Shown here piece by piece: positions 1-64,000 of a DNA stretch of 64,000 nucleotides (positions are counted from its first letter, which is position 1; each line of letters opens with the position of its first letter). The position numbers were made by a program, and so were the translations under genes. Below the pieces are notes generated by a model. The model worked only from the letters and a program-made list of their open reading frames with translations, was not told the DNA's origin and made no database searches. The stretch is from an uncultured Candidatus Rokubacteria bacterium (GTDB lineage: Bacteria; Methylomirabilota; Methylomirabilia; Rokubacteriales; CSP1-6): positions 47,110 to 111,109 of the forward strand of contig CAWIZN010000013.1 in assembly GCA_963840495.1 (NCBI GenBank). The letters run 5' to 3'.

Positions 1-2
1 TC

Positions 3-200
3 GCGCCCTTCCTCGACTACGTCAACCACCTGCTCGCGCTCGGCCCGAACCACGTCGTGACGATCGTGATCCCCGAGTTCGTCCCCGCCCGCTGGTGGCA
101 GCACCTGCTGCACAACCAGACGGCGCTCCTGATCAAGGGCGCGCTGCTGTTCCGCAAGGGGGTGGTCGTCGTCGACGTGCCGTTTCACCTCAAGCAGTGA
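3..200 (+). CDS. C-terminal fragment of APC-family transporter (KimA/YdaO-like)
   Basis: Manual translation ...VTIVIPEFVPARWWQHLLHNQTALLIKGALLFRKGVVVVDVPFHLKQ*, the typical YdaO/KimA C-terminus; 5' part lies outside the window. Confidence 0.8.
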   Translation, partial: APFLDYVNHLLALGPNHVVTIVIPEFVPARWWQHLLHNQTALLIKGALLFRKGVVVVDVPFHLKQ

Positions 201-975
201 AGCGTGGGGCTCGGCGCTCCGCGAGCGCGCGCACGCCCTCCGCGAAATCCTCGGTGCGAAAGCACGCGAGCTGCTGGTCGAGGGTCGCGGCCATCTCTCC
301 CGCGAAGGTCCCCGAGAGTCCTCGGTTGAGCGCGGCCTTGGCCGCGGCGATGGCGCCGGCGGGGCCATGAGCCAGGCGCAGCGCGAGCTCCTCCGCCGCG
401 GTGGCCAGGTCCGGCGGCATGACGACCTTGTTGACGAGCCCGATGCGCAGGGCTTCCCGGGCGTCGATGATCTCTCCGGTCAGAACGAGCTCGGTGGCCT
501 TGGCGAGGCCGACGATGCGGGGCAGCAGGAACATCCCGCCGAGCGCGGGCACGCAGCCGATGCTGATCCACACCTCGCCGAAGCGAGCCTTGTCCGAGGC
601 GATGCGGAAGTCGCACGCGACGGCGATCTCGCAGCCGGCTCCGACGGCGGGACCGTTGACCGCGGCGATCACCGGTTTGTCCATCGCGCGGATGGCGCGG
701 GGGACGCGCTGGAAGGCGCCGTAGACGATGTCCTTGATCCGGTCCGGTGCCATGGTGGGGATCTCCTGGAGAAAGGCGATGTCACCGCCCGCGGAGAACG
801 CGCTTCCCGCCCCCGTGATGACGACCGCCCGCACCGAGGAATCGGCGGCGGCATCCTCGAGCCGATCGGCGAGCCGGTTCATCGCGTCCACGGTGAGCGC
901 GTTCAGCGCCTCGGGACGGTTGAGGGTGAGCGTCAGAACTCCGTAGGACCGGTCGGCGAGAACGGCGTCGCTCAT
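190..975 (-). CDS. Enoyl-CoA hydratase/isomerase
   Basis: LNRPEALNAL, AFSAGGDI, VNGPAVGAGCEIAVACDFRIA crotonase motifs; start taken at MSDAV. Confidence 0.92.
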   Translation of the reverse strand: MSDAVLADRSYGVLTLTLNRPEALNALTVDAMNRLADRLEDAAADSSVRAVVITGAGSAFSAGGDIAFLQEIPTMAPDRIKDIVYGAFQRVPRAIRAMDKPVIAAVNGPAVGAGCEIAVACDFRIASDKARFGEVWISIGCVPALGGMFLLPRIVGLAKATELVLTGEIIDAREALRIGLVNKVVMPPDLATAAEELALRLAHGPAGAIAAAKAALNRGLSGTFAGEMAATLDQQLACFRTEDFAEGVRALAERRAPRFTA

Positions 976-1136
976 GAGCCCCTCCCTGGGACAGTGCGCT
1001 CGGTCGGCGGCCCCCACCATACCCGACGGGCGCGAGAAGCGGGCAAGCGCGGGCCGGTGTGCGGCTGCCGCCGATCGCGAGATCGGCAACGCCGCGGATG
1101 CCCTCTGACCGGAACCTGCTACACTCTAGCTTCGCG

Positions 1137-2059
1137 ATGAACGTCAGTCTCTCCGCCCCTGGCCCCCTCGACGTCGCGTCGACGCTCTCCCGGTACCGCC
1201 GCTGGGGCGAAGATCCCGTCAACCGGCTCGAGGACGGACGATTTCGCCGAGCCCTTCAGGTGGATGGGCGCTGGCATGGGTATGACCTGAGCTTGGACGG
1301 ATGACGCCGACCGGGCGCAGCTCACGATCGCGGTCCCGGGGACACGCAGTCGCCGCGTGGTGGATGCCGCCGTCGCCGAAGCACGGCACGTCTTCGGGCT
1401 CGATCTGGACGTGATGGCGTTTTATCGCGCCGCGGCCGCCGACCCCGTCTTGACCGGGTTGATCCGGCGGCTTCGCGGGCTGCGGCCCACGCTCTCACCC
1501 CGGCCCTTCGAGATGCTGGTGGGCTCGGTGTGCGCCCAGCAGGTCAATCTGGCCTTCGCCTTCACGGTCCGAGCTCGGCTCGTGCGGCGCTTCGGCGTGC
1601 CGGTCGAGGTCGCCGGCGCGACGGTCTACGCGTTCCCGGAGCCCGCGGCGCTCGCGCAGGCGGCGGTGGAGGAGCTGCGCGCCATGCAGTTCACCGTCCG
1701 CAAAGGCGGAGTACATCATCGGATTGGCACAGGAGGTGACGGCGAGCCGGCTCGATCTGGACGCCCTCGGCGGGCGCTAAAACGAAGAGGTCATCGAGAC
1801 GCTGACGAGGGTGCGGGGCTTCGGCCGCTGGACGGCGGAGTGGTTTCTCGCGCGGGGCCTCGGCCGTGGCGACGTCTGTCCCGCCGGCGATCTCGCCGTG
1901 CGCCGGGCGTTCGAGCACTTCTACAATCGGGGACGCGCGCTGTCCGAGCCCGCCATCCGCCGGCGCGCGTCCAGATGGGGAGAGCACCAGAACATGGCGA
2001 TCCACTATCTCCTGGCGGGGCAGCGGCTCGCCGCGCCGAGCACCGGGGGCGGCGCATGA
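1137..2059 (+). pseudogene. alkA: DNA-3-methyladenine glycosylase II (AlkA-like), disrupted in this assembly
   Basis: PFEMLVGSVCAQQVN and HhH-GPD RGFGRWTAEW..DVCPAGDLAVRR spread over three frames; frameshifts near 1293 and 1705, in-frame TAA at 1778-1780; may be sequencing error. Confidence 0.6.
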
Positions 2060-2385
2060 CCATCAAGGGGCTCCGCTTGCCCATCCTCGGGCAGCCCAAC
2101 CCGAACGAGCCGAAGGACGTCCATCTGGTCGGCCGCTATGCGCTTGGAGTGACCTGGGGGGACAGCCACTCGAGCATCTATCCGTTCGATCGGCTGCGCC
2201 GGGACGACCCTGCCGGCGGTCACGAGCCGAGTGCCGCGCTGACGGAGGCGATGGGCTGGCCGCGTGACATCAAGAAGCTGACCGAGGGCCTGCGCGTCAC
2301 CTGGACGGATGGGCATGAGAGCCTCTATCCCTATGCCGATCTGCGCGCGCTGTGCCGGTGCGCCGGTTGCACCGGCGGTCACTGA
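2056..2385 (+). CDS. DUF971 / GBBH-like N-terminal domain protein (halves apparently permuted)
   Basis: VGRYALGVTWGDSHSSIYPFDRLR and WTDGHESLYPYADLRALCRCAGC motifs; ATGA overlap with the alkA stop. Confidence 0.8.
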   Translation: MTIKGLRLPILGQPNPNEPKDVHLVGRYALGVTWGDSHSSIYPFDRLRRDDPAGGHEPSAALTEAMGWPRDIKKLTEGLRVTWTDGHESLYPYADLRALCRCAGCTGGH

Positions 2386-2942
2386 GATTCCTCGTGGCCT
2401 CCGACGCGCCTCTGCTCGATCGGCTCGCGAGACTGCCGGCGGTCCCCATCGCCGAGCTGGTGGAGCTGCTCGAGCGCATGCCCGACCTCGCCCGCGACCC
2501 CCTGTTCGCCGGGCTCGCCGGCGTGGACGAAGAGGGCAACCCCGGCGTCCATCCATTGCTCGCCGCGGTCGTCGAGCATCTCAGACAGAAGCCGGACGCG
2601 ACGTGCTACGCGGCGCTGCTCGAGGCGCTCACGGGGATCTGGAACGCCGCCGTGCGCGGCGCGGTGGTCGCGCGGCTGCGCGCGGCCGGCCTGCCCGCCG
2701 ACGATCTGCTCCTCCGCCTCCAGGCGCTGTCGCCCACGCTCGGCTTCCAGGCGGAGAAGCGGGAGTGGGCGCGCCAGTGGATGGCCGACCCCACCGCCCA
2801 GGACGCGCAGCTCGTCCAGCAATGCCTCGTGCGTCTTCTCCTCGCCCTGCGCGGCCTCGCCGAAGCGCGGGCCCGCGCGCTCACCGACCCCGGCCCGCCC
2901 TCGCCCGACGCGACCGCGGCTCCGGGGGATGTCACCGCCTGA
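2352..2942 (+). CDS. Hypothetical alpha-helical protein
   Basis: Open frame with GC3-rich codons filling the gap in an operon; start uncertain. Confidence 0.6.
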   Translation: MPVRRLHRRSLRFLVASDAPLLDRLARLPAVPIAELVELLERMPDLARDPLFAGLAGVDEEGNPGVHPLLAAVVEHLRQKPDATCYAALLEALTGIWNAAVRGAVVARLRAAGLPADDLLLRLQALSPTLGFQAEKREWARQWMADPTAQDAQLVQQCLVRLLLALRGLAEARARALTDPGPPSPDATAAPGDVTA

Positions 2943-2965
2943 CGTCATCGAAAAGGAGCACCCTG

Positions 2966-3361
2966 ATGCCCGCATTTCCCGAGTCGTTCAAGGATCTCTT
3001 GCAGAAGAAGGCCTTCGCCGTGCTCGCCACCGTCAATGCCGATGGCGCCCCTCAAGTGACGCCCGTCTGGTTCGACTTCGATGGGACCCACATCCGGTTC
3101 AATACCGCGCGAGGGCGGGTGAAGGAGAAGAACCTCGCGCAGAATCCGAAGGTGGCGCTCGCCATCATGGATCCGGACAATCCCTATCGCTATGTCCAGG
3201 TCCGAGGGCGGATCGCGGAGGTCACCGAGACAGGCGCCGATGCGCACATCGACGCGCTCGCGAAGAAGTACACCGGCCAGGACAGGTATGGCAACCGCAA
3301 GCCCGGAGAGGTGCGGGTCACCTACAAGATCCTCCCCGAGCGCGTGCAGACCATGGGGTAG
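2966..3361 (+). CDS. PPOX-class F420-dependent oxidoreductase
   Basis: [51 protein letters not shown] upstream. Confidence 0.9.
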
Positions 3362-3370
3362 GCGGCCGCT

Positions 3371-5320
<1,950 letters not shown>

Positions 5321-5324
<4 letters not shown>

Positions 5325-5635
5325 CGGACTCCGGCCGCTTCATCCCCGAGGCCGATGACGCCGACCTGCGGCGCGAGAAAGCGCGCGCCCGCGAGCTGCG
5401 GCAGAGCGCCTGGTGGAAGCGGCGCATCGCCGCAGGGATCTGCCACTATTGCCGCCGCGCCGTGGGAATCCGGGCATTGACGCTCGATCACGTCGTTCCC
5501 CTCATTCGCGGCGGCCGGTCCGTGCGGGGGAACATGGTCGCATCCTGCAAGGACTGCAACTCGAAGAAGCAATCGCTGCTGCCGTGGGAGTGGGACGCCT
5601 ACCTCACCGCGCGCGCGCCCTCCGAGGCCGACTGA
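5321..5635 (+). CDS. Small HNH endonuclease
   Basis: CHYC..LTLDHVVPLIRGGRSVRGNMVASCKDCNSKK; GTGA overlap with the ABC-F stop. Confidence 0.88.
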
Positions 5636-5816
5636 CGAAGCACCGGCTTGGCTGCTGACGAGCGCCCCATTCGCGGGCGCCGTCGTATCTTCGCGAATAC
5701 AGGGCACTGTCTCCAACTGTGGGCATTGTGCCGGGAGCGTCGGCGCGGTGAAATCGTCCTCATCGAAGCTCCAATCTCTCACGGAGGCTCCACTCTCACG
5801 AAGGAGGACGAGCGAC

Positions 5817-6158
5817 ATGCAGGCGATGCGATGGATCGGCATAGCGGTGTTGGGGGCAGGGTGTCTCTGTGGCGGCGCGGCGATGGCAGCAGAGGACAAG
5901 CCGACGAAGGCGAATCAGCGAGCGGAGGCCAAGGGCGAAGCGCCGGATGCCAAGGGTGATGTCAAGGTCAACATCAATGCCGCGTCGAAGGCGGATCTGA
6001 TGAAGCTCGACGGTATTGGCGCCGGGGCGGCGCAGAAGATCATCGCCTACCGCCAGGCCAATGGCCCGTTCAAGCGGCCGCAGGATCTCGCCAAGGTCGA
6101 CGGGCTGGCCGCCAAGGGCGTGGTCGAGAAGAATGCCGGCCGGATCACCGTGAAGTGA
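5817..6158 (+). CDS. comEA: ComEA-like helix-hairpin-helix DNA-binding protein with signal peptide
   Basis: VNINAASKADLMKLDGIGAGAAQKIIAYRQANGPFK; AAGGAGG RBS. Confidence 0.85.
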   Translation: MQAMRWIGIAVLGAGCLCGGAAMAAEDKPTKANQRAEAKGEAPDAKGDVKVNINAASKADLMKLDGIGAGAAQKIIAYRQANGPFKRPQDLAKVDGLAAKGVVEKNAGRITVK

Positions 6159-6170
6159 GAATCATCTTGC

Positions 6171-6199
6171 TTTGCTCAGCCGGATCTCTGTAGTAGCAT
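6171..6199 (+). promoter_or_regulatory. Putative sigma70 promoter for the downstream structured RNA
   Basis: TTGCTC (6172-6177), 16-nt spacer, TAGCAT (6194-6199); the first stem starts about 10 nt downstream. Confidence 0.5.
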
Positions 6200-6366
6200 G
6201 ATCGCAAATCGGTCAGAGCGCACACAGGCTCTCTGGGCGTTCTCTCCGGCAATTCCGCCGGAGACAACGTGACCGAGCCTCGGGTCGGGAGTCGGCGTCC
6301 GATCCAAGGTTGCGGGTTTCTGGGCCGCTTTTCGGGCCGCGCCGAGAAAGGGAGGTGATCCAGCCG

Positions 6367-6408
6367 ATGTGTACCCCTACGGTGAGCTGTGAGGTGGTCA
6401 CCTCCTAG
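6367..6408 (+). CDS. Possible 13-aa micro-ORF MCTPTVSCEVVTS
   Basis: Perfect SD GGAGGTGAT 7 nt upstream of the ATG; TAG at 6406-6408. Confidence 0.35.
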   Translation: MCTPTVSCEVVTS

Positions 6409-6458
6409 GCCCAGACACACGCAGTCGTAGGTGGCCCTGGAGGGTCCAGGAACCACCG

Positions 6459-6536
6459 GCCCCGACGGTCCCGCCCTTCTCACCAGCGGGGCGGCACGGC
6501 AGAAGCTGCCGCAGGCACCGTCGGGGCTATTTTTTT
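6459..6536 (+). terminator. Intrinsic terminator-like branched hairpin
   Basis: 11-bp GCCCCGACGGT/ACCGTCGGGGC closing stem with two internal hairpins, followed by TATTTTTTT. Confidence 0.7.
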
Positions 6537-6567
6537 GCCCGGCTGGCGGGGGTTCCCGCGATGCGGG

Positions 6568-6611
6568 AAAACAAAAACGCGCCGCCGAGGACGGATGTCC
6601 TCGCGGCGCGT
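6568..6611 (-). terminator. cspA intrinsic terminator
   Basis: ACGCGCCGC(C)GAGGAC/GTCCTCGCGGCGCGT stem with U-tract on the minus strand. Confidence 0.75.
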
Positions 6612-6685
6612 GACCGCTGGCACTCGAGCCGGTGTCAAGCCGGGTCCCGGCGGAACCGGGACCCGGCCGCTGATAGGTCGGCTGC

Positions 6686-6886
6686 CTACGCCTTGCGGAC
6701 GTTGGCGGCTTGGAGCCCCTTGGGCCCCTTGGTGACCTCGAACTCGACCCGGTCGCCCTCCGCCAGGCTCTTGAAGCCCTGAGCCTGGATGGCGCTGAAA
6801 TGCACGAACACGTCCTCGCCATTTTCCTGGGAAATGAAGCCGTACCCCTTCGCATCGTTGAACCACTTCACGCTGCCCTGAGCCAT
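6686..6886 (-). CDS. cspA: Cold-shock protein
   Basis: [13 protein letters not shown] (RNP1), VFVHFSAI (RNP2); AAAGAGGT RBS. Confidence 0.97.
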
Positions 6887-6969
6887 CTGTATCGACCTCT
6901 TTCTTTTGAGGCCTGCGCCTCAGTGATGCCCCGCCACCATGGCGGGGGCGTCCTTCGGGAGTGAAGGAC

Positions 6970-7007
6970 AAAGAAAAACGCCGCGGGACCTTGAGGTCCT
7001 CGCGGCG
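6970..7007 (-). terminator. Terminator-like hairpin within the cspA 5' leader (attenuator candidate)
   Basis: Minus strand CGCCGCGAGGACC-TCAA-GGTCCCGCGGCG then TTTTTCTTT. Confidence 0.6.
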
Positions 7008-7070
7008 ATGGTTTCGGATCGACGGTTTCCTTGCGTATTCAACGACTGTCGGCCCCCGCGGCCAGGGGGG

Positions 7071-7099
7071 AGTCTATGCGGGACTCCGGGCCGTGTCAA
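7071..7099 (-). promoter_or_regulatory. sigma70 promoter of cspA
   Basis: Minus strand TTGACA-N17-TAGACT. Confidence 0.75.
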
Positions 7100-7244
7100 G
7101 CAAATCTGGCCCGGCGGCTGGTGCCCAGTGCGCCGGCCGCCCCGACCTCAGAGCTAACTGGCCGGAATACGGCTCGTTTTTCGCCTTCGGCCGTGCGGGT
7201 CGTCCACCATGCCGACCTGACGCGCATGTTGCGGAAAAGCCTGA

Positions 7245-8366
<1,122 letters not shown>

Positions 8367-8421
8367 GGCGCCCTTCGCCCTATCGGCCACGGGAGTCGTC
8401 ACCGCGAAGGGCAACGCGCCG

Positions 8422-9260
8422 GTGAGATCGCGCAGGTACGGACTGCTCGTCTCGGTGTTTCTCGCCTCGCTCTTGCTCCTGACCGTTCAGACTCGCGGCG
8501 GTGGCACGGGCGGGGCGGCGACGCCGTGGCCGCCCTCATGACGCCCGTCCAGGGCCTGCTCGTCAAGATCCATCGCGGCGCTGTCGGGATCTGGACGACC
8601 TACACGGACTGGAAAGGGGTGCGAAGTGAGAATGCGGCGCTGCGCGCCGAGGCCGAGGGTCTGCGGGTGCAGGGGCTCCAGCGCGCGGAGACCGAGCAGG
8701 AAAACGCCCGACTGCGGCGCCTTCTCGAGCTGCGCGAGCGTCTGCCGCTGTCGGCCCTGGCCGGCGAGGTCGTCGGTCGCGAGTCTGGTGGCTGGGTGCG
8801 TGCCATCACCGTGAATCGGGGCCGCGGCAGCGGGGTGGCCCAGCAGACCCCGGTGATCGTGCCCGAGGGACTGGTCGGCCGCGTGGTGCAGGTGCGCCCG
8901 GGCGCCTCGGTGGTGCAGCTCATCAATGACCCGGCATCCACGGTCGGCGCCGTCGTCCAGCGCACCCGCACTCCGGGGCTCGTCGAGGGGGATGCCGGAG
9001 GCGTCGTTCGCTTCAAGTTCATGGCGCGCGACGGCGCCCAGGTCGCCCCGGGAGACCTCATCGTGACCTCCGGACTGGGCAGCTTGTTCCCGAAGGGGCT
9101 GCCCGTGGGGCGTGTCGTGGCCATCGAGGACAAGGGCTCGGCGCTCTTTCACTTCGCCGTCGTCGCTCCGGCGGCGGACTTTCCGCGCGTGGAGGAAGTG
9201 CTGCTGCTGACGGGTCAGACGACCCAGGACATCGCCGCCCTGTTCAGGGTGGACGGATAG
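8422..9260 (+). CDS. mreC: MreC (frameshift near 8520)
   Basis: N-terminal TM in a second frame from GTG 8422; ENARLRRLL, GLVGRV, TSGLGSLFPKGLPVG; synteny. Confidence 0.9.
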
Positions 9261-9262
9261 GC

Positions 9263-9754
9263 ATGCGGTTCCTGCTCCTCCTGAGCACGGTCGGCGGCAG
9301 CGTCGCGCAGTCGAGCGTGGTGCCGACCCTGAGCATCGGGGGCATCGCGCCTGACGTGCCGCTGATCCTGACCGTGCTCGTGGCCCTGCGCCGGGGGCCC
9401 GAGGTCGGCTGCGTCGTGGGCTTCTTCGCCGGCTTCCTCCAGGACGTGGCGGGCGGGGGACTGATCGGGGTCCAGGCCCTCACGAAGGCCCTGGCGGGGT
9501 TCGCCATGGGGCTGCTCGTGGGCCGGTTCTGGGTCGCGAGCCCGCTCGTCCAGGTGCCGGGACTCGTCCTGCTCACGGTGGCCGAGGGCCTCACGCGATT
9601 CTTTCTCCTGCAGTTCTTCCACTACCCGGTCTCTCTCGGCGGCCTCATGATGCACGTCGTCCTGCCTCAGGCGCTGTACAACGGCTTCGTGGGCGCGGCC
9701 TGTGTGCTGTTCGCCGAAGGCGTCGAGGCCGCCCGGAAGCACGGATGGGTGTAG
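9263..9754 (+). CDS. mreD: MreD
   Basis: Hydrophobic; PDVPLIL, GFFAGFLQD; synteny. Confidence 0.9.
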   Translation: MRFLLLLSTVGGSVAQSSVVPTLSIGGIAPDVPLILTVLVALRRGPEVGCVVGFFAGFLQDVAGGGLIGVQALTKALAGFAMGLLVGRFWVASPLVQVPGLVLLTVAEGLTRFFLLQFFHYPVSLGGLMMHVVLPQALYNGFVGAACVLFAEGVEAARKHGWV

Positions 9755-11556
9755 GGTCAGGGCCCGTCGATCGGGGCGATAGCTGGCGCCGCCGGGTGCT
9801 GGCCGTGACCGTGCTCGCCATCGTGGGCTTCGTCGGCCTGCTCGGACAGCTCTGGTATCTGCAGACGCTCGAGGGCGGGCGGCTGCAGGAAATGTCGGAC
9901 AAGAATCGAATCCGCATCCGCCCGGTGGCGGCCCCTCGCGGCATTCTCTTCGACCGAAACGGGCAGCCTCTGGTCGACAACCGGCCGGCCTTCACGCTCT
10001 CACTCATTCCCCGGGAGCTCGAGGATCGCGACACGGTCCTCGCGCGGGTGTCCGTCCTGCTCAAGATCCCGCTGGCGGAATTGCAGGAGGCGGTCGACAA
10101 GGTGCCGCCCGACTCCATCCGTCCCCAGCGCGTGCGCCGCGGGCTCTCGCTCGAGGAGGTCACCAAGCTCGGGGAGCGCCGGCTCGAGTTGCCGGGGGTG
10201 GTCGTCGAAGTCGAGCCCCAGCGGGTGTATCCGACGAGTACCTTCGCCGCCCATCTCCTCGGCTACGTCCGCGAAGTGAACGACGAGCAGATGAAGCAGG
10301 GGCGGTACCGGCGGGGCGACATGATCGGGCAATCGGGGCTCGAGCGCTTGCTCGACGAGCATCTGCGCGGCCGAGACGGCGGCGAGCGCATCGAGGTGGA
10401 TGCCCTCGGCCGGCAAATGAAAGTCATGCGCCGCGAGGAGCCCGACCCGGGCGCCCAGGTCATCACCACGGTCGACCGGCGCATTCAGGAGGTGGCCGAG
10501 CGCGCGATGGCCGGGCATGCCGGGGCGGTGGTCGTGATGGATCCGCGCGACGGCGACGTGCTGGCGATGACCTCGAGCCCGGCCTTTCCGCTCGACCGGT
10601 TCACCGGCACCCTCGGCCGTGACGAGTGGCTCCAGCTCGTGCGCGATCCCATGACGCCGCTCATGAACCGCGCGCTGGCGAGCCAGTACGCTCCCGGGTC
10701 CGTCTTCAAGGTGGTCGTGGCGGCCGCTGGCCTGCAGGAGGGCTCGCTCGCGCCCATGGACCGCACGTACTGCAACGGCGAGTTCCACATGGGCGGTTGG
10801 ACCTTCAAGGACTGGAAGCAGGGAGGGCATGGCCACGTGAACCTGCGCTCGGCCCTCATCCAGTCCTGCAATATCTTCTTCTACCAAGGCGGGCTCAAGG
10901 TGGGCCCGGAGGCCATCACGCGCTACGCGCGCGCCTTCGGGCTGGGCGCGCCGCCGGGCGCTGATCTCGGCGGCGAAAAGCCCGGGCTCGTCCCGACGGT
11001 TGGCCCGGCGCGCGGGCGGCAGGCCCGCGGCTGGCAGGCGGGCGACACCGTGAACATCTCGATCGGACAGGGCCGCCTGCTGGTGACCCCGCTGCAGATC
11101 GCGCGGATGATGGCGGCCGTCGCCAACGGGGGGGTGCTCTGGAAGCCGCGCCTGGTCCAGCGCGTCGAGCGCGCGGACGGCACGATCGCGTACGAGTCGT
11201 CGAGCAAGATGACGGGGCAGGTCGACCTGTCGCCCGCGGTCTGGGCCTTTCTGCGCCACGCGCTCACGGGCGCCGTCAACGAGGGTGGCACCGGCGCCGC
11301 CGCGCGGATTCCCGGCGTCCTCGTGGCCGGCAAGACGGGGACGGCCCAGAGCGTCGCCAAGAGCGATTCCTCCAAGGGACAGGACCACGCCTGGTTCGCG
11401 TCCTTCGCGCCCGCCGATGATCCCCAGGTCGTCGTCGTCGTCCTCGTCGAGCGCGGGGGCAAGGGCGGACAGGTGGCGGCCCCGATCGCGCGCCAGATCT
11501 ACCAGGCGCTATTCCTCGACAAGGTCGCGATGGTGAGGCTCGGCGAGGGCTCCTGA
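9745..11556 (+). CDS. mrdA: Penicillin-binding protein 2
   Basis: APRGILFDRNG, YAPGSVFK (SxxK), SCN, KTGTAQ. Confidence 0.95.
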   Translation: MGVGSGPVDRGDSWRRRVLAVTVLAIVGFVGLLGQLWYLQTLEGGRLQEMSDKNRIRIRPVAAPRGILFDRNGQPLVDNRPAFTLSLIPRELEDRDTVLARVSVLLKIPLAELQEAVDKVPPDSIRPQRVRRGLSLEEVTKLGERRLELPGVVVEVEPQRVYPTSTFAAHLLGYVREVNDEQMKQGRYRRGDMIGQSGLERLLDEHLRGRDGGERIEVDALGRQMKVMRREEPDPGAQVITTVDRRIQEVAERAMAGHAGAVVVMDPRDGDVLAMTSSPAFPLDRFTGTLGRDEWLQLVRDPMTPLMNRALASQYAPGSVFKVVVAAAGLQEGSLAPMDRTYCNGEFHMGGWTFKDWKQGGHGHVNLRSALIQSCNIFFYQGGLKVGPEAITRYARAFGLGAPPGADLGGEKPGLVPTVGPARGRQARGWQAGDTVNISIGQGRLLVTPLQIARMMAAVANGGVLWKPRLVQRVERADGTIAYESSSKMTGQVDLSPAVWAFLRHALTGAVNEGGTGAAARIPGVLVAGKTGTAQSVAKSDSSKGQDHAWFASFAPADDPQVVVVVLVERGGKGGQVAAPIARQIYQALFLDKVAMVRLGEGS

Positions 11557-12647
11557 TGCTCCGATTCGACCGCCGGCTCCTTCTGAACGTGGACTGGCTC
11601 CTGGTGGCCGCCGCCGCATTCATCATCGCGCTCTCGGTGCTCTCCCTGTGGTCGCTCGCGCCCGGCCGGGGGGGCGGCGCGCTCGCCTGGCGCCAGCTCT
11701 CGTGGGTCGGCGTCGGGCTCGTCGCCATGCTCGTCATGGTCAGCGTGGACTACCGGCACCTCGTGCGGGCGGCGCCCGCCTTCTACGTGATGGGCGTGGC
11801 CCTGCTCCTGACGGTGTTCATCCTCGGGCGCACGGTCTCGGGTGCCCGCCGCTGGATCCACCTCGGCCCGCTCACCTTCCAGCCATCGGAGCTCTTCAAG
11901 CTCATCTTCGTGCTGGTGCTGGCGTGGGCGCTGACCACGTGGCGGACGCCGTCGTCCTCGCGGGGCGGCGTGCTCGTGACGTTCGCCATCCTGGCGGTGC
12001 CGTTCGTCCTCGTCGTCCGGCAGCCGGACCTGGGGACCGCGCTCGTGCTCGTTCCCGTCGCCATCGCCATCCTCGTCGGCATCGGCGTGCGCCTGCGCGT
12101 CCTCGGCATGCTCGCGCTCGCGGGAGTGTCCGCGCTGCCGCTGTTCTGGCTCGTGCTCAAGCCGTATCAGCGGGACCGACTGCTCGTCTATCTGGACCCG
12201 TTTCGGGACCCGCTCGGGACGGCCTACAACGTGATTCAGGCCAAGATCGCCATCGGTTCAGGGCAGCTCTTCGGGAAAGGTCCGAGCGGCGCGACGCAGA
12301 GCCGCCTCGCCTTTCTCCCCGAGCGCCACACTGACTTCATTTTTGCCGTATTCGCCGAGATGTGGGGGTTCATCGGTTGCCTCGTGCTGATCGCGGCGTA
12401 CGGACTCCTGGTGCTCCGGGGGTTCGAGATCGCCGCCAGCGCACGGGAGCCCCGGGGGCGGATTCTTGCCCTCGGGGTGACCGCGGTCTTCGCCACCCAA
12501 ACCCTGGTCAACCTGGGGATGGTGACGGGTCTCTTGCCCGTCGTGGGGATTCCCCTGCCGCTGATGAGTTACGGCGGGTCCTCCATGGTGGTGTCGCTGA
12601 TGGGGCTGGGGCTCCTGCTCTCGATCCGAATGCGGCAGTTCTACTAA
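11556..12647 (+). CDS. rodA: Rod shape-determining protein RodA (SEDS)
   Basis: GARRWI, FQPSELFK, QPDLGT, LPERHTDFIF, SYGGSS. Confidence 0.95.
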   Translation: MLRFDRRLLLNVDWLLVAAAAFIIALSVLSLWSLAPGRGGGALAWRQLSWVGVGLVAMLVMVSVDYRHLVRAAPAFYVMGVALLLTVFILGRTVSGARRWIHLGPLTFQPSELFKLIFVLVLAWALTTWRTPSSSRGGVLVTFAILAVPFVLVVRQPDLGTALVLVPVAIAILVGIGVRLRVLGMLALAGVSALPLFWLVLKPYQRDRLLVYLDPFRDPLGTAYNVIQAKIAIGSGQLFGKGPSGATQSRLAFLPERHTDFIFAVFAEMWGFIGCLVLIAAYGLLVLRGFEIAASAREPRGRILALGVTAVFATQTLVNLGMVTGLLPVVGIPLPLMSYGGSSMVVSLMGLGLLLSIRMRQFY

Positions 12648-12696
12648 ACGCAGGATTGCCGCCGGGCCCTTGCCGCGCCCGGGATCGAGGTTCCAC

Positions 12697-14229
12697 GTGG
12701 GAAAGCGGATCGTCGTCAACGCCGGTCTCATCGAAACGCGCGTCGCCGTGCAGGACGGCAACGTGCTCACCGAGCTGTACGTCGAGCGCGAGGGGCGGCG
12801 CTCCATCGTCGGGAGCATCTACAAGGGTGTCGTCACGAACGTGCTGCCGGGGATGCAGGCGGCGTTCGTCGACATCGGGCTCGCGAAGGACGCGTTTCTC
12901 TACGCCGGCGACTACACGGCCAAGCGGGGGGAGGAGGAGGGCGCTGACCTCGCGCCCGACGAGGAAGAGGATGCCGCCGATCTCGACGTCGGGGAGGCGG
13001 AGTCCGAGCCGCGCGTGCACGCGCCCGCTCCGCCGATCGAGGAGCTTCTGCGGCGCGGTCAGGAGGTCCTCGTCCAGGTCTCCAAGGAGTCGCTCGGGAC
13101 CAAGGGGGCGCGCGTCACGTCCTTCGTGTCGATTCCCGGCCGCTCCATCGTCTACATGCCGCAGTCCCGCCATGTCGGCGTCTCGCGCCGCATCCACGAC
13201 GACGAGGAGCGAGAGCGCCTCCGCGACATCGTCAAGGGCCTGCGCCCGCCCACCGGCGGATTCATCGTCCGCACGGTCGCCGAGGGCAAGGGCGAGGAGG
13301 ACCTGGCCTCCGACATCCAGTTCCTCGCGCGCCTGTGGAGCCAGGTCCAGGAGCGCTTCGAGCGCGCGCCGGCGCCATCGCTCCTGCACGAGGAGATGGA
13401 TCTCACGTTCCGGGTGGTGCGGGACCTCTTCTCGCCCCAGATCGACGAGTTCCTCGTCGACAGCCCGGAGGCGCACGCCAAGTGTGTGCAGTTTGCCTCG
13501 ACCTACGTGCCTCAGCTCGCCGGCCGCGTCAAGCTCTGGGACAAGGACGAGCCGATCTTCGAGGCGACGGGCATCGAGAAGGAGATCGAGAAGGCCTTGC
13601 GCCGGCGGGTGTGGCTCAAGTCGGGCGGCTACATCGTCATCGACCACACGGAGGCGCTCGTCGCCATCGACGTCAACACCGGCAAGTACGTGGGCAAGCG
13701 CGACTTCGAGGAGACCGTGCTGAAGATCAACCTGGAGGCCGTCGGCGAGGTGGTGCGCCAGATCCGCCTGCGGGATCTCGGCGGGATCATCATCATCGAC
13801 TTCATCGACATGGACCGGCTGGATCACCGCGACCAGGTGTTCAAGGCGCTCTTGAAGGCCCTCGCCGACGACAAGGCGCGCACCAACGTGCTCGAGATCT
13901 CCGAGCTCGGGCTCGTCGAGATGACGCGAAAGCGCGTGCGGCAGAGCCTGCAGTCCCTGTACTGCGCCCCCTGCCCGGCGTGCAAGGGCAGCGGGATGAT
14001 CAAGTCGGATGCCGCGATCGCCGCGGAGATCCTCCGCAAGATGCAGGCCGGTGTGCGCGACGCGGCGGGCACGGAGGTGGTCGTGCGCGTGCACCCGGAG
14101 ACGGCGCATCATCTGGAAATGGACCGGCGGGACGCCGTCGACCGATTCCAGGCCATGATCGGGCGGAAGATCGTCGTCCAGGCGGTGCCGTCCTATCATC
14201 GCGAGCAGTACGACGTGACGTTCAAGTAG
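12697..14229 (+). CDS. rng: Ribonuclease G/E family
   Basis: GSIYKGVVTNVLPGMQAAFVDIG, IDVNTGK, RLRDLGGIIIIDFIDM, CPACKG. Confidence 0.93.
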   Translation: MGKRIVVNAGLIETRVAVQDGNVLTELYVEREGRRSIVGSIYKGVVTNVLPGMQAAFVDIGLAKDAFLYAGDYTAKRGEEEGADLAPDEEEDAADLDVGEAESEPRVHAPAPPIEELLRRGQEVLVQVSKESLGTKGARVTSFVSIPGRSIVYMPQSRHVGVSRRIHDDEERERLRDIVKGLRPPTGGFIVRTVAEGKGEEDLASDIQFLARLWSQVQERFERAPAPSLLHEEMDLTFRVVRDLFSPQIDEFLVDSPEAHAKCVQFASTYVPQLAGRVKLWDKDEPIFEATGIEKEIEKALRRRVWLKSGGYIVIDHTEALVAIDVNTGKYVGKRDFEETVLKINLEAVGEVVRQIRLRDLGGIIIIDFIDMDRLDHRDQVFKALLKALADDKARTNVLEISELGLVEMTRKRVRQSLQSLYCAPCPACKGSGMIKSDAAIAAEILRKMQAGVRDAAGTEVVVRVHPETAHHLEMDRRDAVDRFQAMIGRKIVVQAVPSYHREQYDVTFK

Positions 14230-14237
14230 CGGTCGAC

Positions 14238-14597
14238 GTGACGCGGTCCTCTCGCCTGAGCCGCGCCGCCATCCTGACCGAGCTCAAGCTCGCCGCCCGC
14301 AAGGGCGACCGCGTCGCGCTCACGCTGGCGATCGAGCAGATGAAGCTCTGGGCCTTGTCGCCGCGCTACTGGGAGAGATACCTCGATCTGCTCGGCCACC
14401 CGCTGGCGCGCCTCATCGACATGACGGTGATCAAGCAGGGCGAGAAGATTGCCCGTCAGAAGGGCTGGGTCAAGACCCGGCGCGAGCGCGCCAAGCCCGC
14501 GCGCGGCGTCAAGGGCCCTGCCGCGCGCCCGGCGCGGGCCAAGCCGGTCCGCCCCGCCGCGGCCGCTCAGGCGTCGCTCTTTCCCGACCTTCGCTGA
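14238..14597 (+). CDS. Hypothetical basic protein ending QASLFPDLR
   Basis: GTG start after rng; GC3-biased codons; K/R/P-rich tail. Confidence 0.65.
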   Translation: MTRSSRLSRAAILTELKLAARKGDRVALTLAIEQMKLWALSPRYWERYLDLLGHPLARLIDMTVIKQGEKIARQKGWVKTRRERAKPARGVKGPAARPARAKPVRPAAAAQASLFPDLR

Positions 14598-14602
14598 CAG
14601 CC

Positions 14603-15394
14603 ATGTCTCGCGCGCGACGCGTGGCGATCGTGCTCGGGCTGCTCGGCGCCGCCGTGATGGCGGCGGTCATGGCCCCGCCGATCCCCCAGGACCCGGCGTA
14701 TCACCGCCTGGCCGACGCTCGCGCGTTCTTCGGTATTCCGAACGCGCTCAATGTGATTTCCAATGTGCCGTTCGTGCTCGTCGGCGCCCTCGGCGCCTGG
14801 GCCGTCCGGCCCGGCGGCGGGGGAACGGCCCGCTTCATCGACGGGCGCGAGCGATGGCCGTGGATGGTCTTCTTCGCGGGTCTTCTGCTGACCGGCTTCG
14901 GCTCCGCCTACTACCACCTGGAGCCGAACAACCAGCGCCTCGTGTGGGACCGGCTGCCCCTGGCGGCGGCACTGATGGGCCTCTTCGCCGCGGTCATCGC
15001 GGAGCGGATCGGGGTGCGCGCCGGCATGGCCTTGCTGGCGCCCCTGGTCATGGCCGGCCTCGGGAGCGTGCTGTGGTGGCATGGCGGCGAGGTGCGGGGG
15101 CACGGCGACCTGCGGCCCTATGCGCTGGTGCAATTCTATCCCCTCGTGGCGGTGCCGCTCATGCTGTATCTGTTCGGGCCCCGGTACACCCTGGGCGGTG
15201 CCGTTCTGACGACGCTCGCGGTGTACGGATTGGCCAAGGTGTTCGAGTTGCTCGACGGGCCCATTCTCGCGATGGGCTCGGTGGTGAGCGGTCACACGCT
15301 CAAGCACCTGGCCGCGGGGGCCGCCGGATACGTGATCGTGTGGATGTTGACGACGCGCCGGCCCGGTCCCCGATTCGAGCGAGGCGTGCGATGA
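14603..15394 (+). CDS. Ceramidase-like (CREST) membrane protein
   Basis: YHRLADAR, NVISNVPF, GSAYYH, WDRLP, SGHTLKHL. Confidence 0.85.
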   Translation: MSRARRVAIVLGLLGAAVMAAVMAPPIPQDPAYHRLADARAFFGIPNALNVISNVPFVLVGALGAWAVRPGGGGTARFIDGRERWPWMVFFAGLLLTGFGSAYYHLEPNNQRLVWDRLPLAAALMGLFAAVIAERIGVRAGMALLAPLVMAGLGSVLWWHGGEVRGHGDLRPYALVQFYPLVAVPLMLYLFGPRYTLGGAVLTTLAVYGLAKVFELLDGPILAMGSVVSGHTLKHLAAGAAGYVIVWMLTTRRPGPRFERGVR

Positions 15395-15456
15395 TCGGTA
15401 CGGAGACGACGGCCTACGCTCGACAAGCGATGACTTCACCCAGAGGAGGATAGGCG

Positions 15457-15609
15457 ATGGCGAAGGATCCGGTTTGCCACATGGATGTCGACCCGAAGAG
15501 GGCCGCGGCGCAGTCGAGCTACAAGGGCGAGGTGATCTACTTCTGTGCGATCGGCTGCAAGACCAAGTTCGACGCCGACCCCGGGAGGTACCTGCCCGCC
15601 TCCAAGTGA
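15457..15609 (+). CDS. YHS-domain protein (50 aa)
   Basis: Manual translation MAKDPVCHMDVDPKRAAAQSSYKGEVIYFCAIGCKTKFDADPGRYLPASK; GAGGAGG RBS. Confidence 0.9.
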   Translation: MAKDPVCHMDVDPKRAAAQSSYKGEVIYFCAIGCKTKFDADPGRYLPASK

Positions 15610-16493
15610 TCGCCTCTCCGTATCTCGAGGGGCGCGATCGCTACGAGCGCGCGATCGAGGGGTGGGTGGACAATACCCACGAGGATGCCTTCACCCATAC
15701 CGTGCGGCTGACCGATCCGGACCACACCGTCGAGGTGAGTGCCGTGTGCACGGCGTCGCCGGGCTACGAGGTGCGCCAGGCGCGCGCGCGGATCGTCCGG
15801 GGCGACGCCGATCCCGCGATCGCCGCGGACTTTTCCGGTCTCAGCGGGGCTCGGATGGTCGCGGGGTTCACGCGGCGGCTGGCCGACCTGTGCGGGCCGC
15901 GCGCCGGCGCCGGTCTCTTCGTCGATGCCGGCGTCGAGATCGCCCGGCTGGCTCGCCAGACCGCGAAGGTGCCCGCGGCCATGACCGCGGGGTTCGCTCA
16001 TGGCGACGCGCGACGGTGCTGGGAGCTCGACACCGCGAGCTGGGAAGACCTCCCCAACTCGTGCTTCACTTACAGCGCCGCCGGGCGGGCGCTCCTCAGC
16101 AGCCGCTCGGTGACCGCTTCGGCGACGCTCGAGCTGTACACGCCGCCGCCCGGTGCTCGGAAGATCTTCGTCCGGAGGAGGCTGTCGCGTCTGGTCCGGA
16201 CGGGGCGCCGCCTTCACCTGTTTCACTCCCTGCACGACAACGTTCATGGCTTCGACGTCCACTACGAGATCGACCTCGACTCGGGCCGCATCGCGGCCGC
16301 GGACTCGGTCACGTCCCGGTTGCCCTATCTCGGCATCTGCAACGAGCCGCAGGCGAAGATCGCCGCGCTGATCGGGCAGCCGGCCGACCGAGCGCTTCGC
16401 CGGGGCATCCAGGGGTTGATCGGGGGCGAAGCGGGCTGTGCCCAGCTCTACGACCTGACCGCCGATCTCCTCAAGCTCCTGGTACTGGACTGA
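15606..16493 (+). CDS. DUF2889-like protein
   Basis: DNVHGF..RLPYLGIC..GGEAGCAQLYDL; GTGA overlap with the YHS gene. Confidence 0.7.
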   Translation: MIASPYLEGRDRYERAIEGWVDNTHEDAFTHTVRLTDPDHTVEVSAVCTASPGYEVRQARARIVRGDADPAIAADFSGLSGARMVAGFTRRLADLCGPRAGAGLFVDAGVEIARLARQTAKVPAAMTAGFAHGDARRCWELDTASWEDLPNSCFTYSAAGRALLSSRSVTASATLELYTPPPGARKIFVRRRLSRLVRTGRRLHLFHSLHDNVHGFDVHYEIDLDSGRIAAADSVTSRLPYLGICNEPQAKIAALIGQPADRALRRGIQGLIGGEAGCAQLYDLTADLLKLLVLD

Positions 16494-16542
16494 CCTGGCG
16501 CACCGACCAGCGCCGGTGCGAGGCCGCATTCCTCCGGGTCTA

Positions 16543-16592
16543 TTGACGCACTGCGAAGCCGATGGGATACTTTTTGTACCAACCGGTTGGTA
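16543..16592 (+). promoter_or_regulatory. sigma70 promoter plus palindromic TetR operator
   Basis: TTGACG-N17-GATACT followed by perfect palindrome TACCAACCGGTTGGTA (16577-16592). Confidence 0.8.
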
Positions 16593-16627
16593 AAGATCAT
16601 AGAGAGGAACGGCGCGGGGTCCTACAG

Positions 16628-17314
16628 ATGGCCGAGGCGAAGAGCGCGATGAGCGAGGCGAGGAGTGCCAAGGGGGCGGCCACGCGGGACCAGATCCTGG
16701 ACGCCGCGTCCCGGCTCATCTATCTGCGGGGCTACCACTGCACGTCGCTCGACGATGTGCTGAGGGAAAGCGGGGTCGGCAAAGGCAATTTTTACTACTA
16801 CTTCAGGAGCAAGGAGGAGCTGGGCTTCGCCATCATCGACCGACTCGTCCACGGCTTCGCGGAGCGCACGCTCGAGCCGGCATTCGCGGATGCCCATGCT
16901 GATCCCGTCGCGCAGATCCACGACTTTCTCGATCGGCTGCTGGAAAACCAGCGGCAGCGCAAGTGTGTCGGGGGCTGTCCGATGGGCAATCTCGCCTCCG
17001 AGCTGTCCGATGTGCACGAGGGATTCCGCCAGCGGCTGGCGGGGATCTTCCTGCGCTGGCGTGCGCGGCTGACCGACGCGCTCGAACGGGGCCAGGCGAC
17101 GGGACGCCTTCGGCCGGACTCGGACGCAGCGGGCCTCGCGCAGTTTGTCGTCGCCGCGCTCGAAGGCGCGATCTTGCTGACCAAGGTGACCAAGGACATC
17201 GCGGTGATGGAGCAGTGCGTGCAGCATCTCAAGCATCACCTGACGTTGTACACGACGAGCCGGCTCTCCGACGGACCTCATGCCGCGGAGCTGGTGCAGG
17301 GGAGGGCGATATGA
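16628..17314 (+). CDS. TetR/AcrR transcriptional regulator
   Basis: TRDQILDAA..GYHCTSLDDVL..GVGKGNFYYYFRSKEEL; GCPMGNL. Confidence 0.93.
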   Translation: MAEAKSAMSEARSAKGAATRDQILDAASRLIYLRGYHCTSLDDVLRESGVGKGNFYYYFRSKEELGFAIIDRLVHGFAERTLEPAFADAHADPVAQIHDFLDRLLENQRQRKCVGGCPMGNLASELSDVHEGFRQRLAGIFLRWRARLTDALERGQATGRLRPDSDAAGLAQFVVAALEGAILLTKVTKDIAVMEQCVQHLKHHLTLYTTSRLSDGPHAAELVQGRAI

Positions 17315-17961
17315 GCGCCCGGACCGTGGAGGAGATGAAGCAGCCCGAGGAAGGCGCCGCGGCCGGCGCGGCTCGAGTCGATCGGGACGCGGAGCTGGTG
17401 GCGGCACTGCGCCGGCAGGATCCCACCGCGCCCGAGGCCCTCGTCACCACCTTTGGCGACCGCGTGTATCGGCTGGCCATCCGCATCACCGGCAATGAGC
17501 AGGATGCCGAGGAAGTCGTCCAGGATGCGCTCTGGACCGCGGCTCGGAAGATCGACACGTTCAAGGGCGAGTCGGCGTTCGGGAGCTGGCTCTACCGCAT
17601 CACGGCCAATGCCGCCTACCAGAAGCTCCGCAGCCGTCAAAGCAAGCGGCAGGAGATCTCGTGGGAGGACCTCTTGCCGACCTTCGACGAGATGGGGGCC
17701 CACGCCGAGCCGGTGAGGGATTGGTCGGCCCGCGCGGAGGAGCCGGCGCTGCAAACCGAGCTGCGCACGGTGCTCACGACGGCGATCAACGATCTGCCGG
17801 GTGACTATCGAACCGCCTTCCTGCTGCACGACGTCGAGGGGCTCTCGAATCCCGAGATCGCCGAGACGCTGCACATCAGCCTGCCCGCGGTGAAGTCCCG
17901 CGTGCATCGCTCGCGGCTGTTTCTCCGCAACCGGCTGTCCGACTATCTGCGCCCCGCCTAG
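17311..17961 (+). CDS. ECF sigma-70 factor
   Basis: DAEEVVQD, FKGESAFGSWLYRITAN, EGLSNPEIAETL..VKSRVHRSR. Confidence 0.93.
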   Translation: MSARTVEEMKQPEEGAAAGAARVDRDAELVAALRRQDPTAPEALVTTFGDRVYRLAIRITGNEQDAEEVVQDALWTAARKIDTFKGESAFGSWLYRITANAAYQKLRSRQSKRQEISWEDLLPTFDEMGAHAEPVRDWSARAEEPALQTELRTVLTTAINDLPGDYRTAFLLHDVEGLSNPEIAETLHISLPAVKSRVHRSRLFLRNRLSDYLRPA

Positions 17962-18062
17962 GATCACTCGGAGGGGGCCTCGACGGCCCCCTCCGAGCCT
18001 CCCCAGACCGGATTGCGCCGGCGAAGCCGGCGCTCGAACGGCGGTTACTCCGAACGCCCTAG
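17958..18062. repeat. CTAG-bounded REP/MITE-like palindromic element
   Basis: 13-bp hairpin CTCGGAGGGGGCC/GGCCCCCTCCGAG, hairpin GCGCCGGC-GAA-GCCGGCGC, CTAG at both ends. Confidence 0.55.
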
Positions 18063-18252
18063 CCGGGTCTCAGGGCTCCAGACGACGGTAAGCGGAGCGG
18101 CAGTTGCATCGGCATGGGCAGTTGCGAGCCAGGCGAGGCCTCGCAACAATGCAAGGGCGTCCGTCTAAGGGGCGTTCGCGCTTGACTCTGCGGGCCGGGG
18201 TGTGGTCTCATAGGCGCTCGCGTCGACTTCATTCGAGGAGAGCGCTGTGGCC

Positions 18253-18564
18253 ATGGAAGCGGTGATCGCGACGGGTGGCAAGCAGTATCGAGTGGCCCCA
18301 GGCCAGGTGATCAAGGTCGAGCGCCTCGGCGTGGCCAAGGGCGGCTCGGTCGCGTTCGACAAGGTCCTGCTCCTCAACAACGAGGGGCAGGTGACGGTGG
18401 AGCCGACGGCGTTGTCCGGTGCCCGGGTCACCGGCGAGGTGGTCGCCGAGCGAAAGGGCGCCAAGGTGCTGGTCGTCAAGTTCAAGCGCCGGAAGAACTA
18501 CCGGCGGCATCGCGGTCATCGCCAGACGATGACCACCGTGCGCATCACCGGGATCGAGGTCTAG
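18253..18564 (+). CDS. rplU: 50S ribosomal protein L21
   Basis: [22 protein letters not shown]. Confidence 0.96.
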
Positions 18565-18568
18565 GGTC

Positions 18569-18826
18569 ATGGCGCACAAAAAGGGTGTCGGCAGCTCCAG
18601 GAATGGCCGCGACTCCAATGCCCAGATGCTCGGGGTCAAGCGGTTCGGCGGCCAATTCGTCACCGCCGGAAGCATCCTCGTGCGGCAGCGCGGGACCCGG
18701 TTCAGGCCGGGGACCAATGTCGGTCTCGGCGTGGACCACACGCTGTTCGCCAAGTCCGACGGATACGTCCGCTTCGAGCGCAAGGGCGATCACAAGTTCA
18801 TCAGCGTCGCCCAGCAGCCCGCCTGA
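18569..18826 (+). CDS. rpmA: 50S ribosomal protein L27
   Basis: [16 protein letters not shown]. Confidence 0.98.
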
Positions 18827-20982
<2,156 letters not shown>

Positions 20983-21005
20983 TGGACATCGAAGGAGAGG
21001 ACAGC

Positions 21006-22262
21006 ATGGACGTCGCGGCGCATGTCGAGGCCAAGGCCCGGGCGGCGAAGGAGGCGGCGGCAGCCCTCGCGCTGGCTCCGACACGGGCGAAGAACGAGGC
21101 TCTGCAGCAGATGGCGCGTGGGCTCGAGGAGAAGACCCCCGCGGTGCTCGAGGCCAACCGCGCGGATCTCGACCGGGCGCGGTCGGCGGGGCTGACCCGC
21201 GCCTCTCTCGATCGCCTCACCCTCACCGAGGCGCGGATCGAGGAGATGGCCGTCGGCCTCCGGCACGTGGCGGGGCTGCCCGACCCCGTCGGCGAGACCG
21301 TCGAAGTCTGGCGGCGACCGAGCGGCGTCGAGATCGCGCGGGTTCGCGTCCCCCTCGGCGTCATCGGCTTCATCTACGAGTCCCGCCCCAATGTCACCGC
21401 GGATGCCGCCGGGCTCTGCCTCAAGTCCGGCAATGCGGTGCTGCTGCGTGGAGGCAGCGAGGCGCTCGAGTCCAACACGATCATCGCGCACATCCTGGCC
21501 AAGGCGGTCGAGAAGGCGGGCCTGCCGGCCGACGCCATCCAGTACGTCGACACGCCCGACCGCGCCGCCGTCATGGCGATGCTCACGCTCGATCGCTACC
21601 TCGACCTCATCATTCCTCGGGGCGGGGAGGAGTTCGTGCGGTTGGTCGCGGAACGCGCGACGGTGCCCGTCCTCAAGCACGACAAGGGGCTCTGCCACGT
21701 CTACGTCGACGAGGGCGCCGATCTCGACATGGCGCTTGCCATCGTCCTGAATGCCAAGACCCATCGGGTGAGCGTGTGCAATGCGATGGAGACGCTGCTC
21801 GTCCACGCCGCCGTCGCCCCGGCCTTCCTGCCCATGGCGGCGGCGCGCCTCGGCGAGGCCGGGGTCGAGCTGCGCGCCGACGAGCGGGCGCGCATCCTCG
21901 TGCCGGGCGCCGTGCCCGCCACGGCCGCCGACTGGGATACCGAGTACCTCGACTATGTCCTCGCGGTGAAGGTCGTGACGACCTTCGAGGAAGCCATCGC
22001 CCATATCAGGCGCCACGGGTCCGGCCTCGCCGAGGCCATCGTGACCCGGGACATCCGCCGCGCGCGGCGATTCACCCAGCAGGTCGACGCGGCGGCGGTG
22101 CTCGTGAATGCCTCCACGCGGCTGGTGGATGGCTCGGCGTTCGGCATGGGCGCCGAGATGGGGATCTCGACCTCCAAGCTCCACGCGCGCGGCCCGGTCG
22201 GCGTGCGAGAGCTGACGACGACCAAGTTCGTCGTGTGGGGAGACGGGCACCTGCGTGAGTAG
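21006..22262 (+). CDS. proA: Gamma-glutamyl phosphate reductase
   Basis: [46 protein letters not shown]. Confidence 0.95.
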
Positions 22263-22924
22263 CCGCCCAGTCCCGCGCGTGGGCGTGTTCGGCGGCTCCT
22301 TCAACCCGATCCACTTTGGCCATCTGCTCGTCGCCGACGAGATCGTCGAGGCGCTGGATCTGGACCGCCTGCTCCTGGTGCCCGCGGCATTGCCCCCCCA
22401 CAAGCCGGAGTGGCGACCTGGCTCCCGCCCGTGCCCGCTTCGAGATGACGGCGCTCGCCGTGCGCGAGCATGAGCGCTTCGAGGTGTGCGACCTCGAGCT
22501 CCGGCGACCGGGGCCGTCCTACACCGTCGATACCCTCGAGGCGCTCCGCGGGCGCGGAGAGCTCCATTTGGTGATCGGGTCCGAGACCTTTCTCGATCTT
22601 CTCTCCTGGAAGGAGCCGTCGCGCGTGGCCCGCCTGGCGCGGCTCGTCGTCGTGCCGCGTATCGGCACGGGTTTCGATCCCGAGGCGCCGGCCGCCCAGA
22701 AGGTGCTGGCCGAGCTCGGGCTGCCCGGCTTTGCTCAGGTGCGCGCCGGGGCGGATGGGTCCGCGACCGCGGGGCCGCTGCTCGTCGCGGCGTCGTCGCT
22801 GCCCATCTCCGCCTCCGAGATCCGGCGGCGGGCACGGGAGGGCCGGAGCCTCGCGTACCGGCTGCCCGACAGCGTCGTCGGCTATATCCGCGAGCACCAT
22901 CTGTATCGTTCGGAGCATCGATGA
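22255..22924 (+). CDS. nadD: Nicotinate-nucleotide adenylyltransferase (frameshift near 22410)
   Basis: [12 protein letters not shown] and PPHK in one frame; [24 protein letters not shown] in the next. Confidence 0.9.
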
Positions 22925-23274
22925 GCGCGCCGAACGCCGAGACCGCCGTCCGGGTGGCCGCCCGCGCGGCGCTCGAAAAGAACGCGCTCGACGTGGCCGT
23001 GCTCGACCTGCAGGGACTCTCGGGGATCGCCGACTACTTCCTCGTCTGCAGCGCGCGATCGACGACGCAGGCCGACACGATCACCGACGCCGTGCGCGTC
23101 GCCCTGCGCGCCGAGGGCGTGCGCCCGCGCCACAGCGAGGGCAGCGCGGAGAGCGGCTGGCTCCTGCTCGACTATGGCGACATCGTCGTCCACGTGTTTC
23201 TCGAGGCGACGCGCGCGTTCTACGCGCTCGATCGGCTCTGGGGAGACGCGCCCCTGCTCATCGTCGAAGGCTGA
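22921..23274 (+). CDS. rsfS: Ribosome silencing factor
   Basis: ADYFLVCS, WLLLDYGDIVVHVF, FYALDRLW. Confidence 0.95.
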   Translation: MSAPNAETAVRVAARAALEKNALDVAVLDLQGLSGIADYFLVCSARSTTQADTITDAVRVALRAEGVRPRHSEGSAESGWLLLDYGDIVVHVFLEATRAFYALDRLWGDAPLLIVEG

Positions 23275-23281
23275 GCCGGCA

Positions 23282-23468
23282 GGGGGGCAATTTACTTCGC
23301 CATACTTCGTTGACTCGATCGCCACGCGACGCTCAACGAGGCTCGCTCACGCTCGTCCGGATCTCCATATCCGCTCGCCTCGCCTACGGCTGCGGCTTGC
23401 CCAGCCCACAGTACGCCTCGGGCTGCGCGGGCTCGCTCGCGCCTCGTCTGGCTCGCAACTTGACCCCA
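23282..23468. repeat. MITE-like imperfect inverted-repeat element
   Basis: Imperfectly complementary ends; 23441-23460 matches the reverse complement of 18120-18139 at 19/20; shares AGTACGCCTCG with the element at 25939. Confidence 0.5.
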
Positions 23469-23606
23469 GCGCCAAGGCCAATCGACCACACCCGGATGAA
23501 GCCCGGTCGGATTGATTTCGCGCAAACCCCGTGGTAGCCTGCGCGTCTAGCGCGGCCGGATTTGTGGTGCGCGTTGACTTTTTGGTGCGGGTTGAAGGAG
23601 GCGGCG

Positions 23607-23972
23607 ATGAGGAAGGATCGGCTGGCCCACTTCCGCAAGAAGCTGGAAGAGAAGCAGCACCAGCTCGTCGAGGAAGTGGGGAGGAACGTCATGTACGGCA
23701 AGGGGCCCGAGGACGATTCCATCAAGGACTTGGGTGACCAGGCGAGCTCGGCGTACAACCGGGAGTTCCTGTTCGAGCTGGGCAACGGCGATCGGCGTCT
23801 CCTCAAGGAAGTGGTCTCCGCGCTGCAGAAGATCAACGAGGGCGGCTTCGGTGACTGCGAGCGCTGTGGCGAGGCCATCGCCGAGAAGCGGCTCGAGGCG
23901 CTGCCCTTCGCCCGCTACTGCATCGAGTGTCAGCGTGCGGTCGAGGAGGAAGAGCGGACCGCCGCCCACTAG
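23607..23972 (+). CDS. dksA: TraR/DksA family C4 zinc-finger protein
   Basis: DLGDQA coiled-coil tip; CERCGEAIAEKRLEALPFARYCIECQ; AAGGAGG RBS. Confidence 0.85.
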   Translation: MRKDRLAHFRKKLEEKQHQLVEEVGRNVMYGKGPEDDSIKDLGDQASSAYNREFLFELGNGDRRLLKEVVSALQKINEGGFGDCERCGEAIAEKRLEALPFARYCIECQRAVEEEERTAAH

Positions 23973-23996
23973 CACGCGTCGCGCCGGGCGCCCCCC

Positions 23997-24824
23997 GTGC
24001 CGCCTCGTGTGAATCCCCTCCCCCCGCCGCCCGTCGCGCCGCCGGAACACGTGGGGCCGGCGGCCGCCTCCTGGCGTGCCGGGCTCACTGCGCTCCTCGA
24101 CCTGGCCTTCCCGCCGTTCTGCGCGGTGTGTCGCGGCCGGCTTGGCGAAGGCCGCCGGGACCCGCTGTGCGGCGGGTGCTGGGGCCGCATGCCGCGATTG
24201 GCTCCCCCGTGGTGTCATGTCTGTGGGCTGGCCCTCGGCCAGTTCGCGACCGGCCACGCGCCCGCGCTCGGGGTGGAGGCGGCACATCTGCGCTGCGGCC
24301 CGTGTCGGAGCCGGCCGCCCGCGTTCACGTATGCGCGCTCGGCCGCACGATACGAGGATCCCCTGCGCGAGGCCCTGCGTGCGTTCAAGTTTGCCGGTCG
24401 CCGCGCGCTCGCCGCGCCGCTCGCCGATCTCATCATCGAGATGGGGCCGTCGTGTCTGGCCGTGGCGGCGCCTGACCTGCTCGTCCCCGTGCCGCTCTAT
24501 CCCCGACGCGAGCGGGAACGGGGCTTCAACCAGGCGCTCCTGCTCGCGCGCCGCCTGAGCCGCGGCTGGAACGTGCCGGTCCGGGCCGACGTGCTGACTC
24601 GGGCCGCCGCGACCCGTCCCCAAACCGATCTCACCGCGGCGGAGCGCCGGGCCAATGTGCGCGATGCGTTCGCGCTCCGACGACCCGATCTGGTGACCGG
24701 GCGTCACGTCGTCGTCGTCGACGATATCCTCACCACGGGCTCCACGGCGAGCGCGTGCGCGCTTCGCCTCCGCGAGGCCGGCGCGGCCGTGGTGGGCGTG
24801 ATCACCGTCGCTCGAGCGGGCTGA
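23997..24824 (+). CDS. comF: ComF family (double zinc ribbon + PRTase)
   Basis: CAVC/CGGC/CHVC/CGPC, RGFNQA, VVDDILTTGST. Confidence 0.9.
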   Translation: MPPRVNPLPPPPVAPPEHVGPAAASWRAGLTALLDLAFPPFCAVCRGRLGEGRRDPLCGGCWGRMPRLAPPWCHVCGLALGQFATGHAPALGVEAAHLRCGPCRSRPPAFTYARSAARYEDPLREALRAFKFAGRRALAAPLADLIIEMGPSCLAVAAPDLLVPVPLYPRRERERGFNQALLLARRLSRGWNVPVRADVLTRAAATRPQTDLTAAERRANVRDAFALRRPDLVTGRHVVVVDDILTTGSTASACALRLREAGAAVVGVITVARAG

Positions 24825-24845
24825 GCCGGGGGCGGCCGGGTTACC

Positions 24846-26127
<1,282 letters not shown>

Positions 26128-26177
26128 CCGGTTTTCTCCGACCGGCTCCTAGCGCGATCCTGGGGAGGGGAGCGGCA

Positions 26178-27363
26178 TTGGCGAAGGTGAGCGTCGAACA
26201 GGTCGACCTTGCAGGGAAGCGGGTCTTTCTTCGGGTGGACTTCAATGTCCCCCTCGACGGCGCGCGCATCACCGACGACACGCGGATCACCGCGGCCTTG
26301 CCGACGGTCCGTCACTGCCTCGAGGCCGGGGCGTCGGTGATCCTCGCCTCCCATCTCGGGCGCCCCAAGGGCAAGCCCGATCCCAAGTACTCGCTCGCGG
26401 CCTGCGGCGACGCGACTCGCCGAGCTCCTCGGTCGGCCCGTGCCGCTGGCGCCGGACTGCATCGGGCCCGAGGTCGAGGCGGCGGCCCATGCCCTCGGGC
26501 CGGGCCAGCTCCTGATGCTCGAGAACCTGCGCTTCCATGCGGAAGAGGAGAACAACGACGCGGCGTTCGCCCAGGCCCTGGCCGGACTGGCCCAGGTCTA
26601 CGTCGACGACGCGTTCGCCGCCGCCCACCGCGCGCACGCCTCGATCGAGGCCATCACCCGCTACCTGCGCCCGGCGGTGGCGGGACTGCTCATGGCGAGG
26701 GAGCTTGCGGCGCTCGGCCGCATCTTCGACAAGCCGGAGCGTCCGGTCTGGGCCATTCTCGGAGGCGCCAAGGTCTCCGACAAGCTGGCCCTCGTGGACA
26801 ACCTCACGACCAAGGTCGAGGGGCTCCTGGTCGGCGGCGGGATGGCGTTCACGTTCCTCGCCTCGCTCGGGCACGGTATCGGGCGCTCCCTCGTGGAGCC
26901 CGATCGGCTCGGAGCGGCGAGGGCCGTGCTCGAGCGGGCGCGGAGCGCCGGAATTCCGCTGCGGCTTCCCGTCGACGTGGTCGTCGCCGCCGGGCCCGAG
27001 GCGACCACCGGGCTTCGCACCGTGGGCATCCGCGAGATTCCCTCCGATCTGATGGGCCTCGACATCGGCCCGGCGACCGTCGGGCAGTTCGCGGCCGCGC
27101 TCAAGGGGGCGGGCACGGTGATCTGGAACGGGCCCATGGGGGTGTTCGAGAAGGAGCCCTTCGCCGCGGGCACGCTCGGCGTGGCGCGGGCGGTCAGCGA
27201 GTGCGGCGGCTTCTCCGTGATCGGCGGCGGGGACACCATCGCCGCCGTCCAGCAGGCCGGCGTGACGTCCCGCATCGGCTACATCTCCACCGCGGGCGGC
27301 GCCTTTCTCGAGTTTCTCGAGGGCCGCGTGCTGCCGGGCGTCGCCGCGCTCGACGACGCCTGA
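26178..27363 (+). CDS. pgk: Phosphoglycerate kinase (frameshift near 26400)
   Basis: RVDFNVP and SHLGRP; then [34 protein letters not shown]. Confidence 0.93.
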
Positions 27364-27368
27364 GCGCC

Positions 27369-28148
27369 ATGCGGACCCCGTTCGTCGTCGGCAACTGGAA
27401 GATGCACGGAACCATCGCGGAAGCTAAGGACCTCGCCGAGGCGATCCGGGACGGGCTCAAGCGGCCGCGCGGCGTCGAGGTGGCGGTCTGCCCTCCGTTC
27501 ACGGCGCTGGCCGCGGTGAGCGAGGTCCTCGCCGGCTCGCCGGTCCTGCTCGGCGCGCAGAACTGTCACTGGGAGGACAAAGGCGCGTTCACCGGTGAGA
27601 TCTCACCGCCGATGCTGGTCGACCTGGGGTGCCGCCTCGTCCTCGTCGGCCACTCCGAGCGGCGGCATCTCTTCCACGAGACGGACGACGAGATCAACAA
27701 GCGGGTGGGAGCGGCGCTGCGGCACGGTCTCCGGCCGCTGCTCTGCGTCGGAGAGACGGCCGACGAGCGCCGGCAAGGGCTGACGTTCACCGTGGTCGAA
27801 GGGCAGCTCCGCGCGGGGTGGGCGGGACTGAGCCCGGAGGCGATCGGCCGGTGCTGCCTCGCCTACGAGCCCGTCTGGGCGATCGGCACAGGCCTCACCG
27901 CGACGCCGAGTCAGGCCGGTGAGGTCCACGGCTACTTGCGGGGGCTGATCTCCGAGCTGGGATCGAGAGAGCTCGCCCAATCCGTCCGCATCCTCTACGG
28001 AGGCAGTGTCAAGCCCGACAATGCCGCGGCCTTCACCGAGGAGCCGGACATCGACGGCGTCCTCGTGGGCGGCGCCAGCCTGGAGGCCCCGGGCTTCATC
28101 TCCATCGCGAAGAAGTCCGCCGCCAAGGGCGGCGCTCTCAAGGAGTAA
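27369..28148 (+). CDS. tpiA: Triosephosphate isomerase
   Basis: [35 protein letters not shown]. Confidence 0.97.
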
Positions 28149-28155
28149 GCGCGGC

Positions 28156-28554
28156 ATGTTCATCCTCATCGTGATCATTCACATCATCGTCAGCCTCATC
28201 ATCATCGCCCTCGTGCTGCTGCAGGCGGGCAAGGGCGCGGATATCGGCTCCGCCTTCGGCGGCTCGGGCAGCCAGGCCGTCTTCGGGTCGATGAGCACGC
28301 CGACCGTGCTCGGCAAGCTCACGACGGCCGTGGCCGTCGTGTTCATGCTGACGTCGTTCACTCTGGCGATACTCGCGCACCGCCGGGCCACGACGATCAT
28401 GCCCGCGACGGCTCCGGCGGCCGCGCCCGCCGCCGCCCCGGGATCGTCGCCGGCTGGGGCACCCCCGGTGGCCTCGCCCCCGGCGGCGGCGCCGGGCGGG
28501 CCGGCGGCCCCCGCAGCTTCCTCACCGCCCGCGCCGGCCCCGGCCACGAAGTAG
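28156..28554 (+). CDS. secG: Preprotein translocase SecG with Pro/Ala-rich tail
   Basis: LVLLQAGKGADIGSAFGG; follows tpiA. Confidence 0.92.
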   Translation: MFILIVIIHIIVSLIIIALVLLQAGKGADIGSAFGGSGSQAVFGSMSTPTVLGKLTTAVAVVFMLTSFTLAILAHRRATTIMPATAPAAAPAAAPGSSPAGAPPVASPPAAAPGGPAAPAASSPPAPAPATK

Positions 28555-28555
28555 G

Positions 28556-30208
28556 ATGCCGCCGGGCGGGCGCCTCGTCGCGCTGGCGCTGGCGGGCGTC
28601 GCCGCGCTCCTGACCGGTTGCGGGCCAGACGCGGCGAGCCTCGTCGAGGAGTCATCGGTAGGAGCCGGCGCTCCGGCCCACGGCGACACGTTCATCGAGG
28701 CCACCATCGGCGACATCGCCGGGCTCATTCCCAATATCACGAGCGACGGCGCATCGCACGAAGTGGGCAACATGATCTACGACGGCCTCGTCAAGGCCGA
28801 CAAGGACCTGAACTTCGTCGGCGCCATGGCGGAGTCGTGGGAGTTCAGCCCGGACTGCCTCGAGCTGACGTGGAAGTTGAAGCGGAACATCAAGTGGCAC
28901 GACGGTCACCCGTTCACGGCCGAGGACGTGCTGTTCACCTATCAGGCGATGATCAATCCGAAGACTCCGACGGCCTACAAGGAGGACTTCCTGGCCGTCA
29001 AGAGCGCCGAGGTCATCGATCCCTACACGTTCCGCGTCAGGTACACGCGTCCCCTGGCCAAGGCCGTGCAGAGCTGGAGCATGTGGATGCTGCCCAAGCA
29101 CCTGCTCGAGAAGTACGTCGCGGACGGCAAGCTCAAGGAGTCGCCGGAGAACAGCCGGCCGGTCGGAACGGGACCGTACCGATTTCAGGAGTGGAAGAGC
29201 GGCGAGAAGGTCGTGCTCGTCTCGAACAACGAGTACTACCAGGGCCGCCCGTATCTGGGCCGCGTCGTCTACCGCGTGATCCCGAACCAGGGGACGATCT
29301 TTCTCGAGCTCAAGGCCAAGGGGGTCGACCTGGCCTCGCTGACCGCCATCCAGTACGCGCGGCAGACCGAGTACCCCGCCTTCCGCAAGGCGTTCCGGAA
29401 GTACCGCTATCCCTCGAGCGCCTACACGTACTTCGGCTTCAACTTGAAGGATCCGCGCTTCGCCGACCGGCGCGTGCGCCAGGCCTTTGCCCACGCCATC
29501 GACAAGCAGGAGCTCATGGAGGGTGTCCTCATGGGCCTGGCGCGGGAGGCGACGGGACCGATCCGGCCGGGGTCCTGGGCCTACACCAACAAGGTGACGC
29601 GCTACGACTACAGCCCCGAGAAGGCCAAGGCGCTCCTCGCCGAGGCGGGTTGGAAAGACAATGGCGACGGCGTCCTGCGGGACAAGGACGGCAAGGCGTT
29701 CTCCTTCACCATCCGGACGAACCAGGGCAATGAGGAGCGCAAGAAGGTCGCCGAGATCCTCCAGCAGCGCCTGGCCGCGATCGGCGTGAAGACGGAGATC
29801 CAGGTCATCGAGTGGGCGTCCTTCATCAAGGAGTTCATCAAGAAGAAGCGCTTCGAGGCCGTCGTCCTCGGCTGGGGTGTCGGGACCGACCCCGATCAGT
29901 ACAGCGTCTGGCACTCGAGCCAGATGGGACCGGATCAGCTCAACCAGATCTCCTACGCCAATCCGGAGGTGGACCACCTGCTCGAGGAGGGACGTGCCTC
30001 CTGCCACCAGCAGGAGCGCATCAAGTACTACCACCGATTCCAGGAGGTCCTCGCCGAGGACCAGCCGCTCGTCTTCCTCTACTTCCGGGATGCGCTCCCG
30101 GTGGTGTCCTCGCGCGTTCAGGGCATTCAGCCCGCCCCGTCCGGGATCTTCTACAATTTCATTCAGTGGTATGTGCCGAAGCAGGTCCAGCGGTACACCT
30201 CCGGCTAG
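28556..30208 (+). CDS. Peptide ABC transporter substrate-binding lipoprotein (family 5)
   Basis: Lipobox LTGC; KWHDGHPFTAEDV, PVGTGPY, VRQAFAHAID. Confidence 0.92.
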   Translation: MPPGGRLVALALAGVAALLTGCGPDAASLVEESSVGAGAPAHGDTFIEATIGDIAGLIPNITSDGASHEVGNMIYDGLVKADKDLNFVGAMAESWEFSPDCLELTWKLKRNIKWHDGHPFTAEDVLFTYQAMINPKTPTAYKEDFLAVKSAEVIDPYTFRVRYTRPLAKAVQSWSMWMLPKHLLEKYVADGKLKESPENSRPVGTGPYRFQEWKSGEKVVLVSNNEYYQGRPYLGRVVYRVIPNQGTIFLELKAKGVDLASLTAIQYARQTEYPAFRKAFRKYRYPSSAYTYFGFNLKDPRFADRRVRQAFAHAIDKQELMEGVLMGLAREATGPIRPGSWAYTNKVTRYDYSPEKAKALLAEAGWKDNGDGVLRDKDGKAFSFTIRTNQGNEERKKVAEILQQRLAAIGVKTEIQVIEWASFIKEFIKKKRFEAVVLGWGVGTDPDQYSVWHSSQMGPDQLNQISYANPEVDHLLEEGRASCHQQERIKYYHRFQEVLAEDQPLVFLYFRDALPVVSSRVQGIQPAPSGIFYNFIQWYVPKQVQRYTSG

Positions 30209-31201
30209 ATGCTCCTCTTCGCGCTCCGCCGACTCTTGCTCGCCATCCCTTTGCTCCTCGGCATCACCTTCGTCTCGTTCATCGTGATCCACCTGGCGCC
30301 CGGCGAGCCGGTGCCGGGTGGCGAGGAGGATCTGGGCCGGCAGCTCCCCAAGGAGGTCGTCGAGAAGATCCGCGAGCTCTACGGGCTCGACAAGCCGCTG
30401 CACGTGCAGTACTGGAACTGGCTGACGCGGGTCGTGCGCCTGGACTTCGGCAAGTCCTTCCAGCCCGACGGCCGGCCGGTCCTGACCAAGATCCGCGAGC
30501 GGCTGCCCATCACGCTGTTCCTGAACGTCGTGGAGCTGATCATCATCGTGGCCCTGGCGGTGCCCATCGGCGTGCTGTCGGCCACCCGCCAGTATTCGAC
30601 CTTCGACAAGGTCACCACGCTGTTCGTGTTCGTCGGCTTCGCCACGCCGGACTTCTGGCTCGCGCTGCTCCTCATGATCCTCTTCGGCGTGCAGCTCGGG
30701 TGGCTGCCCATCTCGGGTCTCAGATCGCTCAACTGGGAGTACCTGTCGTTCTGGCAGCAGCAGTGGGACTTCCTGAGCCACTTGATCCTTCCGATCGCCG
30801 TGGTCACCTTCGGCGGGCTCGCCGGGCTCAGCCGCTACATGCGGCAGAGCATGCTCGAGACCGTGCGCCAGGACTACGTGCAGACGGCACGCGCCAAGGG
30901 GCTGTCCGAGGGGACGGTGATCGGCAAGCACGCGCTCCGCAATGCGCTCCTGCCCGTGGTGACCGTCCTCGGCTTGTCGCTGCCGGGACTGATCGGCGGG
31001 AGCGTGATCATCGAGTCGATCTTCGCCATTCCCGGCATGGGCTTGCTCATGGTGCAAGGGGTCTTCGCCCGCGACTACCCGCTCATCATGGGCAACCTCG
31101 TCATCGTCTCGACGCTCACGCTCTTCGCCAACCTGTTCGCCGACATCACATACGGGCTCGTGGATCCGCGCATCCGTCTGGGCGGCCGGCGGAGACGCTG
31201 A
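30209..31201 (+). CDS. Peptide ABC permease (OppB/DppB)
   Basis: YGLDKPLHVQY, DYVQTARAKGL, HALRNALLP, DPRIR. Confidence 0.92.
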   Translation: MLLFALRRLLLAIPLLLGITFVSFIVIHLAPGEPVPGGEEDLGRQLPKEVVEKIRELYGLDKPLHVQYWNWLTRVVRLDFGKSFQPDGRPVLTKIRERLPITLFLNVVELIIIVALAVPIGVLSATRQYSTFDKVTTLFVFVGFATPDFWLALLLMILFGVQLGWLPISGLRSLNWEYLSFWQQQWDFLSHLILPIAVVTFGGLAGLSRYMRQSMLETVRQDYVQTARAKGLSEGTVIGKHALRNALLPVVTVLGLSLPGLIGGSVIIESIFAIPGMGLLMVQGVFARDYPLIMGNLVIVSTLTLFANLFADITYGLVDPRIRLGGRRRR

Positions 31202-31230
31202 GCGTGGCCGGCGCGACGAGGCGCGGGGAG

Positions 31231-32094
31231 ATGCGCCAGTTCTGGCGCACGTTCCGCCGCAACCAGCTCGCCGTGGGCGGGGGCTTCGTGGTGGCGGTGC
31301 TCGTCCTCTTCGCCATCTTCGCGCCCGCCATCGCGCCGTGGGACCCCAACCGGCCCGACACGAAGCGGGTCTTCGCGCCGCCCTCGATGAGCCACTGGTT
31401 CGGCACCGACCAGCTCGGCCGCGACGTCCTCTCCCGCGTGCTCTACGGCTCGCGGATTTCCCTCGCGGTGGGCTTCGTGTCCGTCGGCATCGCCACCGTG
31501 ATCGGTCTCCTCCTCGGCGCCGCCGCGGGCTATCACGGGGGCGCCATCGACTCGGGCATCATGCGCCTCGTCGACCTCATGCTGGTGTTTCCCCGATTCT
31601 TCCTGCTGCTCGCGGTGCTCGCGTTCTTGCAGCCGTCGATCTGGACCATCATGGCGGTCATCGGCCTCACGGGCTGGATGGGGGTGGCGCGCCTCGTGCG
31701 CGCCGAGTTTCTGACGCTGCGCGAGCGCGAGTTCGTCATCTGGTCGGAGTCGGTCGGCGCCAGCGCGCTGCGGGTCGTGTTTCGCCACATCCTGCCCAAT
31801 GCCATCGCGCCCGTCCTCGTCGCGATGACCCTCGGTATTCCCGCGGCCATCCTGACGGAGTCGGGGCTGTCGTTCCTGGGGCTGGGCGTCCAGCCCCCGT
31901 ACGCGACCTGGGGCAATATCCTGAACGACGGCAAGGACTCCATCGAGATCGCGTGGTGGATGACGCTGTATCCCGGCTTGGCGATCCTGGTCACGGTGCT
32001 CTCGTACAATCTCCTCGGAGAAGGCATCCGCGACGCCCTCGATCCGCGGCTCAGGCAGTCTCGCGTGGGGCGGATGATCCGTCTCGGGCGCTGA
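31231..32094 (+). CDS. Peptide ABC permease (OppC/DppC)
   Basis: HWFGTDQLGRD, HILPN, LSFLGLG, GEGIRDALDPR; alternative GTG start at 31204. Confidence 0.92.
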   Translation: MRQFWRTFRRNQLAVGGGFVVAVLVLFAIFAPAIAPWDPNRPDTKRVFAPPSMSHWFGTDQLGRDVLSRVLYGSRISLAVGFVSVGIATVIGLLLGAAAGYHGGAIDSGIMRLVDLMLVFPRFFLLLAVLAFLQPSIWTIMAVIGLTGWMGVARLVRAEFLTLREREFVIWSESVGASALRVVFRHILPNAIAPVLVAMTLGIPAAILTESGLSFLGLGVQPPYATWGNILNDGKDSIEIAWWMTLYPGLAILVTVLSYNLLGEGIRDALDPRLRQSRVGRMIRLGR

Positions 32095-32184
32095 GACGCG
32101 GCAACGGCAAGCGGCGTCGGGCTCCTCTGACGCGCTTGGATTGACAAGCTCCGCGCGTCCACGGCATACTTCGACTTCGCTGGA

Positions 32185-32269
<85 letters not shown>

Positions 32270-32290
32270 ATCCTTCCTCGAGAGAGCCCC

Positions 32291-32614
32291 GTGAGCAGTG
32301 TCTTTCGGTTGCTGCGGCGCACTCGAAGCGAGGGAGCGGGCGGCGCGGGGGATCGCCGGCCGCGGTCCGTCTGGCGCACCGCTCGAACGGTCGGGGGCTT
32401 CACCTTGATCGGCGTGGGGATCGTCGGCACGCTGCTGCCCATCATCCCCGGCATACCGATGGTCATCGCCGGGGTCGCTCTCGTGGGCCCCGGTCATCCA
32501 GTGCTCAGGCCCGTGATGACTCGGATCGAGCGCTGGCGGCGCCGGAAGCAGGTCCTGATCGCTGCAATGGCCGAGAGAGTCCGCGAGGGCGCGCAGCCCG
32601 TTGGCGGCTTGTGA
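32291..32614 (+). CDS. Small membrane protein (PGPGW-like)
   Basis: [27 protein letters not shown] hydrophobic hairpin. Confidence 0.6.
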
Positions 32615-32660
32615 AAGATGTGCCATAATGCCGCCGAGGAATTCCCTAAGGATAGACGCG

Positions 32661-33581
32661 ATGGGTGTATCCCTGCCTCTCCTCGAGCCGTTGCGCCCGA
32701 CCGACTCGCCCAAGCCGCCGTGGCTCAAGGTGCGCGCGCCGGGTGGGCCGCAGTACCTGCGCCTGAAGGGCCTGATGAAGGAGTGGAATCTCCACTCCGT
32801 CTGCGAGGAAGCTCGCTGCCCGAACATCGGCGAGTGCTGGGAAGATCTCACGGCCACCTTCATGATCCTGGGCGATATCTGCACGCGGAACTGCGGCTAC
32901 TGTGCCGTTCGGCACGGTCGGCCTGCCTGGGAGGACCGCGAGGAGCCGCTGCGGGTCGGGCGCGCGGTCGCGGAGCTCGGCCTCGAGCACGTGGTGATCA
33001 CGTCGGTGAATCGCGACGATCTGGCGGACGGCGGCGCGGCCCACTTTGCGGCGACCGTCCGCGCCGTGCGACACGAGGCGCCGGGATGCCGGATCGAGCT
33101 GTTGATCCCCGATTTCCAGGGCCATGCCGGGGCGCTTGCCGAGGTGATCGATGCCGGACCGGACGTCTTGAACCACAACACCGAGACCGTGCCGCGGCTC
33201 TACAAGGTCGCGCGGCATGGCGGGCGCTACGAGCGGACGCTCGAGCTGTTCCGGCGCGCCCGCGAGAGGGCGCCCCGCCTGCTGACGAAATCCGGGATCA
33301 TCCTCGGCCTGGGTGAAGAGCGTCAAGAGCTGCTCGACACCATGCGGGATCTGCGGGTCGTCGACGTCAACGTCCTCACGCTGGGACAGTATCTGCGGCC
33401 CTCCGCCGGACATCTGCCCGTTGCCCGCTACTACCGGCCTGAAGAGTTCGCCGACCTCGCGGAGGCCGGCCGAGCCCTCGGCTTCGACCATGTCGAGGCG
33501 GGGCCGCTCGTCCGCTCCTCCTATCACGCCAAGCGACAGGTGCAGGGGCTGTCGGCCGGCGGGCGCGTCGAGGGCAAGTGA
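32661..33581 (+). CDS. lipA: Lipoyl synthase
   Basis: [26 protein letters not shown]. Confidence 0.97.
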
Positions 33582-33583
33582 CC

Positions 33584-33935
33584 ATGGACTATGTCTCGAT
33601 CCTGATGGTCTTCGCGGTGGCCGCGCTGGTGGCGGGGGCGCTCCTGGGCATTCCCTGCTCTCATCGCACCGCGGCGATACTCCGCGATCAAGATGGCGCC
33701 CTTCGAATGCGGGAAGGATCCGATCGCGCTGCCCGAAGGCCGCTTCGCCATCAAGTTCTCGACCATCGCGATCTTCTTCATCCTCTTCGACATCGAGCTC
33801 TTGTTCGTCTGGCCATGGGCCACCCTCTACCGGCGGCTCGGCTGGTTCGGCTTCGTCGAGATGATGGTGTTCCTCGGCGTGCTCATGCTCGGCTTCGTCT
33901 ACATCTGGCGGAAGAAAGGACTGCAATGGGAGTAG
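33584..33935 (+). CDS. nuoA: NADH-quinone oxidoreductase subunit A (frameshift near 33655)
   Basis: [23 protein letters not shown]. Confidence 0.9.
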
Positions 33936-34384
33936 GCACGTTCTTCACGTCCAAGCTCGACGAGGCCATCGGCTGGGCGCGGAAGTACTCGATCTTCCAG
34001 TACCCCTTCGTCACGGCGTGCTGCGGCATGGAGTACATGGCCACGGCGTGCTCGCACTATGACGTCGATCGCTTCGGCGCGGGCCTGCCCCGCTTCTCTC
34101 CCCGGCAGGCCGACGTCCTGTTCGTGGTGGGGACCATCAGCCACAAGATGGCGCCCGTCCTCAAGCGGATCTATGACCAGATGTGCGAGCCCAAGTGGGT
34201 GGTGGCGTTCGGCGTCTGCACGTGCACCGGCGGCTTCTACGACAACTACGCGACCGTGCAGGGCATCGACACGATCATTCCCGTCGACGTGTATATCCCC
34301 GGGTGCCCGCCTCGTCCCGAGAGCGTCATCGATGGACTGATGAAGCTCCAGGACAAGATCGCCTCGGGCATCCAGCGGTTCTAG
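33926..34384 (+). CDS. nuoB: NADH-quinone oxidoreductase subunit B
   Basis: ACCGME, SPRQADV, GCPPRPE. Confidence 0.95.
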
Positions 34385-34419
34385 CGGTACCGAGCCGGGC
34401 CAGGGAGGGCGCAATCCCA

Positions 34420-34917
34420 GTGGACGGACAGGCGATTCTCGCGCGGGTGCGCGAGCGTCTCGGCGCGGGCGTGCTCGACACGCATGCGTATCGCGGGGAT
34501 CACACGGCGATCTTGGCCCGCGCGGCCTTGACCGAGGCGCTGGCATTCTGCCGCGACGACGCGGCGCTCCGGTTCGACATGCTGATCGATCTGACGGCGG
34601 TCGACTACCTCAAGTATCCCGGGCGCGAGGATGGTCCCCGCTTCGACGTCGTCTACCACCTCTACTCCGTCGACCACAACCACCGGCTGCGCCTGAAGGT
34701 GCCGGTGGAGCAAGACGACGCCTCGGTCCCGACGGCGAGCGGTGTCTGGCCCATCGCCAACTGGCTCGAGCGGGAGGTGTGGGACATGTACGGCATCCGC
34801 TTCGAGGGGCATCCCGACCTGCGCCGCCTCCTCATGTACGAGGAGTTCGTCGGGCACGCGCTGCGCAAGGACTATCCCATCAACCGGCGCCAGCCCCTGA
34901 TCGGACCGAAGGTATGA
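34420..34917 (+). CDS. nuoC: NADH-quinone oxidoreductase subunit C
   Basis: EREVWDMYGIRFEGHPDLRRLL, GHALRKDYP. Confidence 0.95.
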   Translation: MDGQAILARVRERLGAGVLDTHAYRGDHTAILARAALTEALAFCRDDAALRFDMLIDLTAVDYLKYPGREDGPRFDVVYHLYSVDHNHRLRLKVPVEQDDASVPTASGVWPIANWLEREVWDMYGIRFEGHPDLRRLLMYEEFVGHALRKDYPINRRQPLIGPKV

Positions 34918-34938
34918 TCGGCGAGCGGAGCGAGCCCC

Positions 34939-36306
34939 ATGGCGGTTGAGCGGGCGACGCGGGAGCTGTTCCTGGGGGAGGGCGGGGCGGGCAGCCAGAA
35001 TCTCTACGTCAACATGGGTCCGGCCCACCCGGCCATGCACGGCATCATCCGCATCTTCGCGGAGCTCGACGGGGAAATGGTGGTGAAGGCCGACGTGGAG
35101 ATCGGCTATCTGCACCGGGCCTTCGAGAAGGACTGCGAAGCCCACGTGTATGGCAATGCCATCCCCTACACGGATCGGCTGAACTACGTCTCCCCCCTCA
35201 TCAACAACTTCGGCTACGCGTCCGCCGTGGAGAAGCTCCTCGGCATCGAGATCACCGAGCGCTGCAAGTACATTCGCGTGATCATGAGCGAGATCTCCCG
35301 GATCTGCGACCACCTGACGTGCGTGGGCGCGAGCGCGATGGAGCTGGGCGCCTTCACCGTCTTCCTCTACATGATCAAGGCGCGCGAGTTCCTGTGGGAG
35401 CTCGTCGAGGACGTGACGGGGGCGCGGCTCACGATCTCGTACGGCCGGATCGGTGGCGTCAAGGCGGACCTCCCGGCGGGCTTCGACCTCAAGGTGAAGA
35501 AGGCCTTCGCGGAGACGCGCCAGGTGCTGGAGGAAGTCCACAAGCTGATCACCGGCAACCGCATCTTCATGGACCGGATGGTCGGCGTCGGTGCGCTCTC
35601 CCGCGCCGACACCATCGCGTGGGGGATCACGGGACCGCTCCTGCGGGCGGCCGGCGTTCCGTTCGATCTTCGGAAGACGCAGCCGTACTGGGCGTACGAC
35701 CGGATGGAGTTTGAAGTCCCGCTGGGCGTGAACGGAGACAACTTCGACCGCTACCTCGTGCGCATGGCCGAGATGGAGCAGGCGATGCGGATCGCCGAGC
35801 AGGGGCTCGAGGGCATTCCCGGGGGCTCCATCCAGGTGGATTGGGAGGGGCGGGCGATCGATCCCGACATCTACGTCGACCTCGGCAAGCAGGGGAAGAC
35901 CGAGGGCCTCCTCCTCATCCCGATCACGCTCTCGCCGAATCTCCAGGGCCAGGACCGAGGCGCTCACGCGCGCGTCGACGTGTCGGACAAGCGCGTCGTG
36001 CTGCCGCCGAAGGAAGCCGCCTACGGATCCATCGAGGGACTGATGAACCACTTCATGCTCGTCATGGACGGGTACGGTGTCCGGCCCCCGCCCGGGGAAG
36101 CGTACGTTCCCGTGGAGGGCGCCAATGGCGAGCTCGGCTTCTACGTGGTGTCCGACGGCTCGGACCGGCCCTATCGGCTGCGCTGCCGGCCGCCATGCCT
36201 GCCCCCGGTGGCCGCGCTGCCGCGGATGATCGAGGGGCAGATGATCGCCGACGTGATCCCGACCTTCGGCTCGGTGAACATGATCGGCGGGGAGCTGGAT
36301 CGCTGA
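34939..36306 (+). CDS. nuoD: NADH-quinone oxidoreductase subunit D
   Basis: GPAHPAMHG, GYLHR, DRLNY, GELG, GELDR. Confidence 0.95.
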   Translation: MAVERATRELFLGEGGAGSQNLYVNMGPAHPAMHGIIRIFAELDGEMVVKADVEIGYLHRAFEKDCEAHVYGNAIPYTDRLNYVSPLINNFGYASAVEKLLGIEITERCKYIRVIMSEISRICDHLTCVGASAMELGAFTVFLYMIKAREFLWELVEDVTGARLTISYGRIGGVKADLPAGFDLKVKKAFAETRQVLEEVHKLITGNRIFMDRMVGVGALSRADTIAWGITGPLLRAAGVPFDLRKTQPYWAYDRMEFEVPLGVNGDNFDRYLVRMAEMEQAMRIAEQGLEGIPGGSIQVDWEGRAIDPDIYVDLGKQGKTEGLLLIPITLSPNLQGQDRGAHARVDVSDKRVVLPPKEAAYGSIEGLMNHFMLVMDGYGVRPPPGEAYVPVEGANGELGFYVVSDGSDRPYRLRCRPPCLPPVAALPRMIEGQMIADVIPTFGSVNMIGGELDR

Positions 36307-36308
36307 CC

Positions 36309-36795
36309 ATGGCCGACGCCAAGCACCCTCTGTTCACGGCCGAGCAATTGGCCGAAGCGCGGCGGCTGATGGCGCTCTATCCGGACAAGCGCGGGGCGCT
36401 CCTGCCCGTGCTGCACCTGGCGCAGGACACGTTCGGCTACGTCTCCCTCGAGGTGGAGGAGTACGTCGCGGGCCTCTTCGAGCTGTCGCCCGCACACGTG
36501 CACGAGGTGGCGACGTTCTACACGATGTTCTTCAAGGAGCCCGTGGGACGGCACGTGGTGGCGGTCTGCCACAACCTGACCTGCCACCTGCTCGGCGCCA
36601 AGGGCATCATCGAGCACTTGAAGGAGCGGCTCGGCGTCGAGTCCGGGCGAGACGACCGCCGACGGCCGTGTCACCCTGCTGACCGTCGAGTGCCTGTGCG
36701 CCTGCGAGCAGGCGCCCATGATGCAGGTGGACGATCGCTACGAGGGGCTCCTGACGTCGGGCAAGGTCGACCAGATCCTGGGGGCGCTCCGGTGA
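36309..36795 (+). CDS. nuoE: NADH-quinone oxidoreductase subunit E (frameshift near 36645)
   Basis: VATFYTMF, VCHNLTC, then VECLCACEQAP in the next frame. Confidence 0.9.
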
Positions 36796-38054
36796 CCACG
36801 ACCGAGAAGATCTTCACGCGGAACTTCCATCTCGCCGACTCGCATACCCTCGAGCGCTATCGCGCCACCGGCGGGTATACGGCCCTCGGCAAGGCGCTGT
36901 CGATGGAGCCGGCGGCCATCACCGAAGAGGTGAAGAAATCCAACCTGCGCGGGCTCGGGGGGGCGGCCTTTCCGACGGGCGTCAAGTGGGGGTTCATCCC
37001 CAAGGGCTCGACCGCGCCCAAGTACCTCGTGATCAATGCCGACGAGGGCGAGCCCGGCACCTTCAAGGATCGCTATCTCCTCGAGCGCGATCCCCATGCC
37101 CTCGTCGAAGGCATGATCATCGCGGCGCGCGCCATCGGATCGCATCTCGGCTTCGTCTACATCCGGGGGGAGTACGTGCAGCCGTGGCGCATCTTCAGCG
37201 GCGCCGTCAAGGAGGCGTACGCCGCCGGGCTCCTGGGCAAGAACATCCAGGGGTCGGGCTTCGACTTCGACATCGTGATCCATCGCGGCGCGGGCGCGTA
37301 TATCTGCGGCGAGGAGACGGGGCTCCTGTCCTCGCTCGAAGGCAAGAAGGGCTGGCCCAAGATCAAGCCGCCGTTCCCGGCCGTCAAGGGGGCCTTTGGC
37401 CACCCGACCATCGTCAACAATGTCGAGACGATCGCCGCGGTGCCCCACATCATCAACCGGGGCGCCGAATGGTTCGCCGGTCTCGGAACCAAGACGCAGG
37501 GGGGCACCCGGCTCTATTCCGTCTCCGGCCACGTGGTCAAGCCCGGGGTCGTGGAGGCGTCGGTGTCGACCACGCTCCGATCGCTCATCTACGATCATTC
37601 GGGAGGCATCCGGGACGGGCGCCGGCTCAAGGCCGTCGTGCCCGGGGGCTCCTCGGCGCCGATCCTGACCGCGGACGAGATCGACGTGGTCATGGACGCC
37701 GACGGGCTCAAGACCGCGGGGAGCATGATCGGCTCGGCCGGCGTCATCGTGTTCGACGACACCGTCTCGATCCCGGAGGCGCTCATGGTCGTGGCGCGCT
37801 TCTACGCCCACGAGTCGTGCGGCCAGTGCACGCCGTGCCGGGAGTCGACAGGGTGGATCTACAAGATGGCGCACCGGATCGTCGAGGGGAAGGGGCGGAA
37901 GGAAGACCTGGACACCATCCTCGACATCGCCAAGCGGGGTGCGGGCACCACGATCTGTGCCTTCTACGACGGCGCCGTCGGACCCTACGTGAGCTACATC
38001 GAGAAGTTTCGCGAGGAGTTCGAGTCGCTCATCAGGAGCGGGGCCCGTGCCTAA
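36792..38054 (+). CDS. nuoF: NADH-quinone oxidoreductase subunit F
   Basis: LRGLGGAAFPTG, NADEGEPG, YICGEET, ESCGQCTPCR. Confidence 0.96.
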   Translation: MTTTEKIFTRNFHLADSHTLERYRATGGYTALGKALSMEPAAITEEVKKSNLRGLGGAAFPTGVKWGFIPKGSTAPKYLVINADEGEPGTFKDRYLLERDPHALVEGMIIAARAIGSHLGFVYIRGEYVQPWRIFSGAVKEAYAAGLLGKNIQGSGFDFDIVIHRGAGAYICGEETGLLSSLEGKKGWPKIKPPFPAVKGAFGHPTIVNNVETIAAVPHIINRGAEWFAGLGTKTQGGTRLYSVSGHVVKPGVVEASVSTTLRSLIYDHSGGIRDGRRLKAVVPGGSSAPILTADEIDVVMDADGLKTAGSMIGSAGVIVFDDTVSIPEALMVVARFYAHESCGQCTPCRESTGWIYKMAHRIVEGKGRKEDLDTILDIAKRGAGTTICAFYDGAVGPYVSYIEKFREEFESLIRSGARA

Positions 38055-39657
38055 GCTGACGATCGACGGGGTGGAGATCGAGGTCGCCGCGGGCACGAGC
38101 GTCCTCGAGGCGGCGAAACAGGCCGGGGCCGAGGTGCCCCACTACTGCTATCACCCCGGGCTCAGCATCGCCGGGCAGTGCCGGCTGTGCATGGTGGACG
38201 TCGACAAGGTGCCGCGCCCCCAGATCAGCTGCAACATGACGGTGGCCGACGGCATGGTCGTCCACACGAAGACGGAGCGGGTCGTGGAGACGCGGCGCTC
38301 CGTCATGGAGTTCCACCTGATCAACCACCCGCTCGACTGCCCGGTCTGCGACCAGGCGGGCGAGTGCTGGCTGCAGATCTACTACATGCGCCACGGCCTC
38401 TACGATCCGCGGATGGCCGACGAGAAGGTGCACAAGCCCAAGGCCATGCCGCTGGGGCCGCATGTCATCCTGGACGCGGAGCGCTGCATCCTGTGCTCGC
38501 GCTGCGTCCGGTTCTGCGACGAGGTCACGGGCACCGGCGAGCTCGGCATCTTCCACCGCGGGGATCACTCCGAGATCGGCCTCTTCCCCGGCAAGACCCT
38601 CGAGAACAAGTACGCGAGCAATGTGATCGACATCTGCCCGGTGGGCGCGCTCACCGACCGCGACTTCCGGTTCCAGGTGCGCGTCTGGTACCTCGACTCG
38701 GCCAAGTCGGTGTGCAATGGCTGCGCCCGCGGGTGCAATGTCGAGATCCACACGAGCCGCCGGCGCCCGCATCACAACCAGGGCAAGCGGGTGGCCCGGA
38801 TCAAGCCGCGCGAGAATGCCCAGGTCAACAAGTGGTGGATCTGCGACGCGGGCCGCTACGGCTTCGACTGGATCGACGACGAGTCCCGGCTCACCGCGCC
38901 GACCGCCCGGGAAGCGGGCCGCGCCGTCGCGACCACCTGGGACGCGGCACTCGCCGCGCTCGGCGCCGCGCTCCGGCGCTACCGGCCCGAGGAGATCGGT
39001 GTCCTCGCCTCGCCCCAGATGTCGAACGAGGATCTGTTCGCGCTGAAGCGGCTGGCCGATCAGCTCCACCTCGCGAACGTCGACCATCGAGTGCCTCCGG
39101 CCGCTCCCGGGGACCAGGACGACTTCTTGATCCGCGCCGACAAGAATCCGAACACGCGGGGCGCCGAGCTCATCGGCCTCTCACCGGGGGCCGGCGGGCT
39201 CGACGGGGCGGGGATGATCGCGGCGGCGGCAGCGGGGCGGCTCAAGCTCCTGTGGATCTTCCATCACGACCTGTCCCGGTCCGCGTGGGCTCCCGCACAG
39301 GTCGAGGCGGCCCTCGCGACGGCGGAGATGGTCGTCTTTCAGGGCACCAATGCCAATAGCACGAGCGCGGCGGCCCATCTCGTGCTGCCGAGCGCGGCGT
39401 ATGTCGAGCGCGAAGGCACCTTCACCAATTTCGAGGGTCGCGTCCAGCGCTTCCGGACCGCGCTCGATGCGCTCGGCGAGGCGCGGCCGGACTGGGAGGT
39501 CTTCTCGGGGCTCGCGGTGGTGCTTGGCCTGCCCGACCCGGCGCTCACCTCCTCGCGCGCCGACCAGGTGTTCCAGGGGCTCGCCGGGGCGGTGCCCGCG
39601 TATGCCGGCATGAGCTACCGCGCCCTCGGCGATGGCGGACTGGTGGCCGGGTCATGA
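38047..39657 (+). CDS. nuoG: NADH-quinone oxidoreductase subunit G (short form)
   Basis: PHYCYHPGL..CRLC, HPLDCPVCDQAGEC, CILCSRC, CNGCARGC. Confidence 0.92.
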   Translation: MPKLTIDGVEIEVAAGTSVLEAAKQAGAEVPHYCYHPGLSIAGQCRLCMVDVDKVPRPQISCNMTVADGMVVHTKTERVVETRRSVMEFHLINHPLDCPVCDQAGECWLQIYYMRHGLYDPRMADEKVHKPKAMPLGPHVILDAERCILCSRCVRFCDEVTGTGELGIFHRGDHSEIGLFPGKTLENKYASNVIDICPVGALTDRDFRFQVRVWYLDSAKSVCNGCARGCNVEIHTSRRRPHHNQGKRVARIKPRENAQVNKWWICDAGRYGFDWIDDESRLTAPTAREAGRAVATTWDAALAALGAALRRYRPEEIGVLASPQMSNEDLFALKRLADQLHLANVDHRVPPAAPGDQDDFLIRADKNPNTRGAELIGLSPGAGGLDGAGMIAAAAAGRLKLLWIFHHDLSRSAWAPAQVEAALATAEMVVFQGTNANSTSAAAHLVLPSAAYVEREGTFTNFEGRVQRFRTALDALGEARPDWEVFSGLAVVLGLPDPALTSSRADQVFQGLAGAVPAYAGMSYRALGDGGLVAGS

Positions 39658-40763
39658 GGGTGGCGGGCGACCTCCTCGCGCGCTTCGGTCCCGTCGCCTT
39701 CACGATGTTCGTGGTGCTGAACCTGGGCGGCATCTTGACGTGGGTGGAGCGCAAGCAGTCGGCGATCATGCAGGATCGCATCGGCGCCAACCGGGCCTCG
39801 ATCTTCGGCATCCGCGCCATGGGGCTGCTCCACCCCCTCGCGGACGCGGTCAAGATGCTGACGAAGGAAGACTTCATGCCCACCCACGCGGACCGCCTGC
39901 TCTTCGTGCTGGCGCCGTTCGTGTCGGTCTTCTTCGCGCTCGCGGCCTTCGCCTCCATCCCCTTCGGCGACACCCTGACCGTCGCGGGGCGAACGATCGA
40001 GCTGCAGGCGGTGACGCTCAACGTGGGGATCCTCTACGTGCTCGCCATGCTGTCGATGGGCGTCTACGGGCTCATGATGGCGGGCTGGGCCTCGGCCAAT
40101 AACTACGCGCTGCTCGGCGGGCAGCGGGCGGCCGCCCTGATGATCTCCGCGGAGATCGCCATCGGGGCGTCCCTCATGGGCGTCGTGATGGTCTACGGCT
40201 CGCTCAACATGCAGGACATCACCCGCGCCCAGGGCCAGCCCCTCCTGCCGCAGTTGTTCGGGAGCTGGATCCCCGCCTGGGGCATCCTGACGCAGCCGCT
40301 CGCCTTCGTGATCTTCCTCACCGCGGGGATCGCCGCCACGAAGCGCATTCCATTCGACATGCCCGAGGGCGAATCGGAGATCATCGGCTACTTCGTCGAG
40401 TACAGCGGGATGAAGTTCGGCATGTTCGCCATGGCCGACTTCCTCGAGACGGTCGTCATCGCCGGCATGTCGACGGCGCTGTTCCTCGGCGGCTGGCAGA
40501 TCCCGTATCTCCAATCGGGCGGCTTCGCGTTCCCCTGGGGCCAGAGCCTTGCGCTTCCCGCGCTCGTCGTGACGGTGCTCCAGGTCGGGGCCTTCCTCAC
40601 GAAGGTCGTGGTGATGATCTGGTTTCTGATGCTGGTCCGGTGGACGCTGCCGCGCTTCCGCTACGACCAGGCCATGCGCCTCGGGTGGCTCGGACTGTTC
40701 CCGCTGTGCATTCTCAACCTCGTCGTCACGGCCATAGTCCTCCTGGCCCTCGGAAAGGCCTGA
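39654..40763 (+). CDS. nuoH: NADH-quinone oxidoreductase subunit H
   Basis: ERK..QDRIGANR, PFDMPEGESE, PRFRYDQ. Confidence 0.95.
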   Translation: MRVAGDLLARFGPVAFTMFVVLNLGGILTWVERKQSAIMQDRIGANRASIFGIRAMGLLHPLADAVKMLTKEDFMPTHADRLLFVLAPFVSVFFALAAFASIPFGDTLTVAGRTIELQAVTLNVGILYVLAMLSMGVYGLMMAGWASANNYALLGGQRAAALMISAEIAIGASLMGVVMVYGSLNMQDITRAQGQPLLPQLFGSWIPAWGILTQPLAFVIFLTAGIAATKRIPFDMPEGESEIIGYFVEYSGMKFGMFAMADFLETVVIAGMSTALFLGGWQIPYLQSGGFAFPWGQSLALPALVVTVLQVGAFLTKVVVMIWFLMLVRWTLPRFRYDQAMRLGWLGLFPLCILNLVVTAIVLLALGKA

Positions 40764-40766
40764 GCG

Positions 40767-41378
40767 ATGGCGTCGCCGTATCAGAGCTCGAACACCCCCG
40801 CGGATCTGCGCCACTCGAGCAAGCTGTCGTGGCGCCAGCGCCTCTATGTCGTGGAGGTGCTCGCCGGGCTCGCGCTGACGGCCAACCACTTCTTCACGAA
40901 CATGTGGCGGCATACGCTGCACACGGTGTTTCGGGTGAAGAGCGCGCACGGCTCCGTCACCATCCAGTACCCGGAAGAGCGCCGCCCGTACTCCCCGAGG
41001 CTGCGGACCCTGCACCGCCTCGTCCGCCGGGAGGACGGCTCTCCGCGCTGCGTCGCCTGCATGATGTGCGAGACGGTGTGCCCCGCGCACTGCATCTACA
41101 TCGTGGCGACCGAGCATCCGAATCCCGAGATCGAGAAGGTTCCCGCGCGCTTCGACATCGACCTCGGCAAGTGCGTGTTCTGCGGATTCTGCGTGGAGGC
41201 CTGCCCCGAGGACGCCATCCGGATGGATACGGGCATCCTCGAGTTCGCGTCGTTCAGCCGCGGCGGCATGGTGTACACGAAGGAGATGCTGCTGGCCCAC
41301 GAGCCCGCCCGCGCCGACGGCGGCCCGGCGACTCCCGTGCCCATCCCCGCGGACCGCAAGCTCATCCTCGAGATGTGA
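40767..41378 (+). CDS. nuoI: NADH-quinone oxidoreductase subunit I
   Basis: TIQYPEE, CVACMMCETVCP, CVFCGFCVEACP. Confidence 0.95.
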   Translation: MASPYQSSNTPADLRHSSKLSWRQRLYVVEVLAGLALTANHFFTNMWRHTLHTVFRVKSAHGSVTIQYPEERRPYSPRLRTLHRLVRREDGSPRCVACMMCETVCPAHCIYIVATEHPNPEIEKVPARFDIDLGKCVFCGFCVEACPEDAIRMDTGILEFASFSRGGMVYTKEMLLAHEPARADGGPATPVPIPADRKLILEM

Positions 41379-41379
41379 C

Positions 41380-41874
41380 GTGCAGCTCGGCGCGTTCGTC
41401 ATCCTGGCGGTGCTGGTCGTGGGCTCGGCGGCGGGGCTCATCCTGAAGCGGAACCCCATTCACGGCGCGCTCTTCCTGGTGCTCAACCTCGCGAGCGTCG
41501 CCGGGCTCTACCTCACGCTGCGCGCGGAGTTCCTCGCCACCGCCCAGGTCATCGTGTACGCGGGGGCCATCGCCGTGCTCTTCGTGTTCGCCATCATGGT
41601 GCTCATCCCGGGCAAGGAGGAGACGGGGCCCGATCCCCTGCGCGGCCAGCGCTGGCTGGCGGTGCCGGTGGTGGGCGTCTTCCTCCTCCTCAGCGCGCTG
41701 ATCTTGCGCTCCGCGGCGCTCAAGGGACCGGGCCCAGCCGCTCACGTTCCCGGGGGCATCGAGGCGGTGGGCCGACTGCTCTTCACCGACTATCTGTTCC
41801 CATTCGAGGTCACCTCCTTCCTCCTGCTCGCCGCCATCGTGGGCGTCCTCACCCTGGCGAAGCGGAAGGCCTGA
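41380..41874 (+). CDS. nuoJ: NADH-quinone oxidoreductase subunit J
   Basis: [23 protein letters not shown]. Confidence 0.93.
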
Positions 41875-41882
41875 GCCGCTCA

Positions 41883-42185
41883 ATGGTTCCCGAGTCCTAC
41901 TACGTCGCGCTGTCCGCGGTGCTCTTCAGCATGGGCGTGCTGGGCGTGCTCGTCCGCCGGAACCCGCTCGTGATCTTCATGTCCATCGAGATGATGCTCA
42001 ATGCCGCCAATGTCGCCCTCGTCGCGTTCGGGCAGCGCTACAACACGGCCGAGGGGCAGGTGCTCGTGTTCTTCGTGATGTGCGTGGCGGCGGCGGAAGT
42101 GGCGGTGGGCCTCGCCATCATCGTGGTCATCTTCCGGCTCCGCCGGCGGCTGTCCGTCGACGAGCTGAGCCTCATGCGCTGGTAG
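41883..42185 (+). CDS. nuoK: NADH-quinone oxidoreductase subunit K
   Basis: [22 protein letters not shown]. Confidence 0.95.
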
Positions 42186-42240
42186 CCGTAGCCGCATCTC
42201 CGGTCGTCGCGTACAGTAAATCGGGGAGGAGATGATCTTC

Positions 42241-43239
42241 ATGGCGCAAACCAAGACGGCGGCGCCGTCCACGCGGCTCGAGCCCGAGCTCGCCCGGCGG
42301 CTCCTCACCCAGATGCAGCTCATCCGGCGCTTCGAGGAGAAGGCGGCCGAGATGTACGCGCTGGGCAAGATCGGCGGCTTCCTGCATCTCTACATCGGGC
42401 AGGAGGCCGTGGCCGTCGGCGCCATCTCCACCCTCCGCCCGGACGACTATGCCATCGCCTCCTACCGCGAGCACGGCCACTGCCTCGCGAAGGGCTCGGA
42501 TCCCCGACGGGTCATGGCCGAGCTCTTCGGCCGCCGGGACGGCCTCAGCAAGGGCAAGGGCGGCTCCATGCACCTCTTCGACAAGAGCGTCAATTTCCTC
42601 GGCGGGCACGGGATCGTCGCCGCCCACTTGCCCCTCGCCGCCGGCGCCGCGTTCGCGGTGAAGTACCAGGGCGGTGACCAGGTCGTGCAGTGCTACTTCG
42701 GCGACGGCGCCGTGCCCGAGGGCGAGTTCCACGAGGCCATGAACCTCGCCGCGCTCTGGAAGCTGCCCGTGATCTTCATCTGCGAGAACAACCGCTACGC
42801 GATGGGGACCGCCATCCACCGCGCGCTCGCGCAGACGGAGATCTGGCGCTTCGCCGAGAACTACGGCATGTATGCCGAGGCCGTCGATGGGATGGACGTG
42901 CTCGCCGTCCGCGACGTGGTGGCGCGGGCGGTCGAGCGGGCGAGGCGCGACAAGGCCCCCGCGCTGATCGAGGCGCGCACCTACCGGTTCCGCGGCCACT
43001 CCATGCGCGACCCCGCGGGAGCGGTCTACCGCACGCGCGAGGAGGTCGAGCGGGAGCGGCAGCGGGATCCCATCGCGCTGTTCACCGAGCGATGCGCGCG
43101 CGACGGTGTCCTGACCGAGGCGGACCTCGCCGCCATCGAGAAGGCGATCAACGACACCGTGGACGAGGCGGTGGCGTTCGCGGAAGGCTCCCCGGAGCCG
43201 CCCGCGGAGTGGCTGCTCACCGACGTGTACAAGGACTAG
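42241..43239 (+). CDS. pdhA: Pyruvate dehydrogenase E1 alpha
   Basis: GFLHLYIGQEA, GKGGSMH, FGDGA, ENNRYAMG, TYRFRGHSM. Confidence 0.93.
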   Translation: MAQTKTAAPSTRLEPELARRLLTQMQLIRRFEEKAAEMYALGKIGGFLHLYIGQEAVAVGAISTLRPDDYAIASYREHGHCLAKGSDPRRVMAELFGRRDGLSKGKGGSMHLFDKSVNFLGGHGIVAAHLPLAAGAAFAVKYQGGDQVVQCYFGDGAVPEGEFHEAMNLAALWKLPVIFICENNRYAMGTAIHRALAQTEIWRFAENYGMYAEAVDGMDVLAVRDVVARAVERARRDKAPALIEARTYRFRGHSMRDPAGAVYRTREEVERERQRDPIALFTERCARDGVLTEADLAAIEKAINDTVDEAVAFAEGSPEPPAEWLLTDVYKD

Positions 43240-43243
43240 CGGC

Positions 43244-44224
43244 ATGGCCGTCATGACGTATCGGGAGGCGCTGAACCTGGCGCTCCGCGAGGAGATGCGC
43301 CGCGACCCCCGGGTCTTCGTGATCGGGGAGGAGGTCGGGCTCTACGACGGCGCCTACAAGGTGACGCAGGGACTGCTCAAGGAATTCGGGGAACAGCGCA
43401 TCGTCGACACGCCGATCGCGGAGTCGGGCTTCACCGGCATCGGCGTGGGCGCCGCGATGCTCGGGCTCCGGCCCGTCGTCGAGATGATGACGTTCAACTT
43501 CTCCATTCTCGCCCTCGACCAGATCGTCAACTCGGCGGCGAAGATGCTCTACATGTCGGGCGGTCAGTACAATATCCCGCTCGTCGTCCGCGGGCCGGGA
43601 GGACCGGCGGCCCAGCTCGCCGCCCAGCACTCCCAGAGCATGGAGACGTACTTCTACCACGTGCCCGGGCTCAAGGTCGTGCGGCCTTCGACACCCGCCG
43701 ACGCCAAGGGCCTCCTGAAGTCGGCCATCCGCGACGACAACCCCGTCATCTTCATCGAGGCGGAGACGCTCTACGCCGTCAAGGGCGAGGTGCCGGAGGA
43801 CCCCGATTTCACCATCCCGCTCGGCAAGGCCATCGTCCGGCGCGAGGGCACCGACGTCACGGTGGTCGCCTACATGGGGATGATGTACCGCGCCCTCGAG
43901 GTCGCGGAGGACCTCGCCAAGGACGGCATCTCGATCGAGATCGTCGACCCGAGGACCTTGCGGCCGATGGATACCGAGACCATCATCGGCTCCGTCCGGA
44001 AGACGCACCGCGCGGTCGTGCTGGAAGCGGGGGCGGGCTTCGCGGGCATGGGCTCGGAGATCTCCGCCTTCATCACCGAGAGCGCATTCGACGATCTGGA
44101 TGCGCCGGTGGAGCGCGTCACCGGCGAGAATGCGCCGATGCCGTACGCGCGCAACCTCGAGCTGCTGAAGACGCCGTCCAAGGCCAAGATCGCCGCGGCC
44201 ATTCGCAGGGTGTGCGGCGCATGA
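43244..44224 (+). CDS. pdhB: Pyruvate dehydrogenase E1 beta
   Basis: DTPIAESGF, EMMTFNF, AAQHSQ. Confidence 0.93.
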   Translation: MAVMTYREALNLALREEMRRDPRVFVIGEEVGLYDGAYKVTQGLLKEFGEQRIVDTPIAESGFTGIGVGAAMLGLRPVVEMMTFNFSILALDQIVNSAAKMLYMSGGQYNIPLVVRGPGGPAAQLAAQHSQSMETYFYHVPGLKVVRPSTPADAKGLLKSAIRDDNPVIFIEAETLYAVKGEVPEDPDFTIPLGKAIVRREGTDVTVVAYMGMMYRALEVAEDLAKDGISIEIVDPRTLRPMDTETIIGSVRKTHRAVVLEAGAGFAGMGSEISAFITESAFDDLDAPVERVTGENAPMPYARNLELLKTPSKAKIAAAIRRVCGA

Positions 44225-45591
44225 TCACCAAGGTGCTGATGCCGAAGCTGTCCGAGGCGATGGAGACGGGCAAGGTCATCCAGTGGCTGAAGAAGGAAGG
44301 AGACCCGGTCAAGGGCGGTGACGTCATCGCCGAGATCGAGACCGACAAGGCCAACGTCGAGGTCGAGGCCTTCGGCTCGGGTGTCCTGCGCAAGATCCTC
44401 GTCGGCCCGGGCGGCACGGTGCCGGTGGGCGAGATGATCGGCGTCATTGCGGATCCGGCGGACGACGTGTCCGGCCTCGCTGCCGCGCCCTCGAAGCCGG
44501 CTGCGCCCGCGGCCCGGCGCCGGACCGCCCGCGCCCGCCCCGGTGGGCCCAGCCCCGGCCATCCCCGCGATGGAGACGTACCGGTCGACACCGGCCACGA
44601 CCGCGGTCGTGCCGATGACGCCGGCACCGGCCGCCGCCGCTGTCCGGGCGCCGGGCGAGCGCGTGAAGGCGTCCCCGCTGGCCCGGAAGATCGCCGCGCA
44701 GTCGGGGGTCGATTTGCACCTCGTGCAGGGCAGCGGTCCGGGCGGCCGCATCGTGCGGCGCGACGTCGAGGCGGCATCGGCGCAGGGGCCGGCGGCCGCG
44801 CCGGCGGATTCCGCGGCGCCCGTCGCGGCCGCTGGACGACCCACCTTCGCGATTCCCCCCGGACGGACGCGGAGTTCGAGGACGTGGCGCTCACGCCCAT
44901 GCGCGCCATCATCGCCAAGCGGATGCCGCTGTCGAAGGCGCCGGTCCCTCACTTCTACGTCACCACCGAGGTGGCGATGGACCGCGCCATGGATCTGCGC
45001 GCGGAGCTGAACGGGCTCGAGGGACAGCCCAAGATCTCGGTGACGGATCTCGTGATCAAGGCGGTTGCGCTCGCGCTGATCAAGAATCCGGGCGTGAACG
45101 CGTCGCTCGTCTCGAGCCCTCAGGCGCCGACCGCGCCCGGGGCCCCGCCGACGCAGGTGATCCGCAAGTATCATCGCGCGCACCTCGGGATCGCGGTGGC
45201 GCTCGACGAGGGGCTGATCACGCCGGTCCTGCGCGATTGCGACGCAAAGCCCCTCAGCCGGATCGCGGTGGAGGCGCGGGATCTGGCCGAGCGCGCGCGG
45301 GCCGGCAAGCTGCGGGTCCCGGAGATGAGCGGAGCGACGTTCAGCATCTCGAACCTCGGGATGTACGACGTGGACGAGTTCTCGGCCATCATCAATCCCC
45401 CCGAGGGCGCCATCCTCGCCGTGGGCTCGGTCGTCGAAACGCCCGTCGTGGACAAGGGCGAGATCCGCGTGGGCCGGCGGATGAAGATGACGATCTCCTG
45501 CGACCACCGGGTGATGGACGGCGCCATGGGCGCCCGCTTCCTCCAGGACGTGAAGCGGCTCCTCGAGGAGCCGTTGCGCCTGCTCGCATGA
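44221..45591 (+). CDS. pdhC: Dihydrolipoamide acetyltransferase E2 (two compensating frameshifts in the linker)
   Basis: Lipoyl ETDKA; PSBD KASPLARKIA..GSGPGGRI in an alternate frame (about 44510-44865); catalytic CDHRVMDG. Confidence 0.92.
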   Translation: MITKVLMPKLSEAMETGKVIQWLKKEGDPVKGGDVIAEIETDKANVEVEAFGSGVLRKILVGPGGTVPVGEMIGVIADPADDVSGLAAAPSKPAAPAARRRTARARPGGPSPGHPRDGDVPVDTGHDRGRADDAGTGRRRCPGAGRAREGVPAGPEDRRAVGGRFAPRAGQRSGRPHRAARRRGGIGAGAGGRAGGFRGARRGRWTTHLRDSPRTDAEFEDVALTPMRAIIAKRMPLSKAPVPHFYVTTEVAMDRAMDLRAELNGLEGQPKISVTDLVIKAVALALIKNPGVNASLVSSPQAPTAPGAPPTQVIRKYHRAHLGIAVALDEGLITPVLRDCDAKPLSRIAVEARDLAERARAGKLRVPEMSGATFSISNLGMYDVDEFSAIINPPEGAILAVGSVVETPVVDKGEIRVGRRMKMTISCDHRVMDGAMGARFLQDVKRLLEEPLRLLA

Positions 45592-45636
45592 CCGGCCGGA
45601 CCGCGCGTCGGCCGCTGGCACCGAGACACGTCGGCG

Positions 45637-47028
45637 GTGAGCCAGCACTACGACGTCGTCGTCGTCGGCACCGGGCCCGGCGGCTACGTGGCCGCGATCC
45701 GCTGCGCGCAGCTCGGTCTCACCGTGGCCGCGGTGGAGGACGACCGGGCAGGCGGGGTCTGCCTCAACTGGGGGTGCATCCCGACCAAGGCGCTCTTGCG
45801 CAATGCCGAGGTGGTCGGCCTCTTCCACCGCGCCCAGGAATTCGGCATCACGGTCGCGGAGTGGAGCGCCGACTATGCCCAGGCCGTGCAGCGCTCGCGC
45901 CGCGTCGCCGATCGGATGGCCAAGGGCGTCGAATTCCTCTTCCGCAAGAACAAGATCACGCTGTACGCCGGGGTGGGCGTCCTGACGGGCCGGAACACGG
46001 TCGAAGTCAAGGGCGTGGACGGGGCCCAGACGCTCGAGGGCAAGGCCATCATCCTCGCCACCGGCTCCGAGCCCAAGTCGCTGCCCGGCGTGGCGCTCGA
46101 CGAGAAACAGGTCATCTCTTCCAATGGCGCGGTCAGGAGCGAGGTGCGGCCGGGCTCCCTCGTCGTCATCGGGGCGGGGGCGGTCGGGATGGAGTTCGCC
46201 GACGTCTTCGCCTCGTACGGCACCAACGTGACGGTGCTCGAAGCCCTGCCCAAGGTCCTGCCCCTCGAGGACGACGAAGTGTCGGCGCAGCTCGCGCGCC
46301 TCTTCACCCGTCGCGGCATCGCCATCCGCACGGGTGTCCGGGTCAAGACCGTGACACCTGGCGGCGCCGGGGTCACCGTGGAGGTGGAGGCGGAGGGCAA
46401 GGCGGAATCGCTGCAGGCCGATCAGGTCCTGATGGCGGTGGGGCGCGCCGCGCGCACCAAAGGAGTCGGGCTCGATGCGCTCGGCATCGCCATGGAGAAG
46501 GGCTTCGTCACGGTCTCGTCCACCATGGAGTCCTCGGTGAAGGGCATCTACGCCGTCGGCGACATGACGGGCCGTCAGCTCCTCGCTCACAAGGCGATGG
46601 CCGAGGGCGTGGTCGCCGCCGAGGCCATCGCGGGCCGCGATCCGAGGCCGGTGGACTACGGCAACGTGCCGTCGTGTACCTACTGCCGTCCGCAGGTGGC
46701 GTCGATCGGAGCCAGCGAGGCGGCCGCCCGCGCGGGTGGACGCGAGGTGTCGGTCGGCCGCTTTCCCTTCACGGCCAATGGCAAGGCCGTGGCGCTGGGG
46801 GAGACCGAGGGCTTCCTCAAGGTGGTCGCCGACAAGACCACCGGCGAGATTCTCGGGGTCCACATCCTGGGCCCGGAGGCGACGGAGATGATCCACGAGT
46901 TTGCGGTGGGGCGCACGCTCGAGGCGACGCTCGAGGAGATCATCCACACCATCCACGCGCACCCGACGCTCTCCGAGGCGGCACTCGAGGCCACGCTGGC
47001 CGCCCTCGGCCAGGCCATCCACATCTGA
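45637..47028 (+). CDS. lpdA: Dihydrolipoamide dehydrogenase
   Basis: GGVCLNWGCIPTK, HAHPTLSE. Confidence 0.97.
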   Translation: MSQHYDVVVVGTGPGGYVAAIRCAQLGLTVAAVEDDRAGGVCLNWGCIPTKALLRNAEVVGLFHRAQEFGITVAEWSADYAQAVQRSRRVADRMAKGVEFLFRKNKITLYAGVGVLTGRNTVEVKGVDGAQTLEGKAIILATGSEPKSLPGVALDEKQVISSNGAVRSEVRPGSLVVIGAGAVGMEFADVFASYGTNVTVLEALPKVLPLEDDEVSAQLARLFTRRGIAIRTGVRVKTVTPGGAGVTVEVEAEGKAESLQADQVLMAVGRAARTKGVGLDALGIAMEKGFVTVSSTMESSVKGIYAVGDMTGRQLLAHKAMAEGVVAAEAIAGRDPRPVDYGNVPSCTYCRPQVASIGASEAAARAGGREVSVGRFPFTANGKAVALGETEGFLKVVADKTTGEILGVHILGPEATEMIHEFAVGRTLEATLEEIIHTIHAHPTLSEAALEATLAALGQAIHI

Positions 47029-48184
47029 TGGACTTCCAGCTCGATGCTGCGCAGCAGGCGCTCAAGGCGCGCGCCCGCACGCTGGCCGACGGGGTGTTTC
47101 GTGAGCGCGCCGCGCGCTGGGACGCCGACGAGGAGTATCCCTGGGACAACGTGAAGGATCTGGTGGCGGCCGGCTTCATGGGGCTCGCCATTCCCGGGAG
47201 CACGGCGGATCAGGAGGCTCGCTCCTCGACGTGCTCCTGGTCGTCGAGGAGATCGCCCGGGTCTGCGGCGTCACGGCCCGGATCGTCGTCGAGGGCAATG
47301 TCGGGGCGGTCGGCGCGCTCATCGCGTACGGCACCGAGGCGCAGAAGCGCCGGTACCTGCCCTGGGTGCTCGAAGGGGACAAGCCGGCCATCGCCATCAC
47401 GGAGCCCGAGGCGGGCTCGGCCGCCACCGATCTGGTGACCCGCGCCGACGAGGCTCCCGACGGGTGGGCGCTCCACGGTGAGAAGCGGTGGATCACGGGG
47501 GCGGGGGTCTCGCGGCTGCACCTCGTGTATTGCCGGATGAGCGCGGCGCCGGGCGCCGAGGGGATCGGCGGCATTCTGGTGGAGCGCGACACGCCGGGCT
47601 TCCGAGTCGGCGAGCGCGACCGCACGATGGGGCTTCGGGGGATTCCCGAGGGACGGCTGCACTTCGACGCGTGTCGGGTATCCAGGGAGCAGGTGCTCGT
47701 CGCTCCGCCCGACGGCTTCAAGAAGCTGATGAGCGCCTACAATAGCCAGCGGCTCGGCGCCGCCACGGTGGCCCTCGGGCTCGCCCAGGGCGCGTATGAG
47801 CTGGCGCTGGCCTACGCCATGGAGCGCCGGCAATTCGGGCGCGCCATCGGCGACTTCCAGGGCATTCGCTGGAAGCTCGCCGACATGGCGATCAAGCTCG
47901 ACGCGGCCCGCCTGCTCATCCATCGCGCCGCCGTCAACGCGGGCTCGCGGTTTCCCGATGCGCTCGAGGCGGCCAAGGCCAAGACCTTCGCCGCCGAGAT
48001 GGCCCAGGAGGTGACGGGCCAGGCCCTTCAGGTCCATGGCGCGGCGGGCTATGGACGCGCGCTTCCGATCGAGCGCATGGTCCGCGACGCCCGGATGTTC
48101 GCCATCGGCGGCGGCACCGTCGAGATGATGCGCAACCTCATCGCCGATCGCATCCTGCCGACGCGCGCCGACTTCCGGCGCTGA
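47028..48184 (+). CDS. Acyl-CoA dehydrogenase (frameshift near 47200)
   Basis: MDFQL.. N-terminus; ITEPEAGS, GEKRWIT, RRQFGRAI, IGGGTVEM. Confidence 0.9.
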
Positions 48185-48238
48185 GCGCCGTCCATCGATC
48201 CGGGGCGGAGACCCTGAGGGCCTGAGTGCAGCGCGGCT

Positions 48239-48835
48239 TCAATGGCCGCCGGGCATCAGCGGGAAGTGGAAGAAGGAGAAGTATCCGTTGAGGGTGAGGA
48301 GGGCGCCCGCCACGGCCAGCAGCAGGCCGAAGCTGAAGATCGCTCCGGAGCGCGCGAGAATGGACACGGAGGCCATCACGATGGCGATTTGTAAGATCGC
48401 CTCGGCGAAGAGGAAGTACGGATCCTTGGCCTGCCAGACGTCGCGCTCGTGCTCGAGCTTCTTGGCCTCCTTCTCGATATCTTTCTTCTCGTCGTTGTAG
48501 CGCTTCTCTTCCTCCGCGAAGCGCTTCATGAGCGCGTCGAGCTTGTCGCGGACTTCCGGCTTGACGGAGTCGCCGCGCTCGAGCAGGTCCACCTCCAACC
48601 GGAGCTTCTGCCCCCGGTACTGGTGCTCGCGGATCACCTTGGCCTGGTAGAACGCCCACTGGTCGGAGGACTTCTGCTGGGCGAGGAGCATCTCCTTCAT
48701 GGCGTGGTTGCCGCCGAGGGCGGCGATGGCGAGGAGCACCGCAAAGACGGCGGTGACGAGGGCGACGCGCCGGGAGAAATGGTCCTCCCGGCGCTCGTGC
48801 AGCTCTTCGGGATTGGGGAGCTCGACCTCCGCCAT
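48239..48835 (-). CDS. DUF4337-like membrane protein
   Basis: SDQWAFYQAK, LQIAIVMAS. Confidence 0.8.
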   Translation of the reverse strand: MAEVELPNPEELHERREDHFSRRVALVTAVFAVLLAIAALGGNHAMKEMLLAQQKSSDQWAFYQAKVIREHQYRGQKLRLEVDLLERGDSVKPEVRDKLDALMKRFAEEEKRYNDEKKDIEKEAKKLEHERDVWQAKDPYFLFAEAILQIAIVMASVSILARSGAIFSFGLLLAVAGALLTLNGYFSFFHFPLMPGGH

Positions 48836-48844
48836 GGCCGCGGC

Positions 48845-49159
48845 TCAGACGCCGCTTTGACCGCGATCGATCTCCTCTTTCATGGCGGCGCGCCCGGCTT
48901 CGAACGCCGACGTGAGCCGCTGCGTCTGCTCCTCGAAGTACTCGCGTCCCTTGTCGAAGATGTCGCCGGCTCGCGATTGCGTATCGCCCGCCGCGTCCTG
49001 CGCCTTCTTGAACCAGTCGCCCCCGCGCTCGGCCAAGAGCTCGCGCGTCTCGCGCCCGCTCTTCGGTGCCATCAACAGGGCGGCGGCGGCGCCGGCCACG
49101 GCGCCGAGAAAGAACCAGCCCAGATAGCCTGCCGCATCAGGTCCACGCTCCCCCGACAT
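48845..49159 (-). CDS. YtxH-like protein
   Basis: FFLGAVAGAAAALLMAPKSGRETRE. Confidence 0.88.
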   Translation of the reverse strand: MSGERGPDAAGYLGWFFLGAVAGAAAALLMAPKSGRETRELLAERGGDWFKKAQDAAGDTQSRAGDIFDKGREYFEEQTQRLTSAFEAGRAAMKEEIDRGQSGV

Positions 49160-49190
49160 GGTCAATCCCTTCCTTTCCGGCTCGCGTTGC

Positions 49191-49568
49191 CTACCGCGCG
49201 GCCTTGAGTCTTCGGACGAAGACGTCGAGCCCCTTCTTCACTCCGGCGGCCAGGCTCACGTACTGGCCGAATCGGGTGAGGCCGCCCACGGCGACGACCA
49301 CCTTCGAGACCTTGATCGACACGTCCTCCGCCCGCCGCACGACCACCCTGATCCTCCTCAGTTCCTCGTTGGCGCCCTGAGAAAGGTCCCGCAGGTCCGC
49401 GATCAGGGACTCGAGCTGGCTCAGCATGGGCCGAATCTCGCGCTCGACCACGTGCAAGACACTCTCCGCCCGGAGCGCCGTCTTCCTGAGTGCCAGGAGT
49501 GTCCAGACGAGGACGGCGCTCACCACCACGACGCAGAGGACGATGATGGCCACGGCGAGGGGCGTCAT
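49191..49568 (-). CDS. DUF948/YtxG-like membrane-anchored coiled-coil protein
   Basis: N-terminal TM then coiled coil; upstream of the ytxH-like gene. Confidence 0.75.
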   Translation of the reverse strand: MTPLAVAIIVLCVVVVSAVLVWTLLALRKTALRAESVLHVVEREIRPMLSQLESLIADLRDLSQGANEELRRIRVVVRRAEDVSIKVSKVVVAVGGLTRFGQYVSLAAGVKKGLDVFVRRLKAAR

Positions 49569-49577
49569 AGGCCTCGG

Positions 49578-49667
49578 AGTATGGCGTCGACGGGTGCGTG
49601 AAGTCAATCGACGGCTCGTGAAAAATGCCTGCATTCATTGACTTTCCCGCCATCTGGCCGCTATACT
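49578..49667. promoter_or_regulatory. Divergent sigma70 promoters
   Basis: Plus TTGACT-N18-TATACT (49638-49667); minus TTGACT-N18-CATACT (49607-49578). Confidence 0.65.
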
Positions 49668-49717
49668 CGGCCGTCGCTAACGCACCCGTTGGCACCTCCG
49701 TAAGGAGCACCGAGCGC

Positions 49718-51264
<1,547 letters not shown>

Positions 51265-51268
<4 letters not shown>

Positions 51269-52950
51269 CACCGCCCGATATCGGTCCCGAAGCCCGCCGG
51301 CGCATCGAGGACGCCAGGAGGTCGTGGGAGGAGCGCACGCTCAAGCCCGCGCTGGCGAAGTCGCCCGACCGCCCGGCACTGTTCACGGGATCGGGCGGGG
51401 CACCCGCGGAGCGCCTCGGGACCCCCGCCGAGGTGGGCGACCTCGACTACCTCGGCGATCTCGGGTTTCCGGGGGAGTTTCCGTATACGCGCGGCGTCCA
51501 GCCCACGGGCTACCGAGGGCGGCTCTGGACCATGCGGCAGTATGCGGGCTTCGGCGCAGCAGGGGAGACCAACAAGCGCTTCCGCTACCTCCTCGCCCAG
51601 GGCCAGAGCGGGCTCAGCGTGGCGTTCGACCTGCCGACCCAGATGGGGTATGACGCCGACCATCCGATGGCGCAGAGCGAAGCGGGCAAGGTCGGGGTGG
51701 CGATCTCGAGCGTGGCCGACATGCAGGAGCTTCTCGAGGCGATTCCTCTCGACCGCGTGTCGACCTCGATGACGATCAATGCCACCGCGTCCATCCTGCT
51801 CTGCCTGTACATCGCGGTGGCCGAGCGCCAGGGGGTGCCGTCCGAGAAGCTCTCCGGGACCGTGCAGAACGACATCCTGAAGGAATACATCGCCCGCGGC
51901 ACCTACGTGTTCCCGCCGGGGCCGTCCATGCGGCTGATCACCGACACGTTCGCCTTCTGCCGTGAGCGCGCCCCGCGCTGGAACACGATCTCGATCTCCG
52001 GCTATCACGTCCGCGAGGCGGGGTGCACGGCGGCCCAGGAGGTCGCGTTCACCCTGGCCAACGGCATCGCGTACGTCGCCGCCGCTCGGGATGCGGGGCA
52101 GGACGTCGATGACTTCGCGCCGCAGCTCTCGTTCTTCTTCAACGCCCACAACAATCTCCTCGAGGAGGTGGCCAAGTTCCGGGCGGCCCGCCGGATGTGG
52201 GCGCGCATCATGCGCGAGCGCTTCAAGGCCCGGGACCCGCGCTCCCAGATGCTTCGCTTCCATGCCCAGACCGCGGGGAGCACGCTCACCGCCCAGCAGC
52301 CGGAGAACAACATCGTCCGCGTCGCCGTCCAGGCCCTCGCCGCGGTCCTCGGCGGCTGCCAGTCGCTCCACACCAACTCGATGGACGAGGCGCTCTCGCT
52401 GCCCAGCGAAGCGGCCGTGCGCATCGCGCTTCGCACCCAGCAGGTGCTCGCCCACGAGTCGGGGGTCGCCGATACCGTGGACCCTCTCGGAGGCGCCTAC
52501 TCCGTCGAGCGGCTGACTCGCGACATCGAAGAGGAAGCCCTTGCCTACATCGCGAAGATCGATGGGCTCGGCGGCTCCGTGCACGCCATCGCCTTCATGC
52601 AGCGCGAGATCCAGGAAGCCGCCTACCGCTACCAGCAAGAGGTGGAGTCGCGCGCGCGCGTGGTGGTGGGCGTCAACGACTTCGTCATGGAGGAGCCGCC
52701 GCCGGGCAACCTCTTCCAGGTGGACCCGAGCCTCGGTGTCGCGCTCGCCGAGCGCCTCGATCGCTTGCGCAAGACGCGGGACGCCGGCGAGGCCGAGCGA
52801 GCGCTGGAGGCGGTGGATCGCGCGGCGCGCGGACCGGTCAATCTCCTCCCGCCCATCCTCGATGCCGTCCGGGCGCAGGTGACGCTCGGCGAGCTCTGCC
52901 AGACCCTGCGAGGTGTCTTCGGTGTCCATCAGCCGTCCGTCGTCATCTAA
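51265..52950 (+). CDS. Methylmalonyl-CoA mutase, substrate-binding subunit (no B12 domain)
   Basis: WTMRQYAGF (Tyr) and [13 protein letters not shown] (Arg), the MCM-type residues; no DxHxxG motif. Confidence 0.9.
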
Positions 52951-52951
52951 G

Positions 52952-53761
52952 GTGTTCACGGCGGCCCGGCTCGTCGCGTCGGCGCTGGCGGTCGCAATGC
53001 TCGTGTCCCCCTCGGCGGCGTCGGCGGGGGCTGCCGATCAGGTGGGCGCGACGTTCGGGCTCATGATCCAGGACGTCGTCGCGGCGTTTCCGGCCGTTGA
53101 AGGAATGGTGGTCGCGGTGGAGGGCGACCGCATCTACCTCGACCTGACCGGGAAGGACGGTGTGCAGCCGGGCCAGGAGTTCACCATCTTCCGCAAGGGC
53201 GACGTGTTTCGGCACCCGATCAACGGCCGCCCGTTGGGCCGCTACGAGCAGGTGCTGGGTCATGCCCAGGTTCAGCGGGTGCTGCCGCAATTCTCCGAGG
53301 CCGTCTACGTCGCTGCCGACGGCCAGTCGATAGCCCGGGCGGAGGACGGCGTGCGCATTACCAAGGGCAGGATCCGCGTGGCCGTGGCCCCGACCACCGA
53401 TCTCACCAGCGCCAATGCCGACCTGCGCCGGGTGCCGTTCATGATCGCCCATGCGCTCAGTGAGACGAAGCGCTTTCAGTCCGCCGATCCCTCCGCGGTC
53501 CAGGAGCTTCTGTTGACCCAGAAGACGCGGAGCGAGGAGCTCCTCGTGCGTCCGGACAAGGCGGTGGCGGTCGCCAAGCCGCTCGAGATCACGGGATGGC
53601 TGGTGCCCGTTCTCATCGAGCGCCGGGGAGTGACCTATCTCGACATCACGTGGGTGTCGGCGGTCACGGGAGCGGCGCTCTTCTCGCGGCGACTCGCCTT
53701 GACTCGGGCGGAGGCAGCGGCTGAGCAGCGATTCCCCTGGGAGCCGGTGCCTCAAGACTAG
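52952..53761 (+). CDS. Exported protein with FlgT C-terminal-like domain
   Basis: Signal peptide; EGMVVAVEGDRIYLDL..FRHPINGRPLG. Confidence 0.65.
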   Translation: MFTAARLVASALAVAMLVSPSAASAGAADQVGATFGLMIQDVVAAFPAVEGMVVAVEGDRIYLDLTGKDGVQPGQEFTIFRKGDVFRHPINGRPLGRYEQVLGHAQVQRVLPQFSEAVYVAADGQSIARAEDGVRITKGRIRVAVAPTTDLTSANADLRRVPFMIAHALSETKRFQSADPSAVQELLLTQKTRSEELLVRPDKAVAVAKPLEITGWLVPVLIERRGVTYLDITWVSAVTGAALFSRRLALTRAEAAAEQRFPWEPVPQD

Positions 53762-53781
53762 GCCGGACGAATCTGCTATGC

Positions 53782-54516
53782 TTGCGCCGCGTCATGAAGG
53801 GTTCCACCACCACCGTCCGCCTGATCGCGGGCCTCTGCACGGTCGGCTTGCTTTCGGGCGGCTGCGTCAGCGTGCGCGAGCTGGCCGGCTTTGCGCCTCA
53901 AGGGGATCCGAGCGTCGCGCTCCGCCCAAGCGAGCCCAAGTGGCTCTTGATCAAGAATCCGCGCTTCGGGGAGGTCGCGAGCGAGCCGGAGTACATCTGG
54001 GTCGAAGAGGACAAGGTCCCCACCACCATGAAGAGCCTGATCTTCGGGAAGTCGAGCATGATCGCGCCGCCGGAGATCGTCGCGAAGTATGGCGCCCCTC
54101 CGGGTGGTGGGAGGATCAGCCCGCGGCAGGGCGGGGCCTACAAGCTCGAGAACCTGGCGCCGCTCGCCGACGCGCCGCGCAGCTCCGTGGCCGCCGCATC
54201 CACCTCGACGCGCACCGATGCCGTCCGGGGCCCCGCGCCCGGCGGTAAACGCGGGTACGTCGTCTTCGTCGATACCTCGCGCGTCGTCATCGACCTGGCG
54301 GCCGCCGATGGCGTGAGGCTCGGCAGCACCGTGAGCCTTCGCCGCGACAAGGTCGCCATCGTGCACCCGATCACCGGCGAGCTCCTCGGGGAGCTGGACG
54401 AGGAAGTCGCTTCGGGGAAAGTCGTGGAAATCCAGGACAAGTTCTCGGTGGTCGAGCTCCAGAGCCTTCCATCGGGAGCGCAGGTCAAGGTGAAAGACCG
54501 CGTCGTCGTCCGTTGA
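53782..54516 (+). CDS. Lipoprotein with FlgT C-terminal-like domain
   Basis: Lipobox-like LSGGC; VVIDL..IVHPITGELLG. Confidence 0.65.
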   Translation: MRRVMKGSTTTVRLIAGLCTVGLLSGGCVSVRELAGFAPQGDPSVALRPSEPKWLLIKNPRFGEVASEPEYIWVEEDKVPTTMKSLIFGKSSMIAPPEIVAKYGAPPGGGRISPRQGGAYKLENLAPLADAPRSSVAAASTSTRTDAVRGPAPGGKRGYVVFVDTSRVVIDLAAADGVRLGSTVSLRRDKVAIVHPITGELLGELDEEVASGKVVEIQDKFSVVELQSLPSGAQVKVKDRVVVR

Positions 54517-55540
54517 CCCTCCCTTCCCCCTCCCGTTCCGTGAAGGCCCCGACGCCGCTCGAGGCATTGCTGAAGGACCGCGTCGCCCTCGCCGTGGGCG
54601 GAGAGCTCCGGGCCATCGAGGACGCGATCACCGCGGAGATCGCCTCGTCCGTCCCTCTCGTTCCGAGATGGGCGAGTTCATCGCGGGCGCGGGTGGCAAG
54701 CGCCTGCGCCCCATCCTCCTCCTGATCGCCGCTCGCCTCGCCGGATACCAGGGGCCACGCGCCGTCCGCATGGGCTGTGTCGTCGAGTTGTTGCACACGG
54801 CGACGCTCATCCACGACGACGTCGTGGACCAGGCACCCCTCCGCCGCGGCCGCCCTTCCGCCAACGCGCGCTGGGGAGACGACGCCTCCATCCTCGTCGG
54901 CGATCATTTGTACTCGAAGTCCTTTGCGCTCATGGTGGGAGACGGCGATCCGCGCGTGCTGGACACCCTGGCCCGCGCCACGGTTTCGATGACCGAGGCG
55001 GAGGTGTTCCAGCTCGAGCGCAAGCGCAGCGGCACGACCAGCGAAGCCGACTACCTGCGGATCATCACGCAGAAGACGGCGTCCTTCATGTCGGCCTGCT
55101 GCCGGATCGGAGGCATGCTCGGCGGGGCGGAACCCGAGCAGGTGGACGGGCTCACGCGCTACGGACTCGACATCGGCATTGCGTTTCAGATCAGCGACGA
55201 TTCGCTCGACTTCGTCGCTGATCAGGCGCGCCTCGGCAAGGCGGTGGGAGCGGACCTCAAGGAAGGCAAGCGCACGCTGCCCCTCATCGCCACCCTCGAT
55301 CGCGCCGAGCCGGCCGAGCGCGAGCGAATCCAGTCCCTGCTCAAGAGCCACGCCCTCGATCCCGCGGAGATCGAGGAGATCCGCCGCCTCGTGGTCAAGT
55401 ACGAGGGCATCGAATACGCGCTGGCGCGCGCTCACGCGTACGCGCAGACGGCGAAAGAGGCGCTGGCGCCCTTCCCCGACTCCGAGGACAGGGACACGCT
55501 CGTGCTCGTCGCCGATTTCGTCGTCGATCGCGATCGCTGA
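54513..55540 (+). CDS. ispB: Polyprenyl diphosphate synthase (frameshift near 54665)
   Basis: GGKRLRP, LIHDDVVD, FQISDD, DLKEGKRT. Confidence 0.85.
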
Positions 55541-55775
55541 GCGGGCGCGTCGCCCGAGGGGCGAGCCCGGAGGATCGGCCGCACGCACACCATCGGCCTC
55601 GACGTTGGGAGTGCTTTGGGGGGCGTGCTTCGGGGCCTTCGCTGACCGACGCGGGATTGCATCGCCGTCGGGACGCGTCGGCGCTGATCGGTCGGTGGAC
55701 GCCTTCGGGAGCAACCGCTCCCAGAACGTGCTCGCAGGCGCGCCACCCGCGGCGGATTCGGGCCGAGCGGCGGTC

Positions 55776-56144
55776 CTACTCGGTCCCGGAGGACTTCGCG
55801 GGCGTGCTCGGCTTCGGCGTGCTCTTCGCGGCTTCCCCCGAGGCGCCCGAGTTCCCGGAGGAGGGGGAGCTGGACGAGGAGCTCCCGTCGCCCGTGCTGG
55901 GCTTCGACTCCGACGACGATGACGAAGTTCCTCCGGACTCGCTGCTGAGCGCCTTCTTGCGGGACTCGGACGGGTAGTCGGTCACGTACCACCCGCCCCC
56001 CTTGAGGATGAACGGGGTGGCGTTCAGCAAACGATGGATGGGCCCGCCGCAGCGGTCACACGTGGTGAAAGCGGGCTCCGAGATCCGCTGCTTCACTTCA
56101 AAGACGCGCGGACACTTGGGGCACTCGTATTCGTAGGTCGGCAC
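55776..56144 (-). CDS. FmdB-family zinc-ribbon protein with Ser-rich tail
   Basis: PTYEYECPKC..CDRCG..FILKGGGWYVTDY. Confidence 0.9.
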   Translation of the reverse strand: MPTYEYECPKCPRVFEVKQRISEPAFTTCDRCGGPIHRLLNATPFILKGGGWYVTDYPSESRKKALSSESGGTSSSSSESKPSTGDGSSSSSSPSSGNSGASGEAAKSTPKPSTPAKSSGTE

Positions 56145-56160
56145 GGATCTCAGAGTTAAC

Positions 56161-56850
56161 ATGTGGCAAATGACCGTGTCAAGGCGATGGGGATGTCTCT
56201 GCCTCTTCGCGCTCGGCTCGGCGCTCGCTCTCGCCGGCTGCGCCTCGACCCAGGATCGAGAGGTGCAGCGCCTGCGCGCGCGCGCCACCTACGAGCAGGG
56301 ACTGAGCCATCTGAGCGACAAGCGCGTGTCGCTCGGCCTGGCCTCGTTCCAGGAGGCCGCCCGCCTGGATCCGAGCGCGCCGCTCTACCACAACACCCTG
56401 GGTGTGGTGTACCTGCACTATCTCTCCAAGCCGATCGAGGCGCAGGCGGAGTTCCAGCGGGCGATCGACCTCGATCCCTCGTATGCCGAGGCCCTGACGA
56501 ACCTGGGGGTGACCCTGGCCCAGCAGGGGCGGTGGGAGGACGCCATTGCCGCCTATCGCAAGGCCATCTCACTCCCCATCTACCCGAGCCCTGAGGTCGC
56601 CTATGCCAATCTGGGGTGGGCCTACCTCAACCTCAATAAGCCCAGGGAAGCCGAGGAGTCCTATCGGGCGGCCGTACAGCTCCAGCCGAGGTTTTCCCAG
56701 GCCTACTACTTCCTCGGGGTCGTTCTGGACCGCCAAGGCCGAAAAGACGAGGCCAAGGCGGCGTTTCGGAGCGCCAGGGACCTCGATCCCGACTCCCCGT
56801 TCGGCCAAAAGGCCGGGGACCTCCTGAAGGCCATGGGGGAAGGGGGGTGA
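56161..56850 (+). CDS. TPR lipoprotein (PilF/PilW-like)
   Basis: Lipobox LAGC; several TPR repeats (ALTNLG, AYANLG); possible start at 56170. Confidence 0.82.
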   Translation: MWQMTVSRRWGCLCLFALGSALALAGCASTQDREVQRLRARATYEQGLSHLSDKRVSLGLASFQEAARLDPSAPLYHNTLGVVYLHYLSKPIEAQAEFQRAIDLDPSYAEALTNLGVTLAQQGRWEDAIAAYRKAISLPIYPSPEVAYANLGWAYLNLNKPREAEESYRAAVQLQPRFSQAYYFLGVVLDRQGRKDEAKAAFRSARDLDPDSPFGQKAGDLLKAMGEGG

Positions 56851-57126
56851 CTCGCCGGAGGCCGAGCGGAATGGCTGGGGCGCCCCTGTTTTTCCTTGAC
56901 GCCATTCGGGGTTCCGAGTTAAAACTGTGCAGCGTTTTGGGGTCCCTGCTCCCCCTCTGTCCATGGGGGGCACGCGAAGGTTGTCTGTACTGAGTCACAA
57001 GAGAGGAGGGTGTCGGAGGCAAGCGCGGAACACCTCCCGCGTGCTGCACCGTCGTTGCGCGTACGGTTCACTCAAGCAGACAAGCCAGTCGTGAGGCAGT
57101 TAAACCGCACAGATGAGGAGGCGGTA

Positions 57127-58787
57127 ATGAGAAGGATTTTCGTTCTCGCTCTCGCCGCATTAGCCCTCCTCGGGGTGGTCACGCCCGACGCGTTTGCTCA
57201 GGCGCCGACCCCGACCTTCAAGATCAACGGGCTAATCGACCAGGTGACGTCTTACACGCGTAATATCAGCCTCTACGATTCAAACCTAGCCACCAACGAC
57301 ACGCAATGGTATGGCCGTACCCGTGGCCGCCTCGACTTCATCGGCGAAGTGGGCAAGGCCAAGGGCGTGGTCGGGATCGAGATGGACCTGGCCTACGGCC
57401 AGACGGGAGCGGGCGACAACAACATCCAAACGACTGGCGCCCAGGTCTGTAACGGGTGCACCGGCAGCTTTGACCTCAACACTGACGTCCGGACCGTCAT
57501 CGAGTTGAAGTGGCTCTACACGGAATTCGAGGTGCCGTTGATTCCCGTGCCGACCGTGGCCCGGATCGGTGCCCAGCCCTTCGGCTCGGCGGCCACCTAC
57601 AAGGTGGGCACGTACGCCACCGGTGACTTCGCCGGCGTGAACCTTGTCACCACGATCACGCCTAACGTGAAGCTCGACTTCACCTACGTGCAGGTGGAGG
57701 AACAGCTCACGGGTTGCACGGAGCCCCCCTGCACGGGCACCGTGGGTGGGATTTCTTTCGCCCAGCTCCGCGGCGATGACTTCTCGATCATCGCGTCGCC
57801 GGAGATCACGCCGATCAAGGGCCTCGACCTCAAGCCGATCTACTCGTACTTCTACGCCAGCGGCACCACCAACGTCGCTTCGCGCTCAGGGGCGTGGCGG
57901 GGTCAACACCACCACCGCTTTCACCGCTCCCAATGGCAACTGGAGGGCCGGCATCAACGAGAACCGCCATACGGTCGGCCTCGATTCGCGGCTGCGCATG
58001 GGGCCGTTCTCGCTTGACACGGCCCTGATATATCAGTTCGGCAACCGCAACGTCGTCGTGCCGGGCGTGCCAGGGGGCGTGTGTACTGCGACCAACGGCC
58101 AGAACTGCTTGGCCTTCGCCTCCGGCAAGGCGCCGGGATCGATTGCCAAGGCCGACATTTCCGCCGGGCTCTTCGACGCTCGGGCGGGCTTCCAGATCGG
58201 TCCGTTGCTCCTGGAAGCCATGTACATGTTCACCTCGGGTAATAAGGCGAAGGATACCACGCTCAACAACGTCTATTATTACCAGCCGCTCTCCACGGAC
58301 ACGGGCTACCTGGCTGACTGGGGCACGCAGATCAGCTCCCTGGGTCTGGACTACTTCAACGGGAACGCCGCGGGGGCCAGCTATCCCGGGGTAACCATCG
58401 GCTGGGACAAGTACGGCCGGCAGCAGGTCTCTGCCAAGGCCAGCTATTTCTTGACGCCGACCCTGACCATGATGGGCGGCGCAGCCGTGCTCCTCACGCA
58501 TCGGAAGATCGACACGGACGCCATCACCGGAGTCAGCCCCGGTGGTATCCCGGGCGGTGGTCTCCTCCCGGCGTATGCGACCGGTCAGCAGGCCGGTGAT
58601 ACCAACTACCTGGGCACCGAGCTCTTCGGTGAAGTGACCTGGAATTTCGCTCCGGGTCTGTCCTGGGGCAACGCCGCCGGCTACGTGTTCACCGGCTCGG
58701 GCCTGGATGCCTTCACGACTGGCGGGCGGCTCGCGCACTGCGAAGGACATCTTCATCATGTCGTCCCGCCTGCGCTTCACGTTCTAG
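57127..58787 (+). CDS. Outer-membrane beta-barrel / porin-like protein (frameshifts near 57890 and 58730)
   Basis: Signal peptide (AFA-Q), alternating aromatic beta-strands, C-terminal ..MSSRLRFTF*, GAGGAGG RBS, downstream hairpin. Confidence 0.8.
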
Positions 58788-58806
58788 CTCGGACAAGCTG
58801 CGCCGC

Positions 58807-58836
58807 GGCGGGCCCGGAGGAAACTCCGGGCCCGTT
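58807..58836 (+). terminator. Terminator-like hairpin after the porin
   Basis: GGCGGGCCCGGAG-GAAA-CTCCGGGCCCGTT; weak U-tract. Confidence 0.6.
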
Positions 58837-58896
58837 GTCGTTCCGCAGGGGGTTCGCTCTGTTGCCGTTGGCACCTCTCGAGGGGTATAGTGGCGT

Positions 58897-59643
58897 ATGC
58901 CCGCTGTCCGCTCGTTTCTCATTCTATTGGGCTGCCTGGTTCTGTCCCTCCCTGCAGCGAGTGCGGAGGAGTACCGGCTCCAGGTGGCGAATCTCTATCG
59001 CGATAGCTTCGCTCACTTCATCGACGGCCCCATCCGGACGGGCTCGGGAGAGCTCGCGATGTCCAACCTCGAGCGCGCGCTCGACTCCGGCGATATCAGT
59101 CCCGGGGCCCTGCTCACCGATCGTGTCTTTCGCTATGGCTGGGATGAGATCCTCCGCGGCTTTGGAGCCGTGAAGGTTCGTGCATCCGTGAATCCTGGCG
59201 AAGGCCGGCGTCGGTGGGATGAGGCGGTCTGGGAAGGCAAGCCCGGGGAGAGGAGCGTGTTCGTGATCGCCGCCTCGGCGACGAACCACCAGGAGGTGTT
59301 CCAGGTCGCGCTCAATGCCAAAGCCGAGGGCTCGACCTTGCGGTACTACGTGCCGTACAAGGTGACCGGGAACCCGCAACCTCGCCCCCAGGTCGCCTAT
59401 CCGCTCGTGTTTCTTAGCTTTCACGCGGATCGCGGCGATCTCTGGAACCGCTATCTCTCTCGGTCCGTGTCGCTGGCCGATGGTCTGGCGGCCGTGATCG
59501 GTATCAACGAGAACCCGAGCTTCGCCGACTGGGTCTACTTCGTCGTGGAGCATCCGCCGAGGCCGGCCACTTTCAAGGCCGCCATCGGGTGGGAACGTCG
59601 GCGGTCAGGAGACAGGTCCAACTTTGAGGGCTGGAGGCCTTAG
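58897..59643 (+). CDS. Hypothetical exported protein
   Basis: Signal peptide ending ASA; TATAGT box just before the ATG. Confidence 0.7.
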   Translation: MPAVRSFLILLGCLVLSLPAASAEEYRLQVANLYRDSFAHFIDGPIRTGSGELAMSNLERALDSGDISPGALLTDRVFRYGWDEILRGFGAVKVRASVNPGEGRRRWDEAVWEGKPGERSVFVIAASATNHQEVFQVALNAKAEGSTLRYYVPYKVTGNPQPRPQVAYPLVFLSFHADRGDLWNRYLSRSVSLADGLAAVIGINENPSFADWVYFVVEHPPRPATFKAAIGWERRRSGDRSNFEGWRP

Positions 59644-59653
59644 CGCCGTGTCC

Positions 59654-61544
59654 ATGAAGTGGGCCGGGGCGTTCCTGACCCTGGTACTGGCCCTCTTCGC
59701 AGGAGCCCAGCATTGCGGGGGCGCAGGTCGCGCCGCCGCCTGCCGCACCAGGAACCGTGCCGCCCGGCGCCGGTGGTGCGCCGCTTACGGCCCTCGTGGA
59801 TCAGCTCGTCGACATGTTCCCGAAGGTCGCCGGCGAAGTCATCGAGGTGCTCGGCAATACACTGACCCTCGACAAAGGGCGGAAGGACGGCGTTCTTCCC
59901 GGGCTCGAGCTCGAAGTGTACCGGGAGGGCCGAGAGATCAAGCACCCGAAGACGGGAGAGCTCCTGGGGCGCGCCGAGGAGCCCCTCGGACGGACACGCA
60001 TCACGTCGGTCCAGGAGGCCTTCTCGCAGGCCACGACGGCGTCGGCGGGCATCAAGCCGGGGGATCGCTACCGGGTCCCCTCCGCGAAGGTGAACCTCGT
60101 CCTTCTCCCGCTCCTTGGCGGCGTCCGCGAGGGCCTGGTGGAGGCCGCGATTCAGGAGCTGGTCGAGCGACTGGGAGCGACCGGGCGCTTCCGGGTGTCC
60201 ATGGGCGATCCCATCAATGTCTATCTGACCCAGGAGGGCATCAAGGCCGAGGAGTTCCTCCAGGGCAAGGGCGTCCAGCAGGCGGCGCAGCGGTTCAAGC
60301 TCGAGAACCTCCTGGCCATCTATTTCAAGCGCGTTCAGAACAAGCCCTACATGGAGGTCCGCTTCTACAGCCTCCCCCAGCTGGATCCCGCGATCAGCAC
60401 GGCGTTCTTCGTGCCGCCCTCCATCAGAGCGGCGGCCGCGCCGGGCGGCAAGTTCTCCTCGGGAGGCGGGCCCGCGAATCCACCGCAGGCCAAGCAGCGG
60501 TCGCTCCTGGCCCGACTTCTTGGGGGCGATCTGGAGGCCGGCAGCTACTCGAGCGGGGAGGGGACGATTCCGCTGCGCCAGGTGGCCCGATTCGCCTTCC
60601 CGGTTCTGGCCATGGACGTGGCGATCGCTCCGGCTGATCGCATCCCTCGCATGGTGGTGAGCGACGGCGATCAGATTTACATGTACAAGATCATCGAGCA
60701 GCGCATGGAGCCGGAGTGGACGAAGTCCGTGCGCTTTCTCGGCCGCACCATCTCGGTGCAGCTCGCCGACCTCGACGGTGATGGCGTCCTCGAGGTCGTC
60801 GGCAATCGGTATAACGAGAAGGTGGGTCTGAACTCCTTCGTGCTCGGCGCCAAGAACGGCAAGCCCACGTTCCTGGTGGACAGCGTCGATGACTTCCTCT
60901 TCGCCGTCGATCTCAACGGCGACGGTGTCAAGCAGACCCTGTGGACGCAGCGATTCAGCAAGACGACGTTCTTCACACCCGGCCAGGCGGACCAGGTCAT
61001 CATCAAGAAGGGCAAGCTGATCGTGGAGAAGCCGGTGCGGGTGCCACCGGCCTTCCGGCCCATGGGTGCCGCCTTCTGCAATATCACGGGGAAGGACACC
61101 CGATCTCTCGCCTTCGTCGACGAATACAATCGCCTGCAGGTCTCCACCGAGGGCGAGGAGCTGTGGCGGTCGACGACCTCGGTGGGTGGCGGCTACATGG
61201 AGATCGAGCAGGAGTACCTCTTCAGCTCGCGCGTCGCCCGGGTAAAGTTCTACAAGATCGAGCCCACGCCCTTGGCCGTCGACCTCGACGGAGACGGGGT
61301 GGAGGAGCTCATCGTCCCTCAGAACCAGGTGAAGGAAGGGCTGGTCGCGGTCGTCTTCAAGGGGCCGGCCGGATTCCGGCTGCAGTCCGTGAACACGGGC
61401 TTCGAGGGCGGCATCACCGCGCTCGGTGCGTTCAAGACGGGAGACGCCTCTCAGCCGACGCTCGTCGCCTCGGTGGTCCGCTTCACGAACTTCCTCAAGA
61501 CTTCCGGCGAGACGCAGATCATCATGACCGTCCCGCAGGACTGA
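59654..61544 (+). CDS. Exported FG-GAP/VCBS-repeat protein with FlgT-like N-terminal domain (frameshift near 59720-59750)
   Basis: MKWAGA.. signal; IKHPKTGELLG; DLDGDG, DLNGDG, DLDGDG repeats. Confidence 0.75.
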
Positions 61545-61575
61545 TCAGCTCCGAGCCCTGTCGGGTGCCCCGCCG

Positions 61576-62850
61576 ATGATCAAGGCCGTTCGCGGCGTCC
61601 GCGACATCCTGCCCTCGGAGACTCCGCGCTGGCAGCGTGTTGAGGCGGCAGCCCGCGGGATCTTCGAAGCGTATGGTTATCGCGAGATCCGCGTGCCCCT
61701 CTTCGAGCGCACCGAGCTGTTCGCACGAGGGATCGGAGACGAGACGGACATCGTCAAGAAGGAGATGTACACGTTCGAGGACCGGGGCGGGGACTCCCTC
61801 ACGCTTCGGCCCGAGGCGACGGCCGGCGTGCTGCGCGCCTATATCGAGCATGGCTTCCACGTCGAGCCGAAGCCCGTGCGGCTGTACACCATGGGACCGA
61901 TGTTCCGCTACGAGCGCCCTCAGGCCGGCCGCTACCGGCAGTTCCATCAGGCCAATGTCGAGGCGCTCGGCGAGACGCACCCGGCGCTCGATGCCGAGGT
62001 GATCGCCATGCTGATGGACTTCTTCGGCGCCCTCGGATTGGCCGACCGTCTCGAGCTACGCGTCAACTCGATTGGGGATACGGGGACGCGGCCCGTCTAT
62101 GTTGCGAGGCTCGTCGAGTACCTCGGCCCGCACCGGTCGGAGCTTTGCGGCGAATGCCAGGCGCGGATAGATCGAAACCCGCTCCGGATCCTCGACTGCA
62201 AGACACCCGGCTGTCAGCCGATCATCGAGAAGGCCCCTTCGATCCTCGACTCGCTCTCGCCCGAGGCGACGGAGCACTTCGACAGCGTGCGGCGCAGCCT
62301 CGACGCCATGGGGGTCGATTACAAGGTCGACCCGAGGCTCGTGAGGGGACTCGACTACTACGTGCGCACGACCTTCGAGGTGCTCACCACGGAGCTGGGC
62401 TCACAGAACGCCGTGGCCGGCGGAGGGCGCTACGACGGCCTCATCGCCCAGCTTGACGGCCCGGCTGACCCCGGAATCGGCTTCGCGATCGGTCTCGAGC
62501 GGGTCGTGCTACTCCTCGGCGACGAGGCCCGAGCTGCAGGCCCAGTCGCCCTGCTCATCCCCCTCGGCGAGGCCGCGCTGCAACGCCTCCTGCCCGCGGC
62601 GCGCCGGGCCCGCCAGGGCGGCGTGCCGGTGGAGCTGGGTTACGGCATCCGGAAGCTGCCCAGAGAGCTCGAGCGGGCCAATCGTCTGGGCGCGGCGTGG
62701 GCGGTGATCGCGGGGGACAATGAGCTTGCCCGGGGCGAGGCGGTCGTGCGGGAGATGAGCTCTGGCGCGCAGCGGCACGTGCCCCTGGAGACCCTCGCCG
62801 AGGAGCTTTTGCGGTTGGGGGGCGCGCGGACGGAGCCGAGGTACACTTGA
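61576..62850 (+). CDS. hisS: Histidine--tRNA ligase
   Basis: [35 protein letters not shown]. Confidence 0.97.
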
Positions 62851-62855
62851 GCGCC

Positions 62856-64000
62856 ATGCATCCGTATCGGACGCATACCTGCGGGGAGTTGCGACCGAGT
62901 CACGTGGGTGAGACCGCCCGCATCTCCGGGTGGGTTCATCGCAAGCGCGACCACGGCAACCTCGTCTTCGTCGACCTGCGCGACCACCACGGGTTGACGC
63001 AGTGTGTGATCGACGCTGCCAGCCCGGTATTTCCCCAGGCAGACACGCTGCGGCCGGAGACAGTGATCACGGTGAAGGGCGAGGTCGTGCCCCGTGCGCC
63101 TGACGCCGTCAACCCGCGCCTCGCCACGGGTGCGGTCGAGCTTGCCGTGCGCGAGTTGACCGTGCTGTCGGGCGCCGAGCCGCTCCCTCTTCAGGTCGCG
63201 AGCGACGCGGACTTCCCCGAAGAGACACGGTTGCGCTATCGCTTCCTCGACCTGAGGCGCGAGAAGCTCCACGCCAATATCGTCCTTCGCTCCCGGGTGA
63301 TCTCCAGCATCCGCCGGCGCATGATCGAGGCGGGGTTCACCGAATTCCAGACGCCGATATTGACCTCGAGCTCGCCGGAGGGTGCGCGGGACTACCTCGT
63401 GCCGAGCCGCGTGCATCCGGGCATGTTCTACGCGCTCCCGCAGGCGCCACAGCAGTTCAAGCAGCTCCTGATGGTTGCGGGGTTCGACCGGTACTTCCAG
63501 ATCGCGCCCTGTTTCCGGGACGAAGATGGCCGGGCCGACCGATCGCCAGGCGAGTTCTACCAGCTGGACTTCGAGATGTCGTTCGTCACTCAGGAGGATG
63601 TCTGGCAGGCCATCGAGCCGGTGCTGCACGGCGTGTTCGAGGAATTCGCGGACGGCCGGGCCGTCTCGCCCGCACCGTTCCCGCGCATTCCCTTTGACGA
63701 GGCGATGGCAAAGTACGGGACGGACAAGCCTGACCTGAGGAATCCGCTCGAGATCGCCGACGTGGGCGAGGTCTTCGCGGGCTCGGGATTCGGGTTGTTC
63801 GCCAACGCGGCTTCTCGTGGCGCGGTCGTGCGCGCGGTAACTGGACCGGGAGCGGCGGGGCGGCCGAGGAGCTTCTTCGATCGCCTGGAGGGATGGGCGA
63901 AGGAACAGGGCGCTCCGGGGCTCGGCTGGCTCGCCCTCGGCGAAGGTGCCGCGCGCGGCCCGATCGCGAAGTTCCTCGACGCCGACCGCCTCGGCCGGCT
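62856..64000 (+). CDS. aspS: Aspartate--tRNA ligase (partial; probably non-discriminating)
   Basis: [47 protein letters not shown]; runs off the window. Confidence 0.95.

Follow-up and report, generated by a model that had tools for sequence, protein, structure and literature searches.

The window analysed here, a 64,000-nt stretch of DNA from an uncultured Candidatus Rokubacteria bacterium, carries at positions 6206-6536 of the plus strand a unit of approximately 330 nt that is almost certainly a real, stand-alone structured RNA. The surrounding genes, assigned by Pfam, encode an ABC-F type ATPase, an HNH domain, a ComEA-like HHH_3 domain and, on the opposite strand, a cold-shock domain protein. 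The last of these, cspA (6686-6886), is the next gene and has its own terminator-like hairpin. The order comEA, RNA, cspA is kept in most order-level loci. The features of the locus, all on the plus strand, are the following.

6172-6177, plus strand: -35-like hexamer TTGCTC, read from the sequence
6194-6199, plus strand: -10-like hexamer TAGCAT, read from the sequence
6206, plus strand: probable 5′ end of the RNA, an A, 7 nt past the -10 box, where two RNA-library contigs start
6209-6276, plus strand: 5′ three-way junction domain of the minimum free energy (MFE) fold, closed by TCGGTCA/TGACCGA
6277-6310, plus strand: hairpin of the MFE fold (helix 5) with the conserved loop GAGUCGGC
6311-6326, plus strand: 5′ strand of a long stem around the Shine-Dalgarno (SD) and ORF module in the MFE fold, with its partner at 6408-6423
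6351-6366, plus strand: extended SD sequence GGAGGUGAUCCAGCCG, exactly complementary over 16 nt to the 3′ end of the genome's own 16S rRNA
6367-6408, plus strand: mini-ORF running from ATG to TAG, 13 codons plus stop, MCTPTVSCEVVTS, marked by conservation of its stop and frame
6374-6382, plus strand: second 16S-complementary block CCCCUACGG, 9 nt, complementary to the 5′ strand of the last 16S hairpin
6388-6397, plus strand: UGUGAGGUGG with the invariant GAGGUG (6391-6396), preceded by a strand whose partner in Actinobacteria is a 5′ segment
6398-6406, plus strand: ORF 3′ end UCACCUCCU, which pairs with the SD (6350-6358) in the MFE fold and resembles the 16S tail
6430-6457, plus strand: hairpin GGUGG...CCACC of the MFE fold, with helices 9 and 10 invariant
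6458-6536, plus strand: branched intrinsic terminator of the MFE fold, an outer stem with two inner hairpins, followed by a T-tract (6530-6536)

The boundaries of the RNA can be read from both ends of the locus. The two promoter-like hexamers are spaced by 16 nt in the window. A TAnnnT box occupies the same place in 30/30 order-level homologues (as TAGGAT, TACGAT, TAGCAT or TAACAT), and TTG or TGG is found at the matching distance, about 17 nt upstream, in 25/30; a generic sigma-70 promoter scan of the window did not list the TTGCTC/TAGCAT pair. The alignment of these 30 homologues (A1) includes one row, L023, from the unpublished genome G022, which enters all counts based on it (consensus and covariation, ACAG loop, 16S complement, stems in MFE folds, promoter and T-tail). 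Contigs X4 and X7, from the RNA libraries of two studies, both start at 6206, each after 23 loose A residues; contigs cannot prove an RNA end, and these starts are a weak hint that 6206 is the 5′ terminus. At the other end, the 12-bp outer stem of the terminator (6458-6469 with 6517-6528) encloses the branched region 6458-6528, and this helix (helix 11) has 4 compensatory pairs among its 12 in the 30-homologue alignment, for example 312:384 with GC in 19 and AU in 11 sequences. A T-rich tail is scored in 29/30 homologues, the failing row being the window itself, whose T7 reads directly in the sequence. Contigs from the RNA libraries of four metatranscriptome runs, belonging to four studies, cover positions of about 6184-6550 and give neither expression levels nor exact RNA ends. 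No RNA contig lies on the comEA part (5700-6139) or on 6580-6623, which is not evidence of absent transcripts there. More broadly, at least half of the sampled words occur in each of 19 runs, which come from 13 studies and include 10 that are on record as RNA.

The sequence folds far better than expected from its composition, at -178.7 kcal/mol versus -144.9 ± 6.0 for shuffled sequences (z = -5.63), with 0/100 shuffles as good. The minus strand also folds well (z = -5.02), so the fold alone gives no strand, and the assignment to the plus strand follows from the promoter, the T-tract and the ORF. An RNAalifold consensus of the 30 homologues contains 89 pairs with 97.7% of cells paired, and 22 of the pairs show compensatory changes; 0/500 shuffles reach this number (mean 8.0), and slid controls have at most 8 such pairs with 36-46% paired. 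This compensatory support sits in the 5′ domain, the second hairpin and the terminator. Helices 1-4 of the 5′ domain contribute 13 pairs with compensatory changes (17:87, for instance, is CG in 15 and UA in 13 sequences), and helix 5 contributes 4 of its 12 pairs and is 97.5% paired. The 5′ domain, whose first hairpin (6215-6232) carries the conserved loop ACACAG (6222-6227), is common to loci labelled Methylomirabilota, Binatia and Thermodesulfobacteriota and absent in Actinobacteria, the phylum labels of contigs from metagenome-assembled genomes (MAGs) being partly doubtful.

The helices around the ORF are conserved in another manner. The enclosing stem has at least 6 bp in the individual MFE folds of 24/30 homologues, with differing sequences, and has no column count because MAFFT left it unaligned. 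Pairing of the SD with the ORF 3′ end (helix 7) is found in the MFE folds of 25/30 homologues and is 98.6% paired, with one-sided changes only. The core helices lack compensatory support because they are invariant, and in the window's clade neither they nor the switch proposed below is therefore backed by covariation. For the local hairpin at 6430-6457, a single compensatory case was seen by eye, in locus L108. By analogy with an actinobacterial helix described below, its 3′ strand ACCACC (6452-6457) could alternatively pair with the ORF GGUGGU (6393-6398); the two are pairable in the window, but both are invariant and ACCACC also closes the local hairpin. Similarly, and again by analogy, the loop nucleotides ACAG (6224-6227) are a candidate pseudoknot partner of the CUGU preceding GAGGUG, as they are pairable in 30/30 homologues, which is consistent with such a contact and carries no covariation, the 3′ strand never varying. 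A preliminary description made from the letters of this DNA had anticipated much of this architecture. The promoter-like TTGCTC-N16-TAGCAT is present at 6172-6199 and conserved in homologues, the 5′ domain closed by TCGGTCA/TGACCGA is a covariation-supported three-way junction, and the hairpin placed at about 6278-6309 is the covarying helix 5 at 6277-6310. The long stem around the core, the hairpin at 6430-6457 and the branched terminator with its T-tract all appear in the MFE fold, the terminator stem with 12 instead of 11 bp. The compensatory changes and the metatranscriptome contigs both favor a structured, transcribed RNA.

The most conserved part of the RNA is organized around contact with the 16S rRNA 3′ end. 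A 38-nt local alignment to this end scores 47, versus a mean of 14.9 and a maximum of 25 for shuffles. The exact complement is 17 nt long in 17/30 homologues and 12-21 nt in the remaining 13. Across phyla GGAGGUG(A/G)UCC is kept, while complementarity that extends past GGAGGUGAUCC is a feature of the window's clade that Actinobacteria do not show. The preliminary description had recognized a 16S-complementary core and the lack of a long ORF, both of which hold; the complement is, however, the SD of a conserved 13-codon ORF (6367-6408), which had been overlooked, and not a free antisense segment.

GAGGUG is invariant in all locus sets compared, and a stop codon follows exactly three codons later in 30/30, 33/33, 10/10 and 116/118 loci of four sets (189/191 in total), the two departing loci being chance pattern matches. 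All three stop codons are used at this fixed position and TGG never: distinct sequences of the window's order have TAG in 19, TAA in 6 and TGA in 2 cases, and distinct actinobacterial sequences TAG in 20, TGA in 7 and TAA in 3. Every start position reads AUG or differs from it by a single base. Starts in distinct sequences of the window's order are ATG (20) or GTG (7), and TTG is also used in the family as a whole. At this place 6 of the 30 distinct actinobacterial sequences have only CTG or ATA, a feature that weakens the case for an obligatory ORF. ORF counts include L023, L172 (genome G083) and L182 (genome G113), the last being among the six sequences without a canonical start. Differences in ORF length are whole codons, with lengths of 13, 14 or 15 codons among the loci counted. 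The encoded peptide is far less constant. Most codons are conserved within the window's order, but across the family only the Glu-Val encoded by the GAGGUG hexamer is constant and codon 3 is hypervariable. The residue before GAGGUG may be Cys, Arg, Glu, Pro, Leu or His (with codons including UGU, CGU, CGC, GAA, CCU and CUC), since this position sits in a helix that covaries with a 5′ segment. With a variable peptide and a fixed stop and frame, it is the frame that is conserved and not the peptide. Conserved codons moreover keep their third bases (UGU and CCU in a GC-rich genome), which indicates selection on the RNA, and the peptide string CEVAAR was not found in the literature.

Taken together, the mini-ORF is probably translated. 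Conservation of the stop could be partly structural, as its nucleotides lie within or beside helices, although the complete absence of UGG argues against this. Ribosome-protected fragments map to homologues of the actinobacterial RNA Ms_IGR-5, introduced below, in two mycobacteria according to PMC4974804, and these footprints could also reflect binding of 30S or 70S particles without translation.

The RNA is present once in the genome, and nearly all relatives yield one match per genome. By BLAST it is found in 57/61 relatives and in 144/201 genomes sampled from the phylum (tallies that include the unpublished G008, G022, G288 and G327), as well as in 85/104 of the high-quality genomes in that sample; one further genome tally includes the unpublished G066, G083, G113 and G185. 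A search of the whole 64,000-nt window against Rfam returned nothing at gathering score except a tRNA at 32185-32266, and ARAGORN reports 0 tmRNA or tRNA genes at the locus. One tmRNA (166.9 bits), one RNase P RNA, one 6S RNA and one SRP RNA are each encoded elsewhere in the genome, all above cut-off, and these four identities can be rejected for the locus, in line with the lack of their signatures in the preliminary description.

The sole Rfam match of note at the locus, with E up to 10, is a full-length match to Ms_IGR-5 (RF02471) at 23.9 bits (E 0.002) in a search of 601 nt, below the gathering cut-off of 45 bits of this family; a search of the window's whole genome with RF02471 at E up to 1 gave no match. 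In two relatives with a window-type 5′ domain, RF02471 gives a single genome-wide match, at 39.2 bits (E 4e-7) and 34.7 bits (E 7e-6). The gathering score is passed by 0/13 non-actinobacterial loci and by 7/7 actinobacterial-type loci that were picked up through the shared motif pair. The order of the core elements (extended SD, short frame, GAGGUG, stop 9 nt later) is found at 6351-6408 of the window, in 33/33 loci of the Rfam model and in 30/30 order-level homologues. The window's host is not an actinobacterium, and records of the window type with the same synteny are MAGs that carry the label Candidatus Rokuibacteriota or Methylomirabilota. The window RNA and Ms_IGR-5 very probably belong to the same superfamily, and judged by sequence the window RNA is a distant, 5′-extended relative of Ms_IGR-5 with a sub-threshold match. 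Both RNAs are single copy with their own promoter, share the series GGAGGUG(A/G)UCC, start, approximately 6-8 codons, GAGGUG, three codons and stop, and place a segment containing CACC immediately ahead of a GC-rich terminator hairpin, the window aligning over the whole model. Unlike Ms_IGR-5, the window RNA carries about 140 nt of additional 5′ domain (three-way junction and hairpin), a long stem enclosing the core, an SD paired with the ORF 3′ end and a longer 16S complement of 16-17 nt, and host phylum and synteny differ. The proposal of an undescribed ncRNA class tied to ribosome control thus stands in its second half, the ribosome link being well founded on the 16S complement. The class is not entirely undescribed, given the distant relation to Ms_IGR-5, and the match to that known family lies itself below threshold.

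The passages of the literature that name Ms_IGR-5 report its expression in Streptomyces (PMC8079986, PMC8780764) and give no function. The small RNA scr4389 of Streptomyces coelicolor is at most a candidate for the same locus. PMC9094748, on translation in M. tuberculosis, and PMC13096801 do not mention the presumed flanking genes, and supplementary tables of ribosome profiling may list the ORF. A search for Rokubacteria together with noncoding RNA returned nothing relevant.

The neighbours offer little guidance to function. The cspA and ABC-F genes that the preliminary description took as a clue are indeed there, and synteny with csp is kept in the window's order. This arrangement is lineage-specific, however: the actinobacterial loci examined have no consistent partner gene and do not show the cspA/ABC-F link, their neighbours being what we take to be YgfZ-like, class IV aminotransferase-like, PdxH-like and citrate-synthase-like genes. 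The downstream ORF in a Mycobacterium is, like cspA, on the opposite strand. A leader-peptide transcription attenuator would need a regulated gene downstream on the same strand, whereas the next gene here is on the opposite one.

Comparison of the actinobacterial members revealed two covarying helices missing from the Rfam structure, which tie the 3′ half of the ORF to the 5′ end of the RNA and to the segment before the terminator. L172 and L182 were left out of alignments A2 and A3. In one, a 5′ segment of 4 nt upstream of the SD linker pairs with the 4 nt ending at the first G of GAGGUG (94.6% paired, compensatory changes in 3/4 pairs); the covariation score of the tested structure, this NNNG helix plus GUCC:GGAC, was reached by 0/500 shuffles. 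In the other, GGUG and the next 6 nt pair with the pre-terminator segment (90.3% paired, 6/10 pairs compensatory, 0/500 shuffles, 26-55% for slid controls). The Rfam model draws the pre-terminator segment without pairs, and 19 alignments to it show the same pairs. RNAduplex energies of the ORF segment against downstream sequence average -16.8 kcal/mol versus -14.6 kcal/mol for shuffled queries, a modest gain, so the argument for the helix rests on covariation and not on energy. Rfam draws a helix between GGUGGU of the SD and the nucleotides that follow GAGGUG, which is 86.5% paired and has one compensatory pair; it was set aside, and is mutually exclusive with the better-supported pairing of GGUG with the pre-terminator segment. 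In Actinobacteria a covarying stem encloses the SD and the start codon. A CGUG:CACG variant occurs in L182 only, and no claim depends on it.

The explanation that we favor brings these elements together as a translation-gated, ribosome-engaging riboregulator. As a whole, mechanism included, we put it slightly short of an even chance, and a translation-gated switch as the function is a tentative proposal that is somewhat more likely to be wrong than right. On this view the RNA at 6206-6536 is an abundant, independently transcribed, single-copy RNA, the Methylomirabilota/Rokubacteria type of a cross-phylum family that includes Ms_IGR-5. The family core consists of a maximal SD, GGAGGUG(A/G)UCC, a start codon 4-6 nt later, a frame of 12-15 codons, GAGGUG and a stop 9 nt after it. 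The 3′ half of the ORF is base-paired, in Actinobacteria with the RNA 5′ end and the pre-terminator segment, and in the window with the SD itself or, alternatively, with the pre-terminator ACCACC. The perfect SD would capture a ribosome, translation of the mini-ORF would unzip the closing helices, and the ribosome would terminate where its anti-SD can re-pair with the internal GAGGUG. Through capture, unzipping and re-pairing, passing ribosomes would move the RNA from a closed to an open, ribosome-bound state and back, making it a translation-gated riboregulator or a sensor of free ribosomes. A bolder version, which we regard as speculative and rather unlikely, is a housekeeping RNA of several phyla at which ribosomes dock. 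Its two anti-16S hexamers and fixed-geometry mini-ORF would capture a ribosome, send it over 13 codons that serve as a test track and keep it at the stop; free ribosomes would in this way be sensed, buffered or proof-tested. Where the 16S complement has grown to 16-21 nt and gained a second block, as in the window's lineage, the RNA could also pair directly with 30S subunits that are still immature or stand idle, at their 3′ minor domain, and so regulate how they mature or hibernate.

There are other explanations for the same observations. The ORF might be a by-product in a purely non-coding RNA that pairs with the 16S 3′ end, either as a sponge or parking place for 30S subunits or as a factor for maturation or hibernation of the 3′ minor domain. 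The 16-nt complement with its 9-nt block (alignment score nearly twice the best shuffle), two invariant GAGGUG copies each able to pair with the anti-SD, the presence of the transcript in many RNA libraries, the actinobacterial CTG and ATA starts, and footprints that fit binding alone (PMC4974804) all agree with this reading. It leaves unexplained why a stop, in any of its three forms, follows GAGGUG at a fixed distance, why length changes by whole codons and why the start resembles AUG; the SD is moreover paired in cis in the fold, and the long complement is confined to the window's clade. We consider it unlikely. A sensor RNA akin to a riboswitch or a protein-bound translational operator, in which a ligand or protein recognized by the 5′ three-way junction or by the compact SD fold gates ribosome access with the mini-ORF as read-out, would account for the many invariant unpaired nucleotides in the junctions and loops of a 5′ domain with covariation-supported helices, and for the stem that encloses SD and start in Actinobacteria. 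As Actinobacteria lack the 5′ domain, the central function cannot lie there, Rfam contains no riboswitch that matches with E up to 10, and the gene that follows is on the opposite strand both in the window and in a Mycobacterium, leaving no downstream co-oriented gene to regulate, which together make such a sensor improbable.

The remaining explanations fare less well. If the 13-residue peptide were the product and the RNA structure tuned its expression, the strong SD, the conserved start, stop and frame, and the conserved codons of the window's order would follow naturally. Yet only Glu-Val is constant, codon 3 is hypervariable, third bases of conserved codons are unchanged as expected for selection on RNA, and about 290 of the 330 nt are non-coding and conserved nonetheless. 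A small-protein gene is thus quite improbable, and a functional peptide was dropped as the main reading because the residue before GAGGUG varies with the RNA helix. Very unlikely is a cis element, either a 3′ UTR processed from the comEA-like transcript or an attenuator with read-through antisense to cspA. It draws on the gene order of most order-level loci and on an RNA contig of one relative that joins the 3′ part of the RNA to the 3′ end of cspA, but a contig spanning two convergent genes does not show one transcript, the RNA has its own conserved promoter, and actinobacterial members have unrelated neighbours. Finally, the resemblance of the minus strand to the last 38 nt of 16S rRNA might suggest a non-functional relic of an rRNA operon end, or the locus might be a mobile repeat. 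The resemblance is confined to these 38 nt, promoter and terminator lie on the plus strand, and both the relic and a multicopy MITE, which the preliminary description had named as a possible refutation, are ruled out by the single copy, conservation in relatives and compensatory changes across the order and beyond, so that the chance of a non-functional locus is negligible.

Everything invariant in the RNA faces the ribosome, namely the maximal SD, a further hexamer that resembles an SD, and the framed mini-ORF whose stop lies at a fixed distance. Conservation of frame and pairings in place of peptide is unusual, and points to translation as a mechanical step in the function of the RNA. Ms_IGR-5 itself is already in Rfam, where it is treated as non-coding, and the two covarying helices found here correct its published consensus structure. 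An orphan sRNA known only from Actinobacteria thereby gains clear relatives in other phyla, and in Methylomirabilota/Rokubacteria it is near-universal among the genomes searched, a single-copy RNA alongside the tmRNA, RNase P, 6S and SRP RNAs.

Among known systems, rnTrpL/peTrpL of Sinorhizobium and SgrS/SgrT are translated sRNAs or released leader RNAs whose peptide or pairing seed has a known function in trans. Like the window RNA they combine translation with RNA function, through a short ORF in a small structured RNA with an intrinsic terminator, whereas their ORF is longer or tied to an amino-acid operon and the window peptide is not conserved. STAB-SD sequences, which need no start codon or ORF and protect downstream mRNA, and ribosome-binding 5′ stabilisers of Gram-positive mRNAs share with the RNA the principle of a perfect 16S 3′-end complement that holds a ribosome or 30S subunit in place, and the actinobacterial SD lies about 13 nt into the Rfam model, whose start presumably marks the RNA 5′ end; in contrast, the window SD is 145 nt from the 5′ end, belongs to a framed mini-ORF with a fixed stop and is followed by no gene that it could protect. 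Although the window RNA differs from tmRNA in lacking a tRNA-like domain (ARAGORN 0) and any Rfam family match, and in its canonical SD initiation, it resembles tmRNA in its similar size, its short internal ORF with a base-paired 3′ part, its RNA ends held together and its partner, the ribosome.

At the core of the RNA lies a Shine-Dalgarno site (SD), 6351-6366 (GGAGGUGAUCCAGCCG), which is the exact 16-nt complement of the genome's own 16S 3′ end. A local alignment to that end spans 38 nt, contains one bulge and a mismatched centre of 7 nt, and scores 47 (shuffles: mean 14.9, maximum 25); an exact 17-nt complement is found in 17 of 30 homologues from the same order. The preliminary description had recognized this 16S-complementary core and overlooked that an ATG at 6367 directly follows it, opening a 13-codon frame with a TAG stop at 6406-6408: MCTPTVSCEVVTS. 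In all 30 order-level loci the stop stands exactly three codons past an invariant GAGGUG. The 27 distinct sequences among them use TAG (19), TAA (6) or TGA (2) as stop and ATG (20) or GTG (7) as start, and their frames have 13, 14 or 15 codons (23, 1 and 3 sequences), so that insertions come in whole codons. Codon 3 varies freely within the order; the conserved codons hold their third bases fixed (UGU twice, CCU) despite the GC-rich genome.

The sole Rfam match at the locus is Ms_IGR-5 (RF02471), an actinobacterial sRNA. The match is full-length, which weakens the earlier proposal of an undescribed class, but its score is only 23.9 bits (cut-off 45; E 0.002 in a 601-nt search), leaving part of that proposal standing. 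A scan that took one genome from each species and looked for GGAGGTGRTCC, 18-42 nt and TGTGAGGTGG gave at least 120 loci. Among those listed, Actinomycetota form the majority (Mycobacterium, Streptomyces, Kitasatospora, Pseudonocardia, Brachybacterium and others), and the other labels are Rokuibacteriota/Methylomirabilota, Binatia, Thermodesulfobacteriota, Nitrospiria, Terriglobia and a few doubtful ones. When 20 loci were scanned at the gathering score, all seven of actinobacterial type were Ms_IGR-5 (61.8-167.6 bits) and none of the 13 of other types passed. In a Binatia-labelled and a Thermodesulfobacteriota-labelled genome, the single genome-wide match to RF02471 was an element with the window-type 5′ domain (39.2 bits, E 4e-7; 34.7 bits, E 7e-6). 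Of 151 evenly sampled Actinomycetota genomes, 44 gave a match at E <= 0.001 and 20 one above the cut-off, nearly always one per genome. Non-actinobacterial members have a 5′ domain with an ACACAG loop, whereas actinobacterial members begin about 13 nt before the SD. Judged from these sequence matches, the window RNA appears to belong to a wider family that spans other phyla and includes this known orphan sRNA. Ribosome-protected fragments have been reported on Ms_IGR-5 homologues in M. abscessus and M. smegmatis (PMC4974804), and expression in S. lividans and S. avermitilis (PMC8079986, PMC8780764); no function is assigned to it in these three papers.

It is the frame, not the peptide, that is conserved across the family. 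The Rfam model carries no knowledge of an ORF, and all 33 loci it located have the stop exactly three codons past GAGGUG (TAG 20, TGA 7, TAA 3 among 30 distinct sequences). Among the motif-scan matches listed, the same spacing holds in 116 of the 118 loci having both motifs, the two exceptions being chance matches inside long ORFs; two further loci lack the stricter motif and fall outside the 118. TGG was never seen at the stop position in the sets compared. Of the 30 distinct actinobacterial sequences, 24 have a canonical start and the other six have CTG or ATA at the usual place. The residues are highly variable: Glu-Val, which is the GAGGUG hexamer, is the sole constant, and the codon before it is UGU, CGU, CGC, GAA, CCU or CUC.

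Two helices not drawn in the curated RF02471 structure add to what is known of Ms_IGR-5. Helix (a) joins the tetranucleotide immediately 5′ of the A-rich linker and SD to the one whose last base is the first G of GAGGUG; the variants seen are CACA:UGUG, CACG:CGUG, CGCG:CGCG, CUUC:GAAG, CAGG:CCUG, CGAG:CUCG and CGGG:CUCG. In a MAFFT alignment of 48 actinobacterial sequences, 94.6% of its cells are paired (18-50% in slid controls) with compensatory changes in three of four pairs, and the covariation score of helix (a) tested together with a GUCC:GGAC helix was reached by 0 of 500 shuffles. In helix (b), GGUG and the next six ORF bases pair with the segment immediately 5′ of the terminator hairpin: 90.3% of cells are paired over 32 MAFFT-aligned sequences (slid controls 26-55%), compensatory changes occur in six of ten pairs, and again 0 of 500 shuffles score as high. 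In the curated structure, positions 1-13 and the pre-terminator segment are unpaired, though both lie in these covarying helices, and the helix (b) pairings are visible even in 19 alignments to the Rfam model itself. Helix (b) is incompatible with a helix drawn by Rfam, in which GGUGGU of the SD pairs with the bases that follow GAGGUG and which is 86.5% paired with one compensatory pair. Together, (a) and (b) place the 3′ half of the ORF, beginning at the codon that precedes GAGGUG and ending shortly before the stop, in an almost unbroken duplex whose opposite strand consists of the RNA's 5′ end plus the pre-terminator segment.

Features of the RNA and its surroundings (window coordinates)
5748-6158, comEA-like gene (Pfam HHH_3)
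6172-6177, plus strand, -35-like TTGCTC read in the sequence, 16 nt from the -10-like box
6194-6199, plus strand, -10-like TAGCAT read in the sequence
6209-6276, plus strand, three-way junction (MFE fold)
6277-6310, plus strand, hairpin (MFE fold)
6311-6326 with 6408-6423, plus strand, long stem (MFE fold)
6430-6457, plus strand, hairpin (MFE fold)
6458-6528, plus strand, branched terminator (MFE fold)
6530-6536, plus strand, T7 run read in the sequence
about 6565-6611, minus strand, terminator-like GC-rich hairpin and T-run of cspA
6686-6886, minus strand, cold-shock gene cspA (Pfam CSD), convergent with the RNA

The MFE fold of 6200-6536 reproduces the domains described earlier at -178.7 kcal/mol (dinucleotide shuffles -144.9 +/- 6.0; z -5.63; 0 of 100 as good). 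The reverse strand folds almost equally well (z -5.02), so the strand is assigned from promoter, T-tract and ORF. An RNAalifold consensus of 30 order-level sequences has 89 pairs with 97.7% of cells paired. Compensatory changes occur in 22 of them (shuffle mean 8.0; 0 of 500 reach 22), for example 17:87 CG15/UA13 and 312:384 GC19/AU11 (alignment columns), and are located in the three-way junction, second hairpin and terminator; slid structures give at most eight compensatory pairs and 36-46% pairing, a comparison that favours the consensus because it came from the same alignment. The core helices are invariant and therefore uninformative either way. The long enclosing stem, left unaligned by MAFFT, forms with differing sequences when the homologues are folded individually (24 of 30 MFE folds), and 25 of 30 pair the SD with the ORF 3′ end. 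The RNA structure is under selection, and the earlier view of a structured RNA linked to the ribosome is upheld by these changes and the 16-nt complement.

In the fold of the window RNA, SD bases 6350-6358 pair with 6398-6406 (UCACCUCCU), the last ORF codons, whose sequence is similar to the 16S tail, and CCA 6360-6362 pairs with UGG 6395-6397. The loop of the first hairpin contains an ACAG that can, in 30 of 30 homologues, base-pair with the CUGU ahead of GAGGUG, and the ORF's GGUGGU can pair with ACCACC 6452-6457, which otherwise closes a local hairpin. The strands of all four pairings are invariant in the clade. By eye, one Binatia-labelled sequence has a compensatory change favouring the local hairpin. 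With three GGUG-containing and several CACC strands, alternative folds are plausible.

The RNA has a maximal SD followed by a frame whose ends are conserved. A further invariant SD-like hexamer stands at a constant distance of 9 nt from the stop, and the ORF 3′ half pairs with distant parts of the RNA. A ribosome starting at the mini-ORF would have to unzip exactly the helices holding this half, and nothing more. With the last sense codon in the P site, GAGGUG would lie at about 8 nt, the spacing of an initiation complex, so that a terminating ribosome could hold the RNA through its anti-SD. On these two steps, the RNA may act as a switch gated by translation, or may sense free ribosomes.

The 16S complement also recalls a pure 16S-tail sponge or a 30S assembly factor, which we consider unlikely; a frame with conserved ends directly follows that complement. 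A ligand or protein sensor is less likely again. A peptide gene, for which there are an SD and a start, and residues that change freely, is improbable, and a cis element of comEA or cspA, with the shared synteny on one side and the RNA's own promoter-like boxes and T-tract on the other, slightly more so. A relic, given 22 compensatory pairs, is scarcely credible. The switch or sensor remains the preferred reading.

The 528-nt spacer separates the comEA-like stop from cspA, and the RNA features occupy its first 380 nt. The promoter-like TTGCTC-N16-TAGCAT noted previously has counterparts in the order: a -10-like TAnnnT box in 30 of 30 homologues and TTG or TGG near -35 in 25. A T-rich tail was scored in 29 of 30, the window's own T7 being read directly. 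The minus-strand hairpin and T-run belonging to cspA bring the number of terminators in the spacer to two, placed back to back. The order comEA, RNA, cspA (opposite strand) is retained in most of the 30. An ABC-F type ATPase gene (3585-5635 region; two ABC_tran domains, ABC_tran_Xtn and a C-terminal domain by Pfam) overlaps by 49 nt a small HNH endonuclease gene (5276-5635), and the pair precedes the comEA-like gene in many relatives. A 236-codon antisense frame (6145-6855, minus strand) crosses the RNA and, out of frame, cspA; it had no match in a Pfam search and most likely arose by chance in GC-rich DNA. The contig also carries RNase P RNA (contig positions 10098-10495, outside the window) and the genome's 16S rRNA gene 3′ end (122157-122202, about 11 kb past the window's end).

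Nineteen public runs from 13 studies each contain half or more of the 31-mers sampled from the RNA stretch; 10 of these runs are on record as RNA and come from soil, freshwater sediment and ice. Compared with 5700-7000, contigs from four RNA runs (four studies) cover about 6184-6550 plus the cspA gene; the RNA is present in RNA libraries, and the contigs give no expression levels or exact ends. Contigs from two studies start at 6206, an A 7 nt past the -10 box, each with 23 loose A in front, a weak hint that this is the 5′ end.

The RNA is not a multicopy MITE, the stretch being present once in the 4.83-Mb assembly (79.7% complete). By BLAST it occurs in 57 of 61 same-order relatives, nearly always singly. 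Even sampling of the phylum found it in 144 of 201 genomes and in 85 of the 104 of high quality; these tallies include a few unpublished genomes. Three families give 111/125, 14/16 and 14/15; two others give 0/18 and 1/15, where BLAST may simply miss it. Among named records, the element in this synteny is carried by MAGs that bear the label Candidatus Rokuibacteriota or Methylomirabilota. Labels are at odds with content at four loci (L103, L126, L128, L145): a contig of a 'Gammaproteobacteria' MAG has a Mycobacterium-type Ms_IGR-5 (165 bits), and contigs labelled Gemmatimonadales, Binatia and Candidatus Acidoferrum bear the window-type RNA with the window's synteny. Such contigs are probably mis-binned or mislabelled, which makes the list of phyla soft. 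In a MAG labelled Ornithinimicrobium, a below-threshold AdoCbl riboswitch match (39.6 bits, cut-off 50; locus L081:1798-1946) lies, on the other strand, about 150 nt from an Ms_IGR-5 homologue. Some members of a further family in the window's class (loci L207, L208, L105; split matches in genomes G229, G239, G258) have the RNA gene split immediately behind the mini-ORF stop: an unrelated insert of about 170-200 nt follows, beyond which the 3′ part of the RNA resumes.

Follow-up and report, generated by a model that had tools for sequence, protein, structure and literature searches.

A small RNA with a long 16S rRNA complement and a 13-codon open reading frame in Candidatus Rokubacteria, a probable remote relative of Ms_IGR-5

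Organization and transcription of the locus

The window analysed here is the whole stretch of 64,000 nucleotides from an uncultured Candidatus Rokubacteria bacterium. Between a ComEA-like gene and a convergent cspA gene it holds a conserved RNA, in which a very short open reading frame (ORF) follows a long complement of the 16S rRNA 3' tail. The features are listed below by their positions in the window.

5817-6158, + strand: ComEA-like helix-hairpin-helix protein, upstream neighbour (Pfam HHH_3, 70.8 bits; context)
6172-6199, + strand: putative promoter with a weak -35 element TTGCTC (6172-6177), a 16-nt spacer and a -10 element TAGCAT (6194-6199)
6206-6536, + strand: small RNA of about 330 nt, a conserved block present in RNA-library contigs and probably a remote Ms_IGR-5 relative
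6206-6340, + strand: structured 5' domain, in which helices found by RNAalifold show compensatory changes, columns 27-28/95-96 and 65-70/77-82 among them
6345-6366, + strand: SD1, a probable extended Shine-Dalgarno (SD) site, complement of the 16S 3' tail with a 16-nt perfect core at 6351-6366
6367-6408, + strand: small ORF of 13 codons plus stop, MCTPTVSCEVVTS, recognized by conservation of its open frame, start and stop
6374-6382, + strand: second block CCCCTACGG (codons 3-6), complementary to the 5' strand of helix 45 in a lineage-specific manner
6389-6398, + strand: SD2 box GUGAGGUGGU, internal SD-like sequence whose distance to the stop is fixed
6395-6406, + strand: mask strand UGGUCACCUCCU, last codons and first base of the stop, an anti-SD look-alike predicted to pair with SD1 at 6350-6362
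6409-6459, + strand: conserved 3' domain, GGUGG...CCUGGGAGG..CCAGG.ACCACC hairpin region (alignment, RNAalifold)
6460-6536, + strand: branched terminator, stem 6460-6469/6517-6526 followed by a T-run at 6530-6536
6686-6886, - strand: cold-shock protein CspA, convergent downstream neighbour (Pfam CSD, 105 bits; context)

The promoter is putative and was read from the sequence: a TAnnAT hexamer stands at the same position in the 20-locus alignment, and the consensus promoter scan was silent because the -35 element matches at only 3 of 6 positions. The terminator shows compensatory changes at columns 334-338/404-408 and aligns to the terminal hairpin of Rfam family RF02471. The 5' domain was found in Rokubacteria-type and some other non-actinobacterial homologues; it is absent from the actinobacterial forms and from families f7 and f11 of the organism's own class, whose RNAs all begin about 12-15 nt 5' of the SD. 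The fold z-score of the RNA of about 330 nt is −5.3. A closing helix GGUGCGC/GCGCACC is possible in representative folds and is only 40-76% paired in alignment A1, where column mapping is poor.

Contigs of four RNA libraries (metatranscriptomes) from four studies span 6206-6550. Two RNA-library contigs begin to fit at 6206, one of them with 23 A's before this position. Among the matches listed, 18 runs contain half or more of the sampled words, with 10 recorded as RNA and 12 studies represented, and the matching contigs come from soil, sediment and ice metatranscriptomes. Contig cover is nearly none over the ComEA gene (5651-6160) and over 6569-6670; it is probably inflated by rRNA contigs in the bin 6314-6364 and by other organisms in the cspA bins. 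A missing transcript was a possible objection to the RNA proposed in the preliminary description of this DNA, and the cover of the locus by RNA-library contigs removes it.

The 16S rRNA complement, the small ORF and the predicted fold

A direct read of the window gives AGAAAGGGAGGTGATCCAGCCGATGTGTACCCCTACGG for the plus strand at 6345-6382, as in the preliminary description. We compared it with the organism's own 16S gene, which lies on the same contig as the window (G000:C13:120643-122205) and has the 3' end ...GTAGCCGTAGGGGAACCTGCGGCTGGATCACCTCCTTTCT. Positions 6351-6366 are a Watson-Crick complement of the 16S tail at 16 of 16 positions, and 6374-6382 are complementary to the 5' strand and loop start of helix 45 at 9 of 9. 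The gap between these two blocks is 7 nt at the locus and 6 nt in the rRNA. Positions 6345-6350 are likewise complementary to the 16S terminal TTTCT, with one extra G, and the 16S likeness breaks off sharply at 6345 and 6382. The host's helix 45 and tail thus pair perfectly with both blocks, and a divergent host 16S is no objection to the pairing that was first proposed. We found GGAGGTGATCCAGCCG at two sites in the 4.83-Mb genome against 0.01 expected, which places the complementarity beyond chance; the site outside this locus is the 16S gene read in antisense. A search of the whole 4.83-Mb genome found no other locus with a 16S-tail complement of more than 14 nt. The duplex between the RNA and the last 15 nt of 16S is predicted at −22.5 kcal/mol.

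The SD block is retained across phyla at a length of 11-19 nt. Of the 67 loci found by BLAST, 66 have GGAGGTGRTCC unaltered and one carries an A>G change. The complementary run from GGAGG (G-U allowed) is 16-18 nt in family f1, 18 nt in f4, 18-19 nt in f8 and 11-16 nt in the actinobacterial type, and the extension of this first block past about 13 nt (AGCCG) is class-specific. This retention and the 16-nt perfect block bear out the earlier claim of a complementarity far longer than an ordinary SD. To our knowledge, it is among the longest natural SD complements.

We also asked whether long SDs are a general trait of this organism. They are not: a start codon within 13 nt was found at only 4 of the 15 GGAGGTGATCC sites, most of which fall in coding sequence.

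The preliminary description had noted a mismatched bubble between the two blocks that starts exactly at an AUG. The bubble is real, but it is merely AUG UGU A, the beginning of an ORF: the AUG, whose corrected position is 6367-6369, opens a conserved frame of 13 codons. In large pooled homologue sets, which were gathered with a pattern fixing the SD and TGTGAGGTGG and which include related, non-independent genomes, 164 of 167 unique homologues retain an ORF of 12-15 codons, and the start lies 1-7 nt (mostly 4-6) past the 11-nt SD in 164/167 unique sequences. The start codons are ATG (68), TTG (57) and GTG (39). In every ORF-bearing homologue the stop follows exactly 6 codons after UGU, as TAG (125), TAA (25) or TGA (14). 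Over the 15 nt that lead up to UGU, frame 0 has a stop in 0 of 119 unique sequences, against 57 in frame +1 and 38 in frame +2. Coding indels are of 3 or 6 nt, that is, in steps of 3, and the 1-nt indel is confined to the spacer.

We infer from this sequence evolution, and from ribosome profiling of distant actinobacterial homologues (see below), that the ORF is translated. The segment 6345-6382 is probably an unusually long ribosome-binding site followed by the first five and a third codons (through base 1 of codon 6) of a 13-codon gene, carried by an independently transcribed and abundant small RNA.

The second block needs to be considered separately. The preliminary description had both blocks pair with the two strands of helix 45, and proposed that the RNA could unzip this helix as a 30S decoy, a hibernation or assembly factor, or a modification-guide-like RNA. 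In the decoy or sponge form of this proposal, SD1 (with SD2) grips the 16S tail while AGCCG and CCCCTACGG invade helix 45 in the Rokubacteria family, and the RNA holds or inactivates small subunits or acts on 30S maturation or access to the KsgA site, the ORF being incidental. The 16 + 9 nt of perfect complement to the own 16S, the two SD-like boxes in each RNA and the cover by contigs in four RNA libraries would fit a decoy. On naked RNA, cofolding with a 50-nt 16S end makes the duplex that opens helix 45 favourable (ddG −20.9 kcal/mol); however, invasion of helix 45 in the folded 30S must break tertiary contacts that the energy model ignores. Within f1, a 9-nt run of block 2 (G-U allowed) is found in 35 of 46 loci, and its rare codon CCT (five neighbouring genes use it for 1 of their 58 Pro codons) points to constraint at the nucleotide level. 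Yet 6374-6375, which the 9-bp pairing requires, vary freely within f1, and the AGCCG extension is confined to the class. The block itself is lost in sister families and other phyla: its longest run is only 4-5 nt in 9/9 f4 and 8/8 f8 loci, and the 9-nt run is found in 0 of 91 actinobacterial-type loci despite the same kind of 16S end. Start, frame and stop position, which a pure decoy would not need, are strictly kept. We regard the decoy as unlikely. The helix 45 part of the earlier proposal is refuted by a condition that the proposal itself had set, the loss of CCCCTACGG in homologues, and the unzipping, decoy and guide roles are not supported, CCCCTACGG being ORF codons; the long SD part is retained. 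The match of block 2 to the helix 45 5' strand belongs in all likelihood to one family only and does not reflect a conserved contact with rRNA; within f1 it may be a lineage-specific contact.

SD2 is the most conserved element of the whole family. Its TGTGAGGTGG is identical in 67/67 BLAST-found loci and is capitalised in the RF02471 consensus, and the box (GUGAGGUGRU) is fixed three codons before the stop. The codons TGT, GAG and GTG are invariant in the same 67 loci, synonymous sites included; family f11 has GGT instead of TGT and retains GTGAGGTG.

These patterns bear on a further explanation, a plain micropeptide gene, in which the peptide of 12-15 residues is the effector and the RNA is its highly translated mRNA. 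The conserved open frame, the fixed length after Cys and the C-terminal residue pattern (...V-I-C-E-V-V-x-S here, ...W-T-C-E-V-A-A-R in Actinobacteria) agree with it, as do synonymous changes at some codons (GTC/GTT/GTG and CCT/CCG in the homologue alignment). However, the conserved half of the ORF is fixed as nucleotides, the N-terminal half is variable, and f11 has Gly for the Cys yet retains the RNA box. Conserved RNA also extends beyond the 42-nt ORF, over about 160 nt of structured sequence on its 5' side and about 125 nt on its 3' side. Comparison of homologous loci found no conserved partner gene or neighbouring enzyme, the cspA synteny having been seen only at Rokubacteria-type loci. 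A plain micropeptide gene is therefore improbable. Because SD2 is best conserved, the N-terminal codons are free and Cys changes to Gly in one family, the passage and position of the ribosome would appear to weigh more than the peptide.

In the predicted local minimum free energy structure, SD1 is masked in 18 of 20 representatives and unmasked in the other 2, and the predicted cost of opening it ranges from 4.6 to 14.7 kcal/mol over the 20. The mask helix has 93% of its cells paired, against 36-57% in slid registers, with 0 compensatory pairs. When covariation of the mask helix and the inner stem (6376-6382 with 6387-6394 in the predicted fold) was examined, no both-sided changes were found and shuffles scored equally, so the pairing may be a by-product of SD and coding constraints. 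In the wider alignment, RNAalifold favours a hairpin of SD2 with a CCUC strand, in which SD1 is left open.

It might also be explained that the RNA is an untranslated regulatory hairpin whose stem arms are the SD-like and anti-SD-like strands, and whose CCUCC-type strand, when exposed or released, seeds pairing in trans with the SDs of its mRNA targets in the manner of C-rich sRNA loops. A long hairpin is indeed predicted, one strand resembles the anti-SD, and the family was first reported as a non-coding sRNA, as its Rfam name tells. However, this is very unlikely in view of the open-frame statistics, the start codons spaced as expected for an SD and the use of all three stop codons at a single position. 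In addition, the 5' strand fits 16S better than it fits the opposite arm of the hairpin, where U6359 and 6363-6366 are left without a partner although they are complementary to 16S, and the CCUCC strand is absent from the actinobacterial and f7/f11 forms.

Distribution and relation to Ms_IGR-5

The conserved block was found in 39 of 41 relatives and, by BLAST, in 144 of 201 genomes of the phylum. The motif occurs once per genome in 136/201 phylum genomes, and the reversed pattern 0 times. The unpublished genomes G008, G022, G122 and G163 are counted in these three tallies; locus L014 (G022) is in the 20-locus alignment and the pooled counts, and L199 (G163) is in the pooled ORF counts, and no claim depends on these genomes alone. 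Beyond Actinobacteria, the RNA is present in Methylomirabilota/Rokubacteria, and single loci were found in records titled Thermodesulfobacteriota, Nitrospiria, Terriglobia, Binatia and others.

We searched for cspA around the homologous loci with tblastn. The synteny holds at most f1 loci, at one f5 locus and on Rokubacteria/Methylomirabilota-titled contigs. No convergent cspA was found among the actinobacterial or other-phylum 8-kb loci, and the fetched f4 and f8 pieces are too short to judge. A functional link to cspA was rejected, as the neighbour was seen only at Rokubacteria-type loci.

An artefact or relic (a chimeric rRNA or primer fragment, or a decayed minus-strand 16S 3' end), which the preliminary description had raised against itself and which the likeness of the minus strand to the last ~38 nt of 16S might suggest, has practically no probability and was ruled out by conservation and strand-specific features: most relatives carry a single, syntenic copy (one per genome in 136/201 phylum genomes), the 16S likeness stops abruptly outside 6345-6382, the ORF, promoter-like and terminator features all lie on the + strand, and the RNA is present in independent libraries.

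At the Rfam gathering thresholds, only a tRNA was found in the window, and the locus emerges only at relaxed thresholds: RF02471 (Ms_IGR-5) aligns over its full length (1-184 of 184) to 6341-6535 with 23.9 bits (E 0.002), against a gathering cut-off of 45. The preliminary description recognised no described family here, which is right insofar as the locus is below threshold for every Rfam family. Among 16 non-actinobacterial loci, 11 give a match of 21.9-41.3 bits at the corresponding place, each collinear over 1-184. At or above the cut-off are 16 of 18 actinobacterial motif loci (58-176 bits) and, within the organism's own class, 4 of the 5 searched genomes of f7/f11 (54-63 bits). The f7/f11 sequences are intermediate, with the actinobacterial-type W-T-C/G-E-V and without the 5' domain.

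Both RNAs have the same order of parts, namely an SD-rich 5' end, the ...GUGAGGUGG box, a structured middle and a CACC..CGGCCCC terminal hairpin. The bona fide members (58-176 bits) share a long SD, 12-13 codons and x-T-C-E-V-A-x-x-stop, and the ORFs end in C-E-V-x-x-x-stop; the ORF of the window follows this plan too, which is a membership trait that we propose here and is not part of the Rfam entry. The differences are that the window scores below the cut-off and its host is of the Rokubacteria/Methylomirabilota type, not an actinobacterium, that its RNA is longer by a structured 5' domain of about 160 nt, that its mask strand is a CCUCC anti-SD look-alike within the ORF, and that its SD complement is 16 nt or more rather than 11-14 nt. 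As part of the ribosome-binding-site reading, we think it likely that the RNA belongs to a remote, non-actinobacterial branch of the Ms_IGR-5 family.

Rfam names RF02471 'Actinobacteria sRNA', found in M. smegmatis. Ribosome footprints (protected reads) on Ms_IGR-5 homologues are reported for M. abscessus and M. smegmatis (PMC4974804), and transcription of homologues for Streptomyces (PMC8079986, PMC8780764). In the papers that we searched, Ms_IGR-5 is called a non-coding sRNA, or its ribosome footprints are noted and no more. In the searchable literature, we found no description of its small ORF, peptide motifs or function.

A possible mechanism and its meaning

If 6345-6382 is a ribosome-binding site, the 16-nt block would be maximal SD pairing with the single-stranded 16S 3' tail and would start translation. 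In the free RNA, the SD would be closed in a predicted helix of about 12 bp by the last codons and stop of the ORF, the anti-SD look-alike (...GGUCACCUCCU), and the extra length of the SD would pay for opening this mask helix. The net predicted gain on binding the 15-nt 16S tail is about −11 kcal/mol, which would be like that of an ordinary unstructured SD. The second block of 9 nt would be coding sequence and one strand of the inner stem, and translation might switch the RNA between a closed and an open fold.

Very long SDs are thought to slow the departure of the ribosome from the start site, which would fit a ribosome-holding role as well as a ribosome-binding site. We tentatively consider a doubtful further step, in which the RNA is a ribosome-sensing or ribosome-holding device in several phyla. 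SD1, pairing with as much as the entire 16S tail, would capture the 30S at the start, SD2 would engage a ribosome paused near the stop, and occupancy would flip the closed and open folds; the Rokubacteria family may add a contact with helix 45. Lying three codons before the stop, SD2 would come within reach of the anti-SD when a ribosome pauses on the last sense codon or on the stop codon, and 12-15 codons would leave barely enough room for two ribosomes in tandem, one terminating and the other initiating.

Several known systems resemble parts of this RNA. In an S. aureus 70S initiation complex, the SD pairing extends on the start-codon side of GGAGG into the ...GAU... of the 16S tail by two extra base pairs, which help to place the start codon (PMC13009471). 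The likeness is the pairing past GGAGG toward the start codon; the complement here, taken from sequence alone, is 16 nt (up to 18-19 nt with G-U in sister families) and would reach into the lower helix 45 stem.

Dual-function sRNAs and trans-acting leader-peptide RNAs, such as RNAIII, SgrS, SR1 and rnTrpL/peTrpL, are likewise independently transcribed and structured, with a promoter-like site and terminator of their own and a very short ORF; here the ORF is shorter than most, and its conserved part is constrained as RNA. In RNA thermometers and translational operators, hairpins mask the SD. The SD here is also predicted to be sequestered in cis by an anti-SD-like strand, but the mask is the 3' end of the same tiny ORF, there is no downstream gene under control, and covariation lends the helix no support. 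Internal SD-like sequences engage the elongating or terminating ribosome, as at the RF2 frameshift site. The strong SD-like box in this ORF (GAGGUGRU) lies similarly at a fixed short distance before the stop, but no frameshift product or second frame was seen, and the role of SD2 is suggested by its conservation and spacing.

Ms_IGR-5 has been listed as an actinobacterial sRNA, and is now extended well beyond Actinobacteria as a family whose core is a 12-15-codon ORF and whose second SD-like box keeps a fixed place relative to the stop codon. It is a housekeeping-looking RNA that can be tested directly in laboratory actinomycetes. It is also a natural example in which to ask over what length the SD and anti-SD can pair on the ribosome, and what a self-masked 'super-SD' does. 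If the device described above were real, an abundant sRNA would report or buffer free translation capacity, or would park ribosomes.

The 16S-complementary site and its transcript

The site at window positions 6345-6382 on the forward strand (AGAAAGGGAGGTGATCCAGCCGATGTGTACCCCTACGG) is real and unusual. It consists of a maximal Shine-Dalgarno (SD) site and the first codons of a tiny conserved open reading frame (sORF) within an expressed small RNA. The decoy that unzips helix 45 of 16S rRNA, as proposed in the preliminary description, was not borne out. The features of the locus and window are as follows.

3585-5324, forward: ABC-F type ATPase (domains ABC_tran, ABC_tran_Xtn, ABC_tran_CTD)
5276-5635, forward: small HNH endonuclease-domain protein, its ORF overlapping the ATPase end by about 50 nt
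5817-6158, forward: ComEA-like helix-hairpin-helix gene, upstream neighbour of the small RNA
6194-6199, forward: putative -10 element TAGCAT (TAnnAT kept in relatives)
6367-6408, forward: sORF coding MCTPTVSCEVVTS, then stop
6460-6536, forward: terminator-like long branched stem, then seven T's; 3' end of the small RNA
6686-6886, reverse: cold-shock gene (cspA), convergent, downstream of the small RNA
32185-32266, forward: tRNA (50.2 bits), the sole gathering-threshold Rfam match of the window

The 16S gene of the source organism, located about 67 kb from the site on this contig (G000:C13:120643-122205), has the 3' end ...GTAGCCGTAGGGGAACCTGCGGCTGGATCACCTCCTTTCT. Its tail is perfectly complementary to 6351-6366 (16/16 nt), and the 5' strand of helix 45 with the loop start is perfectly complementary to 6374-6382 (9/9 nt), which confirms the claimed complementarity; the E. 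coli numbering first given to the paired 16S positions presumably applies. Positions 6345-6350 also complement the final rRNA bases apart from one extra G. The mismatched bubble is real as well, and it begins at an AUG because this is the start codon of the sORF. This complementarity is beyond chance. The 16-mer was observed twice in the 4.83-Mb genome (70% G+C) against 0.01 expected, the second site being that 16S gene read in antisense, and the runner-up matches to the antisense tail were 14 nt long and had no GGAGG core. Paired GGAGGTGATCC sites elsewhere in the genome (C12:30251 and C12:33498; C48:2340 and C54:1345) have identical 30-nt contexts, look repeated or duplicated, and are not followed by start codons.

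The intergenic block 6190-6540 folds far more stably than its shuffles (z = -5.3). Its conservation across the phylum as a single copy, which the preliminary description had left to be checked, was found in 144/201 sampled genomes and in 39/41 relatives; the tallies in this analysis take in the unpublished genomes G008, G022, G122 and G163, and no claim depends on these four alone. A consensus promoter scan did not call the site at 6194-6199, and the -35 element is weak. Eighteen public sequencing runs from 12 studies were listed with at least half of the sampled words, and 10 of them were recorded as RNA. Contigs from four of the RNA runs, each from a different study (freshwater sediment, ice and two soils), all span 6206-6550, and in two of the four the fit starts exactly at 6206, preceded in one by 23 A's. 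A transcript start at 6206, 7 nt past the -10 element, agrees with this fit, which is only a weak hint because transcript ends and strand are not provable from contigs.

Several observations concern the neighbouring genes. In run X7, an RNA-library contig joins 5648 to 6150 through 9 other letters and bypasses the ComEA-like gene, so some related organism apparently does not have this gene upstream of the small RNA. A promoter-like TTGACA-17-TAGACT for cspA at 7099-7071 (within 6887-7099, reverse) would give a 5' leader some 180 nt long. The cspA leader of one relative (L059) matches the Rfam cspA thermoregulator below threshold (34.6 bits vs 78), and tandem cspA genes, in two or three copies, lie downstream of the small RNA in many relatives of family f1.

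Conservation of the long SD and of the second block

We compared homologous loci by family (f-labels). The motif GGAGGTGRTCC was found in 66/67 BLAST-found loci, the sole exception being A>G. Two positions vary, R and the Y of CCAGYCG, both by transitions that retain G-U pairing with the rRNA.

Complementarity runs measured from GGAGG, G-U pairs allowed
f1: 16-18 nt
f4: 18 nt
f8: 18-19 nt
other non-actinobacterial loci: 12-19 nt
actinobacterial type: 11-14 nt in 89/91 loci, 16 nt in 2

Copies in f7 complement the whole 16S tail perfectly over 18 nt, and so do those in f11, with one substitution just upstream. Since these runs are kept across groups, at 11-19 nt, the conserved feature is the long SD, and the statement that the site is far longer than an ordinary SD holds. 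Extension past about 13 nt is lineage-dependent, though the rRNA end does not vary. In the accessible part of an S. aureus cryo-EM study (PMC13009471), the SD helix is extended on the start-codon side by two extra pairs, whereas the complement in the window is 16 nt. The literature searched, in the portions accessible, offered no precedent for an SD helix of 16 nt or more.

The claimed complementarity to both strands of helix 45 is perfect in the organism's own 16S, but the second block is largely confined to f1. Its 9-nt run was found in 35/46 f1 loci and the single f3 locus, in 0/91 actinobacterial-type loci, and the longest run was only 4-5 nt in 9/9 f4 and 8/8 f8 loci. Positions 6374-6375, required for the 9-bp pairing, vary freely within f1, where codon 3 is ACC, ACT, AAC, AGC, AGA, AAA, TCC or ATA. 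CCUACGG is held in f1 although CCT is a rare Pro codon (1/58 in five neighbouring genes). The inner stem predicted between 6376-6382 and the invariant 6387-6394 would fit this pattern at least as well as rRNA contact.

Relation to Ms_IGR-5 and the tiny ORF

Nothing was found at the small-RNA locus at Rfam gathering thresholds. The Rfam scan suggested in the preliminary description did yield a sub-threshold match in a relaxed search, in which 6341-6535 matched the whole model of RF02471 (Ms_IGR-5, 'Actinobacteria sRNA') with 23.9 bits (E 0.002; cut-off 45). Among the other non-actinobacterial homologues, 11/16 match it at full length (21.9-41.3 bits), and 16/18 motif-found actinobacterial loci are bona fide members (58-176 bits). 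Families f7 and f11, from the source organism's own class, were missed by the pattern and, save for a single weak match in f11, by BLAST. Their copies score above the RF02471 cut-off (54-63 bits) in 4/5 genomes searched, and their sequences (f7, L202/L204; f11, L203/L205) are intermediate in form. Because of these homologue scores, actinobacterial members, f7/f11 copies and intermediate sequences, the link to Ms_IGR-5 is real, and the small RNA is a new non-actinobacterial branch of that family. Copies in f7/f11 are short: they have no 5' domain and start ACACAAGAAAGGAGG..., as the actinobacterial consensus does. This domain, about 160 nt long, was thus seemingly added in the Rokubacteria-type branch and in a few other phyla (L070, L130, L147).

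A pattern scan with one genome per species (GGAGGTGRTCC, a gap of 15-45 nt, then TGTGAGGTGG) yielded at least 120 loci. Many of the matches listed are from Actinomycetota (Mycobacterium, Streptomyces, Kitasatospora, Pseudonocardia, Brachybacterium and others) and Rokuibacteriota/Methylomirabilota; single loci among them belong, by record title, to Thermodesulfobacteriota, Nitrospiria, Terriglobia, Binatia, Desulfuromonadales and 'Deltaproteobacteria'. Three of the 120 listed are probable chance matches. One locus from the window's phylum (f13, G155:C397:3521-3563) carries a mycobacterial-type sORF, ...ATAGACTTATGGACTTGTGAGGTGG (R-I-D-L-W-T-C-E-V), not the Rokubacteria type; this could reflect bin contamination (the bin is 85% complete) or horizontal transfer.

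We pooled 198 motif-bearing loci (167 unique sequences), the pattern-scan part being the matches listed. An ORF of 12-15 codons was present in 164/167, and the other three are the chance matches. It starts 1-7 nt, mostly 4-6, past the 11-nt SD with ATG (68), GTG (39) or TTG (57), and stops precisely six codons past UGU in 164/164 with TAG (125), TAA (25) or TGA (14). Within the 15 nt before UGU in 119 unique sequences, from genomes that are related and not independent, 0 sequences had a stop in frame, and 57 and 38 had one in the other two frames; this test is fair because the pooling pattern prescribes the SD and the TGTGAGGTGG box and leaves the frame free. Length differences within the ORF are multiples of a codon (3 or 6 nt), a 1-nt indel being confined to the spacer, and synonymous variation occurs among Val (GTC/GTT/GTG) and Pro (CCT/CCG) codons. 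Ribosome-protected reads on Ms_IGR-5 homologues are described for M. abscessus and M. smegmatis in the accessible part of one paper (PMC4974804), and transcription of the RNA in Streptomyces in those of two others (PMC8079986, PMC8780764). We conclude that the sORF is probably translated in the source organism. In the literature accessible to search, no description of the sORF or of the RNA's function was found.

Possible alternative folds and a proposed role of ribosome passage

The local minimum-energy fold of the window sequence and of 18/20 representatives closes the SD (6350-6362) with the final codons and stop of the sORF (6395-6406, UGGUCACCUCCU). The predicted cost of freeing the 11-nt SD is 4.6-14.7 kcal/mol. 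U6359 and 6363-6366 are complementary to 16S yet unpaired in this hairpin, so the 5' strand matches the rRNA better than its own partner.

Predicted energies (kcal/mol)
hairpin in the local fold: -29.4
duplex with the terminal 15 nt of 16S: -22.5
net gain once refolding is counted: -10.8
GGAGG or AGGAGGU alone, as a reference: -8.7 to -10.7
net gain with a naked 16S end of 50 nt, helix 45 invaded, folded ribosome ignored: -20.9

In the mask helix 93% of cells are paired, and in the whole tested structure 82%, against 36-57% for slid registers; there were 0 compensatory changes, and shuffles did equally well. RNAalifold on the wide alignment preferred a local hairpin in which the CCUC strand pairs with a second SD-like box. 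The masking fold thus has no covariation and a competing hairpin, and two alternative folds, with the SD masked or free, are plausible but unproven. Compensatory changes back the 5' domain and terminator helices (31/66 predicted pairs). The loop ..CUCACCA.. of the terminator-proximal hairpin (6477-6487) is near-invariant in non-actinobacterial homologues; its partner in a possible loop-loop contact or pseudoknot could be GGUGAG/GGUGAU (6381-6386) or GUGAG of the second box.

The N-terminal half of the sORF varies by lineage (MCTPT, MSTTP, MSGSQP, MDISM, MEILT; MIDLW in mycobacteria). The conserved half is fixed as nucleotides, TGTGAGGTGG being identical in 67/67 BLAST-found loci, synonymous sites included. 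In f11, GGT (Gly) replaces the TGT (Cys) of other families and GTGAGGTG is kept. The second SD-like box (6389-6398) contains GAGGUGRU, which is complementary to 8 nt of the 16S tail. From the spacing, a ribosome at the last sORF codons could pair with it through its anti-SD. We consider a ribosome-sensing or ribosome-holding role of the small RNA unlikely. The second box always stands three codons before the stop. From these features of the sORF taken together, we infer that the passage and position of the ribosome outweigh the peptide.
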